Source of the DNA: Thermoanaerobaculia bacterium
GTDB lineage: Bacteria > Acidobacteriota > Thermoanaerobaculia > Gp7-AA8
Assembly (NCBI GenBank): GCA_034665065.1
Contig: JAXDGL010000001.1
Coordinates: 34,691 to 98,690, forward strand
DNA length: 64,000 nucleotides
Direction of reading: 5' to 3'
The position numbers were made by a program, and so were the translations under genes. The notes beneath the pieces were generated by a model. That model ran no database searches, was not told the DNA's origin, and was given only the letters and a program-made list of their open reading frames with translations. Position 1 is the stretch's first letter; the number at the start of each line of letters is the position of its first letter. Shown here piece after piece: positions 1 through 64,000 of the stretch.

Positions 1-2
1 TG

Positions 3-875
3 CTGACGATCAACGTCGTCGATACGTTCACAAACACGCCGCTGCCGATGGCAACGCTCAAGTACGTGATCATGTCGCTGCGCGTGCCGCGCCATCCCGT
101 TCTCACGCTCGACGTCAGCCAGAGCAGCGCCGGCGATGAGGATGGCAAGCGCGCCGCGGGACGGTTCGTGATCAAAGGAGCGCCCGAGCGCGAGCTCCGC
201 CTAACCGTGAGCTGCACCGGCTACAAAAGGCGGGACATCGAACCCTTCTCGATGACGAAGAGCGAGACGAAGGTCATCGACGTCGATCTCGTTCCCCTCG
301 GCGGCTCCGAAGCGAAAGTCCTTTCCTCCCGTCCCTTCACGAACGGAACGATTTTCTGGTTCAACCTGTCTGGTGTCGAGACGGAGCGCACCGAGCTCGC
401 TCCCGACGGTGTGTTCCATTTCGAGAAGGCGCATTATCGCGACGAGACGATGACGGTCGTGTCGGCCTCGCATCCGCTGTGGATCCTGAGGGCTCCCATG
501 GTCGAACGCGCCACGCCGTTGCAGGTGCGATTCCCAGACTCCGCGCCACAACGCGAGGCCGAGGTTACGATCAACAACATGTCCGCGCGAACGGTGATGC
601 AGATCGGAGTCACCATCGGCGGACTGCGCGTTCCGCAGCCGGCGTTGGTGCAGCATCTTGCGCTCCGAGGGACGGCGCCGCTCGTCAGTGCAGGAGTTTC
701 GCTGCTCGTCCCTGCTCTGGCCGAAAGCGGCCCGATCGACATCCTGCGAGGAACGCTCGTCTTTCAACGGCCGGCGCTGGTCATGGACATCATGCTGCGC
801 AACTTTGCTCCGGTTGCGACGAAGAGGCTCGAACCGGGGAGCGCGGCGGTGACCTTCGACGCGACGGCGAGGTAG
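3..875 (+). CDS. Hypothetical protein, 5'-truncated by the window edge; possible carboxypeptidase-regulatory-like beta-sandwich modules
   Basis: The frame is open from base 3 (LTINVVDTFTNTPLPMA...), upstream of the ORF-track start at 48. Beta-rich segments such as 'ELRLTVSCTGYKRRDI' resemble CarboxypepD_reg-like modules. Confidence 0.5.
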   Translation: MTINVVDTFTNTPLPMATLKYVIMSLRVPRHPVLTLDVSQSSAGDEDGKRAAGRFVIKGAPERELRLTVSCTGYKRRDIEPFSMTKSETKVIDVDLVPLGGSEAKVLSSRPFTNGTIFWFNLSGVETERTELAPDGVFHFEKAHYRDETMTVVSASHPLWILRAPMVERATPLQVRFPDSAPQREAEVTINNMSARTVMQIGVTIGGLRVPQPALVQHLALRGTAPLVSAGVSLLVPALAESGPIDILRGTLVFQRPALVMDIMLRNFAPVATKRLEPGSAAVTFDATAR

Positions 876-930
876 AGCACAATCACTTGCTGAGCGGATT
901 GCCGGGAAATAATCAGAGGAGAATGGGCCC

Positions 931-1653
931 ATGCGAGTCCCCAACGTTCACGGCATCATTCGACGAAGATTGCTGGTCAACTTCCGAATCGATCCCGACG
1001 TTGCACAGAAGCAACTCCCTTCTCAATTTCGACCCAAGCTCCACGCGGGATACGCGGTCGGAGGGATTTGCCTGATCCGCCTCGAGGGAATCCGGCCCAA
1101 GCGGTTTCCCGAGATCCTCGGCTTCTCGAGTGAGAATGCGGCGCATCGTTTCGCGGTCCGATGGGACGGCGCCGGCGGTGAGCAGGAGGGCGTCTACATC
1201 CCGCGGCGCGATTCCGGATCGTTGCTCAACAGCATGGCCGGCGGGCGCCTCTTCCCCGGCGAGCAACATCGGGCGCGTTTTACCGTGACCGACGATGGCA
1301 ATCGCGTCGAGCTGGCGATGACCTCGGCGGATCGCGCGGTCTCGGTGCATGTTGCCGGCGCCTCCGCGGATGCCTTGTCGCCGCAATCGATCTTTTCATC
1401 GATCAAGGAAGCGTCCGATTTTTTCGAGGCCGGCTCGCTCGGCTACTCGGCTACATCCTCCGGCCGCAGACTCGATGGAATCGTGCTGTGCGCGCAGAAC
1501 TGGGAAGTCCACCCGCTGGGCATGGAATCGGTGCAGTCGAGTTACTTCGACGACCGCTCCCTTTTCCCATCGGAGAGTATTCGCTTCGATCACGCGCTGA
1601 TCATGCGCAACATCGAACACGAATGGCTCTCCGCATCCGCCATGTCCGTCTGA
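931..1653 (+). CDS. DUF2071 (YqjF-like) family protein
   Basis: 'IRRRLLVNFRIDPD...GYAVGGICLIRL...SSENAAHR' pattern; GGAG-like SD upstream. Confidence 0.7.
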   Translation: MRVPNVHGIIRRRLLVNFRIDPDVAQKQLPSQFRPKLHAGYAVGGICLIRLEGIRPKRFPEILGFSSENAAHRFAVRWDGAGGEQEGVYIPRRDSGSLLNSMAGGRLFPGEQHRARFTVTDDGNRVELAMTSADRAVSVHVAGASADALSPQSIFSSIKEASDFFEAGSLGYSATSSGRRLDGIVLCAQNWEVHPLGMESVQSSYFDDRSLFPSESIRFDHALIMRNIEHEWLSASAMSV

Positions 1654-1707
1654 GGCCGCAACTTCGCGGCATCTACTTTGCTTTTTCCGATCTAGGAGGA
1701 TTTGCGA

Positions 1708-1893
1708 ATGGCTGCGAAGAAACGGGAATTGATCGAGCCACACCCTGGCGACAAGCGCTACATCCGCCGCGATGATCAGGGACGCATCAAGGAGTCGGAC
1801 GACGTAAGCCGCTCCCTCTCTCAGGATCAGCGGAAGAAGGCGTCGACGGTTTCGAAGCCTGGCCAGGGCGACAAGGGCGATCGCAAGCGTTAG
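1708..1893 (+). CDS. Small (61 aa) highly charged hypothetical protein
   Basis: Strong SD AGGAGGA upstream of ATG 1708; MAAKKRELIEPHPGDKRYIRRDDQGRIKESDDV... Confidence 0.75.
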   Translation: MAAKKRELIEPHPGDKRYIRRDDQGRIKESDDVSRSLSQDQRKKASTVSKPGQGDKGDRKR

Positions 1894-2297
1894 CTTCCGC
1901 TCCAGTCCCCGCTGACAACGACGACCGGCTTGCCGCCGTCCGTCCGCGAGATGCGCGTGAGCGTCACGACGTAGACGGGTAGCGACGTTTCGCGTGCCAC
2001 GCGCGCATCGAGATGCGACGGCAGCGGCAGCCAGTTGGGATGTGTATGCACGATGGCCACGGTGCCGGCGGGAAGCGGACCGCTCCAGGCCGCGCGGTTC
2101 AGTTCTCCATTGGCGCGCCAGCGGAGAAAGAACATGGCTCCCCTCGCGTCACGTATGAGGAACGCCGCTTCCTCCGTGCTCGCGCAACCATAGCGCGCTT
2201 CGCGGAGCAGCATGGCCAGCACTCCGTGAACCGCGGGTTCGCGAAGATCAACCGCCGCGAGCCTGATGACGAAGGCAGTGATGGCGCTCAGCATCAT
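1890..2297 (-). CDS. JAB/JAMM (MPN+) metallo-isopeptidase-like protein
   Basis: Upstream Glu (EEAAF) plus HTHPNWLPLPSHLD, which is the exact H-x-H-x7-S-x2-D JAMM motif. Confidence 0.75.
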   Translation of the reverse strand: MMLSAITAFVIRLAAVDLREPAVHGVLAMLLREARYGCASTEEAAFLIRDARGAMFFLRWRANGELNRAAWSGPLPAGTVAIVHTHPNWLPLPSHLDARVARETSLPVYVVTLTRISRTDGGKPVVVVSGDWSGS

Positions 2298-2377
2298 GAC
2301 TGCTAAGAACGACCGGCAACGCGAAAGGTTTACGCGTTCCTGGGACCGCGGGCGTCCCGCCCGCTACTTACGCGACA

Positions 2378-2737
2378 CTACACAGACTCATCGGGCCGCG
2401 GCGCACTCTCGAGGCCGCGGATGCGATCGAGAACGTGACGCACACGATCGCGATCCTCGCCCGCCGGCATTCGCTCTAACCTCTCAGAAACACTCTCGCG
2501 AATCGTCCGCCGTCCATCATCGTCCGCATGCCGGAACTTCGTCGCCAGCACGTACGAGATGATCGAGGCCTTCGATTCGGACAGGGCCACGAGATCGGGC
2601 AGATCGCGAAGCAGCCGCTCGATCGGACGCGCTTCCAGATCTTTCACGAATGCTTCCAGTTCGCTGAAGGTCTTGGCATCGATCGCTTTCATCACGATCG
2701 ATGAGGTGGGGATTTTGTCGTTGCGTTCTGATTCCAT
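2378..2737 (-). CDS. Hypothetical alpha-helical protein
   Basis: Amphipathic helical ORF filling the gap between genes. Start uncertain (2737 or 2692). Confidence 0.5.
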   Translation of the reverse strand: MESERNDKIPTSSIVMKAIDAKTFSELEAFVKDLEARPIERLLRDLPDLVALSESKASIISYVLATKFRHADDDGRRTIRESVSERLERMPAGEDRDRVRHVLDRIRGLESAPRPDESV

Positions 2738-2910
2738 AGGTAGATCTTTGATCCTACATGAATCGCGCCGCCTGGCAATCGGCGTTCGATAACGAACGGT
2801 TACGAAATCGAGAGACTGTCTCACGCGAAGACACGGAGAAAAACCAACTCCGCACCTCCGCATCTCCGGGTGAAACTGTTTTTCGGGCTACTGCGAGATA
2901 CTTTGTCCTC

Positions 2911-4581
2911 ATGAGCGAAAGTCCAGCCCTTCCCGAGACGCGCAACAAGACCGAGCACGTCTTCCCGGTTCTCACGCCGGCGCAGATCGCGCGCATCGCG
3001 CCGCTCGGACGCGTGAGGCCGATTCAGGCAGGCGAAGTGCTGCTCGAAGCGGGGGAACAGGCCGATCACTTCTTCGTCATCCTTTCCGGGCGTCTCGACA
3101 TTCTTCGTACAACCGACGGAACGGAGTCGCTCGTGGTGTCGCACGGTCCGGGCATGTTCAGCGGCGACGTCAACATGCTGTCGGGCCGCCCAACGCTCGT
3201 ACGCATGCGCGCCGGAGAAACGGGCGAAGTCATCGAGCTCGATCGCGAGCACCTCATGTCGCTCGTACAAACCGACAACGAGCTGGGCGAGATCCTCATG
3301 CGCGCCTTCATCCTCCGGCGCGTGGAGCTGATCGCACGGGGTGTCGGCGGTGTCATTCTGATCGGATCGACGCACACGCAGGGGACGCTGCGCATCAAAG
3401 AGTTCCTCACGCGCAATGGCCATCCCTACAACTACATCGACCTCGATACGGACTCCGACGTTCAGACTCTGCTCGATCGATTTCACGTCAGCGTCGATGA
3501 CGTACCGGTGTTGATCTGCCGCGGCGAATTCGTCCTCCGAAATCCTTCCAATGAGAAGATCGCCGACTGTCTCGGCTTCAACGACGCCATCGATGAGGTG
3601 CACCAGCGCGATGTGGTCATCGTCGGCGCCGGTCCCGCCGGACTCGCCGCCGCCGTCTACGGCGCGTCCGAAGGCCTCGACGTTCTCGTGATCGAGTCGA
3701 ACGCACCCGGCGGCCAGGCCGGCGCCAGTTCGAAGATCGAAAACTACCTCGGCTTCCCCACCGGCATCAGCGGACAGGAGCTGGCCGGCCGCGCCTACAC
3801 GCAGGCACAGAAATTCGGAGCGCAGGTGATGATCGCGCGCGGCGCGAAGGAGCTCTCCTGCAGCCGCCGTCCGTTCGCCATCCTGCTCGAGAACGGATCG
3901 CGTGTTCCCGCGCGGACAGTGATTATCGCCACCGGCGCCGATTACCGGCGGCTGGCGATCGACAACCTGGCGCGATTCGAAGGCGCCGGCATTTACTACG
4001 GCGCGACGTTCGTCGAATCGCAGGCATGCGCAGCCGAGACAGTTGCCATCGTCGGCGGAGGAAACTCGGCGGGACAGGCGGCAGTGTTTCTCGCCGAGCA
4101 TGCGCAGCGCGTATTCATCTTCGTGCGCCGCGAAGGGTTGGATGAAACGATGTCGCGCTATCTCATCCGCCGCATCGAACAGAATCCGCGCATCGAGCTG
4201 CGAACGCGCACGGAAGTCGTCGCACTCGAAGGCGAGGATCACCTCGAGCGGATCCGCTGCCGCGATCACGCGGAGAAAGCCGAGACTCTGAACATCCGCC
4301 ATCTCTTCGTCATGACAGGTGCGGTGCCCAGCACGAAATGGCTGGACGGCTGTGTGACGCTCGACGAGAAAGGCTTCATCCGCACCGGCCCCGATTTAAC
4401 GCCCGAACATCTCGCCGCCGCCGGCTGGCCTCTGAAACGCGCGCCGTACCTCCTCGAGACAAGCCTCCCCGGCGTCTTCGCCGTCGGCGACGTAAGATCC
4501 GGCAACGTCAAGCGCGTCGCCTCGGCGGTCGGCGAAGGCTCGATCGCGATCTCGTTCGTACATCGTGTGTTGCACGAGTAG
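2911..4581 (+). CDS. cNMP-binding domain / thioredoxin-fold / FAD-dependent thioredoxin-reductase-like fusion
   Basis: N-terminal cNMP-binding-like fold (GEVLLEAGEQADHFFVILSG...GMFSGD). GAGPAG FAD motif, GGGNSAG NAD(P)H motif, C-terminal TSLPGVFAVGD. Confidence 0.85.
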   Translation: MSESPALPETRNKTEHVFPVLTPAQIARIAPLGRVRPIQAGEVLLEAGEQADHFFVILSGRLDILRTTDGTESLVVSHGPGMFSGDVNMLSGRPTLVRMRAGETGEVIELDREHLMSLVQTDNELGEILMRAFILRRVELIARGVGGVILIGSTHTQGTLRIKEFLTRNGHPYNYIDLDTDSDVQTLLDRFHVSVDDVPVLICRGEFVLRNPSNEKIADCLGFNDAIDEVHQRDVVIVGAGPAGLAAAVYGASEGLDVLVIESNAPGGQAGASSKIENYLGFPTGISGQELAGRAYTQAQKFGAQVMIARGAKELSCSRRPFAILLENGSRVPARTVIIATGADYRRLAIDNLARFEGAGIYYGATFVESQACAAETVAIVGGGNSAGQAAVFLAEHAQRVFIFVRREGLDETMSRYLIRRIEQNPRIELRTRTEVVALEGEDHLERIRCRDHAEKAETLNIRHLFVMTGAVPSTKWLDGCVTLDEKGFIRTGPDLTPEHLAAAGWPLKRAPYLLETSLPGVFAVGDVRSGNVKRVASAVGEGSIAISFVHRVLHE

Positions 4582-4808
4582 TCCAGGTCCCCAGATCAAC
4601 TAGATTCTTACGTTCCGCACTTCCGATGGACTCTCAGCGGGCAATGACCTGTCGCTTTCATCAGCCGTAGCGTGGTTGATGACTCGTCTCCCGGCTACAT
4701 AGACAGCGAACCTCTGCAGAGTTCCACGATCCGTCACCCAGGCCCACTGTAATCGACCGAAGTAGCAACCAATAAACGCAGAAACGTTCTCCTTCAATCG
4801 TCTGGGTC

Positions 4809-7118
4809 CTACTCGACAACCGGCCTCGGCAAGGGCGGCTTCAGGCCGCGACTCCAGTGGCGGTGAGCGGCGATCGCGGCGATGAAACCTGCGGCGAAGG
4901 AGCGGCCCCGCGTCTTCGAGGTGACGACGCCCGCCAATGGATCGGCATCGGGCCCCGCCTCCGGATGCGCTTTCGCATTCGTGATACCGGCGGCATCGAG
5001 GAGCTTCACGCCGGCACCGCTTGCAGCGATCGGCTTGTAGTGCTTGAACGCGTCCTGCAGGAACTCGATCGCGGCGGGCTCATTCATCAACGCGGCGATT
5101 GCGGCGTCGCCGCCAGCGACGTAGACGGCATCGAAAAAGACCGAGCTCGCGGTGAGGATGCTGAACTCGGCATTCATCGGCGCGCCATCCGCGCCGGAAA
5201 AGGCGCCAACGTGGCGGCCGACGAGCCGCGGCATCGCTCCTTCGGCCATCAATGCCTTCTTCATTGCGTCGATGTCAGCGGGATCGCTCCCTTCCGCGAC
5301 CAGGATGGCCACCTTGCGTGTGCGAATGTTCGGTTCAGGCTTGTTCGGAGTGAGCAGCATGCTCGTGGCCGGCGATGTCTCGACGTTGCGATTGACCGGT
5401 TTCGGCTGCCAGTCGCGCGGATTTGCATCGGCGGGGAAGCTCATGTTCAGCGGACCGCTGATCCGGGGGATCTTCTTCATCCCCAGTCCTTCGGCGACAC
5501 GCTGCGCAAGGCCCATGTCGACCTGTGAAAGCATCGCCACCATCCGTTCGCGAACGGCGACGGTCCCGCAGTGTCCCAGTTCGAACTGAAGCGCCTGAAT
5601 GATGTGCTCCTGTTCCGGCGCCGACTGACTCCTGAAAAACTGCAGCGCCTGCGTGAAGTGATCGAAGAATTTTTCGCTGCGCGCTCCCCGCACTTTGGTT
5701 CCCGCCAGCGCTTCCGGATGCGAGACGAAACCTCCGCTCTTGGAGCCAGCCTGAAACGGACAGCCGCCGCCGAGTGTGTTCGGCTCGTAGGCGACGCGTC
5801 CTTCGTTAATGGTCTGGCGCATCTGCCCATCGCGTTGAAGGTTGTGGACCGGAGCGACGGGACGGTTGATGGGGATCTCGTTGAAGTTGGGTCCACCGAG
5901 ACGCTTGAGTTGCGTGTCGAGGTAGGAGAATAGCCGGCCCTGCAGGAGCGGATCATCGCTGAAGTCGATGCCCGGAACGATGTGCCCGAGGTGAAAGGCG
6001 ACCTGCTCGGTCTCAGCGAAGAAATTGTCGGGGTTGCGGTTCAGCGTCATCTTCCCGATGCGGCGGACCGGCACGAGCTCCTCAGGAATGAGCTTCGTGG
6101 AGTCGAGAATGTCGAAATCGAATTTGTGCTCGTCCGCTTCGGGCACGATCTGCACGCCCAGCTCCCACTCCGGAAAGTCGCCACCGGCGATCGCATCCCA
6201 CAGATCGCGGCGATGAAAATCGGGGTCCTTCCCCGAGATCTTCTGCGCCTCGTCCCAGACGACGGAGTGCATACCCTGCAACGGCTTCCAGTGAAACTTC
6301 ACGAAGCACGACTTGCCGGCTTCATTGACGAAACGAAAGGTGTGGACGCCGAAGCCTTCCATCATCCGGAGGCTGCGGGGAATGGCGCGGTCCGACATCA
6401 CCCACATCACCATGTGCATCGCTTCCGGCATGAGCGAGATGAAATCCCAAAAAGTGTCGTGCGCCGACGCGGCTTGCGGGACTTCGTTGTGCGGCTCCGG
6501 CTTCACCGCATGGATCAGGTCGGGGAACTTCAGCGCGTCCTGGATGAAGAAAACAGGGATGTTGTTGCCGACGAGATCGACGTTTCCCTCGTCGGTGTAG
6601 AACTTCGTGGCGAAGCCGCGAACGTCGCGAGCGAGATCGGAAGAGCCGCGTGAACCGGCTACCGTCGAGAACCGGACGAAGACGGGCGTCTCACGCGAAG
6701 GATCTGTCAAAAAGCGCGCTTTGGTGAAGCGCTTCATCGAGTCGTCGTAAACACGGAAAATGCCGTGCGCCGCAGACCCACGCGCGTGAACGATGCGCTC
6801 CGGGATCCGTTCATGATCGAAGTGCGTGATCTTCTCCCGGAGGTGAAAATCTTCGATCAGCGTCGGACCGCGCACGCCTGCACGGAGCGAATTCTGGTCG
6901 TCCTCCATTCGCAGGCCCTGGTTCGTAGTGAGGAAGTGATCGTCGGAGCTCTCGCGGTCGCGTTCCAGCTCGTCCAACTTCCTATTGCTCGTCGTGGATC
7001 GGGCGCGCCGTTCCTTTTCTGCGTCCGATTTCGATGCGCTTGCTTCGGTGCGCGCATTCGGCGCGGTCCCGCGCGGTTTGGCTTCCTTCGTTGGTGCAGT
7101 TCGCTTCGCTTTTGCCAT
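4809..7118 (-). CDS. katE: Large-subunit catalase (HPII type) with C-terminal DJ-1/PfpI-like domain
   Basis: [15 protein letters not shown] catalytic His motif, RLFSYLDTQ heme-ligand motif, C-terminal flavodoxin-like domain. Start at MAKAK with GGGGGA SD. Confidence 0.95.
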
Positions 7119-7254
7119 TGGTCCCCCTTGGCGCAGTCTGAACCGCGCGCCACGTGGGCAATGCGCAAGGCTTGCCATGAGGGAACGACCGGCTACTCTT
7201 CGGTCGAATCGTTTTCCGCGCAGCGACCAGCTCCCCCGGATCGTCCGGCCGGCA

Positions 7255-7980
7255 TCACCGCGCAATCACGAGCAGCGTGAGGTCATCGTAGCGCGCGCCG
7301 CCGGCGTGGCGCGAGGCCGCATCACGGATCGCCGATGCGATCTCGCGAACGCACGACGATGCGGGGAGCGCTCGCATTACTCCTTCGACGCCGAACTCCG
7401 GTCCGTCGGGAGCGGCAGCTTCGATGACGCCATCGCTATAGAGAATGATCTGATCGCCAGGTGCCAGCGAGAGCGTTGCCGACACCCATCGCGAGGACTC
7501 GACGATCCCGACGACCGGACCTGTCGCGTCGATCTCTTCGATGCGGCCGTCGGCGCGGCGGATCATCGGCGGGCAATGGCCCGCATTGACGATCGTCATC
7601 ACGCCATCGTCCCGCAGCCAGCCGATGACGGCGGTGGCGAAGCGATTCGAGGGGAGCAGCGGCTTGAGAAACTGATGCAGACGCTGCATCGTCGTCGCCG
7701 GATCGCATCCGGCGCGCGCGCACGAGGCGATGCGGCGTTCCAACTCCTCCTGGATCATCGCCATCACCAGCGCGGCTGGCAGTCCCTTGCCCGCGACGTC
7801 GCCGAGGGCGAACCAGAGCCTGTCACCGGTGCGATGCGTGAACCAGAAGTCGCCGGTGAACATGCGCGAGGGGATCGAGATGGCGTGGACGTCGAATGTC
7901 GCGGTCACGTGGTTGCGCGCGCGGCGCGGCGTCGCAGTCGCGCGTGGGAGTGGCTCGATCTCGAATACTGAAGCAGTCAT
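7255..7980 (-). CDS. Stand-alone PP2C/SpoIIE-type (RsbU-like) Ser/Thr phosphatase
   Basis: GDF, LGDVAGKGLPAA, NAGHCPP, LYSDGVIEA and DDLT motifs; GGAG SD before ATG 7980. Confidence 0.9.
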   Translation of the reverse strand: MTASVFEIEPLPRATATPRRARNHVTATFDVHAISIPSRMFTGDFWFTHRTGDRLWFALGDVAGKGLPAALVMAMIQEELERRIASCARAGCDPATTMQRLHQFLKPLLPSNRFATAVIGWLRDDGVMTIVNAGHCPPMIRRADGRIEEIDATGPVVGIVESSRWVSATLSLAPGDQIILYSDGVIEAAAPDGPEFGVEGVMRALPASSCVREIASAIRDAASRHAGGARYDDLTLLVIAR

Positions 7981-8023
7981 GATGATCTCCATTCAAGTTC
8001 TTCCACTCTCGGATTGCTCGATG

Positions 8024-8077
8024 CCCCCTCATCCGCCTTCGGCACCTTCTCCCCCACAAAAGGCGTGGGGGAGAAGG
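8024..8077. repeat. REP-like element family C (CCCTCATCC...CCTTCTCCC-loop-GGGAGAAGG)
   Basis: Hairpin ccttctccccca...tgggggagaagg. A related element lies at 51811-51930. Confidence 0.7.
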
Positions 8078-8169
8078 ACGCTCCATGTTGAGTTTTCGTG
8101 ATCATTCCATCCTCGGAACCTGCAAGCTCTGACAGCCCTCCCGGAACCGAACATTCGCGAGACGTCGAA

Positions 8170-9045
8170 TCAGGCCGCCACCGGCTGGCAGTGACGGCAC
8201 GGGCGATAGCCGTTCTCGAGCGCGTCATCGGCATCGCGGAAAGGCATCCGATTCTTTTCCTGGATCCGCTTCGCATCGCGGCAGGTCGGGAAGCAGAAGA
8301 TGTGCGTCGTGCGCGATCCGATGTAGCGCACGTGCTCGCGCGCCAGTGCATCGAGCTCGTCGACATTCACCCCTTCGCGCTCCAGCAACGCGCGCTTCGT
8401 GGCGCTGCCGAAGATGTAGTTGCCGACGCCACCCGACGACGGCACGACGCGATGACACGGCACGACGTACGGAACCGGGTTGCGAGCGATGATGCTTGCG
8501 ACCGCCCGCACCGCACGCGGCCGGCCAGCCTGGCGCGCGACCCACGCATACGTCCGCACCTCTCCGCGCGGAATGCGGCTCAGCGTGGTCAGCACGTCGT
8601 GTTCGAGATCGTTCGTGGCATCCAGATCGACCTTGGGGGAATTCACTCCCTCCCCTTGCACCGCCGCCTGCACTTGACGCCGCAACGCATCCGGAATCGC
8701 CGCAGGTTCGAGAACGCGTCCGTACTTTTTCGCATACGCCGCGCGAACGTCGTCGATCGATTTCGCCTCGGCGATCATCCGGATCCGTCCATTCGCGAAC
8801 GCCACCCATGTGTCGCCGACGCGGTCGAAGGAATCGGCAATCTCCTCTTTGACCGCGTCGCGGCAGGAACGCTCCGGCACGACCGCAAGCGATTTGATTG
8901 CGTGCGCCAGATTGATCACGTCCGCCTGCGACTCGTTGCAACTGCGGCAGGTCTTGAAGTGCTGCTCCACCGCAATCTTCTCGATCGTCGCCAACTCGCG
9001 TGTCCGCAGCGCGTCGATCCGCGTCAACACTGTTCTACATTGCAT
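8170..9045 (-). CDS. Fusion: zf-HC2 (ZAS) anti-sigma motif + O6-alkylguanine-DNA methyltransferase domain + C-terminal Ada Zn-binding domain
   Basis: HFKTCRSC (HxxxCxxC), NPVPYVVPCHRVV (MGMT active site) and IFCFPTC...GYRPCRHCQP (Ada N-domain with 4 Cys). The start overlaps the sigma factor stop. Confidence 0.9.
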   Translation of the reverse strand: MQCRTVLTRIDALRTRELATIEKIAVEQHFKTCRSCNESQADVINLAHAIKSLAVVPERSCRDAVKEEIADSFDRVGDTWVAFANGRIRMIAEAKSIDDVRAAYAKKYGRVLEPAAIPDALRRQVQAAVQGEGVNSPKVDLDATNDLEHDVLTTLSRIPRGEVRTYAWVARQAGRPRAVRAVASIIARNPVPYVVPCHRVVPSSGGVGNYIFGSATKRALLEREGVNVDELDALAREHVRYIGSRTTHIFCFPTCRDAKRIQEKNRMPFRDADDALENGYRPCRHCQPVAA

Positions 9046-9667
9046 ACGCCACCCCCTTCTGGGTTGCCGGCTTCTCCAGCGCATCGCGCAACAGCTTGAG
9101 CGACCGGAACACCTTGCCGCGAAGAGCCGCCTCCGACTGACCTACCGTTTTGGCGATCTCCGCATACGACATCTCTTCCATGAACCGCAGCACGATCAAC
9201 TCGCGCGCGTCGACGGGCAGCAGCGCCATCGCACGGCGCAGCAGCTCGATCTCTTCCCTCCGTTCCAGATCCGAGCCCTCCAGATTGACGAACGGCCCGA
9301 GCCTGCCGTCATCGAACGTCTCCAGCGGTTGCTCGAGCGTGCTCCGCTTCGAGCGCCGCTTGTTGAGGGAGAGATTGCGCACGGTCTTGAACAGCCACGG
9401 GCGCAACGCCAGCGTCGCGCAGCGCGCCTCGTCATACTGCCGCGTCAACGCCTTGTGCGCGCGCATCATCGCGTCCTGCACGACTTCCTGCGCGTCGAAC
9501 GTGTTCTGCAGAATCCCGTGCGCGTACCCGAAGAGCGGCTGCTCGAATCGATCGATGAGCCTCTCGAACGCCCCCGGCTCGCAGCGATGGACAGCCACGG
9601 CGAGTTCGCCCCCATCGCCCAGCTCAGGCTCGCTCGCAGTCTCGCCGCCTGTCCAACTGTTCTTCAT
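9035..9667 (-). CDS. ECF RNA polymerase sigma factor
   Basis: Region 2 (AFERLIDRFEQPLFGYAHGILQNTFDAQEVVQDA...LRPWLFKTVRN) and region 4 (RELIVLRFMEEMSYAEIAKTVG). Confidence 0.93.
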   Translation of the reverse strand: MKNSWTGGETASEPELGDGGELAVAVHRCEPGAFERLIDRFEQPLFGYAHGILQNTFDAQEVVQDAMMRAHKALTRQYDEARCATLALRPWLFKTVRNLSLNKRRSKRSTLEQPLETFDDGRLGPFVNLEGSDLERREEIELLRRAMALLPVDARELIVLRFMEEMSYAEIAKTVGQSEAALRGKVFRSLKLLRDALEKPATQKGVAYAM

Positions 9668-9676
9668 ATAGGTAAG

Positions 9677-9701
9677 AACACGGGGAAAGGGAGTTTCGTT
9701 C
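9677..9701 (-). promoter_or_regulatory. Putative ECF-type autoregulatory promoter GAAC-N16-GTGTT
   Basis: Minus strand reads ccGAACgaaactccctttccccGTGTTcttacctatATG. The spacing fits the ECF -35 AAC / -10 GT pattern. Confidence 0.4.
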
Positions 9702-9723
9702 GGGGCCTACTCGAAAAGCATTG

Positions 9724-9766
9724 TCACGCGGAGACGCGGAGAAAGCCTCCGCGGTCTCCGCGTGAA
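9724..9766. repeat. Palindromic MITE/REP-like element family A (CACGCGGAGACGCGGAG...CTCCGCGTCTCCGCGTG), short copy
   Basis: tcacgcggagacgcggag...ctccgcggtctccgcgtgaa; five further copies occur in the window. Confidence 0.85.
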
Positions 9767-9805
9767 CCCGTAACCCTGTTGCTTCGAAGGAGAAATCGAA
9801 CCTCC

Positions 9806-11071
9806 CTACTCGTACCGCAGCGCGTCGATCGGATCCAGCTTTGCTGCTTTGTACGCGGGGTAGATTCCGAAGAACAGGCCGATCGAGATCGAGACCACCA
9901 AGCCCACGACGATCGACCAGATCGGCGTGGCCGTCTCCAGCGGGCTGACCTTGCGCACGACCAGCGCGATCAGCATGCCCGCCGCGACGCCGATGATGCC
10001 GCCCATCCCTGACAGCGTCATCGCTTCGGTCAGAAACTGCACGACGATGTCCCGCCGCACGGCGCCGATCGCTTTGCGCACGCCGATCTCGCGCGTCCGC
10101 TCCGTCACCGACACGAGCATGATGTTCATGACTCCCACACCGCCAACCAGCAGCGCGATCGATGAGATGAAGATCATCGCCAGCGTGATGCCGCCGGTGA
10201 CAGCCTTGAAGTTTCCGATCAACTTGTCGGGCGTCATCAGACCGAAGTCATTCGGCTTGTTGAAGGGGACTTTGCGCCGCGCGCGAAGCACGGCGGTCCC
10301 CTCTTCCGTGATGCGATCGACCCATTCCGGTCTGCGCGGAACGGTAGCGATGTTCACACCCATCGTTCTCTTGATCGACGGGAAATGCGCATCGAATGTC
10401 GTGATGGGGATGAAGATGTGCGAATCGGTCGACTCGAAGAACGTTGCGCCCTGCTTCTCCATCACGCCGATGACCGTGAACTTGCGGCCGAAGATCGTCA
10501 CTTCCTTGCCGAGGGGATCGCGGCGCTGGAAGAGTGTATCGGCGATGCCGGAGCCGACGACGATGACCGGCGCGCTCGATCGAACGTCGCTGTCGCTGAT
10601 GAAGCGCCCTTCGCCGACAAAGTGATTGTTCGCGATCGTATAGTCCTGATTCACGCCTCCGAACTCGTCGGGCGTGGCCTGCTGGCTCTTGTAGATCACT
10701 TCCAGCGACGCGTTGTTGCCGTTCCAGTAACGCTCGGGCGAAACGGCCAGCATCGAAGGGCAGAGGCGCTTGAGCGCCATCGCATCCTCGTACGTCAGAT
10801 CTTTCCGCATCCGCTGCGATTCGTCGTTGTTGCCGGGACCGAAGCGCGGATCGAATTTCTGGAACTGCACGAGCGTCGCACCGAAGGATTGAAACTCGCG
10901 CGTGACGTTGTTGTTGAACCCTTCGATGATCGAGACCATGGCGATGACCGTCGTCACGCCGATGACGATGCCGAGCACCGTGAGCGCGGAGCGGAGCTTG
11001 TACGCGGTCAGCGCGCGCGCGGCGAAGCGGACATTCTCACGGGCAGCAAGGATGTGGTCACGTGCGCGCAT
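9806..11071 (-). CDS. ABC transporter permease (MacB/FtsX family, no fused ATPase)
   Basis: LRSALTVLGIVIGV, VGGVGVMNIMLVSVTERTREIGVRKAIGA and PAYKAAKLDPIDALRYE motifs. True start about 11071; the longer ORF-track N-terminus is a shadow frame. Confidence 0.92.
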   Translation of the reverse strand: MRARDHILAARENVRFAARALTAYKLRSALTVLGIVIGVTTVIAMVSIIEGFNNNVTREFQSFGATLVQFQKFDPRFGPGNNDESQRMRKDLTYEDAMALKRLCPSMLAVSPERYWNGNNASLEVIYKSQQATPDEFGGVNQDYTIANNHFVGEGRFISDSDVRSSAPVIVVGSGIADTLFQRRDPLGKEVTIFGRKFTVIGVMEKQGATFFESTDSHIFIPITTFDAHFPSIKRTMGVNIATVPRRPEWVDRITEEGTAVLRARRKVPFNKPNDFGLMTPDKLIGNFKAVTGGITLAMIFISSIALLVGGVGVMNIMLVSVTERTREIGVRKAIGAVRRDIVVQFLTEAMTLSGMGGIIGVAAGMLIALVVRKVSPLETATPIWSIVVGLVVSISIGLFFGIYPAYKAAKLDPIDALRYE

Positions 11072-11076
11072 CACGA

Positions 11077-12288
11077 TTACTCCGACCTCAACGCATCGAT
11101 CGGCGGCAGGTTCGCCGCGCGCATCGCGGGAAAAAATCCAGCGGCGACGCCGGTGATCACCGCGATCATCAGACCGCTGATGACGAGCGAAGGTCTGACC
11201 AGCGTCGGCAACGGGAACACGGCAGAAATCACGAAACTGATCAGCGAGCCGAGGAGCACGCCGGCGATTCCGCCGCCAAGGGAGAGGAGAATCGCCTCGG
11301 TGAGAAACTGAAACTGGATGTTGCGTTTGCGCGCGCCGAGGGCGCGGCGAATCCCGATCTCGCGCGTCCGCTCGATCACCGACACCAGCATGATGTTCGT
11401 GATGACGATGCCGCCGACGACGAGCGAGATGCCGGAGATGAAGATCATCACCGCGAATCCCGCCGCCGAGATGCTCTTCCACAACGACTGCAGCGCTTCG
11501 GCCGAGACAACGCCGAACGGATCGTCGGCGCGAAACCCCGTCTTGCGCCGGCCGCGGATCAGCACGCGCACCTGATCGAGAGACTTCTCCAATCCGGGAA
11601 CGCCGCCCGCCGCGCGAATGTAGAGATTGAGTCCTCGCTTCGAGCCAAATGCTTTCTGGTACGCCGTGAGCGGGATGTAGAGCTGATTGTCCTGACTTCG
11701 TCCGAGAACCGAACCCTGTTTGCGGAGCAATCCGATGACGCGCGCGGGGCGGCCGGCGATGTGAATCGTGCGCCCGATCGGATCGAGCTTGCCGAAGAGC
11801 TCGTCCTTCACGTCCGATCCGATCACCGTCACCATCGCCGCATGCTCATCCTCGGTACGCGTGAAGAAGCGGCCCTCCTCGACGTCGACGTTGCTGATCT
11901 CGCCGATGTTGGCCGTGCCGCCCTGCACACGAACGCCGCCCAACTTCTGCGCGCCGTTCTTGACGGTCATGCTGTTCGCTTCCTGCGCTCCGACGGCTGC
12001 GCACAGAGTGCACTGCGCGCGGATGGCCTCGTAGTCGTGCCAGTCGATCTTCTTGCGCTTCACCGCGGTCAGAAATTGCTCGCGGCTCGTGATGATGCCG
12101 AATTGCGTGACGACGTAGACGTCGGGACTGAGCGTGAACACTTTCTCCGCAATGTAGGAGTTCAGGCCGGAGATGATCGAGACGACGGAGATGACGGTCA
12201 TCACGCCGACGATCACGCCGAGCAGCGTGAGGAAGCTGCGAAGCTTGTGCGCGGCGAGCGCGGCGACTGCGATGCGGAGAGTGTCCAT
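11077..12288 (-). CDS. ABC transporter permease (MacB/FtsX family)
   Basis: KLRSFLTLLGVIVGV...VGGIVITNIMLVSVIERTREIGIRRALGA...PIDALRSE. Confidence 0.92.
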   Translation of the reverse strand: MDTLRIAVAALAAHKLRSFLTLLGVIVGVMTVISVVSIISGLNSYIAEKVFTLSPDVYVVTQFGIITSREQFLTAVKRKKIDWHDYEAIRAQCTLCAAVGAQEANSMTVKNGAQKLGGVRVQGGTANIGEISNVDVEEGRFFTRTEDEHAAMVTVIGSDVKDELFGKLDPIGRTIHIAGRPARVIGLLRKQGSVLGRSQDNQLYIPLTAYQKAFGSKRGLNLYIRAAGGVPGLEKSLDQVRVLIRGRRKTGFRADDPFGVVSAEALQSLWKSISAAGFAVMIFISGISLVVGGIVITNIMLVSVIERTREIGIRRALGARKRNIQFQFLTEAILLSLGGGIAGVLLGSLISFVISAVFPLPTLVRPSLVISGLMIAVITGVAAGFFPAMRAANLPPIDALRSE

Positions 12289-12296
12289 GATGTCCT

Positions 12297-12429
12297 GGGT
12301 GTCGGGTGTCGGCTGTCAGGTGTCGGGTGTCGGGTGTCGATGACTCGTTGGCTGGCGCGGCCGACCGCGCGCAGCTCGAACCACTAATCCACTGATCACT
12401 AATCCACTGATCACTGATCACTGATCACT
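12297..12429. repeat. Opposed heptamer tandem arrays: (GGGTGTC)x6 and (CACTGAT)-type x~7
   Basis: Read directly at 12297-12338 and 12381-12429 in the macA-macB intergenic region. Confidence 0.9.
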
Positions 12430-12434
12430 CATCG

Positions 12435-13673
12435 CTAGCCCTTCTTATCCCCGCTCGCTCCTTCGCCTTCCTTCTCTTTCTGCTCCTTCACCTTCGTCCC
12501 ATCCTTCAACTCACGCAACGCGCGGAAGGGGCCGGTGATGATTTGCTGTCCTTCCTTTGCGCCGCTCACAATCTCGATCGCGCTGTCGCCGGAAAGGCCT
12601 GTCGTGACGGTCTCGAACTTCACGGCGCCGTTCTCATTGATGAAGACGCCTTCCTCATCCTGCGGCTTGCCGGGCGCACTTCCTTTTTTTTCGCGGACGA
12701 CAAGGGCCTGGACCGGGATCGCCAGAGCTTTGGTGCGCGTGCCGGTGATGATGTCTGCCGACGCGGAGAAGCCGGGACGAACACCGGGCGGCGGATTCTC
12801 GATCTGGATCTTGACCTCGAAGTTCACCGCCTCCGTGCTGCCGCTTCCGGAAAGGCCGTTTCGTTTGATGGGACTCGATGCCACCTCGGTCACGAGGCCG
12901 GGGAACGTCTTGTTCGGATAGGCGTCGATCGTGACGTTGGCGCGCTGGCCGACTTTCACCGCCGGAACGTCGGTCTCGTCAACCTCCATCACTGCTTCGA
13001 CGACGCTCATGTCGGCGATCGTCATGAGCACGGTGCCGGCGTTGTTCATCGTTCCGATGACGGCGACTTCCCCTTCCTCTACGGGAAGAGCGGTGACGAT
13101 GCCGGCCATCGGCGCGCGCATCGTCGTCTTCTGCAGTGTGTCGCGCGCGGCGTTGAGGTTCTCGCGCGCCTGGCTGATGCGCTGCTCGAGCGCCATCACG
13201 TTGGCGCGCGCGGAGTCGCGAGCACTCTGGGCGCGATCGAGGTCGGCGCGGGGAATGATCTTCTGATCGAAGTTTTTCTGCGCGCGCTGAAAGTCCTGTT
13301 CCGCGGCGATCGCCTGCGCTTTCGCGGCATCGCGGTCGGAGAAGACCGCCTGGAGCGCGGCGTCGGCGCTGCGCGCGGAGGCAGCGAGTTGCTTCTGATC
13401 GATCTGCAGAAGGAAGTCGCCCTTCTTGACGACGTCGCCCTCGCGCACGGCCAGGTTGACGACCTGCCCCATCACGTTCGCGGAAAGATCCACTTTGCGT
13501 TTGGCGTCGATGCGCCCGTTCGCGGAGACCTTGCTCGTCAAATCCTGCCGCTTCACGTTGCCGAAGGTGACGGGCGTGATGTCTTTGCCGCGATTCGATA
13601 CAAATCCGGCAGTGACCATGCCCGCAACGACGAGCACGACCACTCCGATGATGATTTTGGTGCGACGCCTCAT
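12435..13673 (-). CDS. Efflux periplasmic adaptor subunit (MacA/HlyD family)
   Basis: N-terminal TM anchor, lipoyl-like GQVVNLAVREGDVVKKGDFL, alpha-hairpin, and TMRAPMAGIV motif. Confidence 0.92.
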   Translation of the reverse strand: MRRRTKIIIGVVVLVVAGMVTAGFVSNRGKDITPVTFGNVKRQDLTSKVSANGRIDAKRKVDLSANVMGQVVNLAVREGDVVKKGDFLLQIDQKQLAASARSADAALQAVFSDRDAAKAQAIAAEQDFQRAQKNFDQKIIPRADLDRAQSARDSARANVMALEQRISQARENLNAARDTLQKTTMRAPMAGIVTALPVEEGEVAVIGTMNNAGTVLMTIADMSVVEAVMEVDETDVPAVKVGQRANVTIDAYPNKTFPGLVTEVASSPIKRNGLSGSGSTEAVNFEVKIQIENPPPGVRPGFSASADIITGTRTKALAIPVQALVVREKKGSAPGKPQDEEGVFINENGAVKFETVTTGLSGDSAIEIVSGAKEGQQIITGPFRALRELKDGTKVKEQKEKEGEGASGDKKG

Positions 13674-13740
13674 GAACGGATCTCCTTGATGGGAGAGCTA
13701 TACGGGAATGGTGCTTCGGGGTTGCGAATCACGAAAGTCA

Positions 13741-13818
13741 AAGGCGTTTCACGCGGAGACGCGGAGGGCGCGGAGTTGCTTTTCTTCGCGCTCCCCGCGT
13801 CTCCGCGTGAAATGCCTT
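13741..13818. repeat. Family A palindromic element
   Basis: aaggcgtttcacgcggagacgcggag...ccccgcgtctccgcgtgaaatgcctt. Confidence 0.9.
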
Positions 13819-13890
13819 TGTTTTTCAGTCATCCCGAACATTCATGAGAATGCATAACGATTTGGGCAGGAGTCGTACACTTGAGGTTCA

Positions 13891-14919
13891 TTGGATCTGC
13901 AAGTCACCATCGATGGCCGTCCGCTGGTCGGGAACCGTACGGGAATCGGCGTTCACACCGCCGAGATCGCGCGCCGGCTCGGCGTTGACGCGCCGCTCAT
14001 CGCATCGCATGCGGAGATCGCCGACCGCTCGGGCCTCGAGAACTGCCGCTTCCGCGTCGATCCGATGCCCCTTGGCGTGATCTGGCAGCAACTGGTTTTG
14101 CCGCGTATCGCGGATATAGGCGTGCTCTGGGCTCCGCACGGAACACTGCCGCTGGCGTTGCGCATCCCATCCGTCGCCACGCTTCACGACTTCAGCTCGC
14201 TCACCATGCCACTCCGTCATCGCGCGAAGACCGTTCTCTCCTTTAATGTCTTCATCGGACGAAGCCTGCAGATGGCCACGCGCATCGCTGCGGTGTCGCG
14301 CGTGGTCGCGGAAGAAGCGGTGCGCTGGTTCGGCGTGGCGCGCGAGAGGATCGAGATCGTGCCGAATGGCGTCGACGAATTTTTTGCTCCGGGTGACGGC
14401 GATGGCGAAGAAGAACCAGGCTACGTGCTCTTCGTCGGCACGATCGAGCCGCGCAAAGGGCTCGACGATCTGCTCGCGGTCTGGGATTCGCTGTCCGCGC
14501 CGCGTCCGCGGCTCGTGCTCTGCGGCGACGCCGGCTGGGGCGGCGTTGCGCTGCCGCGCGGCGCGGAGGTCACCGGCTACGTGGATCGTACGACGTTGCG
14601 CGATCTTTATCGTCGCGCGCGCGCGTTCGTCTATCCGTCACGTTACGAAGGCTTCGGCATTCCGCCGCTCGAAGCGATGGCGTGCGGTGCGCCGGTCATC
14701 GCCACGCGCACGGGCGCCGTTCCCGAATATGCAGACGGTGCGGCGCTGCTCGTCGATCCCGGCGATCGCGGCGGATTGCGCGACGCGCTCGTCCGGCTTT
14801 TGCGCGATCGGACATTGCGATCCGAGTTGCGCGAGCGCGGTGCCGGGCGCGCGCGAACGTACTCGTGGCAGCGTTCCGCGACCCTGATGACCGAACTTCT
14901 GGCCGAGGCAGGGCGATGA
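13891..14919 (+). CDS. Glycosyltransferase family 4 (GT-B)
   Basis: FVGTIEPRKG and PSRYEGFGIPPLEAMACG motifs; TTG start after GAGG. Confidence 0.9.
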   Translation: MDLQVTIDGRPLVGNRTGIGVHTAEIARRLGVDAPLIASHAEIADRSGLENCRFRVDPMPLGVIWQQLVLPRIADIGVLWAPHGTLPLALRIPSVATLHDFSSLTMPLRHRAKTVLSFNVFIGRSLQMATRIAAVSRVVAEEAVRWFGVARERIEIVPNGVDEFFAPGDGDGEEEPGYVLFVGTIEPRKGLDDLLAVWDSLSAPRPRLVLCGDAGWGGVALPRGAEVTGYVDRTTLRDLYRRARAFVYPSRYEGFGIPPLEAMACGAPVIATRTGAVPEYADGAALLVDPGDRGGLRDALVRLLRDRTLRSELRERGAGRARTYSWQRSATLMTELLAEAGR

Positions 14920-15923
14920 GAATCGGCGTAGATGCGAGGAAAATGGCCGATTTCGGGATCGGTACGTACATCCGGGAGTTGCTGCACGCGCTCACCGCGC
15001 TCGGGGGCGATGACACGTACATCGCCTTCGCGCCGCGGCGTCACGCGCACCTGCTGCCGCCCGGCGTGGAGCTCATCGAAGTCGACGCGCCGCACTATTC
15101 GATCCGCGAGCTCGTCACGATCGGGCGCGCGATCGATCGCGCGAAGATCGATCTCTTTCACGCGCCGCACTACGTCGTTCCCTTCACCAGCACTCCGTTT
15201 GTCGTCACCGTCCACGATCTCATTCACCTTCGTCATCCCAACCCGCTGGCGCGGACGTATGCGCGGCAGATGATCGGACGCGCGGTGCGCAGAAGCCGGC
15301 GCGTGCTGACCGTGAGCGAGACGGTGAAAGGCGAGATCGTGGCGACGTTCGGATGCAGCGACGATCATGTGGTCGTCACGCCGAACGGCGTCACTGCACC
15401 GTTCACGGCGGAGGGCAACGCGGCGGAAGGACGCTACTTCCTCTACGCCGGCAACGACAAGCCGCACAAGAACGTCGATCTGCTCGTCGATGCGTTCGCG
15501 CGGATCAGCGGCGCGTCGCTCGTGCTGACCGGCGCGCCGTTCGAACGGTTCCGCGACCGCGATGGCGTGATCATCAGCGGATTCGTGAAGGATGAGGAGC
15601 TCGCGGCGCTCTACCGCGGCGCGTTGGCGCTGGTGATGCCGAGCCGCGAGGAAGGGTTTGGACTGCCGGCGCTCGAGGCGATGGCCTGCGGCACAGCGGT
15701 GATCACGTCCAACGCGCCGGCGCTGGTCGAGATCACCGGCGATGCGGCGCTGCACGTTGATGCGACGATCGACGCGCTCGCCGATGCGATGCAGCGCGTC
15801 GCATCCGACTCCGTGCTGCGCGGAGATCTCGCGCGCCGCGGCATCGAGCGCGCGAGATTTTTCACGTGGACGCGCTGCGCGGAACGCACGCGCGACGCGT
15901 TTCGCGCCGCGATGAATCGCTGA
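14916..15923 (+). CDS. Glycosyltransferase family 4 (GT-B)
   Basis: MRIGVDAR start coupled by ATGA to the previous stop; PSREEGFGLPALEAMACG motif. Confidence 0.9.
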   Translation: MRIGVDARKMADFGIGTYIRELLHALTALGGDDTYIAFAPRRHAHLLPPGVELIEVDAPHYSIRELVTIGRAIDRAKIDLFHAPHYVVPFTSTPFVVTVHDLIHLRHPNPLARTYARQMIGRAVRRSRRVLTVSETVKGEIVATFGCSDDHVVVTPNGVTAPFTAEGNAAEGRYFLYAGNDKPHKNVDLLVDAFARISGASLVLTGAPFERFRDRDGVIISGFVKDEELAALYRGALALVMPSREEGFGLPALEAMACGTAVITSNAPALVEITGDAALHVDATIDALADAMQRVASDSVLRGDLARRGIERARFFTWTRCAERTRDAFRAAMNR

Positions 15924-15991
15924 AAAGGCGTCTTTTTCGTGGAACGGACGTGGAACATCGCGTCTCGATTACGATTTTCATAAACAATTGC

Positions 15992-16020
15992 TTGACAATA
16001 TGGATTAACGATCGCATATT
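15992..16020 (+). promoter_or_regulatory. Sigma70-like promoter TTGACA-N17-CATATT
   Basis: Perfect -35 hexamer in an AT-rich island upstream of the micropeptide. Confidence 0.55.
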
Positions 16021-16216
16021 AATGACAAGTTAAAACGATGATCGCCAGGAACTGGAAAAACACCCACGAAGCTCCGGTCAATGTCGAAGGTCGTCGTCTC
16101 TTCACTCCCCGCCGTAATCCGAATCCGAAAAACGATTTGCCGGCAAAGTCCGGCGTTGTTTGCCAAGTAGGCGCGACCGTGAGGTCCCGTACGGCATGAA
16201 AGGTGGTGAGCTTAAA

Positions 16217-16279
16217 ATGGCCGCAAAGAAAAAGGCAGCAGCGAAGAAGCCAGCGAAGAAGGCAGCGAAGAAGAAGTAA
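16217..16279 (+). CDS. 20-aa Lys/Ala-rich micropeptide MAAKKKAAAKKPAKKAAKKK (histone-H1-tail-like)
   Basis: AAAGGTGGT SD upstream, ATG 16217, TAA 16277-79, followed by a strong intrinsic terminator. Absent from the ORF track. Confidence 0.7.
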   Translation: MAAKKKAAAKKPAKKAAKKK

Positions 16280-16309
16280 GCATTTCAATCGACTTTTGGG
16301 GAGTCGTAC

Positions 16310-16341
16310 TCGAGGGGTCTTCGGACCCCTCGTTTTTTTTT
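16310..16341 (+). terminator. Rho-independent terminator
   Basis: cgaggggtc-ttcg-gacccctcg followed by a run of T's. Confidence 0.9.
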
Positions 16342-16391
16342 CGATAACCTTTTCCCGCGCTCTCCGTTCTTCACAGGTGGAGAACCTCCCC

Positions 16392-17063
16392 ATGCGCAAA
16401 ACACTTTTCCTCGCTGCGTTGTCGCTTCTCGCCGCCGGAGCCGCGTTCGCGGATCGCGAAGTCACGCACGCGTTCTCGACCTCCGCGCCGCGCGCTCGGG
16501 TCCGCCGCGTCGTCATCGACATTCCGGCCGGCAGCGTGAAGATCCGCAACGGCGCCGCCAATCGCATCGCCGTCCGCGGAGAAGTCCGCCGCCGGTTCGA
16601 CGGATATCGCCGTCGCGAGCGAGAACAGGCAATCGCCAACGACATCACGGCGGAGATCGTCATCGACGGCGACGAGGCGATCGTGCGCCGGCATTACGGA
16701 CCGGGCGCGCAGAGTTGGAGTGCGAAGAGCATCCGCTCCGTCGTCGAGATCACCGTCGATGTGCCAACCGGCATCGACGTCGACGTATCAACACACTACG
16801 GCGAAGTCGACATCGAGGGCGCGTTCGGCAATATCAATAGCGATCTCCGCGCCGGCGAAGTCCACGTGCGAACCCCGCGCGCCAACGTCCGCGATCTTCG
16901 AGCCTCGGTGCTGATCGGTGAAGTGCACACCTACTTCGGCGACCACTACATCGAGAACGAGGGACTCTTTCCGCGGACCGCGCATTTCCACAACGCGGCC
17001 GGGCGCTCGGACGTCAGCGTCCACTCGACCTTCGGCGAGGTACACGTCACGCTGACGCAGTGA
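16392..17063 (+). CDS. Secreted DUF4097-like (beta-strand repeat, putative adhesin) protein
   Basis: Signal peptide MRKTLFLAALSLLAAGAAFA; repeated beta motifs (VDVSTHYGEVDIEG, INSDLRAGEVHV, SVHSTFGEVHV). Confidence 0.7.
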   Translation: MRKTLFLAALSLLAAGAAFADREVTHAFSTSAPRARVRRVVIDIPAGSVKIRNGAANRIAVRGEVRRRFDGYRRREREQAIANDITAEIVIDGDEAIVRRHYGPGAQSWSAKSIRSVVEITVDVPTGIDVDVSTHYGEVDIEGAFGNINSDLRAGEVHVRTPRANVRDLRASVLIGEVHTYFGDHYIENEGLFPRTAHFHNAAGRSDVSVHSTFGEVHVTLTQ

Positions 17064-18111
17064 TGAACGCGGCGGCCTCGTCACGAGTCGTGATGCGGCC
17101 CATGAGTTGCGCTTCGAGCAACGCGCGCTTCAACTGCCCGACGCGCGGACCCGGCGGGATGCCCGACAGCGATGCGATCTCGTCGCCGCTGAGAAACGTC
17201 CACGTGCCGAAGTCGGGAAGCGCGACCGGTTCGTCGCGTCCGAGTGCGCGAAGCATCGGCGCGAGTTGCCGGGCCACGCGCTCCCCCGCATCGTAGAGAT
17301 CGAGCAGCGTGTGCGCGTCGCGCAGACGTTGCAGCGATTGCACATCGCGAAGCAGCGTCGCGCTCAACCGCCAGCGTTTTGCAAACACCTCAGGGTCGTC
17401 GATCAACAAAGCCAGCGCCGCCGCCACCGGCACATCGTCGGCGGCGAAGGAATCTTGATCGAGCGCATGCCCGAAGAGCGGGACATCGAGCGATGTGTCA
17501 TGCAGCAATGCAAGCGCACGACGGAATGACTTCGCCGAGAAAATGACGAGCAACTCGTAGGCGACGCGCTCCACAGCCACGCTGGTGATGCGTCCGGCGC
17601 GGATGCGAATCGCCTGCAGCGTGCTCTCCTCGATCGCGAAATCGAATCGCACGGCCATCCGCACGGCCTTCAACATCCGCAGCGGATCGTCATCGAAGTT
17701 GCTGGCGTCGACCATGCGGACGAGCCGTTGCCGGAGATCTTCACGGCCGCCGTGCGGATCGAGAAGCGCACCCGATGCGAGATCGACGGCCATGGCGTTG
17801 ATGGTGAAGTCGCGGCGGGCCAGATCGGCGTCAATGCTGCCATCGAGCAGCGCGGCGAAGTCGTAGACATGCGCGCCGTCGACGACGCGCCAGGCGCTGA
17901 GATGATCTTCGCGGCCGAGCCGGATGACCTTGCGCCCGAGGGTGCGGGCGCAGACGAACGGATCGAGACAGGCGACGTCGACATCCGCCGGCGCGGCGCC
18001 GAAGATCAGATCGCGCACCGCGCCACCGACGACGTAGGCACCGGCGGAGAGCCCGCGAAGCCGCGGAAAGAGGCGGAGAAGGTCGTCGCGGATATCTTTC
18101 ACGGCGTCCAC
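17047..18111 (-). CDS. CCA tRNA nucleotidyltransferase / poly(A) polymerase family
   Basis: YVVGGAVRD, DVDV, DLARRDFTINAMA and DDPLRMLKAVR motifs; GTG start with GAGG. Confidence 0.9.
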   Translation of the reverse strand: MDAVKDIRDDLLRLFPRLRGLSAGAYVVGGAVRDLIFGAAPADVDVACLDPFVCARTLGRKVIRLGREDHLSAWRVVDGAHVYDFAALLDGSIDADLARRDFTINAMAVDLASGALLDPHGGREDLRQRLVRMVDASNFDDDPLRMLKAVRMAVRFDFAIEESTLQAIRIRAGRITSVAVERVAYELLVIFSAKSFRRALALLHDTSLDVPLFGHALDQDSFAADDVPVAAALALLIDDPEVFAKRWRLSATLLRDVQSLQRLRDAHTLLDLYDAGERVARQLAPMLRALGRDEPVALPDFGTWTFLSGDEIASLSGIPPGPRVGQLKRALLEAQLMGRITTRDEAAAFITASA

Positions 18112-18123
18112 ACGACCCTCCCG

Positions 18124-18821
18124 GCTGTCATCCTGAGACTGCCGGAGCCGCCGCAAGTTTCGCTGCGATCGCTACCAGCAGGCGTCGGCGGCGGAGGACG
18201 TCGAAGGACCCCCTTCCTACATTCCGATTGGGTGGTGAGGAAAAGCGCGGCACGTGGGCGGGGGATCCTTCGACCGTCCTCCGCCGCGAACCCTGCTGAT
18301 GCAAACGCAGCGTGAAGGCGCGGCTTCGGCGGCTCAGGATGACAGGTCATAGGCGGGGGGTCCTTCGACCGTCCTCCGCCGCGAACCCTGCTGATGCAAA
18401 CGCAGCGTGAAGGCGCGGCTCCGGCGGCTCAGGATGACAGGTCATAGGCGGGGCCTCCTTCGACCGTCCTCCGCCGCGAAGCCTGCTGATGCAAACGCAG
18501 CGTGAAGGCGCGGCTTCGGCGGCTCAGGATGACAGATCAGGCGGGGGGTCCTTCGACCGTCCTCCGCCGCGAACCCTGCTGATGCAAACGCAGCGTGCAG
18601 GCGCGGCTTCGGCGGCTCAGGATGACAGGTTAGGCGGGGGGTCCTTCGACCGTCCTCCGCCGCGAACCCTGCTGATGCAAACGCAGCGTGAACGCGCGGC
18701 TCCGGCGGCTCAGGATGACAGGTCATAGGCGGGGCCTCCTTCGACCGTCTTCCGCCGCGAACCCTGCTGATGCAAACGCAGCGTGCAGGCGCGGCTTCGG
18801 CGGCTCAGGATGACAGGTCAT
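18124..18821. repeat. REP family B (GTCATCCTGAG-type) cluster: one inverted copy plus six tandem 93-95 bp direct units
   Basis: The anchor tccttcgacc recurs at 18266, 18361, 18456, 18549, 18642 and 18737, and each unit ends in ggcggctcaggatgac. The inverted copy starts at about 18124. Confidence 0.93.
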
Positions 18822-18839
18822 GCAGCGCCGCACTCGTTC

Positions 18840-19598
18840 TTAGTCCACCACAACATTCCGCAGCACTCCGATTCCTTCGATCTCCACTTCGACGCGATCG
18901 CCAGCCACGAGCGGGCCGACGCCGGCGGGTGTGCCCGTCAGGATCACGTCGCCGGGATGCAGCGTCATCACCGACGTGATGAACTCGATGATCACGCCGC
19001 AGTCGAAGACCATGTCGCGCGTGTTGCCGTCCTGCTTCGTCTCGCCATTTACGCGCGTGCGAAGCGAAAGGCTCGACGGATCGAGATCGGTCTCGATGCA
19101 CGGACCCATCGGACAGAATGTGTCGAAGCTTTTTCCTCGCGTAAATTGCACATCTTTTTTCTGCAGGTCGCGGGCGGTGACGTCGTTGGCACAGGCGAAA
19201 CCGAGGACGACGCTGCGCCAATCGGCGGCGGTAATGTTCCGCGCTGTGCTCCCGATGACGATGGCCAGCTCCCCTTCGAAGTCGACGCGCTGCGATTGGC
19301 GAGGGCGAACGATCGTTCCATTCGGCGACAGCAGGGCGCTCGGCGGTTTCAAAAAGATGATCGGCTCGGAAGGCGCTTCGTTGCCAAGCTCCTTCGCGTG
19401 CTCGGCGTAGTTGCGTCCTACAGCAACGATCTTCGTGGGGACCACTGGAGGAAGGAGCTCGGCAGTGGCCAGCGGAATGGCGTGACTTGTGGCCTGACCA
19501 AGCGCGGTCGCATCGCGGCCGGTGTACCGAACGATCCGGTCACCATCCGCCACACCGATGGCGACACGGCCCCCGTCGAGAAAGCGATAGATTTTCAC
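18840..19598 (-). CDS. Fumarylacetoacetate hydrolase family protein
   Basis: KIVAVGRNYAEHA, FLKP, DFEGEL, ANDVTARD, KSFDTFCPMGP and GDVILTGTPAGV motifs. Confidence 0.93.
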   Translation of the reverse strand: MKIYRFLDGGRVAIGVADGDRIVRYTGRDATALGQATSHAIPLATAELLPPVVPTKIVAVGRNYAEHAKELGNEAPSEPIIFLKPPSALLSPNGTIVRPRQSQRVDFEGELAIVIGSTARNITAADWRSVVLGFACANDVTARDLQKKDVQFTRGKSFDTFCPMGPCIETDLDPSSLSLRTRVNGETKQDGNTRDMVFDCGVIIEFITSVMTLHPGDVILTGTPAGVGPLVAGDRVEVEIEGIGVLRNVVVD

Positions 19599-19630
19599 GG
19601 CGGCGAATTGTAATCGTAGAATCCACAACC

Positions 19631-20149
19631 ATGGCGCAAACAACATTGTTCAGCAAGGCAGATATCGACCGTCGTGTCGCGGAAATGGGCGCAGAGATCA
19701 CCAAAGACCTGGCCGGGAGCGATCTCATCGCGCTCTGCGTGCTCAAAGGGGCGATGTTCTTCTGCAGCGACTTGATGCGGCAGATTGGATTCGATGTCGC
19801 CCTCGACTTCATCCAGATCTCGTCGTACGGCAATCAGAAGACGTCGTCCGGCGTCGTGACGATTCTGAAAGAACCGCAGCTCGACATGCGCGATCGCACG
19901 GTGCTGATCATCGAAGACATCATCGACAGCGGCCTGTCGATGAAGGAAGTCTTCCGCTACATCAAGCTCGACCGCGGTGCGAAGGAAGTGCGAACGGCCA
20001 CATTCCTCGACAAACCTGCCGCGCGCAAGGTCGAGTTCCAGGCCGACTACATCGGGTTTTCCATCGACCCGAAGTTCGTCATCGGCTATGGGCTGGACTA
20101 CGCGGAGAAGTATCGGAACGTGCCGGAGATTCAGGTATTGGAAGAGTGA
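19631..20149 (+). CDS. hpt: Hypoxanthine phosphoribosyltransferase
   Basis: LCVLKGA, VLIIEDIIDSG PRPP-binding motif, FVIGYGLDYAEKYRN. Confidence 0.95.
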   Translation: MAQTTLFSKADIDRRVAEMGAEITKDLAGSDLIALCVLKGAMFFCSDLMRQIGFDVALDFIQISSYGNQKTSSGVVTILKEPQLDMRDRTVLIIEDIIDSGLSMKEVFRYIKLDRGAKEVRTATFLDKPAARKVEFQADYIGFSIDPKFVIGYGLDYAEKYRNVPEIQVLEE

Positions 20150-20616
20150 AGAACCAAGAGTGAAGGGTGAAGAGTGAAGAGTGAAAGGAATGACCGAACC
20201 GAAACGCGATCTTCCGGAGCGGACCTTTGAATTTTCTCGTCGTGTCGTCAAGCTGTGTCAGAAGCTTGATCAATCTCCCGGTGTCAGTCGAACGCTCGCT
20301 CATCAGATTCTTCGCGCCGCTTGCTCGGTGGGAGCGAACGTTCAGGAGGGCCAGGGAAGTCAGAGCCGCGCTGATTTCATTTCGAAATACTCCATCGCCT
20401 GCAAAGAAGCGCGCGAAACTCACTACTGGCTGAGACTTCTATCAGAAGCCGGCGTAGTTCCCGCAGACCGCCTCTTGCCACTCATCGAAGAAGCAAATCA
20501 GCTCGTCGCAATCCTGACGACTATCGTTAGGAAAACTCGCGCCAACAACAAAAGGGCTCAAGGCTGACGCAAGAATTTCACTCTTCACTCTTCACTCTTC
20601 ACTCTTCACTCTTCAC
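20141..20616. mobile_element. Cassette bounded by inverted heptamer arrays (GAAGAGT)n / (TTCACTC)n enclosing a four-helix-bundle gene
   Basis: Arrays at 20141-20186 and 20576-20616 are reverse complements of each other. Confidence 0.6.
20190..20567 (+). CDS. Four helix bundle protein (23S rRNA IVP-like family)
   Basis: RTFEFSRRVV...QILRAACSVGANVQEG...SRADFISKYSIACKEARETHYWLRLL. Confidence 0.92.
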   Translation: MTEPKRDLPERTFEFSRRVVKLCQKLDQSPGVSRTLAHQILRAACSVGANVQEGQGSQSRADFISKYSIACKEARETHYWLRLLSEAGVVPADRLLPLIEEANQLVAILTTIVRKTRANNKRAQG

Positions 20617-21437
20617 TTCAAGTACTTCGTCATCAACATCGCGATCATCGCCGCGCCGAGTACGTAGCGGTAGTAGATGAACACATGCGTCGTGTGCGTG
20701 CGCAGGAAGCGGATCAGGAACCAGATCGATGCGTAGCCGGAGATGAAGGCCACGACGATGGCCACGGCGATCGGTGTCCATCCGAGTGCGCCGAGGGCGT
20801 GGCGCTCCTTGAAGAGCTCGAGCACGCCGGCGCCCCCAACTGCGGGAATCGACAAGAGAAACGAATAGCGCGCCGCAGTCGGGCGATCGATCCCTCGGAA
20901 AATCGCCGGCATGATCGTCGAGCCGCTCCGTGACGATCCCGGAATCAAGGCCAGGCATTGCCCGAGGCCGATGACGACGGCGTCCGTCACCGTCATGTCA
21001 TCAAATCCTCGCAGCTTCCGCCGCTTCGCATACCCCTCGGCGATCTGCATCAGGATCGCGACCACGATCACCATCGTCGTCACGATCCACAATCCGCGAA
21101 ACGTCGACTCGATGTGCTTCTTGAACAAGAGGCCGAGGACGACGATGGGAATCGTGCCGATGATGACGAGCCAGGCCTCGCGCGAGTCGGTGTCGATCAG
21201 AATCCGGCGCGTCATCAACCCGCGAAAGAAGCCGCCGATGAGCCGAACGATGTCGCGGAAGAAATAGATGATCGCCGCGAGCAGCGTGCCGAACTGAATC
21301 ACCGCCGAGACTGCGGCACCGGGATCGCCCCATCCGAGAACAGACGGAACGATGAGCAGATGCGCGGTCGAGCTGACGGGGATGAATTCGGTCAGGCCCT
21401 GAACGAGGCCGAGGACGATGGCTTCGGTGATGGTCAT
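20613..21437 (-). CDS. uppP: Undecaprenyl-diphosphate phosphatase
   Basis: LGLVQGLTEFIPVSSTAHL, QCLALIPGSSRSGST and AARYSFLLSIP motifs. Confidence 0.96.
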   Translation of the reverse strand: MTITEAIVLGLVQGLTEFIPVSSTAHLLIVPSVLGWGDPGAAVSAVIQFGTLLAAIIYFFRDIVRLIGGFFRGLMTRRILIDTDSREAWLVIIGTIPIVVLGLLFKKHIESTFRGLWIVTTMVIVVAILMQIAEGYAKRRKLRGFDDMTVTDAVVIGLGQCLALIPGSSRSGSTIMPAIFRGIDRPTAARYSFLLSIPAVGGAGVLELFKERHALGALGWTPIAVAIVVAFISGYASIWFLIRFLRTHTTHVFIYYRYVLGAAMIAMLMTKYLK

Positions 21438-21472
21438 TCGTGCTCCTGAATTGTGACGTCGGCGGTATGCGA

Positions 21473-21549
21473 GTTGTCGGTTGTCGGTTTTCTGTTGTCA
21501 GAACCGCACATAGCCGACAACTGATAACCGATAACCGACAACCGACAAC
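21473..21549. repeat. Inverted heptamer arrays (GTTGTCG)x4 / (CGACAAC)x5 with a 13-nt loop
   Basis: Read directly, between the rnj stop and the uppP start. Confidence 0.9.
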
Positions 21550-21560
21550 TCCAGGAAAAA

Positions 21561-23255
21561 CTACATCTCCCAGATCACTGGGAGAATCATCGGTCTGCGT
21601 CCCATCGACTTGCGGAAATACCGTTTGAGCAGACTGCGCATTCTCTCCTGCACCAGATCGCTGTCGCGCAATTCGTCGGGACCGCACGCGTGCAGCATCT
21701 GCACGAGTTGTGCGCGAACCTCGGCCAGGATGTCCTGACTCTCGTCGACGTGCAGCAGTCCGCGCGTGATGATCTCCGGTTCGCGTCCGATGTGGCCGTT
21801 CGAATCGATCGCCGTCACCACGATCACGAATCCATCCTCGGCCAGATGCTGCCGGTCGCGGACGACGATCTCCGGCACTTCCTCCGCCTCGCCGTCGATG
21901 AAGACTTTGCCGTAAGGGACGCGCTCTTCGAGGACGCGAATCTCGTCGCCGGCGATCTCCGCCACCTGGCCGTTGGTGATCACAATCCCGTGCGGCACGC
22001 CGACGCTCTTCGCCAGACGGGCGTGATGAATGAGATGACGCAGCGTGCCGTGAATGGGGATGAAGAATTTCGGCCGCGTGACGTTGAGCATCAGCTTCAA
22101 CTCTTCCTCGCAGGCGTGACCGGAGACATGAACGTCGGCGTTCTCCCAGTTCAACACTTCGGCGCCGCGGCGATAGAGGTTGTCGATGACATGCGAGACG
22201 GCGCGCTCGTTTCCCGGAATCGTGCGCGCCGAAAGGATAACGACGTCGCCGCGCTTGATCTCGACCGACTTGTGCTCGCCGATGGCCATGCGCGAGAGCG
22301 CGGATCGCGGCTCCCCCTGGGTTCCTGTCGTGAGAATGAGCACTTCGTGATCGGCATAGTCGGACGGCTTGGCGTTCGCGCCAGGACGTTGTTCGCGCGC
22401 GATGCGCAGATAGCCGAGACGCTCGGCCGTTTCGGCGTTGTCGACGAGCGAGCGTCCGATGAGAAAAACCTTGCGCTTGTGCTTGCGCGCGGCATCGACA
22501 ACCTGCTGCACGCGATGGATGTGCGACGCGAAGGTCGTGAGGATGATGCGCCCGGTGAGATTAGCGAAGAGGTTGTTGAATGAGTTTCCGACTGTTTTCT
22601 CTGACGGGCCGTGACCCGGCACGAGCGCGTTGGTGGAGTCGCTCATCAACGCGAGCACACCTTCTTCACCATATGCCGCGAAGCGCGCCAAGTCCGTTCG
22701 CTTGCCATCGACCGGCGTGTGATCGATCTTGAAATCGCCGGTGTGAATGAGCGTTCCCGCAGGCGTGCGAATGGCCAGCCCGATGGCGTCGACGATCGAA
22801 TGCGTGACTTGAATTGCTTCGACGCGGAACACGCCGGCGTCGACGACGTCGCGCGGCATGAACGGCCGGAGCTCGACATTCTCGATCCCGAACTCTTCGA
22901 GCTTGTCGCGGACGAAGCCGAGCGTCAGCGGCATTCCGTACACGGGCACATTCACTGTCTCGACGAGGAACGGAATCGCGCCGATGTGGTCTTCGTGTCC
23001 ATGCGTGAGAAACACAGCCTTCACACGCTCGGGGCGGTCGAAGAGATACGTCATGTCGGGAACGATGACGTCGACGCCGAGCGTGGCGGCATCGGGAAAC
23101 ATCATGCCGCAGTCGACGAGGATGGCGTCATCGCCGTACTCGTAGACCATCAGGTTCATCCCGATCTCGCCGAGTCCGCCGAGGGGAATGATTCTCAATG
23201 CGCCTGGCGGCGCGTTATCGGTTGTCGGTTGCCGGGTGTCGGTATCTGCAGTCAT
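21561..23255 (-). CDS. rnj: Ribonuclease J
   Basis: IIPLGGLGEIGMN, THGHEDHIG, HTGDFK, TFASHIHR and HVSGHA motifs. Confidence 0.96.
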   Translation of the reverse strand: MTADTDTRQPTTDNAPPGALRIIPLGGLGEIGMNLMVYEYGDDAILVDCGMMFPDAATLGVDVIVPDMTYLFDRPERVKAVFLTHGHEDHIGAIPFLVETVNVPVYGMPLTLGFVRDKLEEFGIENVELRPFMPRDVVDAGVFRVEAIQVTHSIVDAIGLAIRTPAGTLIHTGDFKIDHTPVDGKRTDLARFAAYGEEGVLALMSDSTNALVPGHGPSEKTVGNSFNNLFANLTGRIILTTFASHIHRVQQVVDAARKHKRKVFLIGRSLVDNAETAERLGYLRIAREQRPGANAKPSDYADHEVLILTTGTQGEPRSALSRMAIGEHKSVEIKRGDVVILSARTIPGNERAVSHVIDNLYRRGAEVLNWENADVHVSGHACEEELKLMLNVTRPKFFIPIHGTLRHLIHHARLAKSVGVPHGIVITNGQVAEIAGDEIRVLEERVPYGKVFIDGEAEEVPEIVVRDRQHLAEDGFVIVVTAIDSNGHIGREPEIITRGLLHVDESQDILAEVRAQLVQMLHACGPDELRDSDLVQERMRSLLKRYFRKSMGRRPMILPVIWEM

Positions 23256-23310
23256 GTTCGCGGGACTCCGATGCTATCGCACCGACAACGGACAACCGAC
23301 AACCGAGAAC
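23214..23310. repeat. Inverted heptamer arrays spanning the rnj start codon
   Basis: (GTTGTCG)-type at 23214-23247 inside the CDS; (CGACAAC)-type at 23283-23310 upstream. Confidence 0.85.
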
Positions 23311-23323
23311 GCGCGAAGCGCAA

Positions 23324-24616
23324 TCAGGGGTAAATCCTGTTCAGCGTGCGCGGATACGGAATCGTCTCGCGGAGATGCGGGACGCCGCTCACCCACGCCA
23401 CGCAGCGCTCGATTCCCATGCCGAAGCCGGAGTGCGGGAACGTGCCGTACTTGCGCACGTCGAGATACCACTGGAACTTGTCGAGCGGCAGTTTGTGCTG
23501 CTGGATCCGTTCGAGGAGCAGGTCGTGATCATGAATGCGTTGCGAGCCGCCGATGATCTCGCCGTAGCCTTCCGGCGCGATCATGTCGAGACCGAGAACG
23601 ACCGACGGATCTTCAGGATCGGGCTGCATGTAGAACGCTTTGATGTCGGTCGGATAGCGGCTGATCATCACCGGCTGATCGAAGGAGTTGGCGATGACGG
23701 TTTCTTCGTCGCCGCCGAGGTCGTCGCCGAACTTCGCTTCCATGCCTTTTGATGCGAGGAGCTCGATGGCCTGGCGGTACGTAATGCGCGGAAAAGGCCG
23801 CTTTACTTTCTCGAGCTTCGATTGATCGCGCTCGAGTGTTTTCAATTCTTCCTGACAGCGCTCCAGCGCTCGCCCGACGAGATACTCGACGAACTCCTCA
23901 GCCAGTGACTGCAATCCTTCGAACTCGAGGAACGCAACCTCCGGCTCGACCATCCAGAACTCGGTGAGATGGCGTCGCGTCTTCGACTTCTCGGCGCGGA
24001 ACGTCGGACCGAAGCAGTAGACTTTCCCGAATGCTGCCGCGGCGGGCTCGAGGTAGAGCTGTCCCGATTGCGAGAGATAGGCCTTTTCACCGAAGTAGTC
24101 GGTCTCGAAGAGCGTCGACATTCCTTCCGCGGCGTTGGCGGTGAGGATCGGCGAGTCGATGAGAACGAAATCACGATCGTAGAAAAAGTCGCGAATCCCT
24201 TTCTCGATCTCGTTGCGGATGCGCAGAACCGCGTGTTGTTTCGATGACCGCAGCCAGAGATGGCGGTGGTTCATCAGGAAGTCGGTGCCATGCTCTTTCG
24301 GCGAGATTGGGTAATCGACGGAGGGACCGGTGATCTCGATCGACTCCACGCCAAGCTCGACGCCGCCCGGCGCGCGCGCTTCGGCACGAACGGACCCGGT
24401 GATGCGCACCGATGACTCCTGCGTCACTTCATCGGCAGCCTTCCAGGTCTCTTCGCTGACTTCCTTCTTGAAGACGACGCACTGCAGATAGCCGCTGCCG
24501 TCGCGGACGATAGGGAAAATCAGCTTGCCGGCGGTGCGCTTGTTGTAGAGCCACCCATCGATGGTGACGGTTTCTCCGACATGCTGCGATAGGTCTTTGA
24601 TTCGAACGTTGGTCAT
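23324..24616 (-). CDS. asnS: Asparagine--tRNA ligase
   Basis: OB-fold N-terminus, [36 protein letters not shown] and [11 protein letters not shown] motifs. Confidence 0.96.
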
Positions 24617-24647
24617 AAAGGGCGGGGATTATAGCGTCATTAATTTA

Positions 24648-25595
24648 GGCGGCGAGGACGCCGCCTGGCCAGCCGGCGTGACGCCAGCGTTCCGCCGGCA
24701 CGAAGCCGCCGTTGCCATGGACCGACGCGAGAAGGGTGCAAGTGCGGATGGAACGCTGGCGTCCTCGCCGGCTGGCTCGGCGGCGTCTCGCCGCCGTTTG
24801 CAAAGCCGATCACTCCGAGGTAGCCTTCTCGCTCCCACAAGCATCGGACGCGCTCTCTCCAAGCGCGCATGCGCCACGACAACTTCATCCCCCCAACTCA
24901 CAATCTCAATCGACGATCAAGAGGCAGGCTTCCTCACTGGGAGCTCGACGAGTCGACATACTCGATCACGTTCCGTCTTCGCGATTCGTTACCCCGCTCT
25001 GTTGCCGAAATGCTTTTCCGGGAGCGCCAGCACATGCTGCAAACTGCGATGAACGCCGCTGAGCGAGCGGAGGCGGATCGGATGTTCAGCCTACGCCTCG
25101 ATTCGTATCTCGACGCCGGCTACGGAAGCTGCATTTTGCGCGAGGACCGAAACGCGACCATCGTCGCCGGGGCGTTGCAATACTTCGACGGCACCCGTTA
25201 TGACCTTCACGCATGGTGCGTGATGCCGAATCACGTGCACGCGATGATTTATCTCGCGCATGGATCCGACCTCGAACGCGTGCTGCACTCATGGAAGTCG
25301 TACACCGCGCATAAGATCGGACAAGGCGTGATCTGGCAGCGGGAGTACTTTGATCGAATCGTTCGCGACGAGCGTGATTTTCGTGATGCCCGCAACTACG
25401 TGCTGAACAACCCGGCGAAAGCGGGACTGCGCAACTGGAAGTGGGTTGGCTATGGCCGCAAGCATGAAGGCGGCGGGGACGCCGCCTAGCCAGCCGGCGG
25501 GACGCCAGCGTTCCGCCAGCCCAGATTGCGACAAAAAACGTGCAAGTAGCGGATGGAAGCATGAAGGCGGCGGGGACGCCGCCTAGCCAGCCCGT
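24648..25595. mobile_element. RAYT locus flanked by cognate REP family D (GGAACGCTGGCGTC...GCCGGCTGG)
   Basis: Inverted REP pair at 24648-24696 / 24750-24795. Further copies at 25469-25517 and a partial copy at 25558-25592. Confidence 0.85.
24869..25489 (+). CDS. REP-associated tyrosine transposase (RAYT, Y1 HUH family)
   Basis: RGRLPHW, ITFRLRDSLP, MPNHVH (HUH), WQREYFDRIVRD and YVLNNPAKAG motifs. The stop codon lies within a REP. Confidence 0.92.
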   Translation: MRHDNFIPPTHNLNRRSRGRLPHWELDESTYSITFRLRDSLPRSVAEMLFRERQHMLQTAMNAAERAEADRMFSLRLDSYLDAGYGSCILREDRNATIVAGALQYFDGTRYDLHAWCVMPNHVHAMIYLAHGSDLERVLHSWKSYTAHKIGQGVIWQREYFDRIVRDERDFRDARNYVLNNPAKAGLRNWKWVGYGRKHEGGGDAA

Positions 25596-26488
25596 TACCG
25601 CGGCACCTTCACCGACAGCGACTGCGGGACGATCGTCACGACCAGGGGTGTGGCCAGGGTCACCACCTCGCCATCGACGCCGACTTGAAACACCTTCTTT
25701 CGCGATTGCACTTTGACGCGCGACGTCCGAAACGAGCGGAATCCTGGCGCCGTGTGCACGCGGCCCGCGAGGTAATGCGCGACGAAGCTCGTCAGCGCGA
25801 GCCGTGGCACGTGCGGCAGCCAATAGACCGAGAGCCGTCCTTCTTCGAGTGCCAGACGCGGCGCTTCGATCCCGAGCCGCGAGAGGTCGTACGTATTGTT
25901 CGAGATCATCAATACGTGCGTGCGCACGGCCTCCTGATGGTGTTCGCTTTCGAGCGTCACGGCGATGTGCGGATACTTGCGCAGCGTCGCGAAGGCCGCA
26001 TAAATGCGCGCCTTCCAGCGCGGATAGTCGCGCCCTTTCTCTTCGCGGCGCGCGACCAGCTCCGGATAGAGCCCCATGGAAACGTTGTTCACGAAAAACC
26101 GTTCGTTGATACGCGCGGCGTCAATCGGCTTCGTCGCGCCCGAGGTGATCACGTCGAGCGCTTCGGGCCACGGCAGCGGAATCCCGAGGTCCTTGGCGAA
26201 GTGGTTGTAGGTGCCGACAGGGATGACGCCGAGGATGGCGTCGGTGTTCACGAGGGGTTGGATCACGGTGTTGATCGTCCCATCGCCACCCGCAGCGACG
26301 AAGAGGCGAATCCCCTCTCGCAGGCGCGTTCGAATCAACGCTGCGCAATTGAGCTCGCGGCTGACGCGGATCACTTCCAATCCGGCTTCGCCGGCGGCTT
26401 GCTCCAGCTCCTTTTTCTCCGCCTCGGGCATCTTCAATCCCGATGACGGATTGAAAAACATGAGGCCTCTTACTTTTTGGTCCGGCAA
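25595..26488 (-). CDS. Diacylglycerol kinase family lipid kinase (YegS/BmrU-like)
   Basis: FNPSSG, AAGGDGTIN, IPVGTYNHFAKDLG and GVDGE motifs. Probable TTG start at 26488 after GGGGAG. Confidence 0.9.
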   Translation of the reverse strand: MPDQKVRGLMFFNPSSGLKMPEAEKKELEQAAGEAGLEVIRVSRELNCAALIRTRLREGIRLFVAAGGDGTINTVIQPLVNTDAILGVIPVGTYNHFAKDLGIPLPWPEALDVITSGATKPIDAARINERFFVNNVSMGLYPELVARREEKGRDYPRWKARIYAAFATLRKYPHIAVTLESEHHQEAVRTHVLMISNNTYDLSRLGIEAPRLALEEGRLSVYWLPHVPRLALTSFVAHYLAGRVHTAPGFRSFRTSRVKVQSRKKVFQVGVDGEVVTLATPLVVTIVPQSLSVKVPR

Positions 26489-26524
26489 TATCAACTCCCC
26501 TGCTGGCGTTTGCAAAACGGCAAA

Positions 26525-29488
26525 ATGAAACGGACCTATCTACTCATCGCTCTCGTAATCACTCTGCAAGTTTGCATCCTCCCGCTCGTGGCTGCGGAAA
26601 CGCCGAAAGAGTGCAGCCTCTGCGCCGGTGTGATTTCCGACCTGCAGATCGTTCCCGCTACGCCGCTGCCGCTCCTCGTGCGCGTTCGTCAGGATGACTT
26701 CGCGGCAGCCGGAACCGCGCTCGACGCCATGCCTCCCGCGATTCGCGCGAAGATGACTGTCATCGTCGGATACGCCGTCGACGCAGGCAAAGACCCGATG
26801 GCGGATGTCGAGACGCACACGCAAGCGGTCGTCGAGTGGGCGCGCGTCCACGGACCGTTCGAAGCGATCGGCATCACCGCCGATAACGTAGAGCCGTCGG
26901 TAGCTGGTTATGCGATCAAGCGGCTCGCCGTCTCAGCGCAAGGGCAGAACGTCGCGTCGAGGATCGTGTTCGACGCGAGCGTCCAGGGTCGGAAGCCGGG
27001 CGTCGAAGCAGCACTCTCGAGCACCACCTCTCCCGACCTCCAGACAGCGATTCCTGGCTCGCTTACGATGCTCACCGACACCGGGGCGCAGTCGTACGTC
27101 GATGTACTGCTCACCGATGCGGCGGATGTGAAAGCGACGCAGGCCTGGGTGCTGGAAAAAGACCCTGCCAAGAAAATCTGGGCGATCGTTCCACCGCAAT
27201 CTCCCAACGTCTTCTTCGACGTCGCCCGCTCGCTTGCCGACGGCGCCACGCGCGCGTACACAAGCGCGCCCGCGACGGCCGAGCTCCTCACCGCCGCCGC
27301 GAGCTTCAACCGCGCGCTCATCGGCGACTACGCGTTCGATTCCACCGCGCGCATCGACCTGCTCGACGCGAAAGGCAACAAGGTCGACGAGCCGGCGCTG
27401 GCGTTCGTGCGCGGCGAGGATCTGCGCACCATCATCGTTCCGCGCGGCGACGCATCCGCGTCGACGATCGTCTCCCTAGCCGGTGACGACTACAAGAAAC
27501 CGCGCCGCTACGACGCCGCCGGCGACAAAGATGTCACCGATGTCGGCACGAAAGGCGGCCGCTTCCTCATCGGTATGCCGCCCGTCACGAAGCCGTTCGT
27601 CTTCACGGTCGAGCACAACGAAGTGCCGCGCGCGAACGTCACCAAAGAAGCGGTGAACATCACCGGACATCGCAGCATCCCGGTCGAGGAGATCATCCGC
27701 AATCATCAGGTGTACAAGTCGTATGAGGAGTCGATCCAGCCGCGGTACGTCGCGCGCGACGCGACCAAGCTTCGCTTCACGATGACCGGCGGCGAAGCGA
27801 TCGAAGCGACGATCTCCGGCGACTACTTCTCCGATCCCCTTGCGAAACCAACGCCGCGCGCCGACTGGGTGTGGCAGGACTTTTACCTCAACGGCGTGAA
27901 GTGGAAGTACGGGAAGATTCCGGAACTCCCGCTGATCCAGCCGGAGAAGGTGTCGCAGCTTCCGCTCGACATCCATCTCACGAATGAGTACCGCTACGAG
28001 CTCGTTCGCGAGACCGACCTCCTCGGCTATCACACCTACGAAGTGCGCTTCGAGCCGCCGGCCAAAGCGCCGGCGAATCTGCCGCTCTACCGCGGAACGG
28101 TATGGATCGACGCGCGATCGTGGGCACGCATCCGCCTCTCGATGGTGCAGCTCAACCTGACCGGCGAAGTGCTCTCGAACGACGAGCGCGTCGACTTTCA
28201 GCCGTTCGCGCGAACAACACACGCGCCACTAACGTCCGCAGACGTCACGAAAACGGATCCGCGCGAGATCCTCTGGCTTCCGCAGACCGTGAGCGCGCAG
28301 CAGGTCGTGTCCGCGGCAGGACGAGGCACGGTTGTCCTCCGCCAGACCGACTTCACCGACTTCCGCATCGATCCGGAAAACTACGAGACGCACCTCGCCG
28401 AGGCCGAGAAATCCGACGCGCGGATGGTCCGCGAGACCAAGGCCGGCCTGCGCTATCTGGAGCGGACCACGACCGGTGAGCGCGTCGTCAAAGAAGGCTT
28501 CAACTCTTCCCGCACTTTTCTCATCGGCGGCGTCCACCACGACGCCGGCCTGCAATATCCGGTCGTCCCCCTCGGCGGCATCGACTACTTCAACTTCGAT
28601 TTCAAGAACACAGGGATTCAGACCAACGTCTTTTTCGCAGGCGTCGTGCTCGTGGCCAACGCCACGAATCCGAATGTGGCCAAGACGCACACAAACGTCG
28701 GCGTCGACTTTTTCGGCATCGCCTTTCCGTCGACCCAATCGCTCTACCGCAACGGCAGCGAGCAGCTCGGCGAAGAGGTGAAGGCGCTGCCGACGCGGAT
28801 CTCCGTTCGCGCCGGCCATCCGTTCCTGCAGTTCGGCAAGATCGACGTCTCGCTCACCGCGCAGCACCTCACGTATATGCGCAGTGAGAACACCGCGGCG
28901 TCGTTCATCGTGCCGAGCGATACCTTCGTCATCACGCCGTCGCTCGACGCCCAGTACGCGCGATGGGGCGCGACGGTCACGGGCTTCTTCGACTACAACC
29001 GGCGAACGGCGTGGAAACCGTGGGGCAACCTGGCCGAGTACGATCCGAAGCAGAAGACGTTTCTCACCTATGGCGGATCATTGGCCAAGAGTTTCTACCT
29101 GCCAAAGTTCCAGCGCATCGGCGCGGAGATCGACTACCTCGACGGAACGCGTCTCGACCGCTTCTCACAGTACGGATTCGGTTTCTTCGGAGCGCAGCGA
29201 ATCCACGGCATCAAGTCGGGCTCCGTTCTGGCCGATCGCGCGATCCTCGCCCATCTCTCGTACGGATTCGTCTTCTCCGATCAGTTCCGCCTCGAGGCGT
29301 TCTACGATCACGGCCTCATCGACAACAAGCTGGCCGGATACCGCCGCGAGCCGTTCCAGGGACTCGGCATTGCCGGGCAGACGGTCGGCCCGTACGGAAC
29401 GCTGCTCCGTCTCGATATCGGCAAGACGATCGGACGCAACGCGCAGACCGGATTCGTGGCGGATGTGGTGTTCCTGAAGTTGTTCTGA
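26525..29488 (+). CDS. Large secreted multidomain protein, probable outer-membrane beta-barrel C-terminus
   Basis: Signal peptide, aromatic-rich alternating beta strands in the last ~300 aa, and terminal Phe (VFLKLF). Confidence 0.7.
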   Translation: MKRTYLLIALVITLQVCILPLVAAETPKECSLCAGVISDLQIVPATPLPLLVRVRQDDFAAAGTALDAMPPAIRAKMTVIVGYAVDAGKDPMADVETHTQAVVEWARVHGPFEAIGITADNVEPSVAGYAIKRLAVSAQGQNVASRIVFDASVQGRKPGVEAALSSTTSPDLQTAIPGSLTMLTDTGAQSYVDVLLTDAADVKATQAWVLEKDPAKKIWAIVPPQSPNVFFDVARSLADGATRAYTSAPATAELLTAAASFNRALIGDYAFDSTARIDLLDAKGNKVDEPALAFVRGEDLRTIIVPRGDASASTIVSLAGDDYKKPRRYDAAGDKDVTDVGTKGGRFLIGMPPVTKPFVFTVEHNEVPRANVTKEAVNITGHRSIPVEEIIRNHQVYKSYEESIQPRYVARDATKLRFTMTGGEAIEATISGDYFSDPLAKPTPRADWVWQDFYLNGVKWKYGKIPELPLIQPEKVSQLPLDIHLTNEYRYELVRETDLLGYHTYEVRFEPPAKAPANLPLYRGTVWIDARSWARIRLSMVQLNLTGEVLSNDERVDFQPFARTTHAPLTSADVTKTDPREILWLPQTVSAQQVVSAAGRGTVVLRQTDFTDFRIDPENYETHLAEAEKSDARMVRETKAGLRYLERTTTGERVVKEGFNSSRTFLIGGVHHDAGLQYPVVPLGGIDYFNFDFKNTGIQTNVFFAGVVLVANATNPNVAKTHTNVGVDFFGIAFPSTQSLYRNGSEQLGEEVKALPTRISVRAGHPFLQFGKIDVSLTAQHLTYMRSENTAASFIVPSDTFVITPSLDAQYARWGATVTGFFDYNRRTAWKPWGNLAEYDPKQKTFLTYGGSLAKSFYLPKFQRIGAEIDYLDGTRLDRFSQYGFGFFGAQRIHGIKSGSVLADRAILAHLSYGFVFSDQFRLEAFYDHGLIDNKLAGYRREPFQGLGIAGQTVGPYGTLLRLDIGKTIGRNAQTGFVADVVFLKLF

Positions 29489-29564
29489 GTGTAACGTTAT
29501 TGTATTACTTTATGGCTATCCTTTATCGCCACTAATTCTAGTTCCGCGCGTCTTCAACTGTCGA

Positions 29565-29639
29565 AAACCGTTTCACGCGGAGACGCGGAGGCCGCGGAGA
29601 AAAGCACCGCGCTCTCCGCGTCTCCGCGTGAAACGGTTT
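29565..29639. repeat. Family A palindromic element
   Basis: aaaccgtttcacgcggagacgcggag...ctccgcgtctccgcgtgaaacggttt. Confidence 0.92.
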
Positions 29640-29769
29640 CTGACTTGAATTGAACAGAGCCCCCGACAGAAACCGTGCGGGGCCAGCCGCTCGCACCAGC
29701 CGCAAGTCGTGCCCAACCCGGCCATCGAGGCGGCGGCCCCTGCACGCAATTACGTAGACGGACACGAAA

Positions 29770-30489
29770 TCACAATTTCCGGCTTGCGATCACGATTGCC
29801 CCTTTGATCCCGCCGTGATCCGTCGGGACAATGCGCGCTTCGCCGCAGCCGTGCTTGCGCAGAATGGCCATTACGCGCAGTGGGTCGTACTCATTCATCT
29901 GCATGTAGGGCATCGAACGCTCGCCGCGGATTCGTTGCGCGATGCGGTGCACGAGCGGCACGCGCGCGCGGACGGTGCGCGCGATGCGGCGAAGAAACGA
30001 CCCCGGGCGGCGAAAGGTGAATTGCAACGCGGCCACGCTGTCGTCCGAGAGGTGAGCGAGGAGATCGTCGAGCAGCGCTTCCCCGCGTGCGACCGGAATG
30101 TGCTGAAACACGATCAGCGACACGATGAGGTCGAATCGCTCGTTGGGGATGGATGACGAGAACGATGCCTCGGGCACATTCGCGCGCGCGAGTCGCAGCA
30201 TGCTCTGCGCGACATCGACGCCGGCCACGCGTTCCACGCGCTTCGTCAACGCGCGCGTAAGCCGGCCGACTCCGCAGCCAAAGTCGAGCGCCGACTTCGG
30301 CGCGAAATCGGGACGAGCGATGAGATCGAAGATATGGGCGATGTCGGCGTCGCCGCTCGCGAAAAAGTCGCGGAGATCCTCGGACGACATCCGCTCGCGC
30401 AAGTAGCGCTCGTCCGTGAGCACAGCGAACCACGGCTCAGTCTCGCCGAGGGCGTTCCAATCGTCGGAGGAGCGATCGCGCATCGTCAT
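29770..30489 (-). CDS. Class I SAM-dependent methyltransferase
   Basis: ALDFGCGVGRL motif I, GVDVAQSML and FDLIVSLIVFQH. Confidence 0.9.
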   Translation of the reverse strand: MTMRDRSSDDWNALGETEPWFAVLTDERYLRERMSSEDLRDFFASGDADIAHIFDLIARPDFAPKSALDFGCGVGRLTRALTKRVERVAGVDVAQSMLRLARANVPEASFSSSIPNERFDLIVSLIVFQHIPVARGEALLDDLLAHLSDDSVAALQFTFRRPGSFLRRIARTVRARVPLVHRIAQRIRGERSMPYMQMNEYDPLRVMAILRKHGCGEARIVPTDHGGIKGAIVIASRKL

Positions 30490-30495
30490 TTCACA

Positions 30496-30677
30496 GTCAT
30501 CCCGAGTCGCCGCAGCCGCGCCTCGGCACTAACTTCAGCCCCGGCAGGCATCGCGGCGAAGGACTCGAAGGACCCCCTGACCATGTGCCGCGTGGGTTGA
30601 GAAAAACCTCGGCATGGAAGTAGGGCGTCCTTCGACCGTCCTCCGGCACTTCGTGTCCTTCGGCGGCTCAGGATGAC
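30496..30677. repeat. REP family B doublet
   Basis: gtcatcccgag...tcgaaggaccccc / gtccttcgaccgtcc...ggcggctcaggatgac. Confidence 0.85.
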
Positions 30678-31459
30678 AGTATCGTAGTCGCCGGCATCGT
30701 CATCGCCGGCACGATCTCGATCAGCTCGCGCAGGTCGGTGATCGTCGCATCGGGGACGATCACCAGGCCGTGGTCGACGGGTGGGGCGATCGCGGTGCCG
30801 CGCGTTGGGGGATCGAAGAGGACGCCGGTCATGCCGAGGCGTTGCGAGCCGTGGACGTCGACGTAGAGGTTGTCGCCCACGAACATCATCTCGCTGTAGC
30901 CGACGCCAAGACCGCTGCGCAGCGTTTCGAAGATCGAAGGGAGCGGCTTGCAGACGCCGTGTTCGTTCGAGAAGACCATCGTGTCCATCAGCGAGGCCAT
31001 GCCGAGGCGGTCGAGAATCTCGCGCAGGGCGTAGCCGGGAGTGCGGCCGGTGTTGCTGATCAGCCCGATGAGATAGCCACGCTCGCGAAGTGCTGTCAGA
31101 ACTTCGACCGCGCCCGGCACCGGCAAGGGCAGAATCTCGACCGCAGCATTGGCGTAGACATCTTCGAGTGCGGCAAGCGCCGGCTCGCCGAACGTCGTGT
31201 GATCGAGGCCCAGCTCTTCGAGGAAATGCTCGATCTGCACGCGGCAGGCGATGTCTTCATCGCGCGACCAGTAGAGCTCGTAGCATCGATGCCAGAAGCT
31301 GCGATAGGCCTGCTCGATCCGCGCGGCGGTCTCCGGAAAGCCTCGCTCGATGAGAACGCGCTCCATCCGATCGAGGCGCAGCCGCTCCTGACGCCGCGAC
31401 AATTCCGGCGAATCGGTGAGGAGCGTTTCCCATAGATCGAATGCGATGGCTTTGAGCAT
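30668..31459 (-). CDS. HAD family hydrolase
   Basis: FDLWETL (motif I), LISNT, KP and FVGDNLYVDVHG motifs. Confidence 0.92.
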   Translation of the reverse strand: MLKAIAFDLWETLLTDSPELSRRQERLRLDRMERVLIERGFPETAARIEQAYRSFWHRCYELYWSRDEDIACRVQIEHFLEELGLDHTTFGEPALAALEDVYANAAVEILPLPVPGAVEVLTALRERGYLIGLISNTGRTPGYALREILDRLGMASLMDTMVFSNEHGVCKPLPSIFETLRSGLGVGYSEMMFVGDNLYVDVHGSQRLGMTGVLFDPPTRGTAIAPPVDHGLVIVPDATITDLRELIEIVPAMTMPATTILSS

Positions 31460-31468
31460 GTGGAGTTT

Positions 31469-31817
31469 CAGTGATCAGTGATCAGTGATCAGTGATCAGT
31501 GGTCAGTGGTCAGTGGTCAGTGATCAGTGGTCAGTGGTCAGTGGTCAGTGATTATCAGTGATCAGTGGTTGGTGGTTGGTGGTTGGTGGGTAAGTAGACA
31601 GCGATGAACAAAAGCTGCCTCAGCGACAGAGTTTTCGTATCCGTATTTCTACTCAGCACAAACTCTCCTGACCACTGATCACTAACCACTGACCACTTTC
31701 TCTTCGGTAGTCGCTAGAGAAAAAGAGAGGCTCGGCACCAAGGTCAAGAGTTTTGGAGTCCGTATTCGATTTTCAAGCGAACCCTCCTGATCACTGATCA
31801 CTACCCACTGATCACTG
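31469..31817. repeat. Long (CAGTGRT)n heptamer array (31469-31590) plus two opposite-orientation arrays (31668-31697, 31787-31817)
   Basis: Read directly from the sequence. Confidence 0.92.
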
Positions 31818-32141
31818 CAATTTCACCCTTCCGCCGAATCCTTCTTCATATCCATGAAAGTACTGGAGCGATGGCTCCGGGTGCTGCCAGCAGTAGTAGC
31901 CGCTTCCGTTGTCGAAGTCGATGAGCCAGAGCCCTTTCACTTCGATCCCGAGCTCGATGATGGCGCCGGCCCAGTCGGTGATGATGCGCTCGGACTCCGC
32001 GGCCGCCGATTCGCTTTCCGGCAGCGAGTCGACCTCGGCCACCGCCTCCGCGGTAATACGACGTGCCTCAGGAAGCAGCGCTGCTGCCTCTTCGTAGGTG
32101 TAGGTTTTCCGATCGGTCAGCGCTGCACTTCGTCGAGCCAT
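31812..32141 (-). CDS. DUF2203 family protein
   Basis: TYEEAAALLP...GIEVKGLWLIDF...YYCWQHPEPSLQYFHGYEEGFGGR. Confidence 0.85.
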   Translation of the reverse strand: MARRSAALTDRKTYTYEEAAALLPEARRITAEAVAEVDSLPESESAAAESERIITDWAGAIIELGIEVKGLWLIDFDNGSGYYCWQHPEPSLQYFHGYEEGFGGRVKLQ

Positions 32142-32770
32142 TTGTCGAATTTCTCCTTGATCTTCTTCGCTTCGTCAGCGCGGTTCGAGCGCCGCAGGTC
32201 GTCTTCGAGTTTTCCCGTGCGTTTCCGAATCTCTTCGATGTGGCGCCCGAGGGCATCGGCGCCTTCGGCTTTCCACTGCGGAACTTTCGACTTCAATGAC
32301 GCGAGCTCCGCATCGAAATGCTTCTGATCGAGTTTGTCGATCTCCTGATCGGCGGCGTGTTTCATCTTCGCGATGAAGGGCTGCACCGCCGAGCCATGTT
32401 TGGCGAGCCATGCGCTCACGCCGTCCGTTCGTGCACGGAGCACATCGCCATCCGCGATCGGAGAACCGACCGCGAAGGTATTCGTAACGATGATCTTGTG
32501 CTCGTCGGCCGCGAAGTGAGAATCGCTCACCACGTCGCGGCGATGCTCGCGGTCGATCACGATCGAGACAGCGTCTGAGCCGTCGAGACGCGTCACTTTC
32601 TTCACGACACCGATCTTCGAACCGTCGGCCATGACGGGATCGCCGTTGCGCAGGGCGCCGGCGTGGTCGAAAACGATCGTCGCCTTCACCTCGCCCCGAT
32701 GGACGAGCGCTCTCGCGGCGAACCACACCACGGCGACGATGACCAGCAGCACGAGAAGTTTTCGCATCAT
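32117..32770 (-). CDS. MlaD/MCE domain protein
   Basis: N-terminal TM followed by FDHAGALRNGDPVMADGSKIGVVKKV, an MCE signature. Confidence 0.75.
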   Translation of the reverse strand: MMRKLLVLLVIVAVVWFAARALVHRGEVKATIVFDHAGALRNGDPVMADGSKIGVVKKVTRLDGSDAVSIVIDREHRRDVVSDSHFAADEHKIIVTNTFAVGSPIADGDVLRARTDGVSAWLAKHGSAVQPFIAKMKHAADQEIDKLDQKHFDAELASLKSKVPQWKAEGADALGRHIEEIRKRTGKLEDDLRRSNRADEAKKIKEKFDKWLDEVQR

Positions 32771-32882
32771 CGTTGCCATGTGAACTCACGATTGACGATT
32801 CGCATTCTGCATTGGCTGGTTTTGTGCTAAAAAACGCCCTGCATTCCCCCACCTCGTGCGGGGAAATGAGGAGGAGATACCG

Positions 32883-33125
32883 ATGTCGGTTGAGGATCGC
32901 GTCAAATCAATTATCGTCGAGCAACTCGGCGTCGATGCCGATGAAGTCAAACCGGATGCGTCGTTCGTCGAGGACCTCGGAGCGGACTCGCTCGATACCG
33001 TCGAGCTGATCATGGCCTTCGAGGAGGAGTTCGGCGTCGAGATTTCGGACGACGAGGCCGAGAAGATCAAGAAGGTCAAGGACGCAGTCGAGTACATCGA
33101 CAAACGCGCCGCCAAATCTTCGTAG
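32883..33125 (+). CDS. acpP: Acyl carrier protein
   Basis: [24 protein letters not shown]; GAGGAGGAG SD. Confidence 0.97.
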
Positions 33126-33133
33126 TTCCATCC

Positions 33134-33159
33134 GGCACGGGCCCCACCCGGCCCGTGCC
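33134..33159 (+). terminator. GC-rich hairpin between acpP and fabF (attenuator or stabiliser)
   Basis: ggcacgggcc-N6-ggcccgtgcc with only a weak U-tract. Confidence 0.5.
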
Positions 33160-33220
33160 CCTCTTCGGGAATGATCCACGCATTTCCCATGTCCACACCC
33201 GTGCAGCTTCGCGAATACGC

Positions 33221-34462
33221 ATGAGCAAACGCCGCGTCGTCGTTACCGGAATCGGAATGGTCTCGCCCCTGGGCGTTGGCAACGAGCCGACCTGGCAGGG
33301 CCTCATCGAAGGGCGCTCGGGCGTTGGCCCGATCACGAAGTTCGATGCCACGGCCTTCGCCTGCCGGATCGCCGGCGAGGTCAAAGGCTTCGTGCCCGAG
33401 CAGTGGATGGAAAAGAAGGAAGTCAAGAAGTCCGACACCTTCATCCACTACGCCATGGCCGCCGCGGACATGGCGGTGCAGGATGCGGGACTCGACTGCG
33501 CAAACTGCAACGGCGAGCGCTTCGGCGTGATCGTTGGATCCGGGATCGGCGGCCTCCCGCTGATCGAGGAAATGCACAGCAAATTGCTGGAGCGCGGGCC
33601 CAGCCGCATTTCACCCTTCTTCATTCCCGGCCTGATCATCAATCTAGCCGCAGGGCAGATCTCGATCCGCTACGGATGCCAGGGGCCGAGCTCCGCGCCG
33701 GCGACCGCCTGTGCCACTGGTGCTCACGCCATCGGCGATGCCTTCAAAGTCATTCAGCGCGACGATGCCGACATCATGTTCGCGGGCGGCAGCGAGGCCG
33801 TGGTCTGCAGCCTGGCCGTTGGAGGCTTCGCGGCGATGCGCGCGCTGACGACGCGCAACGACGACCCGGAGCACGCTTCGCGTCCCTGGGATCTGAATCG
33901 CGACGGCTTCGTGATCGGCGAAGGTGCGGGCATGCTCATCCTCGAGGAGCTCGAGCACGCCAAAGCGCGCGGCGCGTCGATCTACTGCGAGATCGCCGGC
34001 TACGGCATGTCCAGCGACGCATATCACATCACCTCCCCTGCCGAAGACGGCGGCGGCATGGTTCGCGTGATGAAAGCCGCTCTGCGCGACGCGCAACTGA
34101 ATCCTTCCGCGATCGACTACATCAACGCGCACGGGACGTCGACGTCCGTCGGCGACCTGACCGAGACCGTGGCGATCAAAGGCGTGTTCGGCGACGACGC
34201 TTACAAAGTCGCGGTGAGCTCCACCAAATCGATGACCGGTCATCTCCTCGGCGCTGCCGGCGGCCTGGAAGCTGCCATCGCCGCGATGACGATCAAAACC
34301 AACGTCATCCCGCCGACGATCAACTACGAGACACCCGATCCCGCCTGCGATCTCGATTACGTTCCCAACACCGCGCGCGAGATGAAGGTGACGAACGTGA
34401 TGTCGAACTCGTTCGGCTTCGGCGGCACCAACGCCACGCTGATCTTCAGCCGGTTATCCTGA
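33221..34462 (+). CDS. fabF: Beta-ketoacyl-ACP synthase II
   Basis: [12 protein letters not shown] (Cys), YINAHGTST (His), [12 protein letters not shown] and [10 protein letters not shown] motifs. Confidence 0.96.
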
Positions 34463-34486
34463 GTTAACGTGCTCGGTGACGACGAT

Positions 34487-34591
34487 TTCATTCCGAACCG
34501 GCGAAGCACGGAGAGGAATCCCCTGCTGAAGGCCGATGCTCGCTCCGTAGGCGGGGGATTCCTCTCCGCGCTGCGTCGGTTCGGAATGACA
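34487..34591. repeat. REP family B-related palindromic element (TCATTCCGAACC...GGTTCGGAATGA)
   Basis: Terminal IRs plus an internal gaggaatcccc / ggggattcctc IR. Confidence 0.8.
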
Positions 34592-34640
34592 GATCGGATC
34601 ATTTTCGTCATCATCGCGAAGTGAACTGCGACGCGCACGG

Positions 34641-35651
34641 ATGATCACCGAAAACACGTTCACGCCCGCATGGTTCCTTCGCGGACCGCACGCCCAGACC
34701 ATCTGGGGCCGCATGACGCGCCGACGCCGGCTCGTGAAACTCCGTCGTGAAACGCTGACCACTTCCGACGGTGACGAGCTCGTGCTCGATCATCTCGACG
34801 CGCCGGTCCGCAACGATCGTTTTCGATTCGTCTTGCTGCACGGACTGGAAGGAAGCGCAAACTCGGTCTACATGCAGGGACTGCTGTCGGTCATCGCCCG
34901 GCTCGGCTTCGCCGCGACGGCGATCAATTTCCGCTCCTGTGCGCGTGATCCGAAACGCTTCAGCGGAACGATTCCCAATCGCCGTCCGCGTCTCTATCAC
35001 TCCGGCGAAACGACCGACTTCGATTTCGTTGTCCACACGTTGCGCGGCCGCGAGCCGAACGTCCAACTCCTCGCGGCAGGCGCATCGCTCGGCGGCAACG
35101 TGTTGCTCAAGTGGCTCGGCGAGCATCCCGGTCAGACCGATGTCACCGCCGCGGCCACGATGTCGGTTCCCTACGATCTCGGCGCAGGATCGCGTTTCAT
35201 GGAAAGCGGCTTTCTTCCGCGCTTCTACGTCACGCGCTTTCTGGTGACGCTGCGAAAAAAAGCGAAGCGGATGTCGGCGCGTTTCCCCGAGGTGCGCGGC
35301 AAGCTCGATCTCGAAGGAGTGATGCGCGCCAGGACATTCCGCGAGTTCGACGACGCGGCGAACGGGCCCATTCATGGATTCACCGGGGCGGACGATTACT
35401 ACAATCGCGCAAGCTCGATCTACTTTCTCCATTCCATCACCACGCCGACGCTCTGCATCAGCGCGGCCGATGATCCGTTCCTTCCGGCCAAAGTGCTCGA
35501 ACGGGTGAAAGCGGTGGCATCGGACTCGGTCGAGTTTCTCATCACCGAACATGGCGGTCACACCGGCTTCGTCGCCGGCGACTGGCCGTGGAACTGCGAG
35601 TATTGGGCGGAAGAGATTCTCATTCACTGGCTGGCGGGACACGCGCAATGA
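34641..35651 (+). CDS. YheT-family alpha/beta hydrolase
   Basis: HAQTIW, LHGLEGS, YHSG, GASLGG nucleophile elbow, DDPF and GGHTGF motifs. Confidence 0.9.
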   Translation: MITENTFTPAWFLRGPHAQTIWGRMTRRRRLVKLRRETLTTSDGDELVLDHLDAPVRNDRFRFVLLHGLEGSANSVYMQGLLSVIARLGFAATAINFRSCARDPKRFSGTIPNRRPRLYHSGETTDFDFVVHTLRGREPNVQLLAAGASLGGNVLLKWLGEHPGQTDVTAAATMSVPYDLGAGSRFMESGFLPRFYVTRFLVTLRKKAKRMSARFPEVRGKLDLEGVMRARTFREFDDAANGPIHGFTGADDYYNRASSIYFLHSITTPTLCISAADDPFLPAKVLERVKAVASDSVEFLITEHGGHTGFVAGDWPWNCEYWAEEILIHWLAGHAQ

Positions 35652-37912
35652 CCGGCCGGCGAGATTTGATCCTCCGCGCCGCCGCCGCAATCTGGGGCTT
35701 GGCCATCGCCATCTCACTTCTTCCGCTTTGGCTTGGACCGCCGTACCCCGGACAGTTGCCTGGCTACGCGAAAGCAGCCGGGCTCGATGCCCGTGCGCCG
35801 ATGCGTTTCATCCTCGGCATGATGATCATCCCGCTCCTCTGGACGTTCGCGCTTCGCCCGCTGCTGGCGATTCTCGCGCGCGGCGAGACGCGTGCGTGGG
35901 CTCGCAATGCCTTTGCAGCCGCCGCGGCGGGAGCGCTCTGGTTCGTCATCATCGACCACAATCTGGCATGGGTACTGATCGCGCCTGCGCTGGTTCTGGC
36001 TTTCTGCCTCGCGATGCGGCGCGCCGACGCGCAGTTCTCGCGGCGCGATCTGATTCTCCTCCCTGTACTGGCGACGCTCTATCTCGCGTTGCTCGATCTC
36101 TTCGAGCTGCCGGTCGAGCAGTTGTTGGTCATCGCGTTGATCGTCGTGTTCATTGTTCGCATCGCGATCATCTTCATCCGCCGCGAGACCGGCCTTGCTC
36201 CGGCGCTCTGCTTTTCACTCGCGCCTCTCGGTCTGGCGCTGCAATCGAGTTTCAACGCGTACGGCGTGCGGCACTCGCCGTGGGCGCCGCTGGCGATCGC
36301 CATCGTCACGCCGTTTCTTCTTCGTGCGTTCGTGCGCGACTCGCCGGCGACGCGCGCTCGATTCCGCGCGGCGTTGCGGTACGTGATCTTCCCGCTGGCC
36401 GCGTATGCGTATTTGAGCGCCACCAGTCAATTTGCGACCGAGGGGATGCCGCGGGCGGATCTGTTCGAGGATCAGCAGCATATGGTTCCCGCGGCGGAAA
36501 TGCTGCGCGGCGAGAAGCCGTATCGCGACATCATCCCTGCACATGGATTTGGGCAGGATGCATTGCTCGACTACGTCGCGCTGCGCACCGGCCCGGTGAC
36601 CCTAGGCCGCGCGCTGAAGTTTCGCGGAGTCGTGTCGGGCACGATCGTCATCGCGCACTACGCGCTCGTCGCCGCAGTTACCGGCTCGCCGGAAGTCGGC
36701 CTGGCTTCGACGTTTCTGGCGATGCTCCTCGGCACCGCCGGCGGATCGTTTCGCATTCTCCCCTCGCTGGCCACGCTGGCGTTCCTCGCTTACGCCGTTC
36801 GCCGCCGCGATCCACGCTGGCTCATCGCGGCCGGCATCGGTGTCGTGATCTGCATCTTCACCAGTCTCGATCAGGGAGCGTATGCGCTGCTCACGATTCT
36901 CATCGCATCGCTCCGTTTCCGCGGAGAGAGAAAACGAGCGTTGATGTTCGCTGCGATCGGTGGCGGCGGCGCTGCCATCGTCGCGTTCAGCGCAATGGCG
37001 GTTTACGGCATCGCCGGCGATTTCGTCCGCGTTACGCTTTTCGAGATCGCCACGCTCGGTCCGGCCTACGTGCTCACTCCGTACGACGCGCCCGCCGCGC
37101 TGCAGCGAATCAACAATGTGCCCGAGGTCCTGGGAGCGCTGCTCGATAAAACGTCGTGGCAATACGTCTTCTGGCCGGTGATGATGTTGTTGACCGTGCT
37201 GGGCCTGACTGCGCGCACGTCGATGACGCCGCGCAAACGGGCGCAACGTGACGCGGTGCTCGCCGTGGGGATCTTCGGCGTCCTCACCGCGATTTCGTAC
37301 GCGGAGCGGCATCATCTTCTCTGGCAGTTCGTCGCGGCGCCACTGATTTCGATCGCGATCTTTCGTCTGTTTCGCAGCCGCATACCGGCAGCACGCGTAT
37401 TTGCATCCGCGCTGCTGGTCCTCGCCCTGATGATGGCGCAACCGACGGCGCACATCGCGATCGCCGGAGCGCTCCGCCGCTCTCGTGGTCCGACTGAGAG
37501 CGGATGGAAGGAGCTGGCGCTGCCACGAGCACGCGGAGCGCTGTCGAAGGATGCCGATGCCGTTGTGATCGACGTCGTGCAGCGATACGTGGCCTCGCAC
37601 CTCAAGCCGGAAGAAACGTGGTTCGACTTCACGAACCGCGGCAATCTCTACTTCCTGCTCGACCGCGATTGCCCGATGCGACAGGTCGAGGTGGCGTTCT
37701 ACGAGACCGAAACGCTCCAGCGCGACGTGATCCGCCGCATTGAGCAGAACCCGCGTATCCGCTTCGCACTCGTCCCGCCCTATCCCGGCGACAACACGTG
37801 CGTCGACAACGTGGCCAATCGCGATCGCGCACCGCTGGTGTACGCGTATCTGCAGGAGCACTTCACGCCCGACTACGAAGAAGGCGGAGTGATTTTCTGG
37901 CGGCGGAAGTAG
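35648..37912 (+). CDS. Polytopic membrane protein, possibly GT-C-like
   Basis: Many TM segments and a C-terminal soluble domain; ATGA-coupled to the upstream gene. Function is inferred only. Confidence 0.65.
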   Translation: MTGRRDLILRAAAAIWGLAIAISLLPLWLGPPYPGQLPGYAKAAGLDARAPMRFILGMMIIPLLWTFALRPLLAILARGETRAWARNAFAAAAAGALWFVIIDHNLAWVLIAPALVLAFCLAMRRADAQFSRRDLILLPVLATLYLALLDLFELPVEQLLVIALIVVFIVRIAIIFIRRETGLAPALCFSLAPLGLALQSSFNAYGVRHSPWAPLAIAIVTPFLLRAFVRDSPATRARFRAALRYVIFPLAAYAYLSATSQFATEGMPRADLFEDQQHMVPAAEMLRGEKPYRDIIPAHGFGQDALLDYVALRTGPVTLGRALKFRGVVSGTIVIAHYALVAAVTGSPEVGLASTFLAMLLGTAGGSFRILPSLATLAFLAYAVRRRDPRWLIAAGIGVVICIFTSLDQGAYALLTILIASLRFRGERKRALMFAAIGGGGAAIVAFSAMAVYGIAGDFVRVTLFEIATLGPAYVLTPYDAPAALQRINNVPEVLGALLDKTSWQYVFWPVMMLLTVLGLTARTSMTPRKRAQRDAVLAVGIFGVLTAISYAERHHLLWQFVAAPLISIAIFRLFRSRIPAARVFASALLVLALMMAQPTAHIAIAGALRRSRGPTESGWKELALPRARGALSKDADAVVIDVVQRYVASHLKPEETWFDFTNRGNLYFLLDRDCPMRQVEVAFYETETLQRDVIRRIEQNPRIRFALVPPYPGDNTCVDNVANRDRAPLVYAYLQEHFTPDYEEGGVIFWRRK

Positions 37913-37949
37913 CGTGGAGCGCCGTCATGAGGCGCCCGCAAGGATACGG

Positions 37950-38585
37950 TTACTGATAGCAGTCGCCGAACCATGCCTTACCAAGGGGTATGAAGGAGTT
38001 GACCGCCTTTGCTATTTGCGCTCCACGAAGTGGCGATGCAGCGAATACCTTCTTGCCGAGGCTGCGTACGAACGCGATGGCGGGCGTAAAATCGCCATCC
38101 GCCGATAAGATGTAGGCGCAATCGTATTGGTCGCGAGCTGCCATCGTTACCAAATCGACCGCTAACGATACGTCCACGGCTTTCTCTACATACACCGTTG
38201 CATCGCAGTGCTTCTTCGCTATCTCATTCAGCTCAGCGAAGACCTTCGGATCGATCTTCGTCGTCAGAGCGCCCAGATATTTCCTGAGCTCTTTCGCGGC
38301 CAGATCATCGGACTTGCGAGACTCAATCCTGCCAAGGTGAACGGAGATGCGAACATCCGCAGCTTCGAGACTAGCGAGAAAACTTCGCTGGTTTGCGTAG
38401 AACCCAGGATTCGATTGCTGGTCTACTTGCCCGATATAGTATCGGGTGGCAACCCATTCACGAGGCCCGAGTAGTTTTCTGGATATCTTCTTGTAACAAA
38501 GACGGGCTCGAGCCTCCACGCCGATTTTGCCCAGGCCATGGAACCAGTTGTTGCCGTCGATGAAAACGACAGCTCGGTCGGTCAC
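37950..38585 (-). CDS. NYN domain (PIN-like, LabA/DUF88) RNase
   Basis: FIDGNN, EKAVDVSLAVD and SADGDF acidic motifs. GTG start after GGAG. Visibly more AT-rich than its neighbours. Confidence 0.9.
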   Translation of the reverse strand: MTDRAVVFIDGNNWFHGLGKIGVEARARLCYKKISRKLLGPREWVATRYYIGQVDQQSNPGFYANQRSFLASLEAADVRISVHLGRIESRKSDDLAAKELRKYLGALTTKIDPKVFAELNEIAKKHCDATVYVEKAVDVSLAVDLVTMAARDQYDCAYILSADGDFTPAIAFVRSLGKKVFAASPLRGAQIAKAVNSFIPLGKAWFGDCYQ

Positions 38586-38594
38586 GCTTGCTCC

Positions 38595-38636
38595 AAAAAA
38601 CAAAAACCCCGGCGTGTGGAAGACCAGACACCGGGG
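38595..38636 (-). terminator. Intrinsic terminator immediately upstream of the NYN gene
   Basis: Minus strand: ccccggtgtctgg-tctt-ccacacgccgggg followed by TTTTTGTTTTTT. Confidence 0.85.
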
Positions 38637-38669
38637 GGGTTAATGGATCCATCCCCTTGAGGTGGACCC
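38597..38669 (-). ncRNA. Putative ~75-nt two-hairpin leader/small RNA
   Basis: Hairpin 1 gggtcca...tggatcc (38645-38669) plus the terminator hairpin; starts at the predicted TSS. Confidence 0.45.
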
Positions 38670-38674
38670 GCAAA

Positions 38675-38703
38675 GATATACAACCGTACACGGGAGAAGT
38701 CAA
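38675..38703 (-). promoter_or_regulatory. Sigma70-like promoter TTGACT-N17-TATATC
   Basis: Read on the minus strand; predicted TSS at about 38668. Confidence 0.55.
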
Positions 38704-38748
38704 TTTCCAACACGCCCATGCACCCACGACTGCGTTAGCATCGCGCCG

Positions 38749-41358
38749 ATGACTGCTACCCTCGAAACAGCAGCCCGCAAAACCCCCTTGCTTGCGCGAT
38801 TCGCGGCCTTCGTCGCGGAACGGCATCCGCTCGCGCTGCGGCCCGCGGTGACGGCGCTCGATATGGCTATGAGTGGCCATATCGACAACGAGTGGGACGC
38901 CGCGGAGATCGACGCCCTTCGCGATCCGCTGCGCCGCATCCTCAACCAGACTCTCTCCGATTTTCTCTCGCCCGATGCCAGCGCCGCACCAAAGCTCATG
39001 GGCGCTGTTCCCGAAACAACGCCCGGAGTCCTCGTCAGCGAACGCCTCCATCAGGCCGTCGCAGAGGTCGTCGACGCGTGCGACGGATTCCTTCGCCGCG
39101 AAGCGATCACGGCGTCACTCAGCGCGGATGAAAAGCGCGAAATGCTGCGCGGAATGATCCTCACGCGCGCCACCGACAACCGGCTCAAGCAATTCTTCAC
39201 CGGTGGCGAAGTGCGCTACGGCTCCGGAACGTTTCAGGGGAAAGGGTTTCGCTCTCTCGGTCAGGAGGCGATTTACGCCGCCGCGATTCGTCTGCGACGC
39301 GGCGAGGAGTTCGTTTCCGCCGACGGCTGGCGCGGCGATGTCGTCTCCCCCATGATCCGCGACCTCGGCGTCGTCCTGTCCATGCACAACGATCCATCCA
39401 CCGTGCGCATGGTCCTCAGCGCGCAAATGGGCAAAGCCGGTCCGCCGATGAACGGCAAAGACCTCCACGTCGGCGACTGGTCGCGCGGGATTTTTCCGGC
39501 GATGGCGCCACTGGGATCGCCGGCGCTGACGATCGCCGGAATCGCGATGGCGTTCTCGCGGGAGTCGGGAGTCGGGGGTCGAGGGTCGGAGAAAGATCCG
39601 CTCGATTCACGCACAGACACGAATGATTCTCCCTCCGACACCCGACACCCGAAAATCGACACCCGCGTAGCCATCTCCTTCATCGGCGAAGGCGCCACAT
39701 CCCTCGGCGAATGGCACGAGGCGATCAATGCCTGCGCCGCGCGCAAGCTGCCTGCGATCTTTTGCGTCCAGAACAACCAGACGGCGCTCTCGACGACGCA
39801 ACGCGAACAGTCCGCCGTGCGCGTGTTCGCCGACAAAGCGATCGGCTACGGCATCCCGGCGATCACGATCGACGGCACCGATCCCGAAGCGATCGCCGCA
39901 GCGTTCGCGTGGGCAACGGAACGAGCGCGCGCCGGCGAGGGCCCCGCACTCATCGAGCTCGTGGCGATGCGCATGTGCGGTCATGCCCATCACGATGACA
40001 TGCTCTACCTAGGCAAAGATCCGCAGCAATCGTGGACGTATCCGCCGCTGACGGAGAGCGGCTATGCGAACCGTGATCAGTACGAATACTGGTGCCGCAA
40101 AGATCCGATCCCGACGTACGCCGCCAAACTCCAGACCGAAGGAGTCATCGCCGCCGGAGATCTGGAGCGTTTTCAACGCGAGGCCGAAGAGTTGGTGGAG
40201 AGGGAAGCGCGCGCCGTCATCGACGCGCCATGGCCTGACGCCGAGTTGGCCGGCAGCGGCGTGCTTGCAAACGAGCCGCGCCGCGTTCACATCGAAGTGC
40301 TGGATGAAAGCGTGCGCCATGCTGCGGCGAAGAACATCGGACTACCTCCGATCGAGGAAGCGCCGGCGTTCGATGCGAAAGGCAGGACGTTCCTCGAAGC
40401 GGTGATGCTCGGCGTCGGCGATGCGTTACGCAGCGATCCGCGCACGTTCGTCTACGGCGAAGATGTCGGGGGCAAGTACGGCAACGCCTTCCTTCTTCTC
40501 AAACCGCTGATGAAGGATTTCGGCGATCGGATCATGAATTCGATTCTCTCCGAGGGAGCGACGCTGGGCGTCTGCATCGGCGCGGCGCTGACGGGGATGC
40601 GGCCAATCGGCGAGATTCAGTTCAACGACTTCGTCGCCACCGGATTCAATCAGCTCGTCAACAACGCCGCGAAGATCCGCTACCGCTGGGGCGGATCGGT
40701 TCCGATGGTCGTACGCATGCCGTGGGGCGGATTGCGTCACGCCGGCCCGTTCCATTCGCAAAACACGGAAGCGTGGTTCTACCGGACGCCGGGATTGAAA
40801 ATCATCGCGCCGTCGACGCCTTACGATGCGCGCGCGCTGATGGCCAGCGCTGTCGCCGATCCCGATCCGGTTTTGTATTACGAGCACATCGCGCTCTACC
40901 GCGATCCGCGAGTGAAGCAACTGCTCTCCGATGGTGCACCGCCGCCCATTCCGATCGGCAAGGCGGCTCTGCGACGCAGCGGCAACGATCTCGCCATCAT
41001 CTCGTACGGCGCGTATGTACACGTCGGAATGCGCGTCGCCGAGACGCTGGCGAAGGATGGGATCGAGTCGTCGGTTCTCGACCTTCGCTCCCTCGCGCCG
41101 CTCGATCGCGCTGCGGTGCTGGCCGTGGCGCGCCACTGCAACCGCGTGCTGATCATCGAAGAAGACACACGCACTGGATCGATCGGCGAGTCGCTCGCGG
41201 CGATCATCCAGGAAGAGGCGTTCGAGTATCTCGACGCGCCCATCCGCATCATCGGCGCGCTCGACACGCCCGTGCCATATTCGCCGCCGCTCGAGGAAGA
41301 GTTCCTGGCGCGCGAGGGGCAGATCGAGAACGCGGCGCGATTGCTGGTCAACTATTGA
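38749..41358 (+). CDS. TPP-dependent 2-oxoacid dehydrogenase E1, fused alpha+beta subunits
   Basis: GQEA, FIGEGATS...NN TPP motif, GHAHHD, VYGEDVG, GEIQFNDF and DLRSLAPLD motifs. Confidence 0.92.
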   Translation: MTATLETAARKTPLLARFAAFVAERHPLALRPAVTALDMAMSGHIDNEWDAAEIDALRDPLRRILNQTLSDFLSPDASAAPKLMGAVPETTPGVLVSERLHQAVAEVVDACDGFLRREAITASLSADEKREMLRGMILTRATDNRLKQFFTGGEVRYGSGTFQGKGFRSLGQEAIYAAAIRLRRGEEFVSADGWRGDVVSPMIRDLGVVLSMHNDPSTVRMVLSAQMGKAGPPMNGKDLHVGDWSRGIFPAMAPLGSPALTIAGIAMAFSRESGVGGRGSEKDPLDSRTDTNDSPSDTRHPKIDTRVAISFIGEGATSLGEWHEAINACAARKLPAIFCVQNNQTALSTTQREQSAVRVFADKAIGYGIPAITIDGTDPEAIAAAFAWATERARAGEGPALIELVAMRMCGHAHHDDMLYLGKDPQQSWTYPPLTESGYANRDQYEYWCRKDPIPTYAAKLQTEGVIAAGDLERFQREAEELVEREARAVIDAPWPDAELAGSGVLANEPRRVHIEVLDESVRHAAAKNIGLPPIEEAPAFDAKGRTFLEAVMLGVGDALRSDPRTFVYGEDVGGKYGNAFLLLKPLMKDFGDRIMNSILSEGATLGVCIGAALTGMRPIGEIQFNDFVATGFNQLVNNAAKIRYRWGGSVPMVVRMPWGGLRHAGPFHSQNTEAWFYRTPGLKIIAPSTPYDARALMASAVADPDPVLYYEHIALYRDPRVKQLLSDGAPPPIPIGKAALRRSGNDLAIISYGAYVHVGMRVAETLAKDGIESSVLDLRSLAPLDRAAVLAVARHCNRVLIIEEDTRTGSIGESLAAIIQEEAFEYLDAPIRIIGALDTPVPYSPPLEEEFLAREGQIENAARLLVNY
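39559..39665. repeat. In-frame inverted heptamer element inside the E1 CDS
   Basis: (CGGGAGT)-type at 39559-39589 and (CCGACAC)-type at 39635-39665. Confidence 0.8.
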
Positions 41359-41401
41359 TCGTCATCGCGCGCTGAATGCATGAGCACCAACAACTAGAAA
41401 A

Positions 41402-41605
41402 TCAGCTCCTGCCGCGGACAACTCGCGCAACATCTCGGCGAAATCCGGCGCGAAGCGCTGCTGGGTCATACGTTTCCCACATCATTTCGGTCAGTTGCCA
41501 TGCAAGTTCGATCCGCTCGCCAGAAGTCATTCGCCGAGTCTCTTCATCGACAACAGGCTCCTCGTCCATCTTGTACTTTCGCAGAGTGATTCCGGTTCGC
41601 GCCAC
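41402..41605 (-). CDS. Small hypothetical protein (67 aa)
   Basis: MARTGITLRKYKMDEEP...RRMTSGERIELAWQLTE...; directly follows the aldo/keto reductase stop. Confidence 0.65.
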   Translation of the reverse strand: MARTGITLRKYKMDEEPVVDEETRRMTSGERIELAWQLTEMMWETYDPAALRAGFRRDVARVVRGRS

Positions 41606-41612
41606 GTTCTAA

Positions 41613-42581
41613 TTATATCCCGCGATAGACCCGCTTCACCCACGCCGCATCGGCATCGCTCAGTATGCTTCCAACAGTCGCCGCGGCATCGGCCTGCTTC
41701 GGATTGCGCTGGCCGAGGAGGACGGTAGCGTTGGAATTTCCGGCGAGGAGCGCACCGGTCAGCGCGTGGAGCACAGGCTCGCGCTGATCGGGAAACCTGC
41801 GCGTCATCTCATCGCGGGCGTAGCGCATGCGAACCAGGAATTGCGGATCGCCGAACTGCGGAATGCCACTTCGGAAATCGCCTTCGGGAAATGTTTGTGG
41901 CTCATCGTATTTGCCGAGGAGAAGTCCGTGCTTGAGTGGGGAAAAGAACGCGACGCCGGCATCGTGGGCTTCGACCCACGCTTTCAGTCCGCTCGACTCG
42001 TAGTCGTCGTCGATGACGTTGCGATACGGCTGTACGACATCGGGATCGACGCGCTCGATGAACTTCATGATCTTCCGTCCATCCCAATCGGAGAGGCCGA
42101 TGAAGCGGATTTTCCCTTCGTCGCGGAACGCTCGCATCGCGGCCAGCGCGTCGTCAAAGTACTCGTCGTTCGGACCGAAATCGCAATGGTGAAAGTAATA
42201 GAGATCGATGACGCCGGTCTTCAGATTGCGCAGCGACGCCTCGCACTGCGCACGCATGTACGACGGCTCGTACCAATGCGAACCTTCCTCTTTCCGGTAT
42301 CCGAACTTGGAAGCGACGAAGATCTCCTTGCGAGGTACACCTTCAGCAAACACCTCCCCGATCAACTCCTCGGCATGACCGCTGCCGTACGCATCCGCGG
42401 TGTCCCAGTGCGTGATTCCCTGCCGATGCGCTTCGACGAGAGCCGCTTTTGCCAGCCGATCGTCGTGACCGCTCCAGCCGACGGAGTTGCCGTCGGCCAT
42501 GGTGGGGCCTCCATGGCCCCAAGTGCCGAGACTGATCGCGGGAACCTGTACGTTGGTACGCCCGAATCGAAGCATGCGCAT
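41613..42581 (-). CDS. Aldo/keto reductase
   Basis: ISLGTWG, WDTADAYGSG, ASKFG, IDLYYFH and GKIRFIGLS motifs. Confidence 0.93.
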   Translation of the reverse strand: MRMLRFGRTNVQVPAISLGTWGHGGPTMADGNSVGWSGHDDRLAKAALVEAHRQGITHWDTADAYGSGHAEELIGEVFAEGVPRKEIFVASKFGYRKEEGSHWYEPSYMRAQCEASLRNLKTGVIDLYYFHHCDFGPNDEYFDDALAAMRAFRDEGKIRFIGLSDWDGRKIMKFIERVDPDVVQPYRNVIDDDYESSGLKAWVEAHDAGVAFFSPLKHGLLLGKYDEPQTFPEGDFRSGIPQFGDPQFLVRMRYARDEMTRRFPDQREPVLHALTGALLAGNSNATVLLGQRNPKQADAAATVGSILSDADAAWVKRVYRGI

Positions 42582-42595
42582 TGGGGGATATTGTT

Positions 42596-42652
42596 TCACG
42601 CGAACGTGCGGATCGACCCTCCGCGTTCTCCGCGTCTCCGCGTGAACCGTTC
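42596..42652. repeat. Family A element, partial
   Basis: ttcacgcg...ctccgcgttctccgcgtctccgcgtgaa. Confidence 0.75.
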
Positions 42653-42694
42653 TCTGTAGCCTGATGCAACAGTCACGATAGAGTCGCGGTTCAC

Positions 42695-43102
42695 ATGCCC
42701 TGCGTTTTCTGCAACGACCCGTGCGAGGCTGGCGAAGTAGTGTTCGAGGACGAAAAGGTCCTCGCCATCCTGCACAACGATTGGGCAGTGCGAGGGCACG
42801 CCATGATCGTCTGGAAAGCGCACATCGAGAACGTCGCAGACCTGTCGCCGGACGAGCATGCGCATTTCGCAGCGGTCCATCATCGCGTCGAGCGCGTGTT
42901 GCTCAACGCAACGGGCGCAGATCGCGCCGTGCTTCTGAAGCTCGGCATCCTGACGCCGCACTTGCATCTGCACATCTATCCCGTAAGCGCGGACTTGGAT
43001 CGCGCACAAGTGATGGAGATCATCGACGCAACGACGGTCGATCCGATGAGCGACGAGGATCGCCGAACGCTCGTAAGCGCTCTTCGCTCTCGTCTCTCTT
43101 GA
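42695..43102 (+). CDS. HIT family protein
   Basis: CxxC N-terminus (CVFC) and PHLHLHIYP histidine triad. Confidence 0.9.
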   Translation: MPCVFCNDPCEAGEVVFEDEKVLAILHNDWAVRGHAMIVWKAHIENVADLSPDEHAHFAAVHHRVERVLLNATGADRAVLLKLGILTPHLHLHIYPVSADLDRAQVMEIIDATTVDPMSDEDRRTLVSALRSRLS

Positions 43103-43115
43103 CAATCCGGCCGAA

Positions 43116-43135
43116 CTGAATGAGCATTCATTCAG
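43116..43135. promoter_or_regulatory. Palindromic operator CTGAATGA-GCAT-TCATTCAG (Bacillus FadR/YsiA-box-like) overlapping the -10 of a TTGACA (43099) promoter
   Basis: Perfect 8-bp IR directly upstream of the TetR gene. Confidence 0.7.
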
Positions 43136-43137
43136 TA

Positions 43138-43755
43138 ATGGCCAGCCAAGCGACCGCCCTCCCCTCCCCTCCCGAGACCGCGCGCGGCACGACCAAACGC
43201 GAGCGCATTCTTCGCGCCGCAATCGAAGTCTTCGCGCAGAACGGCTACTTCAACGCGAAAGTCTCCGAGATCGCCAAATCTGCGGGTGTCGCAGACGGTA
43301 CGATTTATCTCTATTTTGATGGCAAGGAAGACTTGCTGATCACCGTCTTCCGCGAGCACACGCGGAACTACCTGCAGTCGCTCGAACAGGCGCTCGCGCA
43401 CGTGCGCCGCCCCGAGGAGCGGATCCGCATTGCCATTCGCCACCACCTCGAGACCCTCGGCCGTGATCGTTCGCTGGCAATCGTCGCGCAGGTCGAGCTG
43501 CGCCACAGCCTGAAGTTCATGAGCCTCCTCTCGCAGCAGGAAGTCGCTGACTATCTCAACATGCTGCGCAAGATGATCGAGCACGGCCAGTCGGACGGCA
43601 GCTTCCGACGCACGGTCCATCCGCAACTCGGCGCAAAAGCGGTCTTCGGAATCCTCGACGAGATGGTTACGTCGTGGATCCTGTCGGAGAAGGACTACGA
43701 CCTCGCCGCCAGCGCCGACGCGATCGCCGACCTGGTGCTGACGGGGTTGCTGTAG
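43138..43755 (+). CDS. TetR/AcrR family regulator, Bacillus FadR(YsiA)-like
   Basis: [40 protein letters not shown]. Start placed after the operator; the ORF track gives 43120. Confidence 0.9.
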
Positions 43756-43860
43756 CGCTGCACAATCTCCCCAGTGTGGATTTGAGCTTTTCCCGAAGGT
43801 TCTTCCACCCTCAGGGCGGTCATAGAATTCTGCTTCGGTGCATTGCCGAGGTATTTTTTC

Positions 43861-44279
43861 ATCCGCAGATTGCGCAGATGGACGCAGATAGAAGAGATCC
43901 GCTGACCTACTCGGTGATTGGCGCGGCGATGAGTGTGCATACCGAATTGGGACACGGATTTCTGGAGGCCGTTTACCAGGAAGCTCTAGCCCGCGAGCTG
44001 GAAGCACGCGGAGTATCACATGTGCGGGAGGCTGCTCTTCCGGTCTTTTATCGTGGAGCCCTTCTCAAAACGACGTATCGCGCCGACTTCGTCTGCTTTG
44101 GCTCGCTCATCGTCGAGTTGAAAGCATTGAAGACTCTTTCGAGCATCGAGGAAGGCCAGACCATCAATTACCTCAAAGCGTCAGGAATGCAGAAAGCGCT
44201 TCTTATCAATTTTGGCGCTTCCCGCCTCGAATACAAACGCCTCGTCTTAAATCTGCGACCATCTGCGTCATCTGCGGAT
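43861..44279. mobile_element. GxxExxY cassette bounded by 29-bp inverted repeats built of GCAGAT sub-repeats
   Basis: atccgcagattgcgcagatggacgcagat (43861-43889) versus atctgcgaccatctgcgtcatctgcggat (44251-44279): 26/29 reverse-complement match. Confidence 0.6.
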
Positions 44280-44300
44280 AAAAACCTCGTGGGCAGATAG
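43878..44300 (+). CDS. GxxExxY protein (PD-(D/E)XK nuclease-like)
   Basis: [25 protein letters not shown]...IVELKA and LLINFG motifs. Confidence 0.93.
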
Positions 44301-44302
44301 CC

Positions 44303-47300
44303 CTACGCCTCAACCTCCGCGAAATTCACCGACACCAGCCTTGAGCAGCCGGCTTCCTCCATCGTCACGCCGTAGAGCACGTCCGCCGCTTCCATCGTGC
44401 GGCGGCTGTGCGTGATGACGATGAACTGCGTGTCGCGCGACATATCACGCACGAGTCGCACGAAGCGCTCGTTGTTCACTTCGTCGAGCGGCGCGTCGAC
44501 CTCGTCGAGGATGCAGAACGGCGATGGTTTATAGCGGAAGATCGCGAACAGCAGCGCCAGCGCCGTCAGTGCCCGCTCTCCGCCTGAAAGCAGCGCGATC
44601 GATTGGTTCTTCTTTCCCGGCGGCTGCGCCACCAGCTCGATGCCGCTCTCGAGGACGTCTTCCTCATCGAGCAACTGCATCCGCGCCGTACCACCGCCGA
44701 AGAGCGAAATGAAGATCTCGGTGAAGTATTCGTTGACCGCGTGAAACGCGTCGCGAAACAGCTCGCGAGACGTGAGATTGATTTTGCGGATCGTGCCGCG
44801 CAGCGACTCGATGGCCTGCACGAGGTCGTCGCGCTGCGTACGAAGGAACGACTCGCGCCCTTCCAGCTCGTTGTGCTCCTCGATGGCCAGCACGTTCACC
44901 GGTCCGATCTTCTCGATCTGGTCGGTGAACTTCGCCACCTCCGCTTCCAGCGCGTTGCGCCCTTCCTCATCGGCCGGCGGCTCCACTTCCGCGAGCGCGT
45001 CGATTCCGGCGTGAAGATCGAGCGCGATCTGTTCGCGCAGGAGATCAAACGACGCTCCGGCGCGATCGCTACGCCGTTCGGCTTCGAACAAGGAGTCCTT
45101 CGCCGCGTTCCACTGCTCGCGCGACGCGACTGCCCTCGCCTCCAGCTCTTGCACCCGCACCTGCAGATCGGCCACTTCGGCCTCGACTCCGACGCGTACT
45201 TCGCTCAGCTCGTGCAACTTCTTCAGCGATTCGTCGAGCTGACCGCGCGAGCTCTCGACCGCCGCCTCCGTCTCCTGACGCTTCCGTGCGAGCGACTCGA
45301 TTTCGTGCAGCAGACTCGTGGCGCGCGACCCGAGGGAGATGACGATACGCGAGAGGTTCTCGTGCTCGCGCTGAATGCCATTGACGTTCCCCGCGGCCGT
45401 CTCGACATCGACACGCGCCTTCGACGCCGCCTCGGTCACCGCCTCGAACGTCGCGCGCAACGTCGCCAGCTCCTCTTCGTGTTGACGGATCTGCGCCTGG
45501 ACTTCCGCTTCCTGCTGTTCGAGCTGCCGCAGCTCTTCGATCGCCGCATTCTTCCGCGCGATGAGCTGTTCTTTTTCTTCGAGGTAGAGCGTCTGTTCTT
45601 CCGATGCAACGGCCAGATCGCGCTCGAAACGATCGAGCTCCTGTTTGGCGCGCTCGCGGTTGCCACGACGCTCTCTCAACTCCTGATCCGCAGCACGCGC
45701 ACGCTCCTCGGCGAGAATGCGCGCGTCGTCGGCGCTGCGCAGATCGTCTTCGATCGTCTGCAACTCCTCGGCGATGCCGCTGGCGCGCGTCTCTTCGGTG
45801 CCCAGCAATGTCTCGAGATCCGACACCTCCCGCTTGAGCGAGAAGACACCCGGCGTTGCATTCGCCGACTTGCCGCCGATGACGAGCGGTCCGCGCACGA
45901 TGTCGCCGTCGAGCGTGACGAACGTCGCGCTCGGACGTTCTTCCGCGCGGTCCAGCGCTTCACCAATCGATCCGACGATGTACGCCTCGGGCATGGCGCG
46001 CCGCACCGCGTCCGCGATCTCACCCTCACCGACGACTGCAAACTTGGCGTCGCCGCGGCGGCCGCCTTCGCCCGACGCAACGAAGTCGAGTGTGATGAAC
46101 GCGCCGCGTCCTGCGCCGCGTTCGCGCAGCCGCCCGATGGCGTCGATCACGGTGCGTGCGTCGTCGACGACCACTGCCTTCGAGACGTCGCGGAGCAGCG
46201 TATCGAGCGCCGCTTCGAAACCTTCCGCTGCGCGCACCGCTTCCGCTGCCGGCGTCGCATCCGGAATCAACTCGAGGATGGCGCGGCGGACATCGGCGTC
46301 CTGTGACTCCATCGTCACGAGCAGCGTGCGCAACGAGTCGAGTTTGTACGTCATCTGCGACACGCGGTCGCGCGTTCCGGCCAGCGTGTCGCGCAGACCG
46401 TTGCGGCGAATCGTCAGTTGATCGGTCTGTGAGATTGCGTCACGCGCAGTTTGCCGCGCGGCTTCGAGCGCCTGCTCCGCCTCGCTCACGCGCTGATCCC
46501 AATCGGCGCTCAGTGTGAGCGCGCCGTCGCGGCTCTCGGTCGCACGTCGCGCCGACTCGCTCAACTTGCCGAGGTAAAACTCGCACTTCTCGACGGCGAC
46601 TTCGATCTGATGCAGTTGATTGCGCGCCTCGGAGATGCGCCCGATCGTCCGCATCAGCACTTCCCGCGCGTCACCGAGCGCCTTCTCGTGGCGGCGCACT
46701 TCGTCGGAGCGCTCCTGACGATCCTTCTCCGCCTGCTCGGCGATTTCGCGAAGCTGGTTGCGCTCGCCGCGCGCCACTTCCAACGCCTGCGCACGTTCAT
46801 CGAGCAGCGCCTGCTGTTCGAGCGCTTCGCTTTCGAGCTGCGCGATCTGCGTTTGCGCGTTCTCGCTGCGCTGCACCAGATCGCCGAGGTTCGTTTCGGA
46901 TTGCTGGAGGAAGGAGCGAAGTCGCTCGACGTCGCCGGAGAGTGTGGCCATCTCCTCGCGGACATGCGATGCGTGGGACGAGCTCGAAGTCAGCGTGGTG
47001 CGATTCTCGGCGAGCTGCGCTTCGTCGCTGGCCAGTTGCGCGGAGAGCTCGGACTCGCTCAACTGCGCGGCGGCCATCCCGGCTTCTGCGGCTGCCTGCT
47101 CCGCTTCCGCGGCCACGATGCGACCTTTGTATAGCGAGCGCTTCGCAGTGGAGAGTTGCTCGCTCAGTTCTTTGTGACGGCGCGCTTTGCCCGCTTGTCT
47201 CTTGAGCGAATTCAGATTGCGCGTCACCTCGGAAAGCGTGTCGTCGATCCGCAGAAGATTCTGCTGCGTCTCTTCCAGTTTCAGCTCGGCGGCGCGTCGC

Positions 47301-47830
47301 TTGGTTTTGTACTTCGTGATGCCCGCCGCTTCCTCGATCAGCTTGCGGCGGTCCTGCGGCTTGTTGGAGAGGATCAGATCGATCTTCCCTTGCTCCATCA
47401 CCGAGTAGTTGCGGATCCCGAGTCCGGTGTCCATGAGGATGTCGGAGATGTCTTTGAGGCGAACACGCTTGCCGTTGAGACGGAACTCCGACTCACCGGT
47501 GCGGAAGACGCGGCGGTTGATCGTGATGCGTCCGTCGTCGGCGGCGGGATGGTCGACGTCACCGTTGACCGTTGCGAGCGTGAGCGTGACTTCGCCCATC
47601 GACAGCGGGCGGCGCCGCGCCGAGCCCTGGAAGATGACGTCGTCCATCGTCTCGCCACGAATGTGGGAGGCGCGGTTCTCGCCCAGGACCCAGATGATGG
47701 CGTCGCAGATGTTCGACTTGCCGCAACCGTTGGGACCGACGACAGCGGTCATCGGAGCGGGAAAAGAAAGATGCGCCGGGTCGTAGAACGATTTGAAGCC
47801 GTGAATTTCTAACTTGTCGAGACGGAACAT
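44303..47830 (-). CDS. smc: Chromosome segregation protein SMC
   Basis: GFKSF, VVGPNGCGKSNI Walker A, long coiled coils with hinge, LSGGERAL signature and ILDEVDAPLD Walker B. Confidence 0.96.
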   Translation of the reverse strand: MFRLDKLEIHGFKSFYDPAHLSFPAPMTAVVGPNGCGKSNICDAIIWVLGENRASHIRGETMDDVIFQGSARRRPLSMGEVTLTLATVNGDVDHPAADDGRITINRRVFRTGESEFRLNGKRVRLKDISDILMDTGLGIRNYSVMEQGKIDLILSNKPQDRRKLIEEAAGITKYKTKRRAAELKLEETQQNLLRIDDTLSEVTRNLNSLKRQAGKARRHKELSEQLSTAKRSLYKGRIVAAEAEQAAAEAGMAAAQLSESELSAQLASDEAQLAENRTTLTSSSSHASHVREEMATLSGDVERLRSFLQQSETNLGDLVQRSENAQTQIAQLESEALEQQALLDERAQALEVARGERNQLREIAEQAEKDRQERSDEVRRHEKALGDAREVLMRTIGRISEARNQLHQIEVAVEKCEFYLGKLSESARRATESRDGALTLSADWDQRVSEAEQALEAARQTARDAISQTDQLTIRRNGLRDTLAGTRDRVSQMTYKLDSLRTLLVTMESQDADVRRAILELIPDATPAAEAVRAAEGFEAALDTLLRDVSKAVVVDDARTVIDAIGRLRERGAGRGAFITLDFVASGEGGRRGDAKFAVVGEGEIADAVRRAMPEAYIVGSIGEALDRAEERPSATFVTLDGDIVRGPLVIGGKSANATPGVFSLKREVSDLETLLGTEETRASGIAEELQTIEDDLRSADDARILAEERARAADQELRERRGNRERAKQELDRFERDLAVASEEQTLYLEEKEQLIARKNAAIEELRQLEQQEAEVQAQIRQHEEELATLRATFEAVTEAASKARVDVETAAGNVNGIQREHENLSRIVISLGSRATSLLHEIESLARKRQETEAAVESSRGQLDESLKKLHELSEVRVGVEAEVADLQVRVQELEARAVASREQWNAAKDSLFEAERRSDRAGASFDLLREQIALDLHAGIDALAEVEPPADEEGRNALEAEVAKFTDQIEKIGPVNVLAIEEHNELEGRESFLRTQRDDLVQAIESLRGTIRKINLTSRELFRDAFHAVNEYFTEIFISLFGGGTARMQLLDEEDVLESGIELVAQPPGKKNQSIALLSGGERALTALALLFAIFRYKPSPFCILDEVDAPLDEVNNERFVRLVRDMSRDTQFIVITHSRRTMEAADVLYGVTMEEAGCSRLVSVNFAEVEA

Positions 47831-48008
47831 TGAATGAAAAGCACCTGACCGATCGATTTGAACGCGGCGGATGGTAGCAGCAATCCAGCGGCGCTGATGG
47901 GAGTGAATTGCCTGCCTGTAACTCTATCAAAACATAGGCAAATTCGTGGTTGACAGCATCGTGGCGCAATCGTTCCTGTGCAGGTCCTGCCCGTACAATG
48001 CGCACGCG

Positions 48009-49097
48009 ATGACGCTCGACGATTTTCTGAGGCGAGAGATCGAAGTGGGAAGTTTCCCCGGCGCCGTCTACGCGATCGGCTCCTCCCGCGGTATCGAGCG
48101 CGAGAACGCGTTGGGAAACGCGGTGGCAGTGCCGCTGCGGATTCCGGCCACTCTCGACACGCTCTACGACTGCGCGTCGATCACGAAGCCGCTCGTCACC
48201 GCAACGCTCGCGCTGCAACTGCTCGATCTCAATCCATACGTTCGCAGCCTGCTCACGCATACATCGGGCATGCGCGCCTGGCTGCCGCTCTACCTCTACG
48301 ACAACTATCTCGACGCCATCCGCGAACACGGCCCGGAGTACGAGCCCGGCACGCGCGTCATCTACTCCGATCTGAATTTCGTTCTCCTATGGTCGATGCT
48401 CCCGGATTTCGTCTCTCTTGCACGCGAACGAATCTTCGCGCCGCTCGGAGTCGAGCACGACGCGATGTTCCATCCGCTGTCATCGGAGCGTCCCCGGATC
48501 GCCGCGACGGAGTGGGGACAGCGGTACGAGGCGAAGATGGCTGCGACCAGTGGTCAGCGGACAAGTGATCAGTGGTCAGTGATCAGTGATCAGGGGCAGA
48601 GTGGCCAGCGGCCTGGTTCCAGCGGCCATCGGCCAGCAGTCAGCGGTCAGGAGCAGCCCGTTGTTCGCGCGTCGGCCTTCGCGCAGCGCGATGGTTTGAT
48701 CTGGGGCGAGACGCACGATGGCAACTCGCACTTTGCCGGAGGGACGGCCGGCAACGCCGGCCTCTTCGCCACTGCACGTTCGGTGTTCCGCCTCGCGCAA
48801 TCGTGGGTTAGCGCGGAGCTGCTGTCGCGCGCGCTCATCGATGAAGCGACCTCGAATCTAACTCCCGGCCTCCCCGACGCCCGCGGCCTCGGATGGCAGA
48901 AACCGACCGGAAGCCTGGCGACGTCAATGCTTTCGGACCGAGCCTACGGCCACACTGGATTCACCGGAACGTCCGTCTGGATCGAGCCGGAGCGCGAACG
49001 CATCATGGTGCTGCTGACGAATCGCGTACATCCCTGCGCCGCGCCGATCGCGATGCAGCGGATACGGGGGGAGTTTCATCGGTGGGCGCTACAGTAG
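48009..49097 (+). CDS. Serine hydrolase (beta-lactamase-related family)
   Basis: ASITK (SxxK), LLTHTSG, YSDLNF and GHTGFTG motifs. Confidence 0.9.
   Translation: MTLDDFLRREIEVGSFPGAVYAIGSSRGIERENALGNAVAVPLRIPATLDTLYDCASITKPLVTATLALQLLDLNPYVRSLLTHTSGMRAWLPLYLYDNYLDAIREHGPEYEPGTRVIYSDLNFVLLWSMLPDFVSLARERIFAPLGVEHDAMFHPLSSERPRIAATEWGQRYEAKMAATSGQRTSDQWSVISDQGQSGQRPGSSGHRPAVSGQEQPVVRASAFAQRDGLIWGETHDGNSHFAGGTAGNAGLFATARSVFRLAQSWVSAELLSRALIDEATSNLTPGLPDARGLGWQKPTGSLATSMLSDRAYGHTGFTGTSVWIEPERERIMVLLTNRVHPCAAPIAMQRIRGEFHRWALQ
48548..48651 (+). repeat. In-frame (CAGTGRT/CAGCGGY) heptamer array inside the serine hydrolase CDS
   Basis: About 14-15 units of the same family as 31469-31590. Confidence 0.85.
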
Positions 49098-49310
49098 AGC
49101 GAGGAAGTCGTCGACCGTCATGCCGGAACTGCGAATGAGTGATCGCAGCGTTCCCGTCGCAAGCTCTCGGTGGAGCGGGATCGAGAGGTTTGCTCTCACT
49201 CCGTCTTTGACGAGGACCAGGTGACTGCCGACTTGGCCCGAGACACGCCAGCCAGCTTTTTGAAACGCTCTCGCTGCCTCGCGACCCGAGATGTTGCCGA
49301 GGGTACCCAC
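49089..49310 (-). CDS. hicA: HicA family toxin
   Basis: AFQKAGW...GSHLVL...LSIPLH.ELATGTLRSLIRSSG. Confidence 0.9.
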   Translation of the reverse strand: MGTLGNISGREAARAFQKAGWRVSGQVGSHLVLVKDGVRANLSIPLHRELATGTLRSLIRSSGMTVDDFLALL

Positions 49311-49312
49311 GA

Positions 49313-49516
49313 CTAAACAGCGACCACGATGCGGTCAGCGTCAGGCATTTTCGACGCGGCCTTCTGATCTTCTGCCCAGAGCCAGCCGACGATTGCTTCC
49401 TTGATGTTATCGAGCGCTTCCTTCTCATCGCGGCCTTGCGATACGCAGCCCGGAAGTGCAGGACATTCGACGACGTACCAGCCGTCGGATTGTTCCATCG
49501 TGACGTGGAAGATCAT
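49313..49516 (-). CDS. hicB: Short HicB family antitoxin without a DNA-binding domain
   Basis: YVVECPALPGCVSQGRDEKEALDNIKEAI. Confidence 0.9.
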   Translation of the reverse strand: MIFHVTMEQSDGWYVVECPALPGCVSQGRDEKEALDNIKEAIVGWLWAEDQKAASKMPDADRIVVAV

Positions 49517-49568
49517 GGTGAAGTTATACAGCGACTGGGCGGCTTGCGCTATTCCGAGACAGAGAGCC

Positions 49569-49648
49569 AAAACCGTTGCACGCGGAGACGCGGGGGTCGC
49601 GGAGAAAGGCCGCTCCGCGTTCTCCGCGTCTCCGCGTGAAACGGTTTT
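49569..49648. repeat. Family A palindromic element
   Basis: aaaaccgttgcacgcggagacgcgg...ctccgcgtctccgcgtgaaacggtttt. Confidence 0.9.
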
Positions 49649-49693
49649 GACTTCGCTGGTACTATTTCACAAACTACTTTATAATACCAAGTC

Positions 49694-51313
49694 ATGCGAA
49701 TCCTTCGCGTGAAGTTCATCCTCCCCGCTCTCACCGAAGCGACCTCTCCCTTCTTCCGTCCGATCAAGTACTCGCTCTTTACGCCTCTCGGGTTGGCGAC
49801 GCTCGCTGCCTACCTCGGGCCGGACGACGACGCGCGCATCGTCGATGAGCATGTGGAGGTGCTCGGCACAGACGACCGACCGGATCTCGTCGTGATTCAG
49901 GTCTACATCACCAACGCCTATCGCGCCTATCGCATCGCTGACACCTATCGAGCCAAAGGCTGCTTCGTCGCGCTCGGCGGACTGCACGTGACGTCTCTTC
50001 CGACTGAGGCGGCGGCGCACGCGGACGCGATCTTCATCGGCCCGGGCGAACAGACGTTTCCGAAGTTCCTCGATGACTTTCGCGCCGGCCGCGTCGAGCG
50101 CGTTTATCGTTCGACAAGCGGCCGCACACTCGATCGCGTGCCTCCGATCCGCCGCGATCTCATCAAGCGCCGCAACTACCTCGTGCCGAACTCGATCGTC
50201 GTCACGCGCGGCTGTCCGCAACATTGCGACTTCTGCTACAAGGACGCGTTCTTCGAAGGCGGCCGCGGGTTCTACACGCAGCGCGTCGACGATGCGCTGG
50301 CCGAGATCGCGCGCCTTCCGGGCCGCCATCTTTACTTTCTCGACGATCATCTCCTCGGCGATGTCCGCTTCGCCCGCGCCCTCTTCGACGGGATGCGTGG
50401 CATGAATCGCCTCTTTCAGGGCGCAGCGACGGTCGACTCGATCCTTCGCGGCGATCTGATCGAACATGCCGCTGCCGCCGGTCTGCGCAGCATCTTCGTC
50501 GGCTTCGAAACGTTGACGCCCGGCAATCTCGCGCGCAGCAACAAGCGCCAGAACCTCGGCCGCGACTATCGCGCCGTCGTCAACCGCCTGCACGCCCTCG
50601 GCATCATGATCAACGGCAGCTTCGTCTTCGGCATGGACGATGACGGCGAGGATGTCTTTCGCCGCACCGTCGATTGGGCGATCGAGAATGGTCTCACCAC
50701 GGCCACGTTTCACATCCAGACGCCGTATCCCGGGACGAAGTTGTACGCGCAGATGCAGGCGGACAAACGGCTCACCACGAGCAACTGGGATCTGTACGAC
50801 ACGCGGCACGTTGTCTACAAGCCCGCGCGTCTGTCGCCCGCGGCGCTGGAGAAGGGCTATAACTGGGCATACCGCGAGTTCTACCGATGGTCGTCGATCG
50901 CGCGCGCGTCGTTGACGCATGGATCGGTGAAACATCAGACGAAGCACTTCTTCTATGCCGCCGGCTGGAAGAAGTTTGAGGCCTTGTGGAACTTCGTCAT
51001 TCGCATGAAACAACTGCGCAAGATGACGCCGATGCTGGAGGCGGTGCTGGCGAAGGTGACGGCGTCGGAGGCTGATGAAGTCAAAAGCATTTCACGCGGA
51101 GACGCGGAGGCCGCGGAGAGAGGCAACCCCGCGTTCTCCGCGTCTCCGCGTGAAACGGTTTTGACTCTTCGCTACGCACCCCACGCGCTCCCCGGCGCCC
51201 ATTCCGCGGCCTTTGCGCGCAATGCGGCCGCGCGCGCGGAGTCGCCGGCGGCTTCGGAGAGCGCGGCGAACATCACCAGCGTTTCGGCGAGGAGTGGGTC
51301 GGGATCGGTGTAG
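49694..51313 (+). CDS. B12-binding domain radical SAM protein with a repeat-derived C-terminal extension
   Basis: GGLHVT cobalamin-binding region, RGCPQHCDFC (CxxxCxxC) and TPYPGT motifs. Confidence 0.9.
   Translation: MRILRVKFILPALTEATSPFFRPIKYSLFTPLGLATLAAYLGPDDDARIVDEHVEVLGTDDRPDLVVIQVYITNAYRAYRIADTYRAKGCFVALGGLHVTSLPTEAAAHADAIFIGPGEQTFPKFLDDFRAGRVERVYRSTSGRTLDRVPPIRRDLIKRRNYLVPNSIVVTRGCPQHCDFCYKDAFFEGGRGFYTQRVDDALAEIARLPGRHLYFLDDHLLGDVRFARALFDGMRGMNRLFQGAATVDSILRGDLIEHAAAAGLRSIFVGFETLTPGNLARSNKRQNLGRDYRAVVNRLHALGIMINGSFVFGMDDDGEDVFRRTVDWAIENGLTTATFHIQTPYPGTKLYAQMQADKRLTTSNWDLYDTRHVVYKPARLSPAALEKGYNWAYREFYRWSSIARASLTHGSVKHQTKHFFYAAGWKKFEALWNFVIRMKQLRKMTPMLEAVLAKVTASEADEVKSISRGDAEAAERGNPAFSASPRETVLTLRYAPHALPGAHSAAFARNAAARAESPAASESAANITSVSARSGSGSV
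51080..51165. repeat. Family A palindromic element read through in frame by the radical SAM ORF
   Basis: gtcaaaagcatttcacgcggagacgcggag...ctccgcgtgaaacggttttgac. Confidence 0.9.
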
Positions 51314-51759
51314 TCGTCGCGGAATCTCGTCTCCAGGAGCTCGACGTTGTCGTTAAAGATTCTCAGCGCGTCGTCTTTCTCGCCGCGTTTGAGTTGGATG
51401 TAGGCGAGGCCCAACGCCTGGAACTCCTGGATCTGGGGATGGAGCGCGATCGTCTCTTCCATCAGCCGCTTCGCTTCGTCGAGATCGCGTCCGAGGTGTG
51501 CGAGGGAGAGGGCGACGCCTTCGCGGGCTGCGGGATCGTTCGATTGGCGATACGCCGCGATCGCGTCGTCGAAGCGGCCGAGGAGTTTGAGCGCTTCGGC
51601 GCGGTGCAGCGGATCGTTGGTCGCGGCGGCGACGGCATCTTCGTAGCGATGCTGCTGGATGAGTTGTTGCGCGCTCGTGACCGGTTTCTGCGCGAGCATC
51701 CAGGCGGCGAGCCAGCCGATGAGGATCACGGCGGCGATGATGACGATGATCTGCAACAT
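51172..51759 (-). CDS. Membrane-anchored TPR protein
   Basis: N-terminal TM helix; TPR-like helices (RAEALKLLGRFDDAIAAY, LGLAYIQLKRGEKDDAL). Confidence 0.75.
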   Translation of the reverse strand: MLQIIVIIAAVILIGWLAAWMLAQKPVTSAQQLIQQHRYEDAVAAATNDPLHRAEALKLLGRFDDAIAAYRQSNDPAAREGVALSLAHLGRDLDEAKRLMEETIALHPQIQEFQALGLAYIQLKRGEKDDALRIFNDNVELLETRFRDDYTDPDPLLAETLVMFAALSEAAGDSARAAALRAKAAEWAPGSAWGA

Positions 51760-51810
51760 GCGGGTTGAAGTCTATGCGTTCTTGAAGGCTCTTCAGCGTT
51801 TCTTGATCGG

Positions 51811-51930
51811 CCCCTCATCCGCATTCGGCACCCTTCTCCCTCGGCTGAGAAGCGCCGTGGGGAGAAGGCCCTCGATCGAAAGGTACTGCGATTGCTCGTC
51901 ACGCCCCACAAAGCGCCGCGGGGAGAAGGG
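51811..51930. repeat. REP family C element
   Basis: cccctcatccgcattcggcacccttctccc...ggggagaagg, with a second ggggagaagg half. Confidence 0.7.
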
Positions 51931-51952
51931 GCGCTCGAACAAAAGGTAGTCT

Positions 51953-52131
51953 CTGTCATTCCGAGCCGGCGGAACCGCGGGGTGGAGTGGGTGGGCGGGA
52001 GCGGTGGAGCGCGGTCGAGGAATCCCCCGCCGACATCGAAAGACTCGCTTCGTGGGCGGGGGATTTCTCATCGCGCTTCACCGCTCCGCCCACCCTTCCA
52101 CCCCCGCGGTTCCGCCGATTCGAAATGACAG
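51953..52131. repeat. REP family B-related long palindromic element
   Basis: ctgtcattccgag...ggaaccgcgggg / ccccgcggttcc...cgaaatgacag with an internal aatccccc / gggggatt IR. Confidence 0.8.
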
Positions 52132-52160
52132 GACGCGAAACGTGGTGCGCGGAACGACGC

Positions 52161-52778
52161 TCAGTGCTTCGCTGCAGATGATGTTGATCCGGCAAACGGC
52201 TTTGGCACACCGCCCTGCCCAACCGCGGGCTGCACCGGCGCGGCGGTTGGTTGCGACGCCGCTTGCTTCGCGGCGGCTTCCTGCGCCGCGGCTTGTTGTG
52301 CGGCGAGCACTTCGGGAGGCACGACTGCTCCCGGTTCGACAACGAACGTGCGCATTGTTTGCGGGTGACCGTCGAATGCGTACTTCAGGTCGGGCATCGG
52401 CTGCGGCTTGTTTTCGTCGCCTTGATTCGTCAGGTCGGTGACTTCGGTCAGCGGGATCGCAGCGGCGGCGGAGACATCGCGCGCGTTGCGGCGCGTAACG
52501 TACTCGTGCAGGCCGGCAAGGATGAGGATCACGACGCCGATGCCGAGGGCGATGACGACACCCTGGCGGTGGCGGGCGAACTCGACGACGTTTTCCGTCG
52601 CCGAAATCTTGCGCGGATGAAACACCTCGTTCAGCATCGCCTGCGTATCGACCGGCTTCTCGCCCGTGCGCGGGTCGGCGCCGCAATACGGACAAAGCCT
52701 GGCGACGGAATCGATCTCGTGCCGGCATGCGGCACAGACGATGCGGTCGGAGGAGCTGAAGGCCGGATCGGATGTCAT
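52161..52778 (-). CDS. Zinc-ribbon + TM protein
   Basis: CAAC...CPYC N-terminus, one TM helix, Ala/Pro/Gln-rich tail. Confidence 0.75.
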   Translation of the reverse strand: MTSDPAFSSSDRIVCAACRHEIDSVARLCPYCGADPRTGEKPVDTQAMLNEVFHPRKISATENVVEFARHRQGVVIALGIGVVILILAGLHEYVTRRNARDVSAAAAIPLTEVTDLTNQGDENKPQPMPDLKYAFDGHPQTMRTFVVEPGAVVPPEVLAAQQAAAQEAAAKQAASQPTAAPVQPAVGQGGVPKPFAGSTSSAAKH

Positions 52779-53647
52779 CGTGGTCGCACCGTTATATCGA
52801 CAGCGAACGTCGATGTCACGGGATGGCCGTTTTCCGTGGCGGGCCGGAAGCGCCAATCTTGCACCGCCGCGATCAGACGCGGCATTTCGCCGGGGATTGA
52901 CTGCGCAACGTTGATACTTCGAACGTGCCCTTGCGGCCCGACGGTGAGAATCAGCCGCGCGTTGGCCGGACGATCGATCTGCATCGACGGCACCGGCTGA
53001 TAGAGCGGAACCGGTTGCGTTCGATGCACCGCCGTTCGGACGACGGGAGTTTGCTGACTTGACGGCGAGGTCTCGCGGTGAGCCGATGTTGATTCGACGC
53101 CGCCTCCGACGGTTCGCGGATCGACGATTCCTTCGCTTGGCCGCGCTGCTTTTTCCGCGCGCGCACGCGTCGCTGCGGCCGAGTAGGACTCTGACGGAAG
53201 GGCGGTGGCGTCGGTGCGATCCCCAATCGACTCGGTGCCGCTTGCTCTTGGCGTTTGTGGCGGCGCGCTCGTCACTGGTGATTGTTCCTGCGTCGCTGCG
53301 TCAACGTCGACCGGCACCAGCACGACGGTGGAGCGAGGCTTGGAGCTGCCTATCGCGGGCTCGGCTGTGCTGGTGGACGCAGACGTCCCACTCGTTTCGT
53401 TCGCATCGGCGCGATGCACGAGCGAACCGATGAGGAACGCTGCGATGACCAGCACGAGGAAACCGGCGATGCCGAACAGCCGGTTGCGGATTCGATTGTC
53501 CGCAGGCGGTACATACGGCTTCGCCAGTGGAGCGGCCGGTATCTCCGCGGACTTGGGCAGGGACTGGTTCCAACTGCAAAAAACACAGGTCCGGGCATTT
53601 GCGTCGATCATCCGCTCGCAGCGGACACACGGTTTGTTCTCTGCCAT
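52775..53647 (-). CDS. Zinc-ribbon + TM + TonB C-terminal domain protein
   Basis: CVRC...CVFC, TM helix, Pro/Thr linker, then LTVGPQGHVRSINV...AAVQDWRFRPATENGHPV (TonB_C). Confidence 0.8.
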   Translation of the reverse strand: MAENKPCVRCERMIDANARTCVFCSWNQSLPKSAEIPAAPLAKPYVPPADNRIRNRLFGIAGFLVLVIAAFLIGSLVHRADANETSGTSASTSTAEPAIGSSKPRSTVVLVPVDVDAATQEQSPVTSAPPQTPRASGTESIGDRTDATALPSESYSAAATRARAEKAARPSEGIVDPRTVGGGVESTSAHRETSPSSQQTPVVRTAVHRTQPVPLYQPVPSMQIDRPANARLILTVGPQGHVRSINVAQSIPGEMPRLIAAVQDWRFRPATENGHPVTSTFAVDITVRPR

Positions 53648-53706
53648 AAGCACTCTTCTTTCATGAATCTGCTGCAACCGTCGTACCGCGTCGATACAAT
53701 GCGCAC

Positions 53707-55419
53707 GTGCTCTCACCCGAACAGCAGCTCGGACCCTACCGCCTCATCGCTCGTGTCGGTGCAGGCGGCATGGGCGAGGTGTGGCGGGCCGAGGATTCGC
53801 GGCTGGGCCGCATCGTGGCGATCAAGGTCCTGCCGCCGAGTTTCGTTGCCGATGCCGAGGCGACGTCGCGGCTCAAGAGGGAAGCGAGGACGGCGGCGCA
53901 GCTCTATCACCCATCGATCGCCACGATCCACTCGATCGAGCAGGATGGCGATCACATCTTCATCGTCGAGGAGTTCGTCGAAGGGGAATCGCTGACGAAG
54001 GTCATCAAGCGCGGCGGGCTTCCGGAGCCGGAGATCTGCCGCATCGTTCGCGCCGTCGCCGATGCGCTGGCCGAGGCGCATGCGAAAGGCATCGTTCACC
54101 GCGACATCAAGCCCGACAACATCATCGTCAGCGGCAATCGCGTGAAGGTTCTCGACTTCGGCATCGCCAAGCAGGTCGGCGTCACCGGCGCCGCTCCCGA
54201 GACGTTCGTCACGCAGCAAGGCATGATCCTCGGCACCATCCACTACATGTCCCCCGAGCAGGCCCTCGGCAGAAACCTCGACGGCCGCACGGATGTGTTC
54301 TCGCTCGGCGTCGTGTTGTACGAAATGGCCACCGGACGCAAGCCCTTCGAAGGCGAGACGATCACCGAGACGATGACGCAGATCATCCGCGACGAGCCGG
54401 CGGACGCCGCGATCCTCAATCCGGGCATGTCGGCCGGGCTGAAGTCGATCATCGAACGATCGATGCGGAAGAATCCGGCGGAGCGATTCACTGCCGCGGA
54501 ATTGGTCTCGGCACTCGACGAACAACTCGGCCGGGCACGGACCGCGCCCTACACATCGGAGCAATCGGGCACACCGACCGTTGTTTCGTCGCCGGTCGCA
54601 GCCGCTCCATCCGCGGCGGCTCCGACGATCCGAACCGGACCGCAGGCCGCAACCGTGCAGCAGTCGGTGCAACCAGCAGCGAAGTCGCGGCGTGGTTTGC
54701 TGGCGGCCATACTCATCGTCCTGTTCATCGTCATGGCCGCTGCAGCGGTGGCGGTCGTATCACTGTTTCGCTCCGAGCCGGCGACAGTGACGACGCAGAC
54801 GACGACGGCAAAGCCGGCCGCGCCGCAGTCATCGACATCCGTCAGTGTGACTGCGCCTCCCGAGGCAACGGTCGAAGAGACATCGACGGCGGCGGATACG
54901 GCGGACGACGCGTCGACCGAGGGATTGACTAGAGTCGGATCGGCAAAGCCGGCGACCGATACGTCAGAATCTGCGGATGCCGAGCAGGAGACCGTAACGG
55001 AATCGGCGCCGACGGAGGGCGCAGACGCTCTTTACATGCACGCAATGACGCAGATTGCCAGTGGCGATTCGATCGAGGCGAGAAAAACACTGCATCGCGT
55101 GATTCAGCAGGATCCGCATTACGCCAAGGCGCACTTCCGCATGGGCGAGATCGCGCTTCTCAATCGCAATCTCGACTACGCGAGCAAAGAGCTGCAAAAG
55201 GCGCTGGACGATCCGGACCGGCTCGGCGTACGCGAGGAGCGGCTCGCGCGGCTCGGACTGGCCTTGGCTGCTCACGAGCGTCCGGAGATCCGGCGGCTCA
55301 GCATGGAGATCTGGCAGCGCTGGCCGGGCGACCCCGACCTGATCCAGATGCGCGCGACGTTCCCCGGAATGTTCGGTGAAGGAATGCGCGATCGCGAACG
55401 GCGCTGGCAACGGCCGTAG
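53707..55419 (+). CDS. Hanks-type Ser/Thr protein kinase with TM helix and C-terminal TPR
   Basis: GAGGMGEV, VAIKVL, HRDIKPDN, DFGIAK and GTIHYMSPEQ motifs; TM helix; DPHYAKAHFRMGEIAL TPR. Confidence 0.95.
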   Translation: MLSPEQQLGPYRLIARVGAGGMGEVWRAEDSRLGRIVAIKVLPPSFVADAEATSRLKREARTAAQLYHPSIATIHSIEQDGDHIFIVEEFVEGESLTKVIKRGGLPEPEICRIVRAVADALAEAHAKGIVHRDIKPDNIIVSGNRVKVLDFGIAKQVGVTGAAPETFVTQQGMILGTIHYMSPEQALGRNLDGRTDVFSLGVVLYEMATGRKPFEGETITETMTQIIRDEPADAAILNPGMSAGLKSIIERSMRKNPAERFTAAELVSALDEQLGRARTAPYTSEQSGTPTVVSSPVAAAPSAAAPTIRTGPQAATVQQSVQPAAKSRRGLLAAILIVLFIVMAAAAVAVVSLFRSEPATVTTQTTTAKPAAPQSSTSVSVTAPPEATVEETSTAADTADDASTEGLTRVGSAKPATDTSESADAEQETVTESAPTEGADALYMHAMTQIASGDSIEARKTLHRVIQQDPHYAKAHFRMGEIALLNRNLDYASKELQKALDDPDRLGVREERLARLGLALAAHERPEIRRLSMEIWQRWPGDPDLIQMRATFPGMFGEGMRDRERRWQRP

Positions 55420-55852
55420 CCGCGACATCGCGCCCACGTCACTCTCATCTTGAGAAACCGTCATCCTGAGCCGCCGAAGCCGCCGCCTTCACGCTGCTCG
55501 TACAACCGGTACACACCGGCGGCGGAGGACGGTCGAAGGGCGAAGGATCAGCACATCACCATCTCTGACGCGATCGAGGCGGCGATTCTCGAAAACATCA
55601 TGGTCCCTGAGGTCGAGCGGATGATGAAGCGGTCACCAGAGTTCGCGCGTATCGCGAAGGATTGGATGCAAAGCGCAAAGATCAGGCGGACATGATGGCG
55701 ACGAAAGGGAAGCGAAAAGATCCGACGGATCGATGCGGCAAGGGAATTCCTTCATAAGAACAGCGAGGACATACTCCGGCGTGCTGAGTCGCACGCCAGC
55801 GTGACGCGCGAAAAGTTGGTGCTGGAGATCGCGTGAGAGCGAGAAGCGCACA

Positions 55853-56686
55853 TCACGTATCTGCCTTGGCTCCGATTATTAGGATGCATCCGCGTCCTTC
55901 TCGATCTAGTAGGGTCGCCGGTATCCCTGCTTCCGCCATCGCCCGATGAAGAGCGGTCCCGAATGTTGGTTGACTCCCGTGTAGCGTCATCGGTACGTCA
56001 AGAACAAAGATCCCGGAGCGGTAGTAATCGGTGTCACGGTTGGCCACATACTCCGGGCGCAGGACTGATAGAAACACGTGAAATTCCAGCGACACTAAAA
56101 GATCATGGAACTCCTGTGCGTACGGCGCGCAGTCACTGCCCGGCGCGTAATAGATGGCGATCCCCGGAATGCCGTGCCTGTATTGCCAAGCACGAGCGAC
56201 ACCTTGTAACCGCCCGCGAATGATCTCTCTCTCGGTTGCTGACAGGTGGCGTGGCGCATCACGCTCCATCGCCGCGAGAATCGGCACGACTTCCTGAAGT
56301 CGAAGTTTTTGGGCGGCCACAAGGCTTGCCAACTCAGCATTGCGCGCCTGAAGTTCGGCGATCTCTGTGCTTTGGGCGGCGATCTTTTTTTCCTGCCGTT
56401 CTCGCGTTTCCGCAAACTGCGGATACGAGACGCCGGTTATGGCTGGAACTCCTACGAGTCCATACCAAGCCGCGCGTGCGAAACAAATGACAGCGCCAAC
56501 GAACGATGAGGTAGCAATTGCGACCGAAGTTTCCGGCGAAAGCCATGCGTGTGGAAACGTCATGGTCGCACCTATGCCGACAAATGCGAGGCCATACCCG
56601 GTCCACACCGCCGCCCATGTCGGATCGCGCTTGCGAAGTTGGACTGCTGCCATCGCGTGGAAGGGTATCGCACCACCACGGCCCAA
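55853..56686 (-). CDS. Hypothetical protein: 2 TM + coiled coil + alpha/beta domain
   Basis: Longest ORF in the insert. Start uncertain (MAAVQ is likely). Atypical codon usage. Confidence 0.6.
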   Translation of the reverse strand: MGRGGAIPFHAMAAVQLRKRDPTWAAVWTGYGLAFVGIGATMTFPHAWLSPETSVAIATSSFVGAVICFARAAWYGLVGVPAITGVSYPQFAETRERQEKKIAAQSTEIAELQARNAELASLVAAQKLRLQEVVPILAAMERDAPRHLSATEREIIRGRLQGVARAWQYRHGIPGIAIYYAPGSDCAPYAQEFHDLLVSLEFHVFLSVLRPEYVANRDTDYYRSGIFVLDVPMTLHGSQPTFGTALHRAMAEAGIPATLLDREGRGCILIIGAKADT

Positions 56687-56723
56687 CGACCGCAGGTTAT
56701 CGGCTGTTTTGAGAACAGGCCGT

Positions 56724-56777
56724 GGACTTTATGTGCAGACATCGGACTTAATGTGCAGAAAGGACTTTGTGTGCAAA
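56724..56777. repeat. Three 16-bp direct repeats GGACTTWRTGTGCARA
   Basis: Copies at 56724, 56744 and 56762. Confidence 0.85.
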
Positions 56778-56964
56778 GCCGGTCGAAGGACCCCCTGATT
56801 GTGTGCAACAGCGCCTGACGAAAACCATCGCAAAAGAAGCAGGGGGTCCTTCGACGTCCTCCGCCGCGATGCCTGCCGTTTGTCAGAGCAGCGTGGAGGC
56901 GCGGCTCCGGCAGTCTCAGGATGACAGCGAGGATGACGCGATCCGCTTACAATCCGCCCCGCTC

Positions 56965-57972
56965 ATGTTCGACCCAATCCCATTCGCGAAACAGCTCATC
57001 GATATCCCGTCGCCGAGCGACGAGGAATTCGACGCCGCCGTTTTCCTGCACGACACGCTCGCCGCGCTCGGCTACGACTGCCGGCGTCAACCGGTCAGCC
57101 AGCGCCGCTTCAACCTCTACGCCGCAGCGGGCGGAAGACCGCGCGTCATTCTCAATTCGCACATGGACACCGTCCCTCCCTGGTTCGCTGCGCGCGACGA
57201 TGGCGACACGCTCTACGGCCGCGGCGCGTGCGACACCAAGGGCATCATCGCGGCGATGATCGCGGCGGGCGAGCGGCTTCGCGGCGAGGGAATGCGCGAC
57301 TTCGCGTTTCTCTTCGTCGTCGGCGAAGAGACCGACTCGATCGGCGCGAAAATGGCGAATAGCGAGTTTGCGGGACTCGGATCCGAGTTCGTGCTCGTCG
57401 GTGAGCCGACGGAATCGACGTTCGCCCGCGCCTCAAAAGGGGCGCTGACCTGCTTCGTGCGCTTCGACGGCATCGCTGCCCACTCCGCATATCCCGAGCG
57501 CGGCGACTCCGCGATCAACAAGATGGTCAAGGCGATCGCGGAGATCAACGCAACGAGTTGGGGTGCGGACGATGATCTCGGAGTGACGACGGTCAACGTC
57601 GGCGTCGTTCACGGCGGAGAAAAGCCAAACATCATTCCCGCTGCAGCGGAGTGTCAGATGATTTTCCGCACAGTCACACATCCCGACGTGGTGCAGGAGC
57701 GACTGCAGTCGATCGTTAGCCGCCACGGCGGCACGATCACTGTTTCGCGCGGCAATCCGCCGCAGTTCATGACGGTACCGGACGGCCAGCGCTCCGCCGT
57801 GGTGGCGTTCAACACCGACGTGCCGCACCTCGGCGCGCTCGGCAAACCGTTGCTATTCGGTCCGGGGTCGATTCTCGATGCGCATGGAGCGAACGAGAAG
57901 ATCGGGAAGAAGGAATTGTTGGAATCGGTGACGACCTACGCCGACACAGTCCACTCGCTATGCCGAAACTGA
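56965..57972 (+). CDS. M20 family metallopeptidase (ArgE/DapE-like)
   Basis: NSHMDTV, LYGRGACDTKG, VGEETD, VGEPT and AHGANE motifs. Confidence 0.9.
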   Translation: MFDPIPFAKQLIDIPSPSDEEFDAAVFLHDTLAALGYDCRRQPVSQRRFNLYAAAGGRPRVILNSHMDTVPPWFAARDDGDTLYGRGACDTKGIIAAMIAAGERLRGEGMRDFAFLFVVGEETDSIGAKMANSEFAGLGSEFVLVGEPTESTFARASKGALTCFVRFDGIAAHSAYPERGDSAINKMVKAIAEINATSWGADDDLGVTTVNVGVVHGGEKPNIIPAAAECQMIFRTVTHPDVVQERLQSIVSRHGGTITVSRGNPPQFMTVPDGQRSAVVAFNTDVPHLGALGKPLLFGPGSILDAHGANEKIGKKELLESVTTYADTVHSLCRN

Positions 57973-59150
57973 ACGAGACCATCTATCTTCTTGCCGCGGT
58001 CCGCACACCGATCGGAAAGTTCGGAGGAGGGCTCTCTTCCCTCACCGCCGCCGACCTCGGCACCGCAAGCGCGAAGGCGACGCTGGAGCGCAGCGGCGTC
58101 GATCCGTCCGCGATCGATGAGGTGATCCTCGGCAACGCACGTCAGGCCGGCGTCGGTCCGAACGTCGCGCGGCAGATCGCGATCCGCAGCGGGCTCGCGC
58201 ACGAAGTTCCGGCGTACACGGTCAACCAGGCCTGCGGCTCGGGGCTGCGCGCGATCATGAACGCCGCCGATCAGATCCGGCTCGGGCAGGCAAGCATCGT
58301 CCTCGCCGGCGGAACAGAATCGATGTCGAATACACCGTATCTATTGCCGCGCGCACGCTGGGGCTACCGCATGGGCGACGCCGAAATCATCGACGGGATG
58401 TACCGCGACGGATTCATGTGCCCCCTCGCCGACGAGATGATGGGCGCGACCGCGGAGACGCTCGCTGACCGCTACAACATCTCGCGCGAGGAGCAGGATG
58501 CGTACGCGGTCGAGACGCAGCGCCGCGCCGGCGTCGCATACGACGAGGGACGATTCAACGATGAGATCGTGCCGGTCACGGTCGCCGGCCGGAAAGGCGA
58601 CGTCGTCGTCGATCGCGATGAGCATCCCCGCTTCGATGCCGACCTCGGCTCGCTGGCGAAGCTGCCGCCGGTGTTTCGCAAGAATGGAACGGTTCACGCG
58701 GGCAATTCGTCGGGAGTGACCGACGGTGCGTCATCGATGCTCGTCGCGTCGGCGGCCGCGTTGCAAGAGCATGGCTTGACGCCGATGGCGCGGATCATCG
58801 GCTACGCGCAGGCGGGCGTCGATCCGAAGATCATGGGGATCGGTCCGGTGCCGGCGACGAAGAAACTGCTCGACGAAACGGGGATCGAACTGTCGGACAT
58901 TGACCTCATCGAGCTCAACGAAGCGTTCGCGGCGCAGGTGATCGCATGCGATCGCGAGTTGCACTTCGATCGCGACAGATTGAACGTTCACGGCGGCGCG
59001 ATCTCACTCGGTCATCCAATCGGTGCGACCGGCGCGCGGATCACGACGACGCTGCTTCACGCGCTGGCATCGCGCGACAAGCGGCTGGGACTTGCGACGC
59101 TTTGCATCAGCGGAGGGATGGGCATTTCGCTTCTGGTGGAGAAATGTTGA
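57960..59150 (+). CDS. Acetyl-CoA acyltransferase (thiolase)
   Basis: NQACGSG, GNSSGVTDG, NEAFA, HGGAISLGHPIGATG and LCISGG motifs. Confidence 0.95.
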   Translation: MPKLNETIYLLAAVRTPIGKFGGGLSSLTAADLGTASAKATLERSGVDPSAIDEVILGNARQAGVGPNVARQIAIRSGLAHEVPAYTVNQACGSGLRAIMNAADQIRLGQASIVLAGGTESMSNTPYLLPRARWGYRMGDAEIIDGMYRDGFMCPLADEMMGATAETLADRYNISREEQDAYAVETQRRAGVAYDEGRFNDEIVPVTVAGRKGDVVVDRDEHPRFDADLGSLAKLPPVFRKNGTVHAGNSSGVTDGASSMLVASAAALQEHGLTPMARIIGYAQAGVDPKIMGIGPVPATKKLLDETGIELSDIDLIELNEAFAAQVIACDRELHFDRDRLNVHGGAISLGHPIGATGARITTTLLHALASRDKRLGLATLCISGGMGISLLVEKC

Positions 59151-59327
59151 ATGTTGAGTGTTGAATGTTGAATGTTGAATGAAGGCCGATTGATGAGGCA
59201 GAGCGGCGCGACAATATCTTCGGCACACCCAACGCAAAAAACGTCACCCTTTAAGCGAACTCATCCAGTATTTACATTCACATTTAACATTCAACATTTA
59301 ACATTCAACACTTAACATTCAACATTC
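59143..59327. repeat. Inverted heptamer arrays (AATGTTG)n / (AACATTY)n around a 90-bp spacer
   Basis: Arrays at 59143-59181 and 59271-59327. Confidence 0.9.
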
Positions 59328-60092
59328 ATGATCTTCACTGACTCCCACTGCCATCTGACCATGTCCGACGCGGACGGCAATCTGGCCCGTGCCCGCGAGG
59401 GCGGCGTGCGTGGATTCGTCGTGCCGGCGACCAAACTTTCCGATGCGCCCGAAGCGGTGGCGGTCGCGCAGCGCAATGACGATGTGTGGGCCGCCGTCGG
59501 CTTCCATCCGCACGAGACGAAGGATTGCGATGACGCGGCGTTCGCGGAGATCGAACGGCTGGCCGGCGAGCCACGCGTCGTCGCCATCGGCGAGTGCGGG
59601 CTCGACTACCACTACATGCACTCCCCGCGTGAAACGCAGATCGCCGTCTTCGAGCGGCATCTCGACCTCGCCAGGCGGATGAACAAACCGATCATCGTTC
59701 ACAATCGCGAGTCGACGGAAGACATCGTGTCGATCCTCGCGAATGCCGGCGCGCGCGGCATCCTCCATTCGTTCACCGAGTCGGAAGAGATCGCACGCAA
59801 ATTCATCGAGGCCGGCTACTTCATCTCCTTCTCCGGCATCGTCACCTTTCGCAGTGCCGAGTCGTTGCGGGCCTGCGCCAAAGCACTGCCTCACGATCGC
59901 GTGCTCATCGAAACCGACACACCGTACCTCGCACCCGTGCCGTTTCGCGGGCGCGACAACGAGCCGGCGTATGTCGTCAAAGTCGCGGAGCTGCTGGCGT
60001 CGTTGTGGGACGTCTCGCTGGCCGAGGTGGCGGCGCGGACAACGGCAAATTTTGAGAATGTGTTTGGAGTTACAGTCACCACTTTATCCTGA
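59328..60092 (+). CDS. TatD family hydrolase
   Basis: DSHCHL, GFHP, IGECGLDY, IVHNRE, LHSF and ETDTPYLAP motifs. Confidence 0.95.
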   Translation: MIFTDSHCHLTMSDADGNLARAREGGVRGFVVPATKLSDAPEAVAVAQRNDDVWAAVGFHPHETKDCDDAAFAEIERLAGEPRVVAIGECGLDYHYMHSPRETQIAVFERHLDLARRMNKPIIVHNRESTEDIVSILANAGARGILHSFTESEEIARKFIEAGYFISFSGIVTFRSAESLRACAKALPHDRVLIETDTPYLAPVPFRGRDNEPAYVVKVAELLASLWDVSLAEVAARTTANFENVFGVTVTTLS

Positions 60093-60187
60093 GCGAAGCG
60101 AAGGATCTCTAGTGCAACCGCGCGGGACGTGCTGATATCGACGACAGCGCGGCTGCACCGGAGATCCTTCGCTTCGCTCAGGATAAA
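60083..60187. repeat. REP family B palindromic element with a perfect 27-bp IR
   Basis: tttatcctgagcgaagcgaaggatctc / gagatccttcgcttcgctcaggataaa. Confidence 0.92.
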
Positions 60188-60196
60188 CTTCGCCCA

Positions 60197-60913
60197 ATGC
60201 CCGACCTTTCCGTCGTCTTTCCCGTCTACAACGAGGAAGAAAACATCCCCATCCTTCTCGATGAGATCGCGAAGGCTCTGGATGGATCACCGTGGTCGTA
60301 CGAGATCGTTGCGGTCGATGACGGCTCGACCGATCGCAGCCTGGAAGTGCTGCGCGCCAGCCGTTCGAAACATCCGACGTTGCGCGTGCTGACCTTCGCG
60401 AAGAACAGCGGACAGACGGCGGCGCTCGATGCGGCCTGGCGCGCGGCGAGCGGGACGTACGTGGTCTCACTCGACGCCGATCTGCAGAACGATCCCGCCG
60501 ACATCCCGGCCATGATGCGAAAACTGGAGTCGAGCGGATCGGACATGGTCATCGGCGTGCGCGTGAATCGTCACGACACCTGGTCGCGCAAGATGCAGTC
60601 GAAGATCGGCAACGGCGTGCGCAACTGGATCACGAACGATCACATCACCGACACCGGCTGCTCGCTCAAGCTGATCAAACGTGTGGCGATCGACCGCGTG
60701 CGGCTTCACACCGGAATGCATCGTTTTCTGCCGACGCTGGTACGGATGCAGGGCTACCAAGTGGTAGAAATGCCGGTCAATCACCGCGCGCGGCAGTTCG
60801 GCGTGTCGAAGTACGGAGCGATGAACCGCGCCTTTCGCGGCCTCGCCGACTGCATCGCGGTGCGCTGGATGTCGAAGCGCGTGCTGAAGTACGAGGTGCG
60901 GGAAGTTCCCTAG
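60197..60913 (+). CDS. Glycosyltransferase family 2 (ArnC / polyprenol-phosphate GT-like)
   Basis: VFPVYNEEENI, VDDGSTD, NSGQTAA, LDADLQNDPAD and DTGCSLK motifs. Confidence 0.93.
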   Translation: MPDLSVVFPVYNEEENIPILLDEIAKALDGSPWSYEIVAVDDGSTDRSLEVLRASRSKHPTLRVLTFAKNSGQTAALDAAWRAASGTYVVSLDADLQNDPADIPAMMRKLESSGSDMVIGVRVNRHDTWSRKMQSKIGNGVRNWITNDHITDTGCSLKLIKRVAIDRVRLHTGMHRFLPTLVRMQGYQVVEMPVNHRARQFGVSKYGAMNRAFRGLADCIAVRWMSKRVLKYEVREVP

Positions 60914-60914
60914 A

Positions 60915-61023
60915 GTCTATCCTGAGCGCCAGCGAAGGATCTCCGGTGCGGCTGCGCGTGAAGTGCCGACAACCGGGAGCGCGCGGCTGCACTGGAGATC
61001 CTTCGCTGGCGCTCAGGATAGAC
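60915..61023. repeat. REP family B palindromic element with a perfect 30-bp IR
   Basis: gtctatcctgagcgccagcgaaggatctcc / ggagatccttcgctggcgctcaggatagac. Confidence 0.92.
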
Positions 61024-61035
61024 TTCCTTCACCCG

Positions 61036-61332
61036 ATGCACTTCCCTCTCTCATTCGACCCGCGCACGTGGCACTGGGACTTGCTCGCCCTCTTCGGCTT
61101 CGTGGCGCAGACGCTCTTCGCCGCGCGCTTCATCGTGCAATGGATCGCGTCGGAGCGCCGCAAGATGAGTCACGTTCCGGTGGGGTTCTGGTACCTCTCG
61201 CTCACCGGCGGACTGCTGATGACGATCTACGGCGTCGCCCGCCGCGATCCCGTCATCATCCTCGGGCAGGCTCCGGCATTGATCGTGTACATCCGCAATC
61301 TAATGCTCATCCGATCCGCACGAACTCGTTAG
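61036..61332 (+). CDS. Lipid-A-disaccharide synthase N-terminal (LAB_N) domain protein
   Basis: GFVAQTLFAARFIVQWIASER...PVGFWYLSLTGG...DPVIILGQ...YIRNL. Confidence 0.88.
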   Translation: MHFPLSFDPRTWHWDLLALFGFVAQTLFAARFIVQWIASERRKMSHVPVGFWYLSLTGGLLMTIYGVARRDPVIILGQAPALIVYIRNLMLIRSARTR

Positions 61333-61334
61333 CC

Positions 61335-61886
61335 ATGTTCGACCTCAACGACGATCAGCGAAAAACCTTACTCGGCATCGCGCGAAAATCGATCGCCTCT
61401 GTGCTCGGCGGACACGCGCCCGAGTGGAAGGCGGAGGATTTCGACGATCTTCTCCGCCGTCCGGCGGGAGCTTTCGTGACGTTGAAAACGCATGACGGCG
61501 ATCTTCGCGGATGCATCGGATCAATTCAGGCAGTGCAGCCGCTTTTCCAGGCAGTGGCTTCGAGCGCGGTCTCGGCGGCGTTTCGAGATCCGCGATTTCC
61601 TCCGCTCAGTCCCGGCGAGCTCGATGCGCTCGATCTCGAAATCTCGGTCATGGGGCCGATCGAAGTCGTCGGCAACATCGAGGACATCGTCCCTGGCAGG
61701 GATGGTTTGATCATCAGCAAAGGGCGGAATGCCGGACTGCTGCTCCCTCAGGTCGCGACAGAATATGGCTGGGACCGCGAGACCTTCCTCCAGCACACCT
61801 GCCTCAAAGCGGGACTCCCTCGGGACGCCTGGCGATCAGGCGACTGCCGCATCGAGAAGTTTTCAGCCGTCGTATTTGGCGAATAA
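61335..61886 (+). CDS. AmmeMemoRadiSam system protein A (AMMECR1 family)
   Basis: GAFVTL...LRGCIG...DPRFPPL...LEISV...GLLLPQVA. Confidence 0.92.
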   Translation: MFDLNDDQRKTLLGIARKSIASVLGGHAPEWKAEDFDDLLRRPAGAFVTLKTHDGDLRGCIGSIQAVQPLFQAVASSAVSAAFRDPRFPPLSPGELDALDLEISVMGPIEVVGNIEDIVPGRDGLIISKGRNAGLLLPQVATEYGWDRETFLQHTCLKAGLPRDAWRSGDCRIEKFSAVVFGE

Positions 61887-62024
61887 CTCTTCTGTGCGCA
61901 ATAAGTTGAGCCTTGTTTCGCAAGTCAGAGCTTGTGGATCGGCGGCATAAACCTCTACTCCCCCTTCGTTACCAGCGCCACGAGACCAATCTTATTCGTA
62001 GCGACAATAACTGTAGGGAGGACG

Positions 62025-62939
62025 ATGCCGAAGAAGCCGCTGTCACTCACGGAATCTCTGTCCACTCGCTCGGCGAACGTACGCCGCAAGACGCAGTCTC
62101 ACAAGTTTCTCCGCCTGATCGGTGGACGCGCCGCAGCGACGATCGTCGTCGGAGCGGCACTCTCCGTCGGCGGCGTAACCGAAGCGCTGCAGGGGGTGCA
62201 CTTCCTCGTGCTGAAGGATATTGATGCCGTGAAGATCGTCGAGCAGAAGGGATCGCATTCGACGGTCGTCGCGAAGCTCGGCGACGACTTCGCCGGCAAC
62301 TCCTTCTTCAAACTCTCGCGAAGCCTTCCGAAGAGTCTCGTGACGCAGCGCATCAATCTCTTCAACGAATCGTGGCTGCCCGAGAGCACTTCGTTCGCGC
62401 CGCCGGCCCCGCAGAAAACGGACGTCTTTCACGCGGAGATGCGGCGGATCAACGACGCGATTCGCAAAGAGTTTTTCGCCAACGCGGTTCCGTTTGGCGA
62501 CATCATCCACGCCAAGTCGCAAAAATATGACGTCGATCCCGCGCTCGTCGCCGCAGTGGTCGAGACGGAGTCACGCTTCCGCACCAATGCGCGCTCGGAA
62601 GTCGGCGCGCGCGGACTGATGCAGCTCATGCCACGTACCGGCCGCTGGATGGGAGCGACGAACCTCTACAACGCCGAGCAGAATGTCGACGCCGGCGCGA
62701 AGTACCTCAGCTACCTCAATCAGCGTTTCGACGGCAACCTCACGAAGACGATCGCCGCGTACAACGCAGGCGAGGGCAACGTCCGCCGTTACAACGGCGT
62801 GCCTCCGTTCCGCGAGACGCGCACGTACGTGAAGCGGGTCATGTCGCGTTACGCCAAACGCAAGCAGGAACTGAAGCAGTACGACACCGAGCACGGGCCA
62901 GGCGCAGCCAGCGACGACAGCGTGATGACGCTGCGGTGA
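62025..62939 (+). CDS. Lytic transglycosylase (SLT domain)
   Basis: AVVETESRF, SEVGARGLMQLMP, AAYNAGEG and PPFRETRTYV motifs; GGGAGG SD. Confidence 0.93.
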   Translation: MPKKPLSLTESLSTRSANVRRKTQSHKFLRLIGGRAAATIVVGAALSVGGVTEALQGVHFLVLKDIDAVKIVEQKGSHSTVVAKLGDDFAGNSFFKLSRSLPKSLVTQRINLFNESWLPESTSFAPPAPQKTDVFHAEMRRINDAIRKEFFANAVPFGDIIHAKSQKYDVDPALVAAVVETESRFRTNARSEVGARGLMQLMPRTGRWMGATNLYNAEQNVDAGAKYLSYLNQRFDGNLTKTIAAYNAGEGNVRRYNGVPPFRETRTYVKRVMSRYAKRKQELKQYDTEHGPGAASDDSVMTLR

Positions 62940-63046
62940 GGCAGCCGCAGCGCCAAACGGCGTGAGCGCGGACTCACTGGAGTCTTATCCCTTTGATCTG
63001 TGAATCCCTGCCCCAACCACTGAGCCCTGCTCACTGATTGCAGTTC

Positions 63047-63097
63047 CTGATCTCTGATCTCTGACTCTCTGATCACTGACTCTCTGATCACTGAATC
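63047..63097. repeat. Heptamer/octamer tandem array (CTGATCT/CTGATCA)
   Basis: Read directly from the sequence. Confidence 0.85.
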
Positions 63098-63192
63098 CCC
63101 GCAAACCCTAACCCTCATCCCCTCCGAAACTTGACCGCATCGGCTTGTTGGGATAACGTTTTCGCCGACCTCGACAACCTTGGGAGGGGAAA

Positions 63193-64000
63193 ATGGTCAG
63201 TGTGCGTAGGGTGGTCCCCGTTCTCCTGCTTGCGGTCGCTATCCCGATTTTCGGGGCGCCGAAGAAGTCTTCATCGCACCCGCCGCGCGATCTGCATCGC
63301 GTTGGCGACCATTGGACGGCGTACAACCCTCCCGATCCATCCACCTGGCCGGCTGGTGCCAGGACCTACACGATCAAGAGCGGCGACACGCTCTGGGGGC
63401 TGGCGCAGCAATTCTTCAAGAACGCCTACCTCTGGCCGCAACTCTGGGAAGGCAACACCTGGATCACCGACGCGCACTGGATCTACCCCGGCGACGTCCT
63501 GCTGATCGATTCGGAGACCGCGCAGCAGATTGCCGCGGCAACGACACCCGGAGGCACCGGCGCACTTCCTCCGCCGCCGGCCATCATGCCGGAAGACACC
63601 ACGCCGAGCTCCGCCAGCACGTCCGTAACCTCAGGAACGACTGAACGCCGATTCATCACCGCTGCCGATCCCGCGGGCGGCAGCCGCAGCCCCATACCGC
63701 TCGGTACGGAAGCCGACGTCTACTGTTACGGCTACATCGGTGCCGACGGCGAATCCATGCCGAACTCCGTCCTCGGCTACGAAGATTCCGAACTGCGCTA
63801 CGCCAAGGGGGCGGTCGAGCAAGTGATTTCCGGATCCATCGGCGATCTCGTCCTCATCGACGGGGGAACCGGCAGCGGACTCGTCGCGGGCGAGACCTAC
63901 ATGCTCGTCGACGTCGGCAACCTCATCAAACATCCAGGCAGAAAAATGCAGATCGTCGGACGCGAGTATCTCTACCGCGGCCAGGTGAAGATCCTCTGCG
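63193..64000 (+). CDS. Secreted LysM domain protein, 3'-truncated by the window edge
   Basis: GGGAGGGG SD, signal-like MVSVRRVVPVLLLAVAIP, YTIKSGDTLWGLAQQFFKNAYLWPQLW...HWIYPGD. The frame is open to the window end; absent from the ORF track. Confidence 0.88.
   Translation, partial: MVSVRRVVPVLLLAVAIPIFGAPKKSSSHPPRDLHRVGDHWTAYNPPDPSTWPAGARTYTIKSGDTLWGLAQQFFKNAYLWPQLWEGNTWITDAHWIYPGDVLLIDSETAQQIAAATTPGGTGALPPPPAIMPEDTTPSSASTSVTSGTTERRFITAADPAGGSRSPIPLGTEADVYCYGYIGADGESMPNSVLGYEDSELRYAKGAVEQVISGSIGDLVLIDGGTGSGLVAGETYMLVDVGNLIKHPGRKMQIVGREYLYRGQVKILC

Follow-up and report, generated by a model that had tools for sequence, protein, structure and literature searches.

A putative ECF sigma/anti-sigma pair with two fused DNA-alkylation acceptor domains in Thermoanaerobaculia

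Organisation of the locus

The window is the whole 64-kb stretch of DNA that was analysed. The features of the locus are shown in Table 1. The locus consists of the genes for an ECF sigma factor, a fusion protein, and a stand-alone serine phosphatase of the PP2C/SpoIIE family. An earlier note on this DNA had described a sigma stop codon that overlaps the start of a 291-aa soluble ORF. The overlap is 11 nt, with the sigma stop codon TAG falling within the fusion ORF, and the coordinates given were right; the strand, which was left unstated, is the minus strand. The fusion protein is soluble, and its ATG is preceded at 5-14 nt by the Shine-Dalgarno-like GAAGGGGGTG. The locus is probably a self-induced three-gene operon of ECF sigma, anti-sigma, and PP2C phosphatase. 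Neither alkA nor alkB was found near this locus. The genes for a large catalase and for a cNMP-binding/pyridine-nucleotide-disulfide oxidoreductase (thioredoxin-reductase-like) are located just downstream in the window.

Table 1 Features of the locus and their coordinates in the window.
Feature	Coordinates	Strand	Details
GC-rich hairpin, probably a terminator	9725..9764	-	18 bp, then CAAUGCUUUUC; from the fold of 9668-9805
Putative ECF-type promoter	9677..9702	-	CGAACGAAACTCCCTTTCCCCGTGTT (GAAC-N18-GTT); conserved in register 5' of the sigma gene
ECF sigma gene	9035..9667	-	210 aa; stop TAG 9037-9035
Fusion gene	8170-9045	-	291 aa; ATG at 9045 (MQCRT...), stop 8172-8170
Class I zinc-binding anti-sigma domain (ZAS), putative sigma and zinc binding	8839..9045	-	Residues 1-69; four helices; ligands C3, H29, C33, C36
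Two-domain O6-alkylguanine-DNA alkyltransferase (MGMT/Ogt), predicted	8338..8838	-	Residues 70-236; acceptor Cys197, codon 8455-8457
Ada N-terminal-type Zn(Cys)4 domain, methylphosphotriester acceptor type	8182..8325	-	Residues 241-288; C251, C255, C283, C286
Spacer between fusion gene and PP2C gene	7993..8169	-	177 nt
PP2C/SpoIIE-family serine phosphatase gene	7255..7992	-	245 aa; stand-alone; third gene of the cluster

The sigma factor and its upstream region

The sigma factor matches Pfam Sigma70_r2 (1.2e-9, residues 37-109) and Sigma70_r4_2 (3.2e-11, residues 141-193), and NCBIfam TIGR02937 sigma70-ECF (4e-23, 81.8 bits against a cut-off of 42.9). It thus has the composition of an ECF (group 4) sigma factor, which consists of sigma-2 and sigma-4 only in about 170-220 aa, with no region 1.1 or 3. 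The best match among solved ECF sigma factors has an E value of 5e-10. The N-terminus MKNSWTGGE is conserved, and there is an insert, Y-x-E-x-R...L-x-LRPWL, between regions 2.2 and 2.3. The sigma factors paired with MGMT-Ada proteins of other phyla are 34-37% identical to that of the window (E 1e-21 to 1e-29). The partner sigma factors form a related set (34-55% identity) with the LRPWL insert in common, which suggests that the sigma factor and its partner protein have co-evolved.

The promoter that the earlier note had placed before the sigma gene is real in the sense of conservation: GAAC-N18-GTT keeps the same spacing to the ATG in 21 related loci and in L025, a more distant locus. It is taken here as a putative ECF-type promoter with a predicted transcription start. 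No Shine-Dalgarno sequence was found before the sigma ATG, and because the site ends 9 nt before that ATG, the sigma mRNA from this putative promoter is probably leaderless or nearly so. A search of the 64-kb window for CGAAC-N16-GTGTT with one mismatch allowed returned only the site itself, where 4.75 matches were expected by chance; looser matches are located at 26947, 34653, 45087, and 51755. The minus-strand fold of 9668-9805 has an energy of -55 kcal/mol (z = -3.6), and 0/200 shuffles were as stable. The hairpin in this region probably terminates the MacB/FtsX operon upstream and insulates the sigma promoter; L004 has a similar element at the corresponding position.

The alkyltransferase and Ada zinc domains

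The central MGMT domain with intact PCHR, as claimed in the earlier note, was identified by Pfam PF01035 (DNA_binding_1/MGMT, residues 148-226, 1.6e-27). The AlphaFold model of the MGMT region has pLDDT values of 85-92, and Foldseek matches the region to M. tuberculosis OGT, E. coli Ada-C, human AGT, and archaeal OGTs over 160-170 columns (E 4e-8 to 1e-6). C197-H198-R199, N189, Y166, R180, Y210, and E224 are invariant in 44 homologues (66-91% identity). The alignment places equivalents of what we take to be Y114, R128, N137, C145, H146, Y158, and E172 of human AGT in the fusion protein. The two-domain fold of an N-terminal alpha/beta domain and a C-terminal HTH domain, the PCHR acceptor Cys with its Glu-His-water-Cys network, the Asn hinge, the Tyr, and the Arg finger that define an alkyltransferase were all found. 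The MGMT unit is complete with every catalytic residue intact, and it is predicted to carry out alkyl transfer.

The C-terminal domain matches Pfam PF02805 (Ada_Zn_binding) at 2.3e-12 and 47.1 bits against a cut-off of 23, over profile positions 18-64 of 65. It is not full-length, as the first about 17 profile positions are missing throughout the family. Its four Cys, C251-x3-C255...C283-x2-C286, align to C38/C42/C69/C72 of E. coli Ada (N-Ada residues 30-75), where C38 is the methyl acceptor. They are invariant in two alignments (A1 and A3), which include the 44 close homologues. The Foldseek match of this domain is 1u8b (4.8e-3). The 291-aa fusion has no HTH_AraC match in Pfam, and the MGMT domain precedes the Ada zinc domain, which is the reverse of the order in E. 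coli Ada. The complete set of four Cys, the absence of the AraC HTH, and the reversed order are all as the earlier note had read them.

These two domains could also act without catalysis. Like alkyltransferase-like (ATL) proteins, they would then serve mainly to bind DNA or lesions, and binding and not transfer would alter sigma availability, or the complex would be kept on the nucleoid. We consider this very improbable. The parts that it would require, namely the helix-turn-helix and arginine finger of MGMT and the DNA-binding domain of Ada, are all intact, and ATL proteins, which signal without transfer, are found among the structure matches (3gva and 2kif). However, ATL proteins have lost the acceptor Cys whereas the fusion family keeps it, and the acceptor Cys and the catalytic network (PCHR, Glu, and Tyr) are invariant across hundreds of sequences. 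The conservation of the four Ada Cys favours chemistry as well, although these residues are also structural zinc ligands.

The N-terminal anti-sigma domain

The N-terminal HxxxCxxC motif noted earlier is part of C3-x25-H29-x3-C33-x2-C36, whose four ligands do not vary among the 44 close and the 17 diverse sequences. In the 44 close homologues, the nine ligand and acceptor residues of the fusion protein (these four, Cys197, and the four Ada Cys) are thus all invariant. The zf-HC2 match to residues 3-36 of the window protein scores 19.9-22.0 bits, just below the Pfam cut-off of 22.2, and 15/17 of the diverse N-termini match zf-HC2 at E <= 0.01. A single-sequence search of the domain against solved structures gave no match, whereas the profile of the 17 diverse N-termini matched RsiW (8.7e-8, all 76 columns) and other ECF anti-sigma domains, namely DdvA (3.8e-5), RslA (8.1e-5), and ChrR (2.6e-4). 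In the profile alignment, C3/H29/C33/C36 are parallel to C3/H30/C34/C37 of RsiW.

The AlphaFold model of this domain has helices at residues 6-14, 20-29, 41-53, and 61-69, with pLDDT values of only 54-76. In this model, no linker separates helix 4 (61-69) from the first strand of MGMT (70-76). The motif, the four-helix N-terminal domain, and the position next to an ECF sigma gene, which characterise class I anti-sigma factors, were all found. The N-terminus is a ZAS anti-sigma domain with putative sigma-binding and zinc-binding functions.

The downstream phosphatase gene

The PP2C gene was overlooked in the earlier note. Its product matches Pfam SpoIIE (8.8e-44), and its closest solved relative is the phosphatase domain of Rv1364c (3.3e-12). 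The gene is located downstream of the fusion gene in 18/22 close loci and also in L032, L033, and L034, whose fusion proteins have an identity of only 42-49%. In L009, L012, L014, L016, L018, and L020, there is no spacer, and the stop codon of the fusion gene and the start codon of PP2C share the sequence ATGA. PP2C is conserved and, as judged from this arrangement, often translationally coupled to the fusion in Acidobacteriota. The 177-nt spacer in the window has a 14-bp GC-rich hairpin at 8045-8077 with no U-tract in the fold, and the minus strand gave no terminator-like site. The Actinomycetota and Chloroflexota versions examined have no PP2C gene.

The 291-aa protein might instead be a repair enzyme that is co-transcribed with the sigma gene, carries a zinc finger at its N-terminus, and has no regulatory role, in which case the sigma factor would be controlled by transcription alone or by a PP2C phosphorylation cycle; we judge this distinctly unlikely. 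It would agree with group ECF122, for which a 2022 review that cites the ECF classification lists conserved 6-O-methylguanine DNA methyltransferases beside the sigma factor, no recognised anti-sigma factor, and an unknown mechanism (PMC8999054). It would also agree with the conservation and coupling of PP2C in Acidobacteriota, with the zf-HC2 score of the window protein alone, which is just under the threshold, and with the relatives that have no ZAS and no helices 1-2 of the anti-sigma fold. However, the profile of the N-termini finds four ECF anti-sigma domains of known structure, among them RsiW over all four helices. The overlapping position directly downstream of the sigma gene is canonical for an anti-sigma factor and is invariant in three phyla. 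The absence of PP2C from the Actinomycetota and Chloroflexota versions means that PP2C cannot be the general regulator.

Conservation of the pair

The 22 close loci were obtained by a scan of genome contigs with a single protein and are all from Acidobacteriota (Thermoanaerobaculia), and the diverse loci were gathered by a search of representatives and 12 contig look-ups. The sigma gene is located immediately upstream of the fusion gene in 22/22 close loci, where the two genes usually overlap, and in all 13 informative diverse loci (L023, L024, L025, L026, L027, L028/29, L030/31, L032, L033/34, L035, L036, L037, and L038). The pairing of the sigma gene with a gene for an MGMT protein is conserved in three phyla. 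The sigma/anti-sigma pairing is strongly supported by the gene overlap and by this adjacency.

A much larger sister family was identified in Actinomycetota and Chloroflexota. Its members are the same protein minus the first 40 residues, corresponding to residues 41-291 of the window protein (hhalign, probability 100, E = 2.5e-79), and they do not have anti-sigma helices 1-2. PCHR and the four Ada Cys are present in 117/117 listed members, and the ZAS zinc motif is present in 0/117. The family is ECF-linked in every locus examined; the acceptor domains, and not the zinc site, are therefore the constant part across the ECF-linked families. Any anti-sigma function of this ZAS-less family is putative. 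An alkA gene (AlkA_N + HhH-GPD) is located directly downstream in L028/L029 and an extra stand-alone Ada_Zn gene upstream in L031, which tie the module to alkylation repair. The carriers include Rubrobacter and Nonomuraea, with Rubrobacter radiotolerans and Nonomuraea gerenzanensis among the cultured ones; WP_051590067.1 and WP_084264190.1 are an example of a ZAS-less pair in Rubrobacter. The search for this kind of protein returned more than 7,000 clusters at 90% identity (E <= 1e-20).

In one protein, P0181, a Sigma70_r2 fragment is fused with the C-domain of MGMT and an Ada zinc domain. It was rejected as Rosetta-stone evidence, since its only source is one 4-kb contig and both sigma-4 and the N-domain of MGMT are missing, so that a deletion or an assembly artefact is its probable origin.

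The sister family also bears on a redox or electrophile switch as an explanation. The zinc-thiolate of the ZAS would then be the sensor as in RsrA/SigR, oxidants or thiol-reactive electrophiles would expel the zinc and free the sigma factor, and MGMT and Ada would be repair cargo that chances to be fused to the anti-sigma domain and is therefore produced in a fixed ratio to it. SN2 methylating agents might even attack the zinc-bound thiolates directly. ZAS domains can themselves sense oxidants and electrophiles, which counts against release by alkylation. The complete C-x25-H-x3-C-x2-C motif is invariant in the fusion family, and GAAC-N18-GTT resembles GGAAT-N18-GTT, which we take to be the consensus of the SigR/SigH type. 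The catalase and oxidoreductase genes just downstream in the window, and the link between soluble zinc-binding class I anti-sigma domains and intracellular redox sensing that is reported in a survey of these domains (PMC7406223), point in the same direction. However, the more numerous sister family keeps the ECF pairing and both acceptor domains with a zinc motif in 0/117 members, and the zinc site therefore cannot be the conserved sensor. The catalase was rejected as a conserved clue to oxidative stress, as 0/22 related loci have a catalase within 6 kb. The best structural match, RsiW, is to our knowledge not a redox sensor. A redox switch also gives no reason for the conservation of MGMT and Ada in particular as the cargo, and we regard it as unlikely.

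Proposed mechanism

In the explanation that we prefer, the cell would sense alkylation damage through the consumption of the inhibitor of its sigma factor. In the unstressed cell, the N-terminal four-helix domain would keep the sigma factor inactive. When DNA is alkylated, Cys197 of the MGMT domain would irreversibly accept an alkyl group from O6-alkylguanine or O4-alkylthymine, and Cys251 of the Ada domain would perhaps do the same from methylphosphotriesters. The alkylated fusion protein would then lose its hold on the sigma factor. Release would most likely come about because the alkylated MGMT fold becomes unstable and is degraded by proteases, or because the junction between helix 4 and MGMT is altered; tighter DNA binding by the methylated Ada domain may be another cause. 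The freed sigma factor would transcribe from the GAAC-N18-GTT promoter, which would yield more sigma factor, the PP2C phosphatase, a regulon, and fresh repair protein. The latter would also be fresh inhibitor that resets the switch. As one anti-sigma molecule would be consumed for each lesion repaired, the output would be proportional to the damage.

Sigma binding, alkyl transfer, release on alkylation, and autoregulation are what we infer from the sequences. The release of the sigma factor by self-alkylation is a reasonable proposal, made more plausible by the survival of the ECF link in the sister family that has both acceptor domains and no ZAS zinc motif, and by the alkA or extra Ada zinc gene that its clusters sometimes hold. 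The route by which a signal would travel from the buried MGMT Cys or the C-terminal domain to the N-terminal domain is conjecture. The conserved PP2C, which has no place in a simple release model, hints at a second layer based on phosphorylation. Further points against the proposal are the single match of the promoter motif in the window, the lack of alkA and alkB near this locus, the moderate confidence of the modelled anti-sigma domain, and the missing helices 1-2 of the ZAS-less family. Taken as a whole, release on alkylation has in our judgement an even chance of being correct.

Comparison with known systems

E. coli Ada has the same two suicide acceptor modules, the Zn(Cys)4 methylphosphotriester domain and the PCHR O6-alkylguanine transferase, in one protein, and its irreversible self-methylation is the signal that induces its own gene. 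The window protein differs from it in having no AraC-type HTH, in the reversed domain order, and in the missing start of the Ada zinc profile. The output would also differ, as it would be the release of a sigma factor and not the fusion protein itself as activator. The fusion protein is not an Ada orthologue because it scores 93.5 bits against a cut-off of 345 for the bifunctional Ada equivalog NF011964, in the MGMT part only.

The ZAS factors of the pairs RsiW/SigW, RsrA/SigR, ChrR/SigE, and RslA/SigL share with the window protein an N-terminal region of ~75 residues with four helices and Cys/His-x(25-26)-H-x3-C-x2-C, and a gene directly downstream of, and overlapping, that of an ECF sigma factor. 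The window protein is soluble like RsrA. However, this similarity is at the profile level only, and RsiW, RsrA, ChrR, and RslA do not have DNA-repair domains. RsiW is controlled by regulated proteolysis, RsrA and RslA respond to disulfide stress, and ChrR responds to singlet oxygen through its cupin domain.

The complete two-domain fold with all catalytic residues is shared with Ogt and human MGMT (AGT). Those proteins stand alone with no regulatory partner, whereas the fold in the window is flanked by the anti-sigma and Ada zinc domains. Human AGT is destabilised and degraded when it is alkylated, which is a precedent for the proposed release step.

The representative of ECF122 is the actinobacterial WP_057211282.1 from Cellulomonas sp. 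Root930, according to the 2022 review (PMC8999054). The neighbourhood feature of this group, an MGMT gene next to the sigma gene, was found as the +1 gene in all loci examined. The ZAS-less sister family (Rubrobacter, Nonomuraea, and Chloroflexota) fits the ECF122 description, including the lack of a recognisable anti-sigma factor. The window pair does not share this lack, and it differs further in belonging to Acidobacteriota (Thermoanaerobaculia), in having a full ZAS on the MGMT protein, and in its coupled PP2C gene. The likeness of the window sigma factor to ECF122 comes from the neighbourhood and from the 34-37% identity to actinobacterial and Chloroflexota partner sigma factors. Methyltransferases are not mentioned in the main text of the ECF classification paper (Casas-Pastor et al., 2021), and no experimental study of the ECF-MGMT linkage was found in the literature. 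The novelty is partial. The form with a ZAS does differ from ECF122 as described, but the ECF-MGMT linkage is already listed as that group (PMC8999054). The novelty suggested in the earlier note was overstated, and its tacit premise of an architecture absent from the records is the one part of the observation that was not borne out.

Implications

A more far-reaching proposal is that of a "suicide anti-sigma", where each irreversible transfer to the MGMT and/or Ada Cys would destroy one inhibitor and free one ECF sigma factor. Much of Actinomycetota, Chloroflexota, and Acidobacteriota would rely on such a lesion-counting switch, and not on the Ada/AraC design, for the adaptive response to alkylation. 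We put this forward tentatively, as its chances fall a little short of even. If it is true, the "orphan" group ECF122 would be explained, with the form that bears the ZAS revealing the logic and PP2C being an added layer. The cultured carriers of the ZAS-less form make the hypothesis directly testable. A sigma/anti-sigma pair with a SNAP-tag-like domain, in which the output scales with the covalent modification of that domain, may also serve as an orthogonal, ligand-triggered synthetic switch.

The known inputs of ECF sigma factors are proteolysis, redox, partner switching, phosphorylation, and C-terminal extensions. If release on alkylation is true, a covalent and irreversible DNA-repair event would be a new class of input, and an ECF group listed as "mechanism unknown" would acquire a testable mechanism. 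Thousands of entries annotated as "methylated-DNA--protein-cysteine methyltransferase" would become regulators, and these bacteria would have a second, independent evolutionary answer to the problem that E. coli solves by Ada.

Domain organisation of the fusion protein

The coordinates of the features are listed in the table below. The in-frame ATG at 9084 was rejected as the start of the fusion because almost all homologues begin with M-Q/R-C. The N-terminal motif of the fusion is C3-x25-H29-x3-C33-x2-C36. The ZAS profile, built from 17 diverse N-termini of the fusion family, matched the solved ECF anti-sigma domains RsiW (8.7e-8 over columns 1-76), DdvA, RslA, and ChrR, and matched RsrA weakly. 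The zf-HC2 domain was found (E <= 0.01) in 15 of these 17 N-termini, and their sole invariant columns are the four ZAS ligands.

The AlphaFold model of the fusion (44 homologues in the input alignment; mean pLDDT 79.7) exhibits four N-terminal helices (6-14, 20-29, 41-53, and 61-69; pLDDT 54-76). Helix 4 enters an alpha/beta domain without a linker (strand 70-76 onward, pLDDT 85-92), and a small zinc domain is located at the C-terminus. The centre of the fusion is a complete two-domain MGMT, more than the C-domain annotated by Pfam: full-length O6-alkylguanine transferases, namely M. tuberculosis OGT (3.8e-8), E. coli Ada-C, human AGT, and archaeal OGTs, were matched by Foldseek over 160-170 columns. 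Methylated N-Ada (1u8b, 4.8e-3) matched the C-terminus.

The fusion carries the equivalents of Y114, R128, N137, C145-H146, Y158, and E172 of human AGT. Its C251, C255, C283, and C286 align with C38, C42, C69, and C72 of E. coli N-Ada. Nine Cys/His residues of the fusion are invariant in the 44 homologues (66-91% identity). The fusion thus links a canonical ZAS anti-sigma domain covalently with two intact suicide alkyl-acceptor modules. The earlier note had described the overlap of the sigma stop with this ORF, the ZAS motif, the MGMT domain with intact PCHR, the four Cys of the Ada zinc domain, the absence of an AraC HTH, and the domain order reversed relative to Ada; it was confirmed in every particular.

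Coordinates of features in the window and in related loci (residue numbers for the fusion domains)
Feature	Position	Strand	Description
ECF sigma factor	9667..9035	-	210 aa; Pfam Sigma70_r2 + Sigma70_r4_2, NCBIfam sigma70-ECF
MKNSWTGGE	9640-9667	-	First nine sigma residues
Sigma stop TAG	9037-9035	-	Inside fusion ORF; overlap 11 nt
Fusion ORF	ATG at 9045, end 8170	-	291 aa, MQCRT...; GAAGGGGGTG precedes start
zf-HC2	residues 3-36		Pfam 19.9 bits, cut-off 22.2
DNA_binding_1 (MGMT)	residues 148-226		Pfam 1.6e-27
Ada_Zn_binding	residues 241-288		Pfam 2.3e-12, profile positions 18-64 of 65
Fusion-to-PP2C spacer	7993-8169		177 nt
Spacer hairpin	8045-8077	-	GC-rich, 14 bp, CCUUCUCCCCCAC...GUGGGGGAGAAGG; no U-tract
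PP2C/SpoIIE phosphatase	7255-7992	-	Stand-alone; conserved third gene, Acidobacteriota
Upstream hairpin	9725-9764	-	z = -3.6, then U-rich run
MacB_PCD/FtsX and HlyD-type genes	9806-13673	-	Two permease genes and a membrane-fusion gene
Large-subunit catalase	4809-7115	-	C-terminal DJ-1/PfpI-type domain
cNMP-binding fusion	2758-4581	+	With thioredoxin-reductase-like pyridine nucleotide-disulfide oxidoreductase
1003-aa ORF	26477-29488	+	High GC3; no Pfam match at E <= 1e-4
alkA (AlkA_N + HhH-GPD)	L028 5924-6853; L029 2133-3062		Glycosylase gene
Ada_Zn_binding gene	L031 589-873		Stand-alone, 94 aa

Distribution of the fusion and its relatives

The close homologues of the fusion are from MAGs of Thermoanaerobaculia (Acidobacteriota) and are annotated solely as O6-methylguanine DNA methyltransferase. 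All three motifs (ZAS, MGMT, and Ada zinc) are present in 109 of the best 120. Searched exhaustively, 1.84 billion cluster representatives yielded 102 proteins at E <= 1e-30. Among the 150 top-ranking representatives, 14 have ZAS, MGMT, and Ada zinc, four have ZAS and MGMT only, and 86 have MGMT and Ada zinc without the zinc motif.

The ZAS-less family exceeds 7,000 90%-identity clusters at E <= 1e-20, and its named members belong to Actinomycetota and Chloroflexota. It aligns with residues 41-291 of the window protein in profile-profile comparison (probability 100, E = 2.5e-79, 38% identity) and is the same protein minus helices 1-2. PCHR and the Ada cysteines are present in 117/117 listed members and the ZAS motif in 0/117.

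N-terminal extensions of 60-165 residues precede the PF01035 region in some MGMT-Ada proteins (the representatives P0204, P0192, P0131, and P0168, and the L038 protein). These extensions have no H-x3-C-x2-C and no other Pfam domain, and they may be zinc-free anti-sigma domains. The P0204 gene directly follows an ECF sigma gene. P0270 has a SAM-methyltransferase domain at its N-terminus instead. P0181 (287 aa, single 4-kb NCBI contig) joins a Sigma70_r2 fragment directly to the MGMT C-domain and Ada zinc domain; it probably reflects a deletion or a misassembly and not a genuine sigma-MGMT fusion.

Linkage of the sigma factor and the fusion

In 22/22 GTDB species genomes the sigma gene directly precedes the fusion gene and overlaps it to the same extent, and the fusion gene occupies the anti-sigma slot within an ECF operon. 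In diverse loci, too, an ECF sigma gene is directly upstream in every informative locus looked up, among them L023 (Chloroflexota), L025 (ZAS-MGMT, no Ada zinc), L027, L035 (ZAS, no PP2C), L036 (Rubrobacter radiotolerans plasmid 2), L037 (Nonomuraea gerenzanensis), and L038 (long N-extension without zinc motif). L032 and L033/L034 (fusion 42-49% identical) keep the sigma-fusion-PP2C triad. The short contigs L024 and L026 show the upstream sigma as region 4 fragments only. Among ZAS-less relatives, alkA directly follows the sigma/MGMT-Ada pair in L028/L029; the pair is also present in L030/L031, and the extra Ada zinc gene precedes it in L031. Across at least three phyla, sigmas of this clade are consistently paired with MGMT-Ada proteins.

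The window sigma scored below the cut-off of every subfamily model, and the best solved ECF sigmas reached E = 5e-10 at most. It shares 51-55% identity with the L021 and L025 sigmas and 34-37% (E 1e-21 to 1e-29) with sigmas of the ZAS-less class. An unusual insert, Y-x-E-x-R...L-x-LRPWL, is common to the window sigma and the partner sigmas, which are related to one another. We consider it highly probable that the fusion and the sigma are related as anti-sigma and sigma.

Probable promoter, hairpins, and the PP2C gene

The window and 21 related loci exhibit CGAACG...CCGTGTT upstream of the sigma ATG (GAAC-N18-GTT or CGAAC-N16-GTGTT). The GTT-to-ATG gap is 9 nt (10 nt in L016 and L020), and loci with the conserved GAAC-N18-GTT have no Shine-Dalgarno before the sigma ATG. 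L025, with a 54% identical sigma, is arranged likewise; in L028, GTAAC-N16-GTGTT lies further upstream and a Shine-Dalgarno sequence is present. The site is probably an autoregulated ECF promoter of a leaderless or near-leaderless mRNA. MKNSWTGGE is almost invariant in the window, L001-L022, L032, and L033, even where the remaining sigma is only ~50% identical; it could be a functional tag at the N-terminus or reflect constraint acting on the 5' end of a leaderless mRNA.

The strong upstream hairpin parts the promoter from the MacB/FtsX/HlyD genes, which are on the same strand. It is the terminator-like window copy of GC-rich, REP-like palindromes (CGCGGAGAC / GCGAGACCGCG-like units) that recur in intergenic spacers of this lineage (L004, L006, L008, L011, and L015). 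MacB-like genes are upstream of the sigma in 13/22 related loci at variable distance.

The PP2C gene follows the fusion in 18/22 GTDB species genomes; clusters in Actinomycetota and Chloroflexota lack it. The fusion stop overlaps the PP2C start as ATGA in six relatives (L009, L012, L014, L016, L018, and L020), and the window spacer is missing in relatives. Prediction of terminator-like sites gave none on the minus strand. The spacer hairpin may be an attenuator or a repeat element inserted there. In the first 32 kb of the window, no partner of the STAS or RsbW type was recognised. It is quite unlikely that the sigma is under some other control, perhaps via PP2C, with the fusion having no regulatory role. 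None of the readings accounts for the PP2C gene. The catalase gene directly downstream of PP2C is not syntenic in the 22 related loci; the cNMP-binding fusion gene lies beyond it.

Relation to known systems

In its testable features the fusion conforms both to class I ZAS anti-sigmas and to MGMT. It would work partly like Ada, yet it is not an orthologue (93.5 bits vs cut-off 345). ECF122 has 6-O-methylguanine DNA methyltransferases as conserved neighbours (representative Cellulomonas sp. Root930), and a 2022 review citing the 2021 ECF re-classification describes it as without cognate anti-sigma and of unknown mechanism (PMC8999054). The fusion matches this context but not the "no anti-sigma" description. 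That review was the only text found to link ECF sigmas to MGMT; the main text of the 2021 classification has nothing on the linkage. Experimental work on anti-sigma/ECF with alkyltransferase, Ada, or alkylation was not found. Because the ECF-MGMT association is on record, the case for a novel regulatory system is weaker than the earlier note claimed. The searchable literature yielded nothing on the anti-sigma interpretation, the ZAS-bearing form, the distribution over three phyla, the link to alkA, the promoter, or the coupling of PP2C.

Proposed mechanism

The N-terminal domain would sequester the sigma, and we give even odds to its release by transfer of an alkyl group to Cys197, Cys251, or both. 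Among the routes considered most plausible, the alkylated MGMT fold may be destabilised and proteolysed, as alkylated human AGT is destabilised and degraded. A change may instead propagate through the linker-less helix-4/MGMT junction, or possibly through an electrostatic DNA-binding switch such as that known for methylated N-Ada. Non-covalent tethering of the fusion to lesions or DNA is very unlikely. It is also unlikely that ZAS is a redox or electrophile sensor with the repair domains as cargo, as the zinc site is absent in most of the family but the acceptor sites are kept. Alkylation is favoured over redox input because most of the family can dispense with the zinc site but not with the two acceptor sites, and because alkA and an additional Ada zinc gene have joined the cluster in relatives. 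After alkylation, the freed sigma would re-express itself, PP2C, and more of the fusion, at once repair protein and inhibitor, and the response would therefore be self-resetting and proportional to damage.

Follow-up and report, generated by a model that had tools for sequence, protein, structure and literature searches.

We find a 20-codon gene for a lysine-rich micropeptide in a 64,000-nucleotide stretch of a Thermoanaerobaculia bacterium genome (GCA_034665065.1 JAXDGL010000001.1:34691-98690; referred to below as the window), and we are highly confident that this gene, apparently a stand-alone and monocistronic one, is genuine. On the plus strand, it runs from an ATG at 16217 to a TAA at 16277-16279 and encodes the peptide MAAKKKAAAKKPAKKAAKKK. 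It lies in what looks like an unusually complete regulatory package, consisting of a phased candidate activator site, an apparently new leader RNA and a 12-nt split Shine-Dalgarno (SD) sequence. What might such a peptide do? With a confidence only somewhat better than even, we favour an independent protein-coding gene for an abundant, regulated and disordered polycation, whose partner, judging by composition, would be a polyanion and most probably nucleic acid. If made as predicted, the peptide would rank with the smallest bacterial gene products that are conserved and clearly under selection. It would correspond to a Lys/Ala tail, of the type by which many bacterial proteins are tethered to DNA or polyphosphate, that stands on its own. 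Such a gene would bear on compaction of the nucleoid, on RNA chaperoning, on association with the ribosome and on cation homeostasis through an encoded polycation.

The features of the unit, numbered from the first letter of the window, are these:

15939..15956, plus strand: direct repeat GTGGAAC-GGAC-GTGGAAC with an 11-bp period, a candidate transcription-factor site
15966..15991, plus strand: A+T-rich, UP-element-like block ATTACGATTTTCATAAACAATTGC, nearly invariant across 20 genomes
15992..16020, plus strand: sigma-70-type promoter (TTGACA at 15992-15997, 17 nt, CATATT at 16015-16020; 10/12 matches)
16027..16216, plus strand: predicted 5′ leader of ~190 nt, its start placed from the -10 box
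16036..16089, plus strand: leader domain P0, in which GAUGAUC (16036-16042) would pair with GGUCGUC (16083-16089)
16038..16199, plus strand: 53-codon leader ORF (MIARNWKN...), judged to be no conserved protein
16139..16154, plus strand: leader hairpin P1, GCCGG-CAAAGU-CCGGC, based on covariation
16161..16196, plus strand: leader hairpin P2/P3, a predicted structure with a GNRA tetraloop
16198..16209, plus strand: bipartite extended SD, GAAAGG-U-GGUGA (GAAAGGTGGTGA), based on complementarity to the 16S 3′ tail
16217..16279, plus strand: micropeptide gene, MAAKKKAAAKKPAKKAAKKK, stop TAA, based on the ORF, family conservation and coding signature
16294..16308, plus strand: conserved box after the stop, TTTTGGGGAGTCGTA, with core TGGGGAGTCGTA
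16311..16341, plus strand: intrinsic terminator with a 9-bp stem, TTCG loop and T9

A short ORF under selection for its composition

The original prediction described a 20-aa Lys-rich ORF with ten lysines and no acidic residue, and both counts can be read directly from the sequence at 16217-16279. Without its Met, the product is probably AAKKK...KKK, that is, the 19-mer AAKKKAAAKKPAKKAAKKK. The peptide carries a net charge of about +10 and has no hydrophobic, aromatic or acidic residues, so intrinsic disorder is to be expected.

Across the family, the ORF spans 17-35 aa, with a constant N-terminus (MA[ATS]KK) and a C-terminus of the form KKxxKK[K/R], i.e. ending in KKK or KKR. Pooled family peptides consist of 46.5% K, 24% A, 19% S, 5% G, 3% T, 2% P and 0.7% R; Val or Glu occurs once per thousand residues, and D, C, H, N, Q, aromatic or large hydrophobic residues were not found at all in this pool. 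Of 95 loci, 90 close the ORF with TAA, and in-frame indels are frequent.

Selection was assessed on 89 distinct ORF sequences. AAR-AAR hexamers fall in codon phases 0, 1 and 2 in a ratio of 466/3/1, so that the spacers between Lys pairs are all multiples of three. Ser codons are drawn from both families (TCN 272, AGY 101), and Ala shows roughly equal use of its four codons. In 13 phylogenetically independent close pairs, 24 single-base changes are synonymous and 3 nonsynonymous, against a random expectation of 22% synonymous. The reading frame is thus kept, synonymous changes are in excess and start, stop and SD are conserved, as is usual for a protein-coding gene. More than 150 independent sequences show that purifying selection keeps the peptide polycationic and made of Lys, Ala and Ser; it appears to target composition, charge and the two ends (MA[ATS]KK... 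and ...KKxxKK[KR]), leaving the exact sequence free. An ORF of 20 codons might by itself arise at random, but with this conservation and coding signature the micro-ORF is not a chance occurrence.

Two departures from this frame were considered and rejected. The in-frame ATG further upstream, at 16196, is not the start, since variable spacing between SD and ATG shifts it out of frame in most species, and a programmed -1 frameshift at AAG-AAA-AAG would depend on a motif that is genus-specific, with the shifted frame continuing through the terminator.

Signals that suggest heavy translation

The gene does have an SD of its own, as predicted, and this SD is longer than had been noted. It includes an SD-like sequence, AAAGGTGGTGA, at 16199-16209, and the full GAAAGG-U-GGUGA fits the complement of the 16S 3′ tail (GGAUCACCUCCUUUCU) at 11 of 12 positions, the 16S rRNA 3′ end (...GGATCACCTCCTTTCT) having been taken from a complete genome of the same genus. 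The element consists of two half-sites around one unpaired base, and the split position reads C, CA or TA in relatives. GGTGA lies 5-8 nt from the start codon in all 95 loci. Compared with the genome average, Ala, Lys and Gly codon use in the micro-ORF is shifted in the same direction as in ribosomal-protein and elongation-factor genes (26 genes in the reference set), but further. Together, the long SD and the ribosomal-type codon bias suggest that the micro-ORF is heavily translated.

Downstream of the stop codon, the box core TGGGGAGTCGTA is identical in 20/20 genus-level sequences and the full 15-nt box TTTTGGGGAGTCGTA is present in 17 of these 20; in other genera, the box is kept in part.

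Distribution of the unit

The 391-nt unit (15960-16350) shows 83-94% identity in all 18 other genomes of the genus and 72% in a second genus, and its 3′ half can still be made out in other genera and in neighbouring families within the order; all genomes compared are metagenome-assembled genomes (MAGs). When 73 genomes sampled from one Thermoanaerobaculia family were searched with a covariance model of the leader core, 68 had exactly one copy each, and a sister family gave one match. The model yielded nothing convincing in the rest of the class, where weak extra-family matches are coding coincidences or noise. In the genome from which the window derives, the leader core likewise occurs once. 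The exact leader-core pattern was found in 98 stretches of a one-genome-per-species collection, all from Thermoanaerobaculia or Acidobacteriota MAGs, and a related, looser pattern matched more than 120 contigs from metagenomes, the majority of them JGI assemblies of soil and rhizosphere. The records bearing the pattern are uncultured Acidobacteriota soil MAGs, some of them labelled "gp7". A pattern scan of viral contigs returned zero matches, and a phage origin was rejected on these grounds.

The search for short Lys-rich ORFs in relatives that had been proposed with the original prediction found such an ORF at 95 of 99 genome loci by an automatic filter (Lys ≥30%), with a run of T after the stop in 80 of the 99. 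The remaining four loci also carry the ORF: in two it is truncated where the contig ends, and in the other two it is rich in Ser and falls short of 30% Lys. Metagenome contigs gave a similar picture, with a Lys-rich ORF in 76 of 80. Three of the other four run off the contig, and in the fourth the match lies at the very contig end.

The original prediction also held that standard gene callers would miss the gene. We looked up seven family peptides, including MAAKKKAAAKKPAKKAAKKK, by exact match in a collection of ~15 billion predicted proteins, and all seven were absent, from which it follows that this peptide family has never been called. Even catalogues of 15 billion proteins would thus consistently overlook a gene that is nearly core in an abundant lineage of soil bacteria. 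A profile built from 36 peptides had no match, not even in the window's own genome; their composition defeats peptide homology search.

Which part of the unit is the most persistent? Two losses bear on this. At the orthologous locus of one genome (G150), hairpins P1-P3 are lost and the start is GTG, and promoter, SD, terminator and a K-rich ORF, VAAKKKAMKKSAKKKKKR, are retained. In another (G146), the promoter lies directly before P1 and the 5′ leader domain is missing. Taken together, these cases identify ORF and SD as the part that persists longest.

Promoter, upstream repeat and terminator

The whole intergenic block is A+T-enriched, with a G+C content of 0.43-0.55 as compared to 0.65-0.70 in the flanks; for the UP-like block, the value is 0.43-0.49 against the same flanks. 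The predicted TTGACA promoter is indeed present with 10 of 12 consensus matches, but it lies ~225 nt 5′ of the ATG. In a consensus scan, it was the sole promoter-like site in 1.5 kb, where 0.4 would be expected. An alternative -10 box, TATTAA, is found at 16017-16022, and the -35 box together with an ATATTA motif is conserved at the order level. From here, the transcript is predicted to extend over ~315 nt, from ~16027, a 5′ end placed by the position of the -10 box, to 16341, ending at the TTCG/T9 terminator.

That terminator had been described as a perfect TTCG-loop structure, and it is: the stem at 16311-16332 reads CGAGGGGTC-TTCG-GACCCCTCG, with 9 perfect pairs of which 7 are G-C, and nine T follow at 16333-16341, giving the G+C-rich hairpin and directly adjoining U-tract of a Rho-independent terminator. 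Loop and stem covary in relatives (TTCG, GCAA and TCCG loops). Where at least five T follow the stop (80 of 99 loci), a predicted hairpin precedes the run in ~70 cases, and the distance from the stop codon to the first such run ranges from 8 to 64 nt among loci.

Upstream of the promoter, the direct repeat is invariant in the genus, and a GTGRAAC-N3-4-GTGGAAC repeat is found at 71 of 99 family loci, with conserved heptamers and a variable spacer. Where the distance could be measured, the repeat stops 35-36 nt before the -35 box in 43 of 46 cases. Winged-helix response regulators typically recognise two 7-bp direct repeats with a period of 10-11 bp. Given the fixed phasing relative to the -35 box, the GTGGAAC repeat, centred near -80, is probably the site of an upstream activator. 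Does the same repeat mark a regulon? The window's genome has one other intergenic GTGGAAC repeat, over the -35 region of gyrB, which is invariant in 15 genomes of the genus. It was absent upstream of gyrB in 27 of 27 loci from other genera, so the gyrB link is a curiosity of the genus and does not serve as evidence for the family. A GTGGAAC regulon was also rejected on the grounds that nearly all other family matches examined sit in long open frames and look like coding coincidences. One example encodes PWNFPWN in an aldehyde-dehydrogenase-like frame.

A leader with predicted conserved structure

Neither the upstream GTGGAAC repeat, which resembles a regulator site, nor the structured ~190-nt leader RNA featured in the original prediction. 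The leader is predicted from the position of the promoter ~225 nt upstream of the ATG. It is 83-94% conserved within the genus, and its length varies from ~45 to 200 nt across the family. Comparative evidence suggests a conserved structured RNA, with covariation behind P0 and P1.

P0 encloses a domain of ~50 nt that starts ~10 nt past the predicted transcription start, and RNAalifold predicts 8 pairs for it. Its closing pair covaries (UA 20, CG 13, UG 4, AU 2), and two further pairs change from U-A to U-G or C-G, which are one-sided but compatible changes. An inner CUGGA/UCCGG hairpin of the CUGG/CCAG type was seen by eye within P0, uncounted. A pyrimidine-rich linker separates the P0 domain from P1. 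In P1, compensatory changes affect 5 of 6 pairs in 58 sequences, a covariation reached by none of 500 shuffles, and slid controls scored far lower.

The hairpin P2/P3 (UGCC-AAGUAG-GCG-C-GACC-GUGA-GGUC-C-CGU-AC-GGCA) is irregular, with a conserved C-C mismatch, and ends 2 nt before the 12-nt bipartite SD. Its tetraloop is GUGA, GGGA or GAGA and its purine-rich internal loop is variable; the helices are sequence-invariant, so that no covariation is possible, and the segment is no more stable than shuffled sequence (z = -0.48). Its 5′ arm was left unconstrained in the search pattern and is still identical in 79 of 80 metagenome contigs, so the invariance of P2/P3 is no artefact of that pattern. 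Overall, a leader block of 40 nt is invariant across the family and the metagenomes. Nucleotide conservation of the leader core exceeds that of the ORF, and a function at the RNA level could for this reason be equally or more important.

The leader appears to be new. An Rfam scan of the window at gathering thresholds gave no match, and at E ≤ 10 the only hit was L20_leader (19.4 bits versus a 58.7-bit threshold), over the 3′ end of the ORF and the terminator. Long structured 5′ UTRs are known from highly expressed small genes, namely the cspA-type leaders and the ompA 5′ stem-loop. Like these, the present unit combines a strong promoter and UP element with 100-200 nt of leader that contains conserved boxes, has a hairpin near the 5′ end and exposes a strong SD, but there is no sequence or Rfam similarity between them.

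Several other readings of the leader were tried and rejected. P1 with a U-tract might form a premature terminator, but relatives do not conserve this tract. The CU-rich part of the leader was dismissed as an anti-SD element because duplex energies are no better than those of shuffles (mean z = +0.14), and mimicry of rRNA because the best match, at 18.3 bits, is below the shuffle mean of 19.6. The 53-codon leader ORF is open in 20/20 genus-level genomes and open over at least 40 codons in 74% of 168 loci. The blocks from its ATG to GGTCRTC measure 46, 48, 49, 51, 52 or 58 nt among genera, which breaks the frame, so that the blocks at its ends are read in different frames; third codon positions show no excess variation, and the stops are found anywhere between -55 and +122, counted from the micro-ORF start. 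For these reasons, the uORF was rejected as a conserved protein. Its AUG sits inside stem P0, and this stem explains the conservation over the region. Translation of the uORF for regulation within the genus is possible.

Relation to known lysine-rich proteins

The peptide had been called histone-H1-like. The Lys/Ala composition is indeed that of H1, Hc2 and AlgP tails, but family membership in H1, Hc1 or AlgP, as judged by Pfam and NCBIfam, was not borne out: four family peptides had no match in Pfam at E ≤ 1 or in NCBIfam at E ≤ 10. A linker histone H1/H5 would combine a winged-helix Linker_histone domain with Lys-rich tails, where here there are 20 residues and no Pfam match. Hc1 and Hc2 are defined by a profile match, more than 100 aa and pentamer repeats, as against no match and 17-35 aa. 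For AlgP or PhaF, one would look for many KPAA repeats and an N-terminal domain; Pro makes up 2% of the family peptides, and there is no such domain. PAKK or KKPAA units are carried by few family members.

The closest comparators (PMC2848022, PMC9239181) are Chlamydia Hc1/Hc2, Pseudomonas AlgP and Bordetella BpH1, histone H1-like proteins rich in Lys and Ala. Like the micropeptide, these are of low complexity, built from Lys with Ala, Pro or Ser, and very highly positively charged; in both, length varies via gain and loss of repeats, and electrostatic binding to DNA or polyphosphate is presumed or shown. Those proteins measure ~120-350 residues and several have extra domains, whereas the micropeptide is free, 17-35 residues long and without a profile match, and its gene comes with a promoter architecture specific to the family and a dedicated, apparently structured leader RNA. 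The Lys-rich tails of folded proteins, such as the C-termini of HU/HupB/HupS and Streptomyces DdbA (PMC3643593), have the same composition and the same AAKK, PAKK and SSKK motifs. In contrast to these fused tails, the micropeptide is attached to no domain, so it cannot tether and must act alone. In sum, it resembles Lys-rich H1-type tails in its presumed mode of action, and by our analysis fails every testable membership criterion of those families. For a stand-alone gene of a ~20-residue Lys/Ala peptide with such a leader, we found no match among profiles, RNA families or literature.

Proposed role and alternative explanations

How might the parts work together? In the scheme we prefer, a strong sigma-70 promoter with its UP-like A+T block would start transcription, with an activator probably bound at the GTGGAAC repeat, and the ~315-nt transcript would terminate at TTCG/T9. 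The leader would fold into the P0 5′ stem-loop domain, P1 and the invariant, GNRA-capped P2/P3 just before the SD, a layout whose most plausible effect would be to make the mRNA more stable and to keep the ribosome-binding site single-stranded; P2/P3 may in addition be a feedback operator. The exposed ribosome-binding site would allow heavy translation of the 20-residue ORF (17-35 in relatives), and the resulting disordered polycation would bind a cellular polyanion electrostatically, without sequence specificity. Judged by composition alone, the most probable target would be nucleic acid, either nucleoid DNA or RNA. Selection on charge, composition and termini, combined with rapid in-frame change in length, is the pattern of disordered polycationic tails, among them the H1 C-terminal domain and the tails of Hc2, AlgP and HU (PMC2848022, PMC9239181, PMC3643593). 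Points against our preferred explanation include the leader core, with its stronger nucleotide conservation, and the often short life of free unstructured oligolysine peptides in cells.

Small size and strong basicity are shared with bL37, bS22, Thx and eL41, tiny polybasic ribosomal proteins of ~20-35 residues that are often missed by gene callers and are highly expressed, and the micropeptide could be a lineage-specific basic ribosomal or ribosome-associated protein of this kind, with the leader hairpin as its autoregulatory operator. A very small, polybasic product, a single-copy gene close to the core of the family, very strong translation signals, codon use like that of ribosomal-protein genes and an invariant hairpin adjoining the SD, which resembles ribosomal-protein operators, would all fit, as would two leader segments (ACCGUGAGG ... 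GAAAGGUG) that match one contiguous stretch of 23S rRNA in colinear order. That split match, however, was picked out post hoc, and the SD makes up half of it, while the overall similarity between leader and rRNA (18.3 bits versus a shuffle mean of 19.6) is below that of shuffled controls. The proteins bL37, bS22, Thx and eL41 are conserved, Arg-rich and position-specific, and would be recognised by a model match, position-specific conservation and fixed length. The present peptides have no match in NCBIfam or Pfam and conserve composition and ends over a two-fold range in length (17-35 aa). Such fast turnover of length and sequence, with composition alone conserved, is not how integrated ribosomal proteins behave, and we consider a ribosomal role unlikely. 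There is also a small chance that, in place of a chromatin protein, the peptide is a bulk counter-ion substituting for polyamines or Mg2+, or that it organises polyphosphate granules much as AlgP would. An extreme charge and selection that sees composition only would suit a counter-ion without specificity, a canonical spermidine synthase of ~290 aa went undetected in the genus, and AlgP, with its H1-like repeat, localises to polyphosphate granules (PMC9239181). Against this, the SpeE pattern is patchy in the class and the neighbourhood is without a polyphosphate or polyamine gene. The search for SpeE in the genus gave weak matches only, in large fusion proteins, with none at all in three complete or near-complete genomes, and SpeE is present in some other families of the class. 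Extending the polycation idea, oligolysine-type peptides might form an undescribed class of bulk polycations (a mini-protamine or surrogate for polyamines and Mg2+), their level set in this Thermoanaerobaculia family by a new sensing leader RNA and a GTGGAAC-bound regulator, a proposal to which we give a rather slim chance. On this proposal, the GNRA hairpin with the SD would be a riboswitch-like or peptide-feedback operator and the GTGGAAC-bound regulator a second layer of control.

The remaining two explanations shift the function from the peptide to its transcript. Short ORFs that precede a terminator and in which one codon type is enriched are familiar from trpL, hisL and the polycysteine sORFs of mycobacteria, the last of which act as cis-regulatory leader peptides. 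By analogy, the Lys codons (~46% of the ORF) would sense the state of Lys-tRNA or of the ribosome and control read-through of the terminator into the co-oriented secreted-protein gene that starts 51 nt past the T-run. The micropeptide locus shares with trpL/hisL-type attenuators the one-codon-type-rich ORF before a terminator. We found no antiterminator or conserved alternative pairing that would make terminator and antiterminator mutually exclusive, and there is no biosynthetic amino-acid operon downstream; the downstream gene changes between genera and is no lysine-pathway gene. The geometry is variable (8 to 64 nt from stop to T-run), the terminator is strong (9 bp + T9), complementarity of the leader to the SD is no better than in shuffles, and the ends and composition of the peptide are under purifying selection, non-Lys positions included. 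An attenuator is therefore highly improbable. It is also very unlikely that the ~315-nt structured RNA is itself the functional product, as an sRNA or riboswitch-like sensor, with the ORF secondary or incidental. Four leader helices, two of them with covariation, and a 40-nt block invariant in the family and in metagenomes would suit an RNA of this sort, which in the absence of an Rfam match would be new. The coding signature of the ORF is very strong, though, G150 retains ORF and SD without P1-P3, G146 lacks the 5′ domain, and the invariant block ends in the ribosome-binding site, which fits translational control in cis.

Genomic context

The neighbouring genes encode a GT4 glycosyltransferase, a secreted protein and, in convergent orientation, a CCA-adding enzyme, and give no clue to function. 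The co-oriented secreted protein has a weak LiaF-like match only, and its gene differs or is replaced in several genera. Elsewhere in the same genome, similar K/A/S-rich tails are found on at least 12 larger proteins, so this type of Lys/Ala-tail module is in use in the cell. The tailed proteins include two H1-like proteins of ~175 aa, bL17 and MBL-fold enzymes, and several of these genomic segments begin with MAAKKK or end in KKSSSKKK.

Conservation and loss of the leader

Does the micropeptide ORF depend on its structured leader? A natural deletion experiment is provided by an orthologous locus in a further genome, G150:

G150, contig C55, 18300-18950: orthologous micropeptide locus (L157), downstream of the same glycosyltransferase as in the window

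Here, the leader spans only ~45 nt, hairpins P1-P3 are missing and the start codon is GTG; the SD is kept, together with the ORF VAAKKKAMKKSAKKKKKR. The micropeptide ORF thus persists beyond the loss of the leader hairpins.

In the window, the leader contains an ORF of its own, and a further conserved element follows the micropeptide gene:

16038-16199: 53-codon ORF within the leader
16294-16308: box TTTTGGGGAGTCGTA, between the micropeptide stop codon and the terminator

The 53-codon ORF is open in 20/20 genus-level genomes, with indels in multiples of three, and a family-wide comparison of the same ORF revealed no coding signature. Inside the genus, it may undergo regulatory translation that is independent of the encoded peptide. 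As for the box, its core (TGGGGAGTCGTA) does not vary among the 20 genus-level sequences, and other genera keep it in part. The box may fold into a small CGAC/GUCG hairpin or, alternatively, extend the terminator.

Resemblance of the leader core to other sequences

Two leader words, ACCGUGAGG and GAAAGGUG (16176-16205), are separated by 13 nt in the leader and lie contiguously, as ACCGUGAGGGAAAGGUG, in the rrn operon of G003, a genome of the same genus (L258, reverse-complement positions 2782-2798). This rrn segment is located downstream of the 16S gene, and we take it to be 23S rRNA. By a rough, post hoc estimate, the chance of such a split match is ~0.02; similarity of the whole leader to rRNA did not exceed that of shuffled controls.

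A second resemblance is to a possible protein-coding sequence. One reading frame of the invariant leader core (16170-16209) gives RDREVPYGMKGGE, and the best match of the leader model outside the family (locus L155, G304:C289) falls at the peptide GDREVPYGKV, presumably ExbD/TolR-like, within an open reading frame. The match extends to 23/24 nt. It could be a coincidence, or else a hint that the leader originated from a gene fragment.

A related motif at the gyrB promoter

The heptamer of the GTGGAAC direct repeat upstream of the micropeptide promoter (15939-15956) recurs in a motif elsewhere in the same genome (G000), outside the window:

contig C3, 69113-69131, (-): GTGAAAC-GTTCC-GTGGAAC

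This motif, with recF upstream of it, overlaps the gyrB promoter at its -35 position and is followed 13 nt further on by a TACAAT box. It is invariant in 15 genus genomes (relatives, L161-L175), and was found in 0/27 gyrB upstream regions from other genera of the family.

Polyamine synthesis and polycationic tails

In the genus genomes (G000-G018), we detected no canonical spermidine synthase of ~290 aa. The only Spermine_synth matches were weak and lay inside proteins of 500-1000 aa, with no match at all in three genomes that are complete or nearly so. Elsewhere in the class, some families do have strong matches.

Across the whole G000 genome, low-complexity tails rich in K, A and S occur at the N- or C-terminus of at least 12 larger proteins. 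Examples lie at:

C8, 36566
C8, 265029
C1, 147827
C4, 344973
C22, 80657
C17, 67669
C34, 114057

The tailed proteins include two that we assume to be H1-like (~175 aa each), one presumed bL17, two whose sequence beyond the tail we take to be MBL-fold-like, and one of 89 aa ending in KKSSSKKSSSKKK. In this lineage, polycationic tails look like a general feature.

Follow-up and report, generated by a model that had tools for sequence, protein, structure and literature searches.

What sort of genetic element is it that sits between two convergent housekeeping genes of a Thermoanaerobaculia bacterium, supplies both of them with their stop codons and consists of a small gene wrapped in inverted tandem heptamers? 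The window analysed here – a stretch of 64,000 nucleotides, whose coordinates are used throughout – contains a single gene of this kind. It lies between hpt, of the hypoxanthine/guanine phosphoribosyltransferase type (19628–20149, forward strand; PF00156, Pribosyltran, E = 4.7e-26), and uppP/bacA, for undecaprenyl-diphosphatase (20613–21437, reverse strand; PF02673, E = 1.8e-81). The cassette comprises a 125-residue four-helix-bundle (4HB) gene of the PF05635/TIGR02436 family (20190–20567, forward strand; ‘23S rRNA intervening sequence protein’, Avd-like), enclosed by about six units of GAAGAGT on the left and about six of TTCACTC on the right.

The left array (20141–20189, forward strand) is made up of the units GAAGAGT, GAAGAAC, CAAGAGT, GAAGGGT, GAAGAGT, GAAGAGT and GAAAGGA, and was picked up by inverted-repeat and pattern-enrichment searches as well as by TRF, which reports a period-7 repeat of GAAGAGT at 20141–20185 (6.4 copies, 78% match). 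Its final unit runs into a Shine–Dalgarno-like AAGGA located 3 nt upstream of the ATG. The right array (20577–20617, forward-strand coordinates; TTCACTC, 5.9 copies, 100% match by TRF) begins 9 nt past the stop codon of the ORF and is the reverse complement of the left one: the two arms, 20145–20186 and 20576–20617, are 42 nt long, 90% complementary and 389 nt apart. The motif TGAAGNNTGAAGNNTGAAG, with up to two mismatches allowed, occurs eight times in the window, every time within one of these two arrays, against a mean of 0.07 in shuffled sequences, which never reached eight.

Both neighbours end inside the cassette. The hpt stop codon (TGA, 20147–20149) lies within the left array, whose first units provide the last two codons and the stop (GAA GAG TGA), while the uppP stop (TGA, read as TCA on the forward strand, 20613–20615) falls within the outermost of the right-array units, and the Leu–Lys codons of uppP (TTGAAG) pass directly into this array. 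The enclosed ORF is of different composition, with a GC content of 0.54 compared with 0.62 for the window, and a GC3 of 0.55 compared with 0.80 for hpt and 0.84 for uppP. An earlier sequence-only reading of this DNA had described a more AT-rich gene of 125 codons, tightly flanked by inverted heptamer arrays, with both neighbouring genes terminating in the outermost units, and all of this is borne out. The arrays are not of fixed length: contig L001, with otherwise 100% identity to the window across 6.4 kb, carries ten units (five extra) in its right array, so that array copy number differs between otherwise identical genomes. An ‘opposite strands’ joint in the lay-out of sequencing reads was considered as evidence of inversion and rejected, as inverted arrays produce such a joint on alignment. 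The sequence of the locus was found in soil DNA metagenomes only, and in no RNA run.

Scores of 76.7 bits for PF05635 (E = 2e-21; curated cut-off 33.8) and 95.3 bits for TIGR02436 (cut-off 24) place the protein in both families; it matches no other profile, and it bears no nuclease or recombinase signature of the HUH/Y1, DDE, serine or tyrosine type. Its AF2 monomer model (pLDDT 90.9) is an up–down four-helix bundle with helices at residues 8–27, 34–55, 60–87 and 92–124, which Foldseek aligns with 2RLD (TM 0.80/0.92) and 2GSC (TM 0.75/0.79). The structural kinship with Avd, already stated in the sequence-only reading, holds but is distant: Foldseek also listed 4DWL and 8UBE, the match to 4DWL being marginal (TM 0.62/0.70, E = 0.09). 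With 2RLD, the relationship is also evident to phmmer (E = 4e-18). The 2RLD entry holds five chains of one sequence, and chains A–E of 2GSC, a homopentamer (PMC4990558), were all matched by Foldseek.

The conserved motif of the family, GxxRxxxSxxxNxxE (PMC3936711), is present in the window protein, albeit with Q39 in place of the leading glycine; R42, S46, N50 and E53 are invariant in 26 close homologues, and R42 and S46 in a broad alignment too. In comparison with the copy in another genome discussed below (L129), the gene has a dN/dS of about 0.06 and, on this sequence measure, is under purifying selection. The family is very large, with thousands of matches to each of two subfamilies. That it was first seen in 23S intervening sequences and has no established function, as the sequence-only reading had stated, agrees with the literature (PMC4990558, PMC10053308).

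Whether the cassette is an old resident or an arrival can be addressed at the junction itself, which was compared in 34 relatives with hpt and uppP convergent and adjacent (and with rnj, where in view, beside uppP). In five of these the site is empty, the last codons of the two genes being 5 nt apart; six carry a gene-less hairpin of the form (GAAGRGT)n–loop–(TTCACYC)n; one has a two-unit remnant; and the remainder hold unrelated hairpins or cargo, apart from the one genome, L129, in which a 4HB gene is present. There, the gene is oriented with uppP rather than hpt, and it differs from the window copy by a dN of 0.13 and a saturated dS of about 2.1, compared with a dN of 0.017 and a dS of 0.56 for hpt and a dS of 0.51 for uppP. 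In the empty-site relatives, hpt ends in LSD rather than the LEE found with the cassette, and uppP ends in YLKG, its L-K-G being encoded by a native TGAAGGG or TGAAAGG. The various junction states are scattered over the hpt distance tree.

Taken at the level of sequence, the cassette is thus a foreign insertion between two housekeeping genes. Arrays and ORF are present or absent as one block among close relatives, a comparison that shows mobility as a unit, and it likewise shows that the same site has also been filled in the opposite orientation by a much older allele, and that the codon usage is foreign. A target-site duplication cannot be defined, since the ends of the cassette are themselves repeats. 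The six gene-less hairpins were also considered as derivatives of the cassette that had lost the ORF, their loops resembling by eye its Shine–Dalgarno region and 3′ end, but local alignment against shuffled sequences gave no significant similarity, and the idea was rejected; with loops of this kind, the link between these hairpins and the cassette is through the arrays.

The same architecture recurs well beyond this site. Arrays were scored as at least three GAAK cores at 7-nt spacing around 78 close homologues from many phyla and in 1176 control windows. Upstream of the gene, TGAAG-type arrays are found in the forward orientation in 63 of the 78 (81%) and in the reverse orientation in none; downstream, reverse-orientation arrays are found in 57 (73%), and 51 have both, whereas the control windows contain arrays in 5 and 8 cases of 1176 (0.4–0.7%). 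The enrichment is seen at period 7 only, and the median arm comprises five units. More distant homologues, ten on plasmids and 20 on viral contigs (30–54% identity), are flanked by inverted arrays built of other units, and a protein-based search turned up a second 4HB subfamily, whose flanks consist of CAGTGG-type arrays. Protein identity correlates with the distance between units (rho = −0.42, reached by none of 500 permutations), and the arms are more complementary within a locus than across loci (median 20 compared with 14, p = 1e-15).

Across phyla and subfamilies, then, this sequence survey shows the gene family to be flanked by inverted heptamer arrays of inward polarity, whose unit co-varies with the protein. 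Heptamer flanks being general among homologues, and the gene not being vertically conserved at the junction, neither of the conditions that the sequence-only reading had named as refuting it holds. Its proposal of a cassette with the arrays as its ends is supported, as is, by the predicted fold described below, the accompanying suggestion that the arrays can fold the RNA into a long stem. Part of the spread across phyla may be hitch-hiking, because many of the close homologues sit within restriction–modification (R-M) operons that are themselves mobile. For the methylase carrying a second-subfamily cassette, no uninterrupted homologue, and hence no empty site, was found among the loci examined. 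A published account linking heptamer arrays generally to PF05635 genes was not found in the literature searched, and the repeat–gene–repeat design in many phyla points to a kind of mobile element for which that literature likewise yielded no description.

We therefore favour, with a probability of roughly 0.6, the following reading: the locus is a discrete, horizontally acquired, promoterless PF05635/TIGR02436 cassette bounded by inverted TGAAGNN arrays, which inserted into the overlapping stop codons of hpt and uppP and which corresponds, outside rRNA, to the 23S intervening sequences that bear an ORF; its proposed workings are read-through transcription, RNase III processing, recombination within the arrays and, more speculatively, array binding by the protein.

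Three other readings need to be weighed against it. The sequence-only reading had gone further and taken the cassette for the autonomous form of the heptamer elements of the window, in the sense of RAYT and REP: the 4HB protein would mobilise or propagate arrays in trans, gene-less arrays and hairpins would be non-autonomous derivatives, and each class of repeat would have its cognate 4HB subfamily. The gene does lie between inverted repeat copies, as a RAYT gene lies between REPs; similarity of the unit tracks similarity of the protein; six relatives have gene-less TGAAG hairpins at this site; in the source metagenomes, the depth of array words is 30–60 times that of the gene; and the CAGTGG-type flanks of the second subfamily belong to the unit class of two gene-less arrays of the window (31465–31593 and 48548–48593). 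Given these flanks and the co-variation of unit and protein, a cognate 4HB protein for each repeat class is possible. As stated, however, the idea is unsupported, and we consider it unlikely. The other arrays of the window have different units (GTTGTCG, CAGTGAT, AATGTTG, GGGTGTC and CGGGAGT), TGAAG-type units being confined to the cassette, so that at least five unit types lack a cognate gene there; no 4HB gene was found in 231 viral-contig stretches (1.9 Mb) bearing CAGTGRT, GTTGTCG or TGAAGRG arrays (×3); and neither the hairpin loops, unrelated to the cassette, nor a helical bundle devoid of recombinase signatures is what this reading would lead one to expect.

A quite different possibility is that the protein is an accessory of defence islands, acting with R-M or CRISPR–Cas systems – for instance, as a nucleic-acid-binding regulator, in the way that Avd acts with a reverse transcriptase – in which case its spread would be that of the islands and the hpt–uppP copy a stray. 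About half of the co-directional neighbours of the close homologues are indeed R-M genes (N6_N4_Mtase 8, HsdM/N6_Mtase 3–5, HSDR_N 3, Methylase_S 3, Eco57I 3 and ResIII 5, with RhuM and Fic in addition); on plasmids, the gene is found between cas2 and cas1, csx2 and cas1, a helicase and an N6 methylase, or DUF1156 and a HEPN gene; and 23S_rRNA_IVP genes have been noted in cas loci (PMC3936711, PMC10910872). Yet PADLOC returned no defence-system match, the window copy is not alone in adjoining housekeeping genes (GAPDH six times, URO-D, dnaA and tRNA clusters elsewhere), and the arrays are left unexplained; we hold this account to be rather improbable, and, as it concerns the role of the protein, it is compatible with mobility of the cassette. 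Less probable still, to the point of being very unlikely, is that nothing here is mobile and that the arrays are simple repeats made by slippage, kept because a hairpin is needed where two genes converge, be it to terminate transcription in both directions or to stabilise the RNA, and doubling as cis-regulatory sites for a regulator encoded at the locus. In many bacteria, no long simple repeats are as common as heptamers (PMC4679880, PMC4692102), the copy number of the arrays varies, and in relatives both the hpt–uppP junction and the rnj–uppP spacer hold many unrelated hairpin-forming elements, which suggests that such sites tolerate or favour hairpins. A hairpin is not required at the junction, though, as the five relatives without any spacer attest; a consensus scan found no terminator-like site at 20141–20617; and a non-mobile origin accords poorly with the joint gain of gene and arrays, with the foreign GC3, opposite orientation and saturated dS at one site, and with the identical architecture around homologues in unrelated contexts and phyla.

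If the locus is a mobile cassette, as we prefer to think, how might it be expressed? No promoter-like site was found between hpt and the ORF, and transcription of the cassette would come from the gene upstream (in this case hpt) by read-through. In the transcript, the arrays would pair into a closing stem of about 47 bp, predicted by RNA folding from the arrays and a few flanking bases around the ORF (20133–20627, forward strand), with the Shine–Dalgarno sequence and the start codon at its inner end; the folding energy of the segment 20130–20630 is −190.6 kcal/mol, compared with −153.2 ± 6.3 for shuffled sequences (z = −6.0). By analogy with the heptamer stem of the Coxiella intervening sequence, RNase III would process this stem, which would part the mRNA of the cassette from that of its host and control translation of the cassette.

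The surroundings of the homologues fit read-through in most cases: by crude longest-ORF gene calls, the upstream neighbour is co-directional at 65 of 77 loci and antisense at 12. Read-through cannot explain some cassettes, since they are antisense to their neighbours – these 12, or the cassette at locus L042, which is antisense to the adjoining tRNA cluster. Nor do the arm mismatches, which cluster at the unit's two variable positions, show a strand-specific excess of wobble that would mark RNA pairing (86 of G·U type compared with 78 of A·C type, p = 0.58). To judge from these sequences, the conserved feature may be the TGAAG core and its polarity rather than RNA pairing as such.

As for movement, we suggest that the cassette could move or be exchanged when arrays recombine or when the template is switched inside them. 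A heptamer of the same kind would already be present at the target, be it a native TGAAG seed (the end of uppP is one) or a gene-less hairpin in residence; and since each end is the inverted copy of the other, the cassette could come to lie either way round. More speculatively, the pentameric protein might bind tandem heptamers with one unit per subunit, in a manner resembling the TRAP ring.

The closest parallel is provided by the intervening sequences of 23S rRNA, which lie in its helix 25 or 45, as in Leptospira, Coxiella burnetii (S23p), Xanthomonas and Brucella, which, like the cassette, have a PF05635 ORF within terminal inverted repeats that form a long stem, and which have long been suspected to be mobile. 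In the Coxiella element, three to four GACAGAT heptamers, whose number varies between strains, directly precede the start of the S23p ORF; they form part of the 28-bp terminal stem, which RNase III cleaves at the first of the repeats (PMC4990558). The cassette shares this combination of heptamer repeats before the start codon with an inverted-repeat stem around the ORF. It differs in lying outside rRNA, between two protein-coding genes that owe their stop codons to it – no rRNA or other Rfam family was found in the window – and in having longer arrays (6–10 units). For the cassette, insertion polymorphism can be observed directly, as can re-insertion the other way round and gene-less derivatives, whereas no comparable comparison of intervening sequences was found in the literature searched.

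The REPIN–RAYT system, too, has a single gene bracketed by an inverted short repeat that also exists as intergenic gene-less hairpins. RAYT, however, is an HUH/Y1 enzyme of the IS200/IS605 type, in contrast to the 125-residue bundle without known catalytic motif, and REP repeats are palindromes of 20–35 nt, in contrast to tandem 7-mers; within the 64-kb window, the cognate repeat of the cassette is not dispersed. Tandem heptamers as such are known elsewhere, comparable ones being the STRR repeats of cyanobacteria. Others include the inverted GGGAATC pairs of Xanthomonas, TAACTGA in Beggiatoaceae and cyanobacteria, and the heptanucleotide elements of Geobacter; such repeats are intergenic, often end just before start codons, often form convergent, hairpin-capable pairs and vary in length between strains (PMC4692102, PMC4679880, PMC2700814). 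In the same published accounts, the heptamers of Xanthomonas/Nostoc, Beggiatoaceae and Geobacter are tied to no particular gene, whereas here a single gene family is bracketed, with fixed polarity and with a unit that tracks the protein.

Avd shares the four-helix-bundle fold with the cassette protein, solved relatives being homopentamers, and works in a ribonucleoprotein with structured RNA (PMC10053308). Near the cassette, no reverse transcriptase and no template or variable repeat was found (the neighbours being PolyA_pol, FAA_hydrolase, hpt, BacA, RNase J and a tRNA synthetase), nor any further direct repeat pair linked to the 4HB gene. Among MITE-like elements, Correia hairpins are RNase III substrates, and Rickettsia palindromic elements insert in frame into ORFs. 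In their presence/absence polymorphism, the gene-less hairpins of the relatives behave like MITEs, and they fit a MITE- or Correia-like description; the window copy has inverted ends but is coding and, unlike MITEs, carries a conserved gene between arms that are tandem arrays rather than unique terminal inverted repeats. It is unlike an integron cassette as well – which has a single 3′ attC palindrome and lies in an array next to an integrase – in that its arrays are symmetric at both ends, and in that no integrase is found among its neighbours.

A wider generalisation, which we regard as possible if doubtful, would make PF05635 cassettes a phylum-spanning class of transposase-less mobile elements, in which a ring-shaped protein recognises its own heptamers and the arrays act both as recombining ends and as an RNA-processing stem. 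One mechanism might then underlie the ORF-bearing 23S intervening sequences, the ‘CRISPR-associated’ or R-M-embedded IVP genes, a share of the heptamer repeats (STRR, GGGAATC and TAACTGA) and the in-frame, dual-coding insertions in methylases.

Descriptions of ORF-containing 23S intervening sequences date from the early 1990s; that they are mobile has, to our knowledge, never been shown. The locus described here joins that puzzle – the origin and movement of these sequences – to two others, the function of PF05635 and the commonness of 7-nt tandem repeats in some bacteria. The gene and its inverted arrays travel jointly: a defined site has gained and lost them, they have entered it either way round, and many phyla carry them. 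For annotators, this is a reason to regard IVP genes that turn up in cas, R-M, tRNA and rRNA operons as inserted, and not as parts of the systems encoded there, and the puzzles themselves become open to experiments at the bench.

The cassette at 20141–20617, comprising a 125-aa four-helix-bundle (4HB) gene and inverted heptamer arrays between the convergent hpt and uppP genes, is acquired as a unit, is exchanged at the same site and has an architecture found family-wide; with a probability of about 0.6, we read it as a mobile, promoterless cassette of the intervening-sequence (IVS) type whose ends are the arrays. The layout proposed by the sequence-only reading – GAAGAGT and TTCACTC arrays around a more AT-rich gene, with the neighbours' stop codons in the outermost units – is borne out by TRF, inverted-repeat and composition data. 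TRF reports 6.4 copies of GAAGAGT on the left (20141–20185; period 7, 78% match) and 5.9 copies of TTCACTC on the right (20577–20617; period 7, 100% match), the two arrays being mutual inverted copies that form a 42-nt arm pair, 90% complementary and 389 nt apart. The triple TGAAG core at 7-nt spacing (≤2 mismatches) occurs eight times in the 64-kb window, every time within these two arrays, against a shuffled mean of 0.07. The sole ORF between them (20190–20567, 125 aa) starts at an ATG 3 nt past AAGGA – itself the tail of the last left-array unit – and stops 9 nt before the right array; the stop codons of hpt (20147–20149) and uppP (20613–20615, minus strand) lie within the outermost left and right units, respectively. 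The ORF has a GC content of 0.54 and a GC3 of 0.55, compared with GC3 values of 0.80 for hpt and 0.84 for uppP and a window GC of 0.62. Another assembly from this organism (L001), otherwise 100% identical over 6.4 kb, carries 10 right-array units versus 5 in the window (right array at L001 3388–3463 versus window 20577–20617), and these five extra TTCACTC units reflect either real copy-number polymorphism or assembly collapse.

The encoded protein matches PF05635 ('23S rRNA intervening sequence protein', IVP; 76.7 bits, cut-off 33.8), TIGR02436 ('four helix bundle protein'; 95.3 bits, cut-off 24) and, by sequence search, the pentameric crystal structure 2RLD (E 4e-18); a PADLOC search with it gave no match. 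Its AlphaFold model (pLDDT 90.9) is a predicted four-helix bundle that superposes on 2RLD (TM 0.80/0.92), and on Xcc0516 (PDB 2GSC; TM 0.75); a more remote superposition is obtained with Avd, the DGR accessory protein (4DWL; TM 0.62/0.70, E 0.09), and with Avd as part of its DGR ribonucleoprotein.

A metagenome scan with uppP as query returned 67 related loci, and the order of uppP and the RNase J gene rnj, with convergent hpt, is conserved in relatives whose uppP is 86–96% identical. The hpt–uppP junction could be classified in 34 relatives, among which the spacer content varies from one to the next. In keeping with the earlier suggestion of an inserted cassette, an empty site is present in five (L088, L089, L090, L095 and L117), where the two stop codons overlap (ctgtcggatTAGccCTTCAgata) and hpt ends in LSD-stop rather than the LEE-stop of the window, and uppP in YLKG-stop rather than YLK-stop. 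Six others (L105, L094, L087, L132, L092 and L091) have a gene-less hairpin of the cassette's own heptamer, (GAAGRGT)3–6, a loop of ~20 nt and (TTCACYC)4, and one (L138) has merely ~2 units per side. Further junctions are occupied by hairpins of other heptamers (GTTGCTG, GTTGTCG), by long REP-like palindromes of three kinds or by unrelated cargo with CGGGAGT arrays around it. Inverted CGGGAGT/CCGACCC arrays enclose ~350 nt of non-4HB cargo in L102, and in L082 other cargo of ~450 nt follows a similar array located on the hpt side; heptamer arrays are therefore not confined to 4HB genes. In L109, where the junction is 394 nt long, it holds a tandem triplication of the last ~90 nt of hpt together with a REP-like palindrome.

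Only one of the 34 relatives, L129, has a 4HB gene at this junction, in the orientation opposite to the window's and co-directional with uppP. The two 4HB proteins are 79% identical in a codon alignment (dS ~2.1, dN 0.13), against a dS of 0.56 and dN of 0.017 for hpt and a dS of 0.51 for uppP; the resulting dN/dS of ~0.06 indicates that the 4HB gene is under purifying selection. Because the window and L129 are mutual nearest relatives by hpt distance, their 4HB alleles are far more diverged than this and elsewhere in the tree the junction states show a scattered distribution, cassette gain, loss and replacement must be much faster than host divergence. The empty sites hold one native TGAAGGG or TGAAAGG, formed by the Leu-Lys-Gly codons of uppP, and in the window the native uppP TGAAG runs unbroken into the right array, which suggests that a resident heptamer unit was the insertion target.

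The same architecture recurs across the family. Database relatives number more than 2,600, the best (65–82% identical) coming from Acidobacteriota, Nitrosomonadales, Nitrospirota, Desulfuromonadales/Geobacteraceae, Chloroflexota, Verrucomicrobiota, Planctomycetota, Bacillota, Cyanobacteria and others. Among 78 close homologs with usable flanks, arrays of three or more GAAK cores spaced 7 nt apart lie within 120 nt upstream in 63 (forward; reverse in none), downstream in reverse orientation in 57 and on both sides in 51; control windows from the same loci had such arrays in 5 and 8 of 1176. Period 7 alone is enriched, periods 4–6 and 8–12 being essentially absent; arms have a median of 5 units (range 3–17), with median gaps of 9 nt between the upstream array and the start codon and 12 nt between the stop codon and the downstream array, and the units of an array share an unchanging TGAAG core next to two variable positions. 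Distant relatives (30–54% identity), from cyanobacterial, Chloroflexota, Bacteroidota and spirochaete plasmids and from IMG/VR contigs, likewise lie between inverted heptamer arrays, with differing units (AATTCAA, CAATTCG, AATTCGT, TAGTGAT x16, TTTTAGA, GACCAGT x13, AATCCCC/AATCGTA, ATAACCT x10, TAATGAG x8, TTAGGAG and others). Over 80 cassettes, protein identity correlates with unit distance (Spearman -0.42, reached by 0 of 500 permutations), so gene and repeats are inherited together; arms also complement their same-locus partners better than those of other loci (median score 20 versus 14, p 1e-15).

In L415, L416, L417, L418 and L422 (each 1330–2050) and L007 (6880–7340), an N6_N4 DNA methylase gene contains, within its coding sequence, a cassette of a second 4HB subfamily (PF05635 plus PF22296 bAvd), whose members share 70–89% identity across phyla and have arrays of the CAGTGG type. 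The flanking methylase residues are invariably '...FGEPD(I/V)' on one side and '(I/V)HGVDVF...' on the other. In all six loci the methylase frame is open across the entire ~450-nt cassette; the +2 frame of the 4HB ORF is stop-free in 7 of 7 loci (these six and L419; 73–85% nt identity), the +1 frame having 3–8 stops, compared with an open +2 frame in merely 1 of 81 first-subfamily genes. Judged by reading frames, this looks like a selected in-frame, dual-coding insertion.

Roughly half of the close homologs' neighbours are restriction-modification genes, and plasmid copies lie between the two genes of the pairs cas2/cas1, csx2/cas1, helicase/N6-methylase and DUF1156/HEPN. This matches published accounts in which cas loci contain IVP genes (PMC3936711, PMC10910872); such accounts may reflect no more than insertion of these cassettes into the operons concerned. 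Housekeeping neighbours also occur (GAPDH in six loci), as do tandem clusters: a planctomycete locus (L042 3150–6300) interleaves four cassettes with 13 tRNA genes, to which they are antisense (two of the paralogs are close and two distant, and every one has a heptamer unit of its own), and cassette pairs are present in L003, L069, L163, L161, L007 and L010. By eye, the apparent hsdR frame of three type I R-M operons (L014, L021, L026) may begin at a GTG overlapping the 4HB stop (GTGA), which would translate the right array as an N-terminal extension (VTSNFSLPPSNFSEATLVQQ...).

The arrays are far more widespread than the gene, as metagenome depth, IMG/VR stretches and the window itself indicate, a pattern that speaks neither for nor against the protein acting on them in trans. 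In the source soil metagenome runs (X1–X3), TGAAG-array words are 30–60 times deeper than the 4HB gene (360–1320 over 20159–20209 and 20567–20617; ~16–21 over the gene in X1 and X2, with X3 lacking gene coverage), and many contigs join left to right array over short unrelated loops (19–36 nt); the soil communities sampled in these runs are therefore rich in TGAAG-type arrays at other locations, a large share of them solo hairpins. No 4HB gene was found in 231 IMG/VR stretches (1.9 Mb) with CAGTGRT, GTTGTCG or TGAAGRG arrays, nor a second one in the 64-kb window, even though seven or more additional heptamer arrays or hairpins, with other units, are present there. The window's period-7 arrays outside the cassette lie at 12297–12437, 21473–21549, 23214–23310, 31465–31817, 39558–39665, 48548–48650, 59142–59328 and 63047–63094, mostly as inverted pairs around short gene-less loops (units GTTGTCG, CAGTGAT/CAGTGGT (x14), CGGGAGT, AATGTTG, GGGTGTC and CTGATCT); two loops between the CAGTGAT/CAGTGGT array and its successive inverted partners (31594–31667 and 31698–31786) share a motif (agagttttcgtatccgtatt versus agagttttggagtccgtattc), suggesting a duplicated loop module. 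For the array in the rnj–uppP spacer, relatives show empty as well as filled states: ten loci have nothing there, and the rest of those with content have heptamer hairpins or palindromes of diverse kinds. At 18257–18821, downstream of which the gene after FAA-hydrolase follows, six tandem copies of a 95-bp unit (94% match) contain GGCGGCTCAGGATGAC, the reverse complement of the GTCATCCTGAGCCGCC arm of long REP-like palindromes in the rnj–uppP spacer of L105, near variants of which occur in L107, L090 and others. Another dispersed palindromic family, in which the short motif ACGCGGAG(G) and its complement CTCCGCGT form small inverted repeats, recurs at 9726, 13751, 29575–29629, 42619, 49613 and 51094–51151.

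The analogy with RAYT/REP drawn by the sequence-only reading, in which the cassette is the autonomous form of the heptamer elements, seems unlikely, since it has neither an enzyme nor local linkage to support it. A defence-accessory role for the protein is less likely still: it is compatible with cassette mobility but leaves the arrays unexplained. Least probable of all is that the arrays are non-mobile hairpins or regulatory elements, a reading at odds with both the empty sites and the foreign allele. An RNA stem is predicted, the fold of 20130–20630 having a ~47-bp closing stem that ends at the SD and start codon (MFE -190.6 kcal/mol versus -153 ± 6 for shuffles, z -6.0). Arm mismatches show no G.U preference (G.U 86, A.C 78) and cluster in the unit's two variable positions, and unit polarity relative to the gene is fixed (63:0), which counts against a purely RNA-level constraint, as a stem alone needs no polarity; the pattern fits a factor reading the TGAAG core with defined polarity at both ends.

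For the mobile IVS-type cassette that we favour, transcription would occur by read-through: no promoter-like site was found between hpt and the 4HB ORF, and the upstream neighbour is co-directional in 65 of 77 loci (crude ORF calls). The array stem in the transcript may then be processed by RNase III, the pentamer could bind five tandem units, and integration would proceed by recombination or template switching within the arrays, at a resident unit and in either orientation. The only experimental precedent found for heptamer arms is the Coxiella burnetii IVS, in which three or four tandem GACAGAT units, strain-variable in number, precede the S23p ORF in a 28-bp terminal stem and RNase III cleaves at the first repeat (PMC4990558). 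In the openly accessible full texts searched, heptamer repeats (Xanthomonas, Nostoc, Beggiatoaceae, Geobacter) and IVP genes (IVS, cas loci, DGR) appear separately, with no link between them beyond that IVS. The window cassette would thus be the same type of selfish element as the 23S rRNA IVS, but one located outside rRNA and with a defined repeat architecture.
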